A DNA stretch of 4,108 nucleotides from a virus. Its lineage: Duplodnaviria; Heunggongvirae; Uroviricota; Caudoviricetes. How positions within the stretch are numbered: position 1 is the stretch's first letter; the number at the start of each line of letters is the position of its first letter. Below are positions 1 to 4,108 of the stretch, piece by piece. The translations under genes and the position numbers were made by a program. The notes under the pieces are model-generated. The model had not been told where the DNA came from and did no database searches. It saw nothing but the letters and a program-made list of their open reading frames with translations. The stretch lies in IMG/VR virus record IMGVR_UViG_2565956622_000012. One strand, 5' to 3'.

Positions 1-2
1 TA

Positions 3-137
3 TCACCACCGACTATTTGCAACAGTGCCATTAAAAAAATGTCGTCACGCGATTTTATTCAGTTGTGCGCTGTGGCTGTAAATTTTATGAGCGAGCCAGA
101 CTCTGGCGCGAAGAGCGTGCAGGAGACGGCAGCGTAA
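3..137 (+). CDS. Phage tail assembly chaperone gpE-like, C-terminal fragment (5' end lies outside the window); zero frame for the E/E' -1 frameshift
   Basis: Frame 3 is open from the window edge to TAA at 135-137 (…IKKMSSRDFIQLCAVAVNFMSEPDSGAKSVQETAA*). It sits immediately upstream of, and overlapping, the conserved E' frame, as expected for the P2 E/E' arrangement. Openness alone is weak evidence (45 codons); the call rests on synteny with E', T and U. Confidence 0.4.
   Translation, partial: SPPTICNSAIKKMSSRDFIQLCAVAVNFMSEPDSGAKSVQETAA
4..29. repeat. Left copy of a perfect 26-bp inverted repeat (caccaccgactatttgcaacagtgcc)
   Basis: Exact reverse complement of 4083-4108, with an imperfect extension of about 9 further bp inward. 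It lies in the E reading frame at the window edge. Confidence 0.95.
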
Positions 138-301
138 TCACCCTGGTGTGCTTTGAGCACATCGAAGATCTGGTGGCGGATATTGCCGCCATTTTCAACT
201 GGTCGCCCGCCGAAATCTTCATGATGACGCCCGGCGAAGTGGTTAGCTGGCGTGAGCGGGCGGCACTTCGCAGCGGGAATGCAGATAATGAAGACTCTTG
301 A
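65..301 (+). CDS. GpE-family phage tail protein (E' extension), probably expressed as an E+E' fusion by programmed -1 frameshift; frame 2 is open 35-301
   Basis: The frame-2 translation …FNWSPAEIFMMTPGEVVSWRERAALRSGNA… matches the conserved W-x-P-x-E…M…E…W…A…R-S-G pattern of the P2 GpE/E' family. It ends at TGA 299-301, overlapping the tape measure start, as in the P2 F-E-T-U-D operon. Frame 2 is closed upstream by TAA at 32-34, so entry is by frameshift from frame 3 or from an internal start (GTG 65). Confidence 0.65.
   Translation: MRCGCKFYERARLWREERAGDGSVITLVCFEHIEDLVADIAAIFNWSPAEIFMMTPGEVVSWRERAALRSGNADNEDS
80..86 (+). other. Candidate -1 programmed frameshift slippery heptamer A_AAT_TTT (X_XXY_YYZ in the E frame)
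   Basis: AAATTTT at 80-86 is phased so that codons AAT (81-83) and TTT (84-86) are in frame 3; a -1 slip enters frame 2, the conserved E' frame. An alternative slippery element is the A7 run at 33-39. Confidence 0.35.
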
Positions 302-3095
302 CATCCGGGTCGCTTTCAGCGCCGTTGACAGGCTGACCCGGCCTGCCGAAAACGCCCGCCGCCTGATGGGGCAGTTTGGTGACTCCATTCAGCGAACGCA
401 GGGGGCGATCAAAAATCTCGAGCGTCAGGCGCGTTCATTTGAGCGCGCCCGCGACGCTGTCAGTAAAGCGGATGCGGGTATCGTGAAAGCACGACGCCAG
501 CTTAACGCCCTTAATCAGTTACAACGCACGGGTACAGTGCTCAGCGAAAAACAACAAAAGCTGATGCAGCAGTTAAGCACCCGGCTTGAACGCCTGAATG
601 AATCGCGCACACGGGAAATTCAGAAAATGCGGGAGCTTGGCGGAGAACTGAAACGCCACGGCATTTCCCTGACAGGCAGCGATAACACCATCCAGCAGGC
701 CATCAGACGCACCGAACAATACAACAACCAGCTTGAACGCGAACGGCAGGCGCTTGCGCGTGTAACGCAGGCTCGTGAGCGGTATTCGCGCGCGCAGGAA
801 ACCGCGGGAAAACTGAAAACAGGTGGTGCGCTGGCAATTGGTGCGGCAGCGGCGGGCGGCTATGCTGCCGGGCGTTTTTTGCAGCCCGCGATCGGGTTCG
901 GCAAAGAGATGTCCCGCGTTCAGGCGCTGACGCGAATCGACAAAAACAGCCCGCAGTTTAAGGCGCTGCGTGAGCAGGCGTTAAAACTTGGCTCTGAAAC
1001 ACAGTTTACTGCGAGTGATGCCGCCAGTGGGCAGAGCTTTCTGGCAATGGCTGGTTTTACTCCGCAGGCCATTCAGGCCGCATTGCCCGGTGTTCTTAAT
1101 ATGGCGCTGGCAGGTGGCGTCGAACTCGGCGAGACGGCTGATATAGGCTCCAATATCCTCACACAGTTCAACCTGACAGCCGATCAAATGGACCGGGTTG
1201 GCGATACGCTGACAGCGGCATTCACCCGGACCAATACTGATTTACGCGCGCTGGGCGAAACCATGAAGTATACCGGTCCGGTTGCCGCAAAACTTGGTAT
1301 CAGTCTTGAAGAAGCGGCAGCCATGGCCGGGATGCTTGCCAATAATGGTCTTCGTGGAAGCGATGCTGGTACGGCCATGCGCGCAAGTCTGTCCCGCCTT
1401 GCATCACCGCCAAAAGCTGCGGCTGATGCGCTGAAAGAGCTGGGGGTGTCAGTTGCTGACGCCAGAGGCAAAATGCGCCCGATGGAGGATGTGCTGCTTG
1501 ATCTCTATAAGGCGACACAAAAATACGGACAGGTGGACCAGGTTTCCTTCTTCAAGGACATCGCCGGAGAAGAGGCGTTCGTTGGTTTGCAGACGCTTGT
1601 TGCGGCGGCTGGTTCAGGAGAGCTGCAAAAACTGACCAGAGAATTGCAGGGGGCAAGGGGAGAGGCCGATCGCGTTGCAAAAGTAATGGCCGATAATCTT
1701 GATGGGGACCTGAAAAATCTCGACAGCGCATGGGAAGGTCTTCGTATTCGCATCAGTGATCTGGTTGACGGTCCGCTGCGTTCTGTCACGCAGTGGCTCA
1801 CGCGGGTGCTTGAAAAAATCACCTCGCTGGCGCAGGCCCATCCGGTACTGACGCGCCAGCTACTGATAGCAGGCGGTGCGTTGCTGGCAATGACTGCAAC
1901 GGTTGGCTCGTTGTCGCTGGCTATTGGTGTGCTTGCTGGCCCGCTGGCAAAACTGCGTCTTGGCTTTTCCCTCCTGACCGGTTCAATGAATGCTGTCAGA
2001 CTCCTGCCAGCACTATGGGGAATGGTGACGGGTTCCGTTTCGTTACTGGGGGGCGCTATCGGGGCGTTGTTCAGTCCGGTCGGCCTTATCGTGGCTGCGC
2101 TTGCCGGAGCTGCCGTTCTCATCTGGAAATACTGGGATCCCATCAGGGCATTTTTTGCCGGGGTGTTCAGCGGGATTATGGAAAGGCTGACCCCGTTGCG
2201 CGAAACCTTTGAACGGTTTGGTCCTGTTTTTGACGCAATCGGGAGTGGGATCAGCCAGGTGTTTAACTGGTTTAAATCGCTGCTGTCTCCGATGGAGTCC
2301 AGCAAGGAAACTCTGGATAAATGTACCAGTGCTGGCGAGATATTCGGTAACGTTCTTGGCGGTGCGTTACAACTTGTTCTGACACCTGCAAAAATGTTGC
2401 TGGATACGCTGGCGTGGATACTTGAAAAGCTTGGTGTGCTTCCGGATGAAGCGGAAAGGGCGCGCAAGAAAATCGAAGACGCACAGCGTGCGGCCATTCT
2501 TCAGGACAAGGTTGCCTTGCTTCAGGGGGACCTGGCGAAAATCAATCCGCCGAAGCCTGTGGAAAATGGCAATGGCACCGGAGGTGATAACCCCAAAGAC
2601 AATAAACCGCTCACAGACAGCAATACCGGTACGCTGCGCAGACTCAGCAAAATTGCTGATAACACAGGTAAGCTGGTTGAGGAGACGAAAAAACGCATTG
2701 GCCCCGGCGATATTGTCTTTAAAAACCTGCCCCGAGCACTTGCTGTTCGTGGGGAGTGGCAGGAGCGGAAGATTGCGCAGGTCAGTAAGCCTGCCCCCGC
2801 AATTAATATCACACCCGTGGTCCCGGCTCCGCTGCCTCCGGCGCTGGTCCCTGTTGTTGCGGCCAGCTCCCGCCCGGTGGCGGAGGCTATACGATCTCCA
2901 GTGGCATCAGTTCCTGTAACTTCCCGTAACCGGGAGCCTGTTGCCTCCGGATTTGGTGGTGAAATTCATGTTCATCTGCATAACGTTGTTACGCAGAATC
3001 CCCGCGAACTGGCGAAACTGGTCGGTGAAATGGTCAGGGCAGAAATGGAACGGCGCGCCCGTGCCGGGCGTGGCAGTTTTTACGATAAAGATTGA
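288..3095 (+). CDS. Phage tail tape measure protein (P2 gpT-like)
   Basis: A 2.8-kb ORF ending at TGA 3093-3095. It has a charged coiled-coil-like N-terminal region, a conserved tape-measure core (…LTRIDKNSPQFKALREQALKLGSETQFTASDAASGQSFLAMAGFTP…GVELGETADIGSNILTQFNLTADQMDRVGDTLTAAFTRTNTDLRALGETMKYTGPVAAKLGISLEEAAAMAGMLANNGLRGSDAGTAMRASL…), a long central hydrophobic Gly/Ala/Leu-rich segment, and a Pro/Ala/Val-rich C-terminal linker. The start is ambiguous (GTG 252, ATG 279, ATG 288); ATG 288 has GGGA about 9 nt upstream and gives MKTLDIRVAFSAV…. Confidence 0.92.
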   Translation: MKTLDIRVAFSAVDRLTRPAENARRLMGQFGDSIQRTQGAIKNLERQARSFERARDAVSKADAGIVKARRQLNALNQLQRTGTVLSEKQQKLMQQLSTRLERLNESRTREIQKMRELGGELKRHGISLTGSDNTIQQAIRRTEQYNNQLERERQALARVTQARERYSRAQETAGKLKTGGALAIGAAAAGGYAAGRFLQPAIGFGKEMSRVQALTRIDKNSPQFKALREQALKLGSETQFTASDAASGQSFLAMAGFTPQAIQAALPGVLNMALAGGVELGETADIGSNILTQFNLTADQMDRVGDTLTAAFTRTNTDLRALGETMKYTGPVAAKLGISLEEAAAMAGMLANNGLRGSDAGTAMRASLSRLASPPKAAADALKELGVSVADARGKMRPMEDVLLDLYKATQKYGQVDQVSFFKDIAGEEAFVGLQTLVAAAGSGELQKLTRELQGARGEADRVAKVMADNLDGDLKNLDSAWEGLRIRISDLVDGPLRSVTQWLTRVLEKITSLAQAHPVLTRQLLIAGGALLAMTATVGSLSLAIGVLAGPLAKLRLGFSLLTGSMNAVRLLPALWGMVTGSVSLLGGAIGALFSPVGLIVAALAGAAVLIWKYWDPIRAFFAGVFSGIMERLTPLRETFERFGPVFDAIGSGISQVFNWFKSLLSPMESSKETLDKCTSAGEIFGNVLGGALQLVLTPAKMLLDTLAWILEKLGVLPDEAERARKKIEDAQRAAILQDKVALLQGDLAKINPPKPVENGNGTGGDNPKDNKPLTDSNTGTLRRLSKIADNTGKLVEETKKRIGPGDIVFKNLPRALAVRGEWQERKIAQVSKPAPAINITPVVPAPLPPALVPVVAASSRPVAEAIRSPVASVPVTSRNREPVASGFGGEIHVHLHNVVTQNPRELAKLVGEMVRAEMERRARAGRGSFYDKD

Positions 3096-3099
3096 GGAG
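3094..3099 (+). promoter_or_regulatory. Shine-Dalgarno (GAGGAG) for the gpU-like gene, overlapping the tape measure stop codon (translational coupling)
   Basis: GAGGAG at 3094-3099 lies 8 nt upstream of ATG 3108 and immediately after the T stop TGA 3093-3095. Confidence 0.6.
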
Positions 3100-3107
3100 T
3101 CATGGCC

Positions 3108-3596
3108 ATGATGATGATCTACGGCATGTTTGTTTTTGAGCTGCGCACGCTGCCGCATCAGCAGTTACAGCAAAACAAAAGCTGGCGGCATGTGAAAAAT
3201 GAACGCGTTAACCGTTCAGCAAGCTGGCAGTATATCGGTGCAGGTGATGATCGCATCGTTCTTTCTGGTGTGCTTTATCCTGAAATTACAGGTGGCGAAG
3301 TGTCGCTGTCGCTGCTGACCACGCAGGCGTATACAGGACGACCCTGGCCTTTGATTGATGGCGTCGGGCAGATTTACGGCATGTATGTCCTGACTGAAAC
3401 GAATACGACCCGCTCCGAGTTTGATCGCTACGGTAAGGCGAAAAAGATAGAATTTTCACTGACTCTTGAACGCTGTGATGAGGATTTGCGGGAGCGCCTG
3501 CAATCCTCATCGTTCAGTGATATGCTGTCCGGCTTCAAAGATAAGGTGACATCATCTCTTAACAGCGCGGCCAGTTCAGTTAAAGGGCTGTTCTGA
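3108..3596 (+). CDS. Phage tail protein gpU-like (P2 U family)
   Basis: ORF MMMIYGMFVFELRTLPHQQL…WRH…NERV…LSGVLYPEITGG…WPLIDGVGQIYGMYVLT…KKIEFSLTLERCDE… has the N-terminus and motif spacing I recall for P2 gpU-family proteins. It sits directly downstream of the tape measure gene and ends at TGA 3594-3596. An in-frame ATG at 3102 is too close to the SD; 3108 is preferred. Confidence 0.85.
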   Translation: MMMIYGMFVFELRTLPHQQLQQNKSWRHVKNERVNRSASWQYIGAGDDRIVLSGVLYPEITGGEVSLSLLTTQAYTGRPWPLIDGVGQIYGMYVLTETNTTRSEFDRYGKAKKIEFSLTLERCDEDLRERLQSSSFSDMLSGFKDKVTSSLNSAASSVKGLF

Positions 3597-3605
3597 TTTA
3601 ACACA

Positions 3606-3640
3606 AAAACCGCTAATGGTCAGATTAGCGGTTTTCATTT
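3606..3640 (+). terminator. Bidirectional rho-independent terminator shared by the convergent gpU-like gene and invertase remnant
   Basis: Perfect 12-bp inverted repeat aaaaccgctaat (3606-3617) / attagcggtttt (3624-3635) with a 6-nt loop ggtcag, followed by a T-run (ttttcatttt) on the + strand and preceded by an A-run (a T-run on the - strand). The invertase stop codon (TAA, complement of 3625-3627) lies inside the stem. Confidence 0.7.
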
Positions 3641-4082
3641 TCCTGAGTCTGCCCGGTTGTTTCTTCAGTCTGTATATCGCCTACAGGGTGATAACGATAA
3701 ATCGTCGATGTGCCAATGCCGTAAATTATTGCCAGTTGTTTTCTGTCGTGCCCGTTTTTGATTAGCCTTGCTATTTGCTCATGCTGTTCTTTTGTCAGCT
3801 TCGGTCGACGTCCGCCTGTGCGCCCCCTTGCGCGCGCTGCCGCCAGCCCGGCCAGTGTACGTTCAACAATTAATTCACGTTCCATTTCAGCCAGGGCACC
3901 CATCACGTGGAAGAAAAAACGCCCCATTGGAGAAGATGTGTCTATGCTGTCGGTCAGACTGCGAAAATTAATCCCTCGCTCCCGTAGTTCCCCGACGAGA
4001 GAAATCAGATGTTTCATGCTTCGCCCGAGGCGATCCAGTTTCCAGACAACCAGCGTGTCACCTTTTTGAAGGCGCTTTAAAG
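3625..4082 (-). pseudogene. DNA invertase (Hin/Gin/Pin/Cin-family serine recombinase), 5'-truncated remnant lacking the N-terminal catalytic serine region; C-terminal HTH retained
   Basis: The - strand translation …LKRLQKGDTLVVWKLDRLGRSMKHLISLVGELRERGINFRSLTDSIDTSSPMGRFFFHVMGALAEMERELIVERTLAGLAAARARGRTGGRRPKL…GHDRKQLAIIYGIGTSTIYRYHP… corresponds to roughly residues 45-190 of Gin/Hin-type invertases (by recollection). The first ~45 residues, including the catalytic Ser (GYxRVSTxxQ motif), are absent. In-frame sequence upstream of 4082 (…TTDYLQQCP) does not resemble the conserved …RPGLKRAL… region and is the inverted copy of window positions 4-29. The ORF track calls 3625-4095 using a TTG start. 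Confidence 0.8.
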
Positions 4083-4108
4083 GGCACTGTTGCAAATAGT
4101 CGGTGGTG
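4083..4108. repeat. Right copy of the perfect 26-bp inverted repeat (ggcactgttgcaaatagtcggtggtg)
   Basis: Exact reverse complement of 4-29. It begins precisely where invertase homology ends. Confidence 0.95.

Follow-up and report, generated by a model that had tools for sequence, protein, structure and literature searches.

The 26-bp sequences that close both ends of the 4,108-nt stretch of DNA analysed here (the window) are, almost certainly, the outer tips of an oppositely oriented pair of IS26 copies bounding a piece of prophage. The window is a whole draft contig that ended inside these repeats, and transposition in trans is its likely history. With IS26 identified most of the mystery is gone, and what is left is ordinary, known biology that is already well understood.

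IS26 termini at both ends of a draft contig

When the sequence was re-examined, the exact reverse complementarity of positions 4-29 and 4083-4108 reported in the earlier note was borne out. Each strand of the window has the 26-mer exactly once, and 200 dinucleotide-preserving shuffles of the window gave no match to it with up to 3 mismatches allowed; by chance, a 4.1-kb sequence would be expected to contain roughly 2e-9 exact inverted pairs of 26 nt. As had also been claimed, the repeat unit has no internal palindrome, the 26-mer read from the sequence not being self-complementary. An inverted-repeat search of the window returned arms of 33 nt at 4-36 and 4076-4108 with 94% complementarity. 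The left arm reaches position 1, with window 1-29 representing 29 nt of IS26, and the right arm is only 26 nt long because the sequence ends at that point. A weaker match of about 9 bp further inward had been reported as well. It amounts to 5 of 8 identities between the 8-bp flanks, ATTAAAAA and the reverse complement of CTTTAAAG, a level reached by chance in ~3% of random 8-mer pairs from the prophage and in ~8.5% if both are A+T-rich. The identities are there, but they are at chance level and lie outside the repeat, and the inward extension was rejected as a repeat feature (chance 0.03-0.085); the two 8-mers are two different IS26 target sequences.

For reference we used the annotated IS26 at 710-1529 in pC15-1a (L003), an 820-bp element with its transposase CDS at 762-1466. 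Window 1-29 is identical at 29/29 positions to pC15-1a 1501-1529, a segment 35 bp upstream of the annotated transposase start, and window 4083-4108 is identical to the IS26 left end at 26/26. The 14-bp terminal inverted repeat of IS26, GGCACTGTTGCAAA, lies at 16-29 (as its reverse complement) and at 4083-4096 and is found at both IS26 ends in pC15-1a; it is the 14-bp repeat described for the IS6 family (PMC7986276). The IS26 right end departs from this sequence after base 14, and the subterminal match is therefore specific to the left end. This end, the one with the transposase promoter, faces inward on opposite strands at both ends of the window. Positions 1-29 (minus strand) are the last 29 nt, the tnp26-proximal left end, of a copy whose remaining sequence, further to the left, has tnp26 reading outward from the window. 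Positions 4083-4108 (plus strand) are the first 26 nt of a second, opposite copy that continues to the right. IS26 is thus visible in the window only as 29 and 26 nt, with the bodies of the elements beyond the contig ends. Both breakpoints coincide exactly with the terminal base of IS26, as in real transposition. The earlier note had suggested, among other options, that the repeats were the inner edges of larger inverted arms, which is essentially correct: the arms are two 820-bp IS26 copies. The 26-mer adjoins annotated IS26 transposase genes in two other loci (L004 and L005), and at least 5,000 plasmids contain the IS26-end 30-mer, with at least 25,900 occurrences among them. The first reading had overlooked that a very common insertion sequence ends in this 26-mer.

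The window is the entire 4,108-bp scaffold KI531525.1 from the draft genome of Escherichia coli 907701 (GCA_000488395.1), so its two ends are those of a contig. Unable to extend through a multi-copy 820-bp element, the assembler broke off after 29 nt of IS26 at one end and 26 nt at the other, and the window appears bounded by a perfect inverted repeat because the whole contig ends within repeats. A literature search on strain 907701 found no paper. A 156-aa ORF with a TTG start had no match in the look-up, and its edge-truncated 160-aa form matched E. coli 907701.

The prophage interior and its junctions

The interior (30-4082; 4,053 bp) is 100% identical to and collinear with a serS-adjacent P2-like (P88/Xuanwuvirus-type) prophage of ST131-type E. 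coli, for which an intact copy (L002) supplied the coordinates. Its plus strand opens with the 3' remnant of a tail-assembly chaperone ('tail protein') gene at 30-137, the last 35 codons of a 124-aa product (native CDS L002 5734-6108). This is followed by the GpE-family (E') frame of the tail chaperone pair at 146-301 (annotated 'GpE family phage tail protein', L002 6117-6272; PF06528 on the called gene in L007), an intact 935-aa tail tape measure protein at 288-3095 (annotation; PF10145), present in exact form in 10,196 blocks of the protein collection, and an intact GpU-like tail protein at 3108-3596 (annotation; PF06995). A hairpin at 3606-3635 with a perfect 12-bp stem (arms 3606-3617 and 3624-3635, 100% complementary) lies between the converging gpU and invertase genes and is, from its sequence, probably terminator-like. 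On the minus strand, 3625-4082 holds the 3' remnant of a Gin/Hin-type serine invertase (native residues 49-199; PF00239 and PF02796), annotated as 'putative DNA-invertase, partial [Escherichia coli 907701]' (ESD19011.1). Compared with the native 199-aa protein, the window ORF has lost residues 1-48 and with them the region of the catalytic serine (..YVRVST..). One IS26 copy cuts the tail-chaperone gene at ATTAAAAA and the other cuts the invertase gene after codon 48 (48/49), inactivating the invertase. A large piece of the same prophage was also observed on the IncC plasmid pC-Ec2-KPC.

The 8-bp IS26 target ATTAAAAA at 30-37 is native prophage sequence (L002 6001-6008) and represents one copy of a target duplication; the second copy is on another 907701 contig, beyond the right end of the left IS26. 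This left outer junction was predicted first and then found: a hybrid ORF joining the chaperone N-terminus, ATTAAAAA and the IS26 right end (...DEVMIKK+ALLQS*) is exactly ESD25605.1, a protein of E. coli 907701 encoded on a 19,152-bp contig, which confirms the 8-bp duplication around the left IS26. The corresponding hybrid without a duplication was absent from the protein collection. Because the left outer flank is the native upstream part of the chaperone gene, with the duplication, the segment has stayed where it originally was. At the other end, the 8 bp abutting the right IS26, CTTTAAAG (4075-4082), is invertase-gene sequence that natively continues from ctttaaag into cgcgtttt, and it is presumably the target of the older insertion. 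Right outer junction hybrids (invertase N-terminus, CTTTAAAG and IS26 right end, at several contig-end lengths) were absent from the protein collection, as were longer IS26-invertase fusion forms. The right junction of the window was also found at the end of an independent Logan contig (L006, from SRR28811615) that reaches 27 nt into IS26. This assembly has the right IS26 junction only; on the left, the site is uninterrupted and collinearity extends to serS/rarA.

Exact searches of viral contigs gave no match to the left or right junction, and exact searches of genome representatives and metagenome contigs gave none to the left. A reconstructed IS26-interior-IS26 query found neither junction in 5,426 complete E. 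coli genomes or 72,556 plasmids, and thus no finished sequence among these has the full structure. Three apparently better matches (H76, H77 and H91) were rejected as other nearby IS26 copies joined by proximity. Assemblies reached through the tape measure protein and a 130-aa internal-start invertase ORF were mostly intact prophages, none with the window junctions; the 130-aa ORF retrieves mostly intact prophages because its internal ATG is frequently taken as the gene start. The two breakpoint positions of intact prophages carry neither 26-mer.

Origin of the inverted IS26 pair

The most likely history is a single intramolecular IS26 transposition in trans that copied the element and inverted the segment. 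The ancestor would already have carried IS26 in its invertase gene, as in the SRR28811615 assembly. Intramolecular replicative transposition of this copy in trans into ATTAAAAA, 4 kb away, would in a single step have produced a second, inverted IS26, duplicated the 8-bp target in inverted orientation and flipped the intervening segment. A precursor state with a single IS26 and an intact target exists in L006, and opposite IS26 pairs with inverted 8-bp repeats have been explained by one-step intramolecular events in trans that invert the intervening DNA (PMC4471558; PMC7986276). In this form the earlier suggestion that the repeats mark inversion breakpoints is plausible and now favoured, although the inversion itself is something we infer: the contig ends in identical repeats, and its graph is compatible both with a segment inverted relative to its flanks and with a plain second insertion bearing a direct target duplication.

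It is possible, if somewhat doubtful, that two independent IS26 insertions occurred without any inversion. The second IS26 would then have come from another replicon through a cointegrate and its RecA-dependent resolution and landed in opposite orientation by chance, leaving a direct duplication of ATTAAAAA and an interior in native orientation. The presence of ATTAAAAA both outside the left IS26 and at the interior end (30-37) is exactly the outcome of such a simple insertion, and independent IS26 hits on this prophage recur in other strains (L004, L005 and L011). However, two steps would be needed where one suffices, none of ~70 surveyed IS26 copies had direct flanking duplications while inverted pairs were ascribed to intramolecular events (PMC4471558), and the relative with only the right-hand IS26 has that copy oriented as the one-step route requires. 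We regard as very unlikely that an IS26-bounded composite transposon moved the prophage fragment elsewhere, for example to a plasmid. IS26 pairs are described as mobilising the DNA between them (PMC4894685), and the prophage piece on pC-Ec2-KPC would fit, yet the outer flank of the left IS26 is the native part of the same chaperone gene with its target duplication. Furthermore, IS26 pseudo-compound transposons and translocatable units need directly repeated copies (PMC7986276), whereas those of the window are inverted. An assembly or amplification chimera or foldback artefact, with junctions absent from the cell, was another option of the earlier note. It might be suspected of a short draft contig with the same sequence in opposite orientation at both ends and no finished genome carrying its junctions, but it found no support and is highly improbable: another sequencing run, put together with a different assembler, independently yielded the right junction, the partner of the left junction, with the expected 8-bp duplication, lies on another contig of the same assembly, and the breakpoints fall exactly at the terminal base of IS26.

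Sites of the hix/gix/cix type are 26 bp long, with two imperfectly symmetric 12-bp half-sites around a 2-bp core. The earlier note held that the window repeat is not such a crossover site, and this stood. The 26-bp inverted sites of the intact prophage, which we take to resemble gix, are at L002 10250-10275 and 12998-13023, and their pattern does not occur in the window, even with 3 mismatches allowed. An invertase fragment does abut one of the repeats, which could suggest crossover sites of that invertase or of a new site-specific recombinase, and a 4.1-kb programmed invertible element. The probability of this is negligible: the 26-mer is IS26 terminal sequence, the window invertase starts at residue 49 of 199 and is without its catalytic serine, and the genuine gix-like sites lie outside the window while intact prophages lack the 26-mers at these positions. 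Programmed inversion is thus already refuted by the identity of IS26, the truncated invertase and the location of the gix-like sites.

Returning to the IS26 pair, two further consequences can be entertained, though we consider them unlikely. The 4-kb segment between inverted 820-bp copies could flip in the population by RecA-dependent homologous recombination, or IS26 may repeatedly target this defective prophage and so seed the capture of plasmid DNA into the chromosome, as hinted by L011. Such flipping, if true, would mean that the prophage, having lost its own invertase switch to IS26, had by accident acquired an invertible segment bordered by the same IS. Three further IS26 events, each independent, were found in this prophage in other strains; taken with the window, they show that the region is commonly damaged by IS26.

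Relation to known systems

In the window IS26 disables the tail-chaperone gene and the tail-fibre invertase of a prophage, probably inverting 4 kb. This is one more case of IS26 remodelling the E. coli chromosome, and nothing new in kind. The shape of the contig is likewise standard behaviour. In repeat-induced breaks of short-read assemblies, a unique segment between multi-copy IS elements becomes its own contig with tens of nucleotides of repeat at each end, and inverted copies give contig ends that are reverse complements of each other; the window is no different. Where the two ends of a short contig form a perfect inverted repeat, caution is therefore due: inverted copies of a multi-copy IS on either side of a unique segment are expected to produce this, and a new recombination site should not be read into it.

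The intact prophage resembles the Gin/Hin/Cin/Pin tail-fibre switches of Mu, P1, e14 and P2-like prophages in having a 199-aa serine invertase and two inverted 26-bp sites, TTCTCGTAAACCGAGGTTTTAAATAA and a partner with 3 mismatches, ~2.7 kb apart around the tail-fibre C-terminus and assembly genes. The window differs from these switches in that its repeat is unrelated to the crossover sites, its invertase is truncated and the sites are absent from it. There is a likeness, too, to the clinical plasmids of He et al. 2015 (PMC4471558), which share the identical terminus (the 14-bp inverted repeat and the next 12-15 nt of the left end), the 8-bp duplication and opposite copies bracketing a segment. 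As in their pKpQIL-10 / pKpQIL-234 pair, there is a relative with one of the two copies and an intact target. Unlike in those resistance plasmids, the inversion is a probable one, in an assembly that stops in the repeats; the event in the window took place in the tail operon of a chromosomal prophage, and the bracketed segment carries no resistance gene.

Identity of the terminal inverted repeat

The perfect inverted repeat described in the earlier note was confirmed, with positions 4-29 and 4083-4108 of the window being exact reverse complements. There are exactly two copies of the 26-mer within the window, one per strand, and 200 dinucleotide-preserving shuffles gave no match with up to three mismatches permitted; the terminal repeat is therefore real and far exceeds chance. 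A repeat search extended the arms to 4-36 and 4076-4108 (94% match). The weaker inward match proposed earlier comes down to agreement at 5 of 8 positions when ATTAAAAA (30-37) is compared with CTTTAAAG (4075-4082) in reverse complement. Such agreement is reached by ~3% of random 8-mer pairs from the prophage, and by ~8.5% if both are A+T-rich, and we regard it as a chance resemblance of two A+T-rich insertion targets.

No fewer than 25,900 matches to the window's terminal 30-mer, spread over 5,000 plasmids or more and usually with several per plasmid, show that it belongs to a very abundant mobile element. In plasmid pC15-1a (L003), 35 bp separate it from the start of the gene downstream, annotated as "IS6-like element IS26 family transposase", and it forms part of an 820-bp element (L003 710-1529) bounded by 14-bp terminal inverted repeats, GGCACTGTTGCAAA. 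Window positions 1-29 are identical to the last 29 nt of this IS26, and the reverse complement of the element begins with the 26 nt of positions 4083-4108. In two E. coli chromosomes (L004, L005), too, the 26-mer stands beside genes annotated as IS26 transposases. Past base 14 the ends of IS26 diverge, and both window ends correspond to the left, transposase-proximal end on opposite strands. This indicates that two oppositely oriented IS26 copies flank the window, with their bodies outside it and tnp26 reading away on both sides.

Exact-protein look-up of the edge-truncated invertase ORF led to NCBI scaffold KI531525.1 (4,108 bp; assembly GCA_000488395.1), the exact reverse complement of the entire window. 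The fragment is ESD19011.1, "putative DNA-invertase, partial [Escherichia coli 907701]". The window is therefore a complete draft contig, of which 29 nt at one end and 26 nt at the other belong to a multi-copy repeat that the assembler could not cross. When a unique segment lies between inverted repeat copies, its contig ends are necessarily reverse complements.

Prophage content and the invertase crossover sites

Window positions 30-4082 are 100% identical to and collinear with a P2-like prophage that many E. coli chromosomes, those of O25:H4 strains among them, carry next to serS; the closest phages are Escherichia phage 500465-2, Xuanwuvirus P884B11, and P88. The segment holds the last 35 codons of a 124-aa tail-assembly chaperone gene, a GpE-family frame, a 935-aa tape measure, a GpU-like protein, and, on the minus strand, codons 49-199 of a 199-aa Gin/Hin-type serine invertase that lacks its N-terminal catalytic region. 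The intact prophage is unbroken across both breakpoints (gaagtgatg|attaaaaa and ctttaaag|cgcgtttt), and the 26-mer is absent from both positions there.

Between the converging gpU and invertase genes, a hairpin at 3606-3635 with a perfect 12-bp stem and 6-nt loop (AAAACCGCTAAT / ATTAGCGGTTTT) looks like a bidirectional intrinsic terminator. A candidate slippery site for the programmed -1 frameshift conserved in tail chaperones is the heptamer A_AAT_TTT at 80-86, which fits X XXY YYZ when read in the chaperone frame. It falls where the -1 GpE/E' frame, open from 65, overlaps the chaperone frame, which ends at 137; the overlap is 73 nt long. With the chaperone gene cut by IS26, the site is moot in E. 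coli 907701.

The earlier note's rejection of the 26-mer as a hix/gix-type site was borne out; the prophage has its own inverted pair of 26-bp gix-like sites elsewhere. In the intact chromosomal version (L002) one site, TTCTCGTAAACCGAGGTTTTAAATAA (10250-10275), lies 55 bp away from the start of the invertase gene; the other, inverted and with three mismatches, is at 12998-13023. This pair, ~2.7 kb apart and bracketing the tail-fibre C-terminus and assembly genes, represents the genuine crossover sites of the tail-fibre switch; neither site is present in the window. The arrangement of the tail-fibre segment differs among assemblies, according to their differing tail-fibre gene calls (L008, L009, L012, L015-L020).

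Junctions and origin of the two IS26 copies

The right junction recurs in a 13.5-kb contig (L006) from the independent Logan assembly of run SRR28811615, which breaks off 27 nt inside the IS26 terminus, the insertion point in the invertase gene being identical. Otherwise this contig is native prophage, identical over >10 kb, passing through the chaperone gene, intact here, and on to serS and rarA. For the left junction, given the usual 8-bp duplication, the neighbouring contig was predicted to encode the chaperone N-terminus followed by ATTAAAAA and the IS26 right end, yielding a 97-aa protein with the tail ...DEVMIKKALLQS-stop. A single 19,152-bp contig was found to encode exactly this protein (ESD25605.1 / WP_023142543.1, "phage tail protein E [Escherichia coli 907701]"). 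Both junctions are corroborated, and the assembly or amplification chimera suggested in the earlier note is thus very unlikely. The corresponding hybrid protein predicted beyond the right IS26 had no match in the protein collection. In the reconstructed sequence (4083-4108 and adjoining IS26), read outward from the left end of IS26, the invertase remnant shares its frame with an ATG within the element; the predicted 176-aa fusion, MGSCAAPSAKGDDKFITTDYLQQCP-LKRLQKGD..., had no exact counterpart in that collection.

IS26 moves by replicative transposition, and attack "in trans" on a target in the same molecule creates a second, inverted IS copy, inverts the DNA between the copies, and leaves the 8-bp target once per copy in inverted orientation (PMC4471558; PMC7986276). 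We lean towards such a one-step intramolecular inversion. The right-hand IS26 would have been present alone, with the chaperone target intact as in L006, and would then have transposed in trans into ATTAAAAA, a single step giving both the second copy and a flip of the intervening prophage segment. Consistent with this route are the inverted orientation of the copies, the presence of ATTAAAAA on the outer flank of the left copy as well as at one interior end, and the existence of a relative in which the right-hand copy stands alone, oriented as required and with the target intact. Separate insertion via a cointegrate and its resolution, which would leave a direct duplication and no inversion, predicts an identical set of contigs; we judge it possible, if somewhat improbable. 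Under either route, the segment could later flip by homologous recombination between the 820-bp inverted copies.

Other IS26 events in the same prophage

Independent IS26 events are also present in this serS-adjacent prophage in three further E. coli chromosomes (L004 9464-10283; L005 10236-11055; L011 13593-14168). In L004 and L005, IS26 in the tail-fibre region is joined to chromosomal ycaO or dmsA and the remaining prophage is deleted. The L011 copy, with an apparent 240-bp internal gap, lies in the same invertase gene 203 bp from the window's site and is followed by IncF-plasmid-type or pEK499-type genes (vapBC-like pairs, pEK499_p136), which suggests that plasmid DNA integrated into the chromosome through IS26. 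The 228-kb IncC blaKPC plasmid pC-Ec2-KPC (L001, NZ_MK439959.1 66837-78889) carries a long, 100% identical prophage stretch with hok, ogr, gpD, sheath, tube, tape measure, intact invertase, and tail-fibre genes, along with many IS26 matches (15 places with an IS26-containing query).

A search of 5,426 complete E. coli genomes and of the PLSDB plasmids recovered neither junction of the window, so this particular insertion pair is rare. It is not new in kind: all of its features are already known as textbook behaviour of IS26 and of short-read assembly.

Follow-up and report, generated by a model that had tools for sequence, protein, structure and literature searches.

The window considered here, the whole stretch of 4,108 nucleotides, is a dead remnant produced by IS26, and no break after gene U was involved in its making. 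Very probably, positions 30-4082 are a 4,053-bp piece of the tail region of a P88-like temperate phage (Peduoviridae), inert and held between two inversely oriented copies of IS26. Prophages of the P88 type are related to P2 and are common in E. coli, and the window is an ordinary leftover of one of them, about 4 kb long. The original prediction recognized the same parts: gene U, a hairpin close behind it, and a convergent, truncated invertase gene are all present where it placed them, and there is indeed no D gene within the 4,108 nt. It read these parts, however, as a P2-type F-E-T-U-D operon interrupted after U, and that reading fails, because the same order of U, hairpin, and invertase is native in P88-like phages.

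The tail genes run along the plus strand. At the left, positions 30-137 are the 3' end of the tail chaperone gene E (its last 35 codons and the stop), cut by IS26 and 100% identical to positions 9001-9108 of L001, a locus on plasmid pC-Ec2-KPC. Those positions are the end of an annotated E-like 'phage tail protein' CDS, and P2 gpE matches that gene in a tblastn search. There follows E' (146-301), the frameshift extension of E, which has a GpE-family domain (PF06528, Phage_P2_GpE, E=2.1e-12) and whose counterpart at 9117-9272 of the same locus is annotated 'GpE family phage tail protein'. The tape measure gene T (288-3095; PF10145, PhageMin_Tail, E=1.6e-56) is complete and encodes 935 amino acids; its counterparts are annotated as tape measure genes in L001, P88, and others, and its product has 33% identity to P2 gpT. 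Gene U is also complete (3108-3596, with an alternative start at 3102 and the stop codon at 3594-3596; PF06995, Phage_P2_GpU, E=5.5e-39), and its product is 46% identical to P2 gpU. By Pfam matches above the curated cut-offs and by tblastn with P2 proteins, gpE/E', gpT, and gpU stand in the order of a Peduoviridae tail module. The window has no gene for gpD next after that for gpU in the same orientation, the arrangement of P2 and 186 that the original prediction presumed; but such adjacency of U and D defines the P2 arrangement, not the family.

The frames of E and E' overlap, and by analogy with the -1 frameshift that gives E and E+E' in P2, the heptamer A_AAT_TTT at 80-86 (plus strand) is a candidate slippery site for an E+E' fusion. 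It is read in the E frame, at a place where E overlaps with the open -1 frame (65-301). The overlapping arrangement of E and E' is common to P2 and the window, but the annotated P2 site, GGT TTT TTG, differs from the heptamer both in sequence and in position.

A remnant of U is found apart from the phage as well. A 96-bp piece of its 3' end (window 3506-3601, 96.9% identity), stopping just short of the hairpin, is present in at least seven E. coli plasmids of 47-50 kb. In one of these, typed as non-mobilizable (L011, positions 4001-4096), the remnant lies between repA and a block of transferase, tail-fibre-assembly, and tail-fibre genes, which suggests that a P88-like phage was the source from which the tail-fibre module passed into a replicon resembling a phage-plasmid.

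Nine bases after the stop codon of U, there begins a hairpin (3606-3635), a perfect 12-bp inverted repeat (AAAACCGCTAAT-GGTCAG-ATTAGCGGTTTT) flanked by a run of A and a run of T. The plus strand folds with -17.4 kcal/mol (z -4.4) and the minus strand with -17.1 kcal/mol (z -3.7). Only 4 of the 12 base pairs are G-C, and a run of U lies 3' of the stem on both strands. The stop codon of the invertase gene (3625-3627) sits within the hairpin. Judged by its sequence and folding, which on both strands have the structure of an intrinsic terminator (a stable stem-loop followed by a U-run), the hairpin is probably a bidirectional terminator shared by the FI-U operon and the convergent invertase gene. 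An Rfam scan of the whole window found no family at threshold.

The stem of the hairpin is invariant in eight of nine aligned relatives, and only the loop varies. Two of the eight, PhiR44_2 and Chuche, have no invertase gene and yet keep the hairpin (PhiR44_2 also keeps about 50 nt of the 3' end of the invertase gene). That the hairpin is conserved with or without the invertase fits a terminator at the end of the operon, one that belongs to the U side. No compensatory changes in the stem were seen in the alignment of the nine relatives, only invariance, so conservation of the stem could in part reflect the overlapping invertase codons, though not in PhiR44_2 and Chuche. In the ninth relative, pZ1323PEC0009-2, U is followed by a different sequence in which a 9-bp inverted repeat, CTGGCCACT...AGTGGCCAG, can be made out by eye as an apparent hairpin, and then by a transferase gene. 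Homology also breaks recurrently at 3601/3602, right after the stop codon of U, in relatives without the invertase (L004 8746-8849, L003, L010), O157:H7 strains among them.

Converging on U from the minus strand is the 3' end (458 nt, 3625-4082) of a gene encoding a Gin-family serine invertase, as identified by Pfam and by comparison with L001. It specifies the C-terminal 151 residues (49-199) of a 199-aa protein, covering positions 56-144 of the 145 in the Resolvase profile and including the HTH_7 DNA-binding domain (PF02796, E=2e-13). Residues 1-48 have been replaced by IS26, and with them went the catalytic Ser9 (in VLIGYVRVST), leaving the catalytic domain incomplete. The native sequence, as found in L001, departs from the window exactly at 4083, and the full-length protein of 199 aa that it encodes matches the Gin structures 3UJ3 and 4M6F (E=1e-99 to 3e-100). 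The 5' part of the retained gene sequence (window 3869-4085) has 97% DNA identity to gin of D108 and of other Mu-like phages, and the 3' part does not. The invertase gene is therefore a mosaic of P88-like and Mu-like phage.

The invertible segment with its inverted repeats is likewise not in the window but is present in relatives. In L001, inverted repeats of 507 nt (13246-13752 and 15521-16027) lie directly beyond the invertase gene and enclose two opposed tail-fibre assembly genes. This segment (L001 13246-16027) and its counterpart in strain AR_0086 (L012 24246-27027) have opposite orientations, in records that are otherwise collinear and that annotate the same invertase protein (WP_000905061.1). 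The opposite orientations are direct evidence that the tail-fibre segment inverts. The full-length relative thus resembles Gin/Cin/Pin/Hin and their invertible segments (of the type of the Mu G segment) both in its protein and in the adjoining opposed tail-fibre assembly genes, but the copy in the window has neither residues 1-48 nor an invertible segment. Because the residues bearing Ser9 and the substrate segment are both missing, the stub cannot be active. It had been supposed that invertases in P2-like phages normally adjoin invertible tail-fibre segments and do not sit downstream of U. The segment does adjoin the invertase in relatives, but the same position is also downstream of U.

How ordinary this arrangement is can be seen from the distribution of the junction between U and the invertase. 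Of the phage records, thirteen match the window over 80% of its length or more, and the identity found in phage records, 91-97% over at least 98% of the window, places the fragment among the P88-like phages; the alignment of the hairpin agrees with this placement. Eleven of the thirteen span the U/invertase junction, with 91-97% identity across 24/30-4082/4085. The eleven represent six phages (P88, 500465-2, P88_4B11, 520873, 503458, and Citrobacter phage phiSM), and U followed by a DNA invertase on the opposite strand is found in the annotation of five of the six (annotation of this order was retrieved for all six except 520873). Among 5,426 complete E. coli genomes, 1,358 match the window over at least 80% of its length, and 631 cover at least 80% of a 351-bp probe consisting of the 3' end of U, the hairpin, and the 3' end of the invertase gene. 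Many of the matches in E. coli genomes are 100% identical, including those in ST131 strains, where the prophage adjoins serS and has a full set of structural genes. P88 is mitomycin-inducible and plaque-forming, with a contractile-tailed virion (PMC5285337), and phiSM is released spontaneously, forms plaques, and lysogenises K-12 (PMC6456863). In P88-like phages (Xuanwuvirus/Gemsvirus, Peduoviridae), the native order is U followed by the hairpin and an opposing invertase gene. The synteny, then, is not atypical, as the original prediction had it, being that of the plaque-forming P88 and phiSM and of hundreds of E. coli genomes.

One could still suppose that an operon of the P2 type, FI-FII-E-T-U-D, suffered a rearrangement behind U that deleted D and brought in a terminator and the remnant of a foreign invertase gene, and that the junction is a scar of decay. 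In P2, D does come right after U and in the same orientation, and in the window the invertase is truncated and D is absent. We regard this account as extremely unlikely, however, because the identical junction is found in complete plaque-forming phages and in the 631 complete E. coli genomes, because D is intact elsewhere in genomes bearing the same junction, and because the invertase is full length in relatives, the window copy being cut only at the IS26 junction.

As a piece of a P88-like phage, on the other hand, the fragment is readily placed. P88 and its relatives, including phiSM and the ST131-type prophage adjoining serS, have the same E-E'-T-U, hairpin, and convergent invertase in the same order and orientation, and window 30-4082 is 91-97% identical to the phage records and 100% identical to the ST131-type prophage. 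It differs from those phages in that it holds only about 4 kb of a genome of roughly 31-37 kb, with E and the invertase gene truncated by IS26 and with FI, FII, D, ogr, and the tail fibre, baseplate, head, lysis, and lysogeny genes absent. The suggestion that the fragment is a defective remnant of a tail module was correct insofar as it is a remnant, but the cause is truncation of E and the invertase gene by IS26, not rearrangement after U.

Where, then, do these phages keep D? In L001, in P88 (L002), and in PhiR44_2 (L003), the gene next upstream of FI, which lies on the opposite strand, encodes a protein of 366-369 aa, and after it comes a gene for an Ogr/Delta zinc-finger protein. In all three, the protein is 48-50% identical to P2 gpD (tblastn), and a Pfam scan of the L001 and P88 copies found the GPD domain (PF05954). 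The idea that D had been replaced by a terminator and an invertase is contradicted by these relatives, which keep both D and ogr upstream of FI on the opposite strand. Nor does D in these relatives lie beyond the invertase in collinear orientation, the arrangement that, together with a complete structural cluster, the original prediction would have taken as the sign of a functional prophage; it is found instead upstream of FI, on the other strand. There is one chromosomal prophage, that of AR_0086 (L012 16715-17568), in which D is annotated as a shortened CDS of 801 nt with an adjacent pseudogene fragment. The prophage is otherwise complete, and this copy may itself be defective.

The gene order found by tblastn with P2 proteins in the P88 lineage is int (+); ogr (-), D (-); FI, FII, E, T, U (+); G (-), H (-), where int was seen only in L001, the loci L002 and L003 stopping short of it. 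In P2, according to its annotation, H, G, FI, FII, E, T, U, D, and ogr are all on one strand and int is on the other. The P88 lineage differs from P2 by an in-place inversion of precisely the FI-U block, so that this block is reversed with respect to H-G, D-ogr, and int, and D is divergent from FI. The comparison of gene order that the original prediction proposed thus shows U and D on one strand in P2 but the FI-U block inverted in the P88 lineage. It follows from the inversion that U ends its operon and that D needs a promoter of its own in the 157-bp intergenic region between D and FI. No perfect TGT-N12-ACA dyad of the P2-type late promoter was seen by eye in that region of L001. The inversion and the placement of D hold whether or not the invertase gene is present (PhiR44_2 lacks it).

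Apart from the inversion, the P2 F operon (FI-FII-E-E'-T-U-D, then ogr) has homologues throughout, with identities of 46% for FI, 42% for FII, 31-35% for E, 32-33% for T, 46% for U, 48-50% for D, and 42% for Ogr. The neighbor of G differs, being fun(Z) in P2 and the invertase gene with its invertible segment in the P88 lineage. It is conceivable, though improbable, that the adjacent serine invertase, acting at secondary sites, produced the in-place inversion of the FI-U block.

The two ends of the window come from a different source. Positions 1-29 have exactly the sequence of the final 29 nt of an 820-bp IS26 copy that lies beside an annotated IS26 transposase gene in L001. This is the transposase-proximal end of the element, and the 29 nt end in its 14-bp terminal inverted repeat, TTTGCAACAGTGCC. 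At the right, the reverse complement of 4083-4108 is exactly the last 26 nt of that IS26, the same sequence as 4-29. Both the 14-bp terminal inverted repeat (GGCACTGTTGCAAA) and the subterminal sequence are those of IS26. The ends of the window thereby form an inverted repeat with each other (4-36 against 4076-4108), and the 26-mer CACCACCGACTATTTGCAACAGTGCC occurs twice in the plasmid locus L001, each time beside an annotated IS26 transposase gene. The last 26 bases (4083-4108) of the region that the original prediction described as following U are hence the end of IS26, not invertase.

All relatives align with the window from base 24/30 to 4082/4085 and no further, and in a base-by-base comparison with L001, the native phage sequence continues where the window turns to IS26, at 29/30 and at 4082/4083. 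From only 29 and 26 nt within the window, we infer complete left and right copies of IS26 lying outside it; the two would be inverted, both transposase-proximal ends facing inward. The left one cuts E and the right one cuts the invertase gene, and FI, FII, D, ogr, and everything else have been removed. An assembly chimera was considered and rejected, because both junctions fall exactly at the terminal base of IS26, as in real insertions. Exact scans found no match to the left junction in genome and metagenome contig collections and none to the right junction in the genome contig collection, and an exact-sequence protein look-up found no match to the hybrid invertase ORF of 156 aa. In the plasmid, phage, and E. 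coli collections, no record joins bases 1-29 or 4086-4108 to the fragment.

Segments bounded by IS26 are known from multiresistance plasmids (He et al. 2015, PMC4471558), and these, like the window, have exact IS26 termini at both ends. In the window, however, the cargo consists of phage tail genes rather than resistance genes and, because its IS26 copies are inverted, it is neither a translocatable unit nor a direct-repeat pseudo-compound transposon.

A course of events leading to the remnant may be pictured as follows. In the intact phage, the tail operon FI-FII-E-E'-T-U, inverted with respect to P2, ends after U at the hairpin, a probable terminator, and there meets head-on a Gin-type invertase gene that has its own stop codon within that hairpin. 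The invertase flips the adjoining tail-fibre segment, and D and ogr are transcribed separately, divergent from FI. Insertion of IS26, IS26-mediated deletion of adjacent DNA, or both would then have removed all that lay to the left of the last 35 or so codons of E, and IS26 would likewise have removed all that lay to the right of codon 49 of the invertase gene. What is left is a complete T and U, which have lost their late promoter along with FI/FII, D, and the genes for baseplate and head, and the invertase stub without its catalytic serine.

From what replicon did the fragment come? Positions 30-4082 have zero mismatches over 4,053 bp to the IncC plasmid pC-Ec2-KPC and are also 100% identical to many ST131-type chromosomes, and in pC-Ec2-KPC and the ST131-type records alike the sequence runs on natively past both junctions of the window. 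On pC-Ec2-KPC, a KPC plasmid (L013, NZ_MK439959.1 36000-62900), nearly the whole of a roughly 38-kb ST131-type P88-like prophage lies among three copies of IS26 and carries replication, head, lysis, baseplate, tail, and lysogeny genes. A 16.3-kb portion containing the sequence of the window is situated between inverted copies of IS26, whose inward-facing ends are those found in the window. The 8-bp flank outside the left copy (CATTCAGG, L001 233-240) and that inside the right copy (CCTGAATG, L001 17364-17371) are reverse complements of one another; the outer flanks are the baseplate J side, ending in CATTCAGG, and GGTCTTAA, leading to the LysR/ptxD side. Intramolecular replicative transposition of IS26 in trans produces an inversion with reverse-complement flanks as its signature, and the in-cis mode deletes adjacent DNA (PMC4471558). 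The flanks CATTCAGG and CCTGAATG bear the signature of such an in-trans inversion.

The chance that the fragment descends from a plasmid-borne prophage like that of pC-Ec2-KPC, each IS26 having deleted inward in cis with a loss of about 7.9 kb at the left end and about 4.3 kb at the right, falls only just short of even. The 4,053 bp match that plasmid throughout, the orientations of both IS26 ends are the same, and two inward deletions from a structure of this kind would yield exactly the window. Both of the mechanisms called for, deletion in cis and inversion in trans, have been described (PMC4471558), and the plasmid displays both the nearly whole prophage among three copies of IS26 and the mark of an in-trans inversion. 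Furthermore, a Salmonella IncHI2A plasmid also has the E'-T-U-invertase module beside IS26. That module (pS2122_1, L009 5101-6656) is 90% identical, with IS26 about 250 bp beyond an intact invertase gene, and is a second case, independent of the first, of a plasmid on which a prophage of this type is associated with IS26. Against a plasmid source, chromosomal ST131-type prophages are identical to the same full extent, and no record among the collections searched has the junctions of the window.

The fragment may have come instead from a chromosomal (or other) P88-like prophage that suffered two independent IS26 insertions or rearrangements, the window being the short-read contig between them and the remaining prophage perhaps lying beyond IS26. 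This is a serious possibility, though one we would sooner bet against than for. The perfect identity to many chromosomal prophages accords with it, and the sequence of 4,108 bp enters a repeat at each end by only a few tens of bases, which is how a contig broken at IS26 would look. However, independent insertions presenting the same end of IS26 inward are less parsimonious than a structure already bounded by IS26. Under either origin, the invertase gene and E are disrupted.

The remnant appears to be silent. A crude consensus scan of the window found only one promoter-like site, a weak one inside T, and none near either IS26 junction. A hybrid promoter making use of TTGCAA in the terminal repeat of IS26 would find no acceptable -10 sequence at a spacing of 16-18 nt at either junction. 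The fragment is without the FI-proximal late promoter, ogr, and the sheath, tube, D, baseplate, and head genes. It is most simply seen as inert passenger DNA that would not be expressed, and it cannot build a tail or a tailocin.

T and U are nonetheless intact ORFs without mismatches to functional copies, and one might imagine that the IS26-bounded pair was kept because it is expressed (from an outward promoter derived from IS26, for example) and useful, perhaps by interfering with tail assembly of incoming P2-like phages. This seems extremely improbable. The scan offers no promoter-like site near the IS26 junctions and only the single weak one inside T, and the native Ogr-dependent promoter upstream of FI is absent, as is ogr itself. 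The zero divergence from the parental prophage points to a recent event rather than to selection, and no such junction recurs in any collection searched. It is similarly a very long shot that T and U are transcribed from an IS26-adjacent or cryptic promoter and that their proteins poison the tail assembly of superinfecting P2/P88-like phages. If that were true, the fragment would be anti-phage cargo, mobilised by IS26 and borne on a plasmid.

Taken as an inert leftover of IS26 activity, the window has a content already represented in annotated public genomes and in the described biology of IS26, and there is nothing new in it; the importance of the case extends little beyond correct annotation. 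Short contigs with IS26 termini at their ends are to be read as IS26-bounded remnants. The junctions at 29/30 and 4082/4083 could serve, in the epidemiology of resistance plasmids, to trace a lineage from an IS26-captured ST131-type prophage such as that of pC-Ec2-KPC. As for the phages themselves, roughly one complete E. coli genome in four contains a P88-like prophage, and in such prophages a "missing D after U" is no sign of decay.

What the first reader, a model, noticed from the sequence alone, without database searches (positions are those of the whole stretch)
4060..4108. Invertase homology ends exactly at the inverted-repeat boundary, giving a chimeric E-fragment/invertase junction
Reading the - strand, invertase-like sequence (LKRLQKGDTLVVWKLDRLGRS…) is near-identical to Gin/Hin-type proteins as I recall them, up to about position 4080. 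The next in-frame codons (TTDYLQQCP, 4083-4108) diverge completely from the conserved …DRPGLKRAL… segment and are instead the inverted copy of sequence in the tail chaperone E frame at the window start. The recombinase has therefore lost its first ~45 codons, including the catalytic serine, at a discrete breakpoint. The remnant keeps an intact C-terminal helix-turn-helix and dimerisation helix, so a DNA-binding fragment without catalytic activity could in principle still be made from an internal start; that is speculation.
Basis: partly seen in the sequence, partly recalled or inferred. Interest (0 to 1): 0.6.

Follow-up and report, generated by a model that had tools for sequence, protein, structure and literature searches.

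The report
IS26 ends truncate a prophage invertase
The "inverted repeat" at which the invertase gene breaks off is the tip of the common insertion sequence IS26, present in opposite orientations at both ends of this 4.1-kb E. coli contig, so this is ordinary transposon damage to a prophage and not a fusion between two phage genes.

Summary
Gin-type invertase homology on the - strand stops at 4082, and 4083-4108 is an exact inverted copy of 4-29. The repeated sequence is not tail-chaperone E sequence. Both arms (1-29 and 4083-4108) are foreign to the prophage and are identical to the first 29 and 26 nt of the transposase-proximal end (IRL) of IS26. Positions 30-4082 are an exact 4,053-bp copy of a P88-like (P2-family) prophage tail block: gpE 3' end, E', tape measure, gpU and invertase codons 49-199.

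The window is the whole contig KI531525.1 of the draft genome of E. coli 907701, which breaks inside the multicopy IS26. An independent assembly (SRR28811615) has the identical IS26/invertase junction with gpE intact, in the chromosome next to serS. I predicted the partner junction product, gpE(1-89) plus the 8-bp duplication ATTAAAAA plus IS26 IRR read-through. That exact 97-aa protein exists in strain 907701, so the gpE event was a genuine IS26 transposition.

The invertase has lost residues 1-48, including catalytic Ser9, and its upstream gix site. No promoter-like site precedes the remnant. This is a known phenomenon of low interest.

The parts
1..29 (-). Terminal 29 nt of the IRL (transposase-proximal) end of IS26, copy A. 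The body of the element lies to the left of the window, with tnp26 on the - strand.
   Evidence: The reverse complement equals nt 1-29 of the annotated 820-bp IS26 in L003 16372-17191. It is absent from the native prophage: all best hits start at window position 30.
30..37 (.). ATTAAAAA, the inner copy of the 8-bp target-site duplication of the IS26 event in gpE.
   Evidence: The predicted product gpE(1-89)+IKK+ALLQS* requires ATTAAAAA followed by the IS26 IRR end. It exists exactly as ESD25605.1 in the same strain.
30..137 (+). 3' remnant of the gpE-like tail assembly chaperone gene (codons 90-124 plus stop). The first 89 codons are cut off by IS26.
   Evidence: Identical to L002 6001-6108, the end of the 124-aa 'tail protein' CDS at 5734-6108.
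146..301 (+). E' part (GpE family) of the tail chaperone, in the -1 frame relative to gpE.
   Evidence: Pfam PF06528 Phage_P2_GpE, E=1e-12. Corresponds to the CDS at L002 6117-6272.
288..3095 (+). Tail tape measure protein (gpT-like, 935 aa), intact.
   Evidence: PF10145, E=1.6e-56. 100% identical to the CDS at L002 6259-9066.
3108..3596 (+). gpU-like tail protein (162 aa), intact.
   Evidence: PF06995 Phage_P2_GpU, E=5e-39. Corresponds to L002 9079-9567.
3606..3635 (.). 12-bp-stem hairpin between the convergent gpU and invertase genes, terminator-like on the + strand scan. It overlaps the invertase stop codon.
   Evidence: (I17).
3625..4082 (-). 3' remnant of a Gin-type serine DNA invertase gene: codons 49-199 plus stop, and 2 nt of codon 48. 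Residues 1-48, including Ser9, are missing.
4075..4082 (.). CTTTAAAG, the 8 bp of invertase sequence abutting IS26 copy B. It is a perfect palindrome and the presumed target sequence of the invertase-site event. A partner copy was not found.
   Evidence: Read directly from the sequence. The predicted partner-junction peptides are absent from the protein collection, which is inconclusive.
4083..4108 (+). Terminal 26 nt of the IRL end of IS26, copy B. The body of the element lies to the right of the window, with tnp26 on the + strand.
   Evidence: Equals nt 1-26 of the annotated IS26 in L003. The identical junction is present in the independent contig SRR28811615_252.

Best explanation
The window is a complete short-read contig (KI531525.1, E. 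coli 907701). It holds a 4,053-bp piece of a chromosomal P88-like (P2-family) prophage tail module, caught between two oppositely oriented copies of IS26. The assembler stopped 29 and 26 nt inside those copies because IS26 is multicopy.

The invertase 'breakpoint' at 4082|4083 is the exact tip (GGCACTG...) of one IS26. The 'inverted copy' at the window start is the same IRL tip of the second IS26, which interrupts gpE at 29|30.

Shown: both arms are IS26 IRL ends. The DNA between them is colinear with and identical to the native prophage. The invertase junction also occurs in another isolate whose gpE is intact. The gpE event made the 8-bp target duplication typical of IS26.

Inferred history: an IS26 first landed in, or deleted up to, codon 48 of the invertase gene. 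That removed the promoter, the gix site, Ser9 and probably the Fis enhancer, and so killed tail-fibre switching. In the 907701 lineage a second IS26 copy then arose in gpE. I think the most likely route (about 0.6) is intramolecular replicative transposition 'in trans' from the invertase-site copy. This produces exactly this geometry (inverted copies, same end facing inward) and would have inverted the 4-kb segment relative to its flanks. The alternative (about 0.3) is an independent insertion.

Both truncated genes are dead remnants. The prophage is defective.
For: Arms are identical to the IS26 IRL end, including 12-15 nt beyond the 14-nt IR shared by both IS26 ends, so both arms are IRL and two IS copies are required. 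That end occurs in at least 5,000 plasmid records.

All best matches in 5,426 complete E. coli genomes and in PLSDB cover only 30-4082/4085, at 100% identity.

Source contig length equals window length, and L015 is the exact reverse complement of the window.

The SRR28811615 contig is identical to the window over 30-4108. It then continues through intact gpE, FII, FI, D, ogr, hok, serS and rarA, the same chromosomal context as AR_0086.

The predicted 97-aa gpE-TSD-IRR fusion is present as ESD25605.1 [E. coli 907701] on a 19,152-bp contig.

The IS26 biology comes from PMC4471558 and PMC7986276: 8-bp duplications, and inverted copies with inverted 8-bp flanks after intramolecular transposition in trans.
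Against: Only 26-29 nt of each IS26 are visible. The transposase genes and the outer flanks are not in the window.

No partner junction (invertase 5' part + CTTTAAAG + IRR) was found among eight predicted partial peptides. The invertase-site event may therefore have been a deletion rather than an insertion, and what lies beyond that IS26 is unknown.

Inversion and independent insertion give identical short-read junctions and could not be told apart.
Confidence: 0.92

Rival explanations
1. Two independent IS26 insertions, each a cointegrate followed by resolution, hit gpE and the invertase gene. The 4-kb segment keeps its native orientation relative to its flanks.
For: The 8-bp duplication ATTAAAAA at the gpE site is also what a simple insertion leaves. 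The invertase junction exists alone in SRR28811615, so the two events were separate in time.
Against: It requires a second insertion to land by chance within 4 kb of an existing copy and in the opposite orientation. In the clinical genomes surveyed in PMC4471558, none of about 70 IS26 copies had a direct 8-bp duplication. Neither argument is decisive.
Confidence: 0.3
2. One reading: a rearrangement between gpE and the invertase gene placed an inverted copy of gpE coding sequence at the invertase breakpoint, making a chimeric E/invertase junction.
For: There is an exact 26-nt inverted repeat at the two ends of the window.
Against: The repeated 26-29 nt are absent from native gpE in every matching genome, where alignments begin at position 30. 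They are identical to the tip of an annotated IS26.
Confidence: 0.01
3. Assembly artefact: the IS26 fragments were wrongly appended to the contig ends and no IS26 abuts these genes in the real genome.
For: The source is a 2013 short-read draft. The contig ends lie inside a multicopy repeat.
Against: Both junctions fall at the exact terminal nucleotide of IS26. The invertase junction was recovered independently from a different sequencing run and assembler (Logan SRR28811615). The reciprocal gpE junction, with the correct 8-bp duplication, exists on another contig of the same strain.
Confidence: 0.02
4. The segment is a deletion derivative of a larger IS26-bounded prophage fragment carried on a plasmid, like the 16.3-kb fragment in IncC plasmid pC-Ec2-KPC. 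IS26-mediated adjacent deletions then trimmed it from both sides.
For: pC-Ec2-KPC carries the same prophage DNA, 100% identical over 30-4082, between inverted IS26 copies whose IRL ends face inward.
Against: Adjacent deletion leaves no target duplication, yet the gpE site has one. The identical invertase junction in SRR28811615 is contiguous with the chromosomal genes serS and rarA.
Confidence: 0.04

Closest known systems
IS26 (IS6 family insertion sequence) and its intramolecular replicative transposition products (He et al. 2015, PMC4471558; Varani et al. 2021, PMC7986276)
   Same: The terminal sequence is identical to the IS26 IRL end. The junctions lie at the exact IS tip. There is an 8-bp target duplication at the gpE site. 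The two copies are in opposite orientation with the same end facing the enclosed DNA, and they truncate genes on both sides.
   Different: Only 26-29 nt of each copy are in the window. The setting is a chromosomal prophage tail operon rather than a resistance plasmid. Whether the enclosed segment is inverted was not determined.
Gin of phage Mu (also Hin, Pin, Cin): Fis-dependent serine DNA invertases that switch tail-fibre or flagellin genes
   Same: The intact allele of this gene (199 aa) aligns with Gin over residues 1-183 at E=3e-100 and is nearly identical through the catalytic domain. In intact prophages it sits next to an invertible tail-fibre segment, with a gix-like site about 55 bp upstream. 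The gix consensus is from my memory.
   Different: The copy in the window lacks residues 1-48 (catalytic Ser9), its promoter and the gix site. It cannot be a recombinase.
Escherichia phage P88 / Xuanwuvirus and Escherichia phage 500465-2 (P2-like Peduoviridae) tail module
   Same: The order gpE/E'-T-U followed by a convergent DNA invertase is the native order in these phages. Positions 30-4082 are 91-97% identical to them and 100% identical to prophages next to serS in many E. coli.
   Different: Here the module is cut at both ends by IS26.
pC-Ec2-KPC (NZ_MK439959.1), IncC KPC plasmid
   Same: It carries the same prophage sequence bounded by inverted IS26 copies with IRL ends facing inward.
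   Different: Its fragment is 16.3 kb with intact gpE and invertase, and the IS26 junctions are at other positions.

Membership tests
IS26 / IS6 family insertion sequence | 14-bp terminal inverted repeat GGCACTGTTGCAAA at the element tip | tested here: met
   Both arms start with it, and the junction with host DNA is exactly at the first G.
IS26 / IS6 family insertion sequence | Subterminal sequence specific to IS26 (IRL side: ...TAGTCGGTGGTGATA) | tested here: met
   26 of 26 and 29 of 29 nt are identical to the annotated 820-bp IS26 in L003 16372-17191. They differ from that element's IRR side (...GTTAGCGATGAG).
IS26 / IS6 family insertion sequence | Complete ~820-bp element encoding the DDE transposase Tnp26 | not testable with these tools
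   The contig ends 26-29 nt inside each copy.
IS26 / IS6 family insertion sequence | 8-bp target-site duplication | tested here: met
   gpE site: the inner copy ATTAAAAA is at 30-37. The outer copy is inferred from the exact 97-aa fusion protein ESD25605.1 of the same strain. Invertase site: no partner was found, which is inconclusive.
IS26 pseudo-compound transposon (two directly oriented IS26 flanking a passenger) | The two IS26 copies are in direct orientation | tested here: not met
   Both inward-facing ends are IRL, so the copies are inverted.
Gin/Hin/Pin/Cin DNA invertase (small serine recombinase) | N-terminal catalytic serine in the GYxRVS motif | tested here: not met
   Residues 1-48 are absent. 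The Pfam Resolvase match covers only profile positions 56-144 of 145. The motif is present in the intact allele (MLIGYVRVS).
Gin/Hin/Pin/Cin DNA invertase (small serine recombinase) | C-terminal helix-turn-helix DNA-binding domain and E-helix | tested here: met
   PF02796 HTH_7, E=2e-13. Residues 49-199 are 100% identical to the intact allele.
Gin/Hin/Pin/Cin DNA invertase (small serine recombinase) | Adjacent crossover (gix/hix) sites and an invertible segment | tested here: not met
   Not in the window. In intact prophages a gix-like 26-mer lies at L001 8880-8905, upstream of the gene. That region is replaced by IS26 here.
P2-like (Peduoviridae, P88-like) tail module | gpE/E', tape measure and gpU in this order | tested here: met
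   Pfam PF06528, PF10145 and PF06995. 91-97% nucleotide identity to phages 500465-2 and P88.

The most novel reading that the evidence does not exclude
The N-terminally truncated invertase is still made, for example the 130-aa product from Met70 or a read-through product starting in the IS26 end. As a catalytically dead protein with an intact E-helix and HTH, it would bind gix/pix-type sites and interfere with tail-fibre or e14 Pin-type inversion by paralogous invertases in the same cell. My evidence does not exclude this. It does show no promoter-like site upstream, and it shows that this gene is also inactivated by unrelated frameshift and nonsense mutations in other strains, which points to plain decay.
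Probability: 0.03. Interest if true: 0.35.

Novelty: already known. Interest (0 to 1): 0.08.

Why it matters
It matters little beyond correct annotation. The case shows that a terminal inverted repeat on a short draft contig, coinciding with gene breakpoints, should first be tested against IS ends. Here it is IS26, the commonest IS of resistance plasmids.

It also documents IS26 activity in the chromosome of a clinical E. coli lineage. One IS26/invertase junction is shared by two isolates, and one of them then gained a second, inverted IS26 copy 4 kb away. That activity disabled a prophage's tail-fibre switch and tail chaperone. The same prophage region has been picked up by IS26 onto an IncC KPC plasmid.

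Tried and rejected
1. Exact-pattern scans for the right junction (33-mer) and the left junction (37-mer) in GTDB representative genomes, IMG/VR and JGI metagenomes found nothing. Neither junction is in the 5,426 complete E. coli genomes or in PLSDB.

2. I looked for the missing invertase 5' part in the source strain. I predicted partial peptides consisting of residues 1-50 plus 4-11 codons of IS26 IRR read-through. None is in the protein collection. This is inconclusive, because gene callers may not have called such a fragment.

4. The 130-aa internal-start ORF occurs on 341 contigs. Those I inspected are otherwise intact prophages with point frameshift or nonsense mutations, not IS26 junctions.

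5. The sigma-70 promoter scan of 3560-4108 gave 0 sites. By my own reading of the sequence, the outward-facing TTGCAA in the IS26 IR has no acceptable -10 at 16-18 nt at either junction.

6. I tested whether the FI-U block, inverted relative to P2, is flanked by inverted repeats that might make it invertible. It is not. The arrangement is native to P88-like phages.

7. The 33-nt, 94% inverted repeat reported by the repeat finder extends 7 nt beyond IS26 only because both targets are A/T-rich (ATTAAAA and TTTAAAG). I treat this as chance or target preference, not as part of the repeat.

8. A literature search for pC-Ec2-KPC found no paper.

Full report
**What is in the window.**
ORF listing, Pfam scans and comparison with annotated genomes show a P2-family tail module on the + strand.
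- The last 35 codons of a gpE-like chaperone gene (30-137).
- The E' (GpE family) reading frame (146-301).
- A 935-aa tape measure gene (288-3095).
- gpU (3108-3596).
- A 12-bp-stem hairpin (3606-3635).
- On the - strand, the 3' part of a serine DNA-invertase gene (3625-4082).

The nearest phages are Escherichia phage 500465-2 (97%) and the Xuanwuvirus/P88 group (91-94%). In these, gpU followed by a convergent invertase is the native order.

**Checking the observation.**
The repeat finder reports inverted arms at 4-36 and 4076-4108, of which 4-29 and 4083-4108 form an exact 26-nt pair.

Translation of 3628-4107 (- strand) is 100% identical to residues 49-199 of the intact 199-aa invertase of E. 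coli AR_0086. Upstream of that it reads TTDYLQQCP, which is unrelated to the native ...TDRPGLKRA.

The intact protein matches Mu Gin structures 4m6f and 3uj3 at E=3e-100 over residues 1-183. It begins MLIGYVRVS(9)TNDQ.

At the DNA level, native ...GCGCTTTAAAG|CGCGTTTTAATCC becomes ...GCGCTTTAAAG|GGCACTGTTGCAAATAG in the window. The loss is 48 residues, not about 45.

**What the repeat really is.**
The decisive result came from aligning the whole window to 5,426 complete E. coli genomes and to PLSDB. Every best hit covers only 30-4082/4085, at 100% identity. The 4,053-bp segment 30-4082 is found as an exact substring in L002 and L003. Both ends of the window are therefore foreign to the prophage. 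Native gpE reads ...GAAGTGATG|ATTAAAAAAATG, whereas the window has ...CAACAGTGCC|ATTAAAAAAATG.

I recognised GGCACTGTTGCAAATAGTCGGTGGTG from memory as the transposase-proximal (IRL) end of IS26, and then tested that.
- In plasmid pC-Ec2-KPC, an element annotated 'IS6-like element IS26 family transposase' spans L003 16372-17191 (820 bp).
- It starts GGCACTGTTGCAAATAGTCGGTGGTGATAAAC and ends ...CTAACTTTGCAACAGTGCC.
- The window's right arm equals its nt 1-26, and the reverse complement of window 1-29 equals its nt 1-29.
- This end occurs in at least 5,000 plasmid records.

Both arms carry the IRL-specific bases beyond the 14-nt repeat shared by the two IS26 ends. They therefore cannot be the two ends of one IS26. 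Two copies in opposite orientation are required, each with IRL facing the enclosed phage DNA.

**Where the window comes from.**
The 160-aa translation that runs off the right end of the window is, as an exact sequence, ESD19011.1 'putative DNA-invertase, partial [Escherichia coli 907701]'. It lies on a contig of 4,108 bp. That contig, GCA_000488395.1 KI531525.1, is the exact reverse complement of the window.

The window is thus a whole contig of a draft assembly. Its stopping 26-29 nt inside a multicopy IS is, by inference, the usual behaviour of short-read assemblers.

**History that can be reconstructed.**
The same protein also lies at the end of a 13.5-kb Logan contig from another run, SRR28811615. 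That contig is identical to the window from position 30 through 4108, IS26/invertase junction included. It has native, uninterrupted gpE, and it continues through FII, FI, D, ogr, hok, serS and rarA. This is the same chromosomal context as the intact prophage in AR_0086. So the invertase-site IS26 is chromosomal and is shared by two isolates, and the gpE-site IS26 is an additional event.

IS26 makes 8-bp target duplications (PMC7986276). I therefore predicted the product of the reciprocal gpE junction: gpE residues 1-89, then IKK from ATTAAAAA plus G, then ALLQS-stop from the IS26 IRR end. This exact 97-aa protein exists as ESD25605.1 'phage tail protein E [Escherichia coli 907701]' on a 19,152-bp contig. 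The gpE event is therefore a bona fide IS26 transposition with its target duplication. That rules out an artefact and argues against adjacent deletion for this side.

The analogous prediction for the invertase side (residues 1-50 plus IRR read-through, eight lengths) found nothing. It remains open whether the invertase 5' part, its gix site and the tail-fibre segment persist beyond that IS26.

**Mechanism.**
IS26 moves by replicative transposition. When the target is on the same molecule and attacked 'in trans', three things result (PMC4471558):
- a second IS copy in the opposite orientation;
- inversion of the DNA between the two copies;
- the 8-bp target sequence present once inside and once outside, in inverted orientation.

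Working through that scheme from an IS26 at the invertase site (IRL toward gpU) and a target ATTAAAAA in gpE gives exactly the structure seen: IRL|ATTAAAAA...CTTTAAAG|IRL. It also gives a gpE-5'-ATTAAAAA-IRR junction elsewhere in the genome.

An independent insertion in the inverted orientation gives the same short-read junctions. I favour the intramolecular route at about 0.6 against 0.3. My reasons are the 4-kb proximity, the required orientation, and the rarity of directly duplicated IS26 flanks in clinical genomes. This preference is inference only.

**Consequences.**
- The invertase remnant lacks Ser9 and the first 55 positions of the Resolvase domain profile.
- It lacks its upstream region, including a gix-like 26-mer that in intact prophages lies about 55 bp before the start codon (L001 8880-8905). 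The consensus is recalled from memory.
- By analogy with Hin and Gin, whose Fis enhancer lies about 100 bp from the crossover site inside the 5' coding region, it has probably lost the enhancer too. The distance is from PMC3798978; the intragenic location is from my own knowledge.
- No promoter-like site precedes the remnant.
- gpE has lost 89 of 124 codons.

Both are pseudogene fragments. Tape measure and gpU are intact but stranded.

**Verdict.**
The 'chimeric E/invertase junction' is not: the junction partner is IS26. This is a routine, well-understood kind of event, and the specific junctions are merely new instances of it.

Noticed in passing
L003 (NZ_MK439959.1 pC-Ec2-KPC) 35-60 and 16372-16397: An IncC KPC plasmid carries about 16.3 kb of the same serS-associated P88-like prophage. 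The region runs from cox/C/int through D, FI-U and the invertase to the tail fibre, and is 100% identical to window 30-4082. It lies between two inverted IS26 copies whose IRL ends face inward, so IS26 has moved this chromosomal prophage region onto a resistance plasmid.
   Followed up: partly
L004, L007, L013 (aligned with window 3909-4108): The invertase of this prophage family is inactivated independently in other E. coli genomes. There is a 1-nt deletion in codon 12-13 (L004), a 1-nt deletion in the A-run of codons 53-54 (L007), and a TGG-to-TGA nonsense at Trp61 (L013). The resulting 130-aa internal ORF is annotated on 341 contigs. This suggests recurrent decay of the tail-fibre switch in resident prophages.
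   Followed up: partly
window 80-86: A_AAT_TTT is a canonical X_XXY_YYZ slippery heptamer in the gpE frame. It sits where the -1 frame (E', open from 35 to 301) overlaps gpE, and is the likely programmed-frameshift site for the E+E' chaperone. Annotation pipelines call E' as a separate small gene instead.
   Followed up: no
window 4075-4082 and 30-37: The 8 bp abutting the invertase-site IS26 (CTTTAAAG) form a perfect palindrome. Both IS26 targets are A/T-rich (ATTAAAAA, CTTTAAAG) within otherwise GC-rich genes. This is why the repeat finder extends the inverted repeat to 33 nt at 94%.
   Followed up: no
L001 (E. coli IHE3034) 8880-8905: TTATTTAAAACCTCGGTTTACGAGAA is a gix-like imperfect palindrome. 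It lies about 55 bp upstream of the intact invertase start and at the start of a partial tail-fibre reading frame. It marks the boundary of the invertible tail-fibre segment that the window has lost.
   Followed up: no
L001/L002/L003: D gene versus the FI-U block: In this prophage family FI-FII-E-T-U is transcribed in the opposite direction to D/ogr and to the baseplate and tail-fibre genes, unlike P2. No flanking inverted repeats were found, and the order is shared with P88-like phages. In some strains (IHE3034, AR_0086) D is annotated as shortened (261-266 aa against 369 aa).
   Followed up: partly
window 3606-3635: A perfect 12-bp-stem hairpin (AAAACCGCTAAT/ATTAGCGGTTTT) has A/T runs on both sides. 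It sits between the convergent gpU and invertase genes, overlaps the invertase stop codon, and looks like a bidirectional terminator.
   Followed up: no
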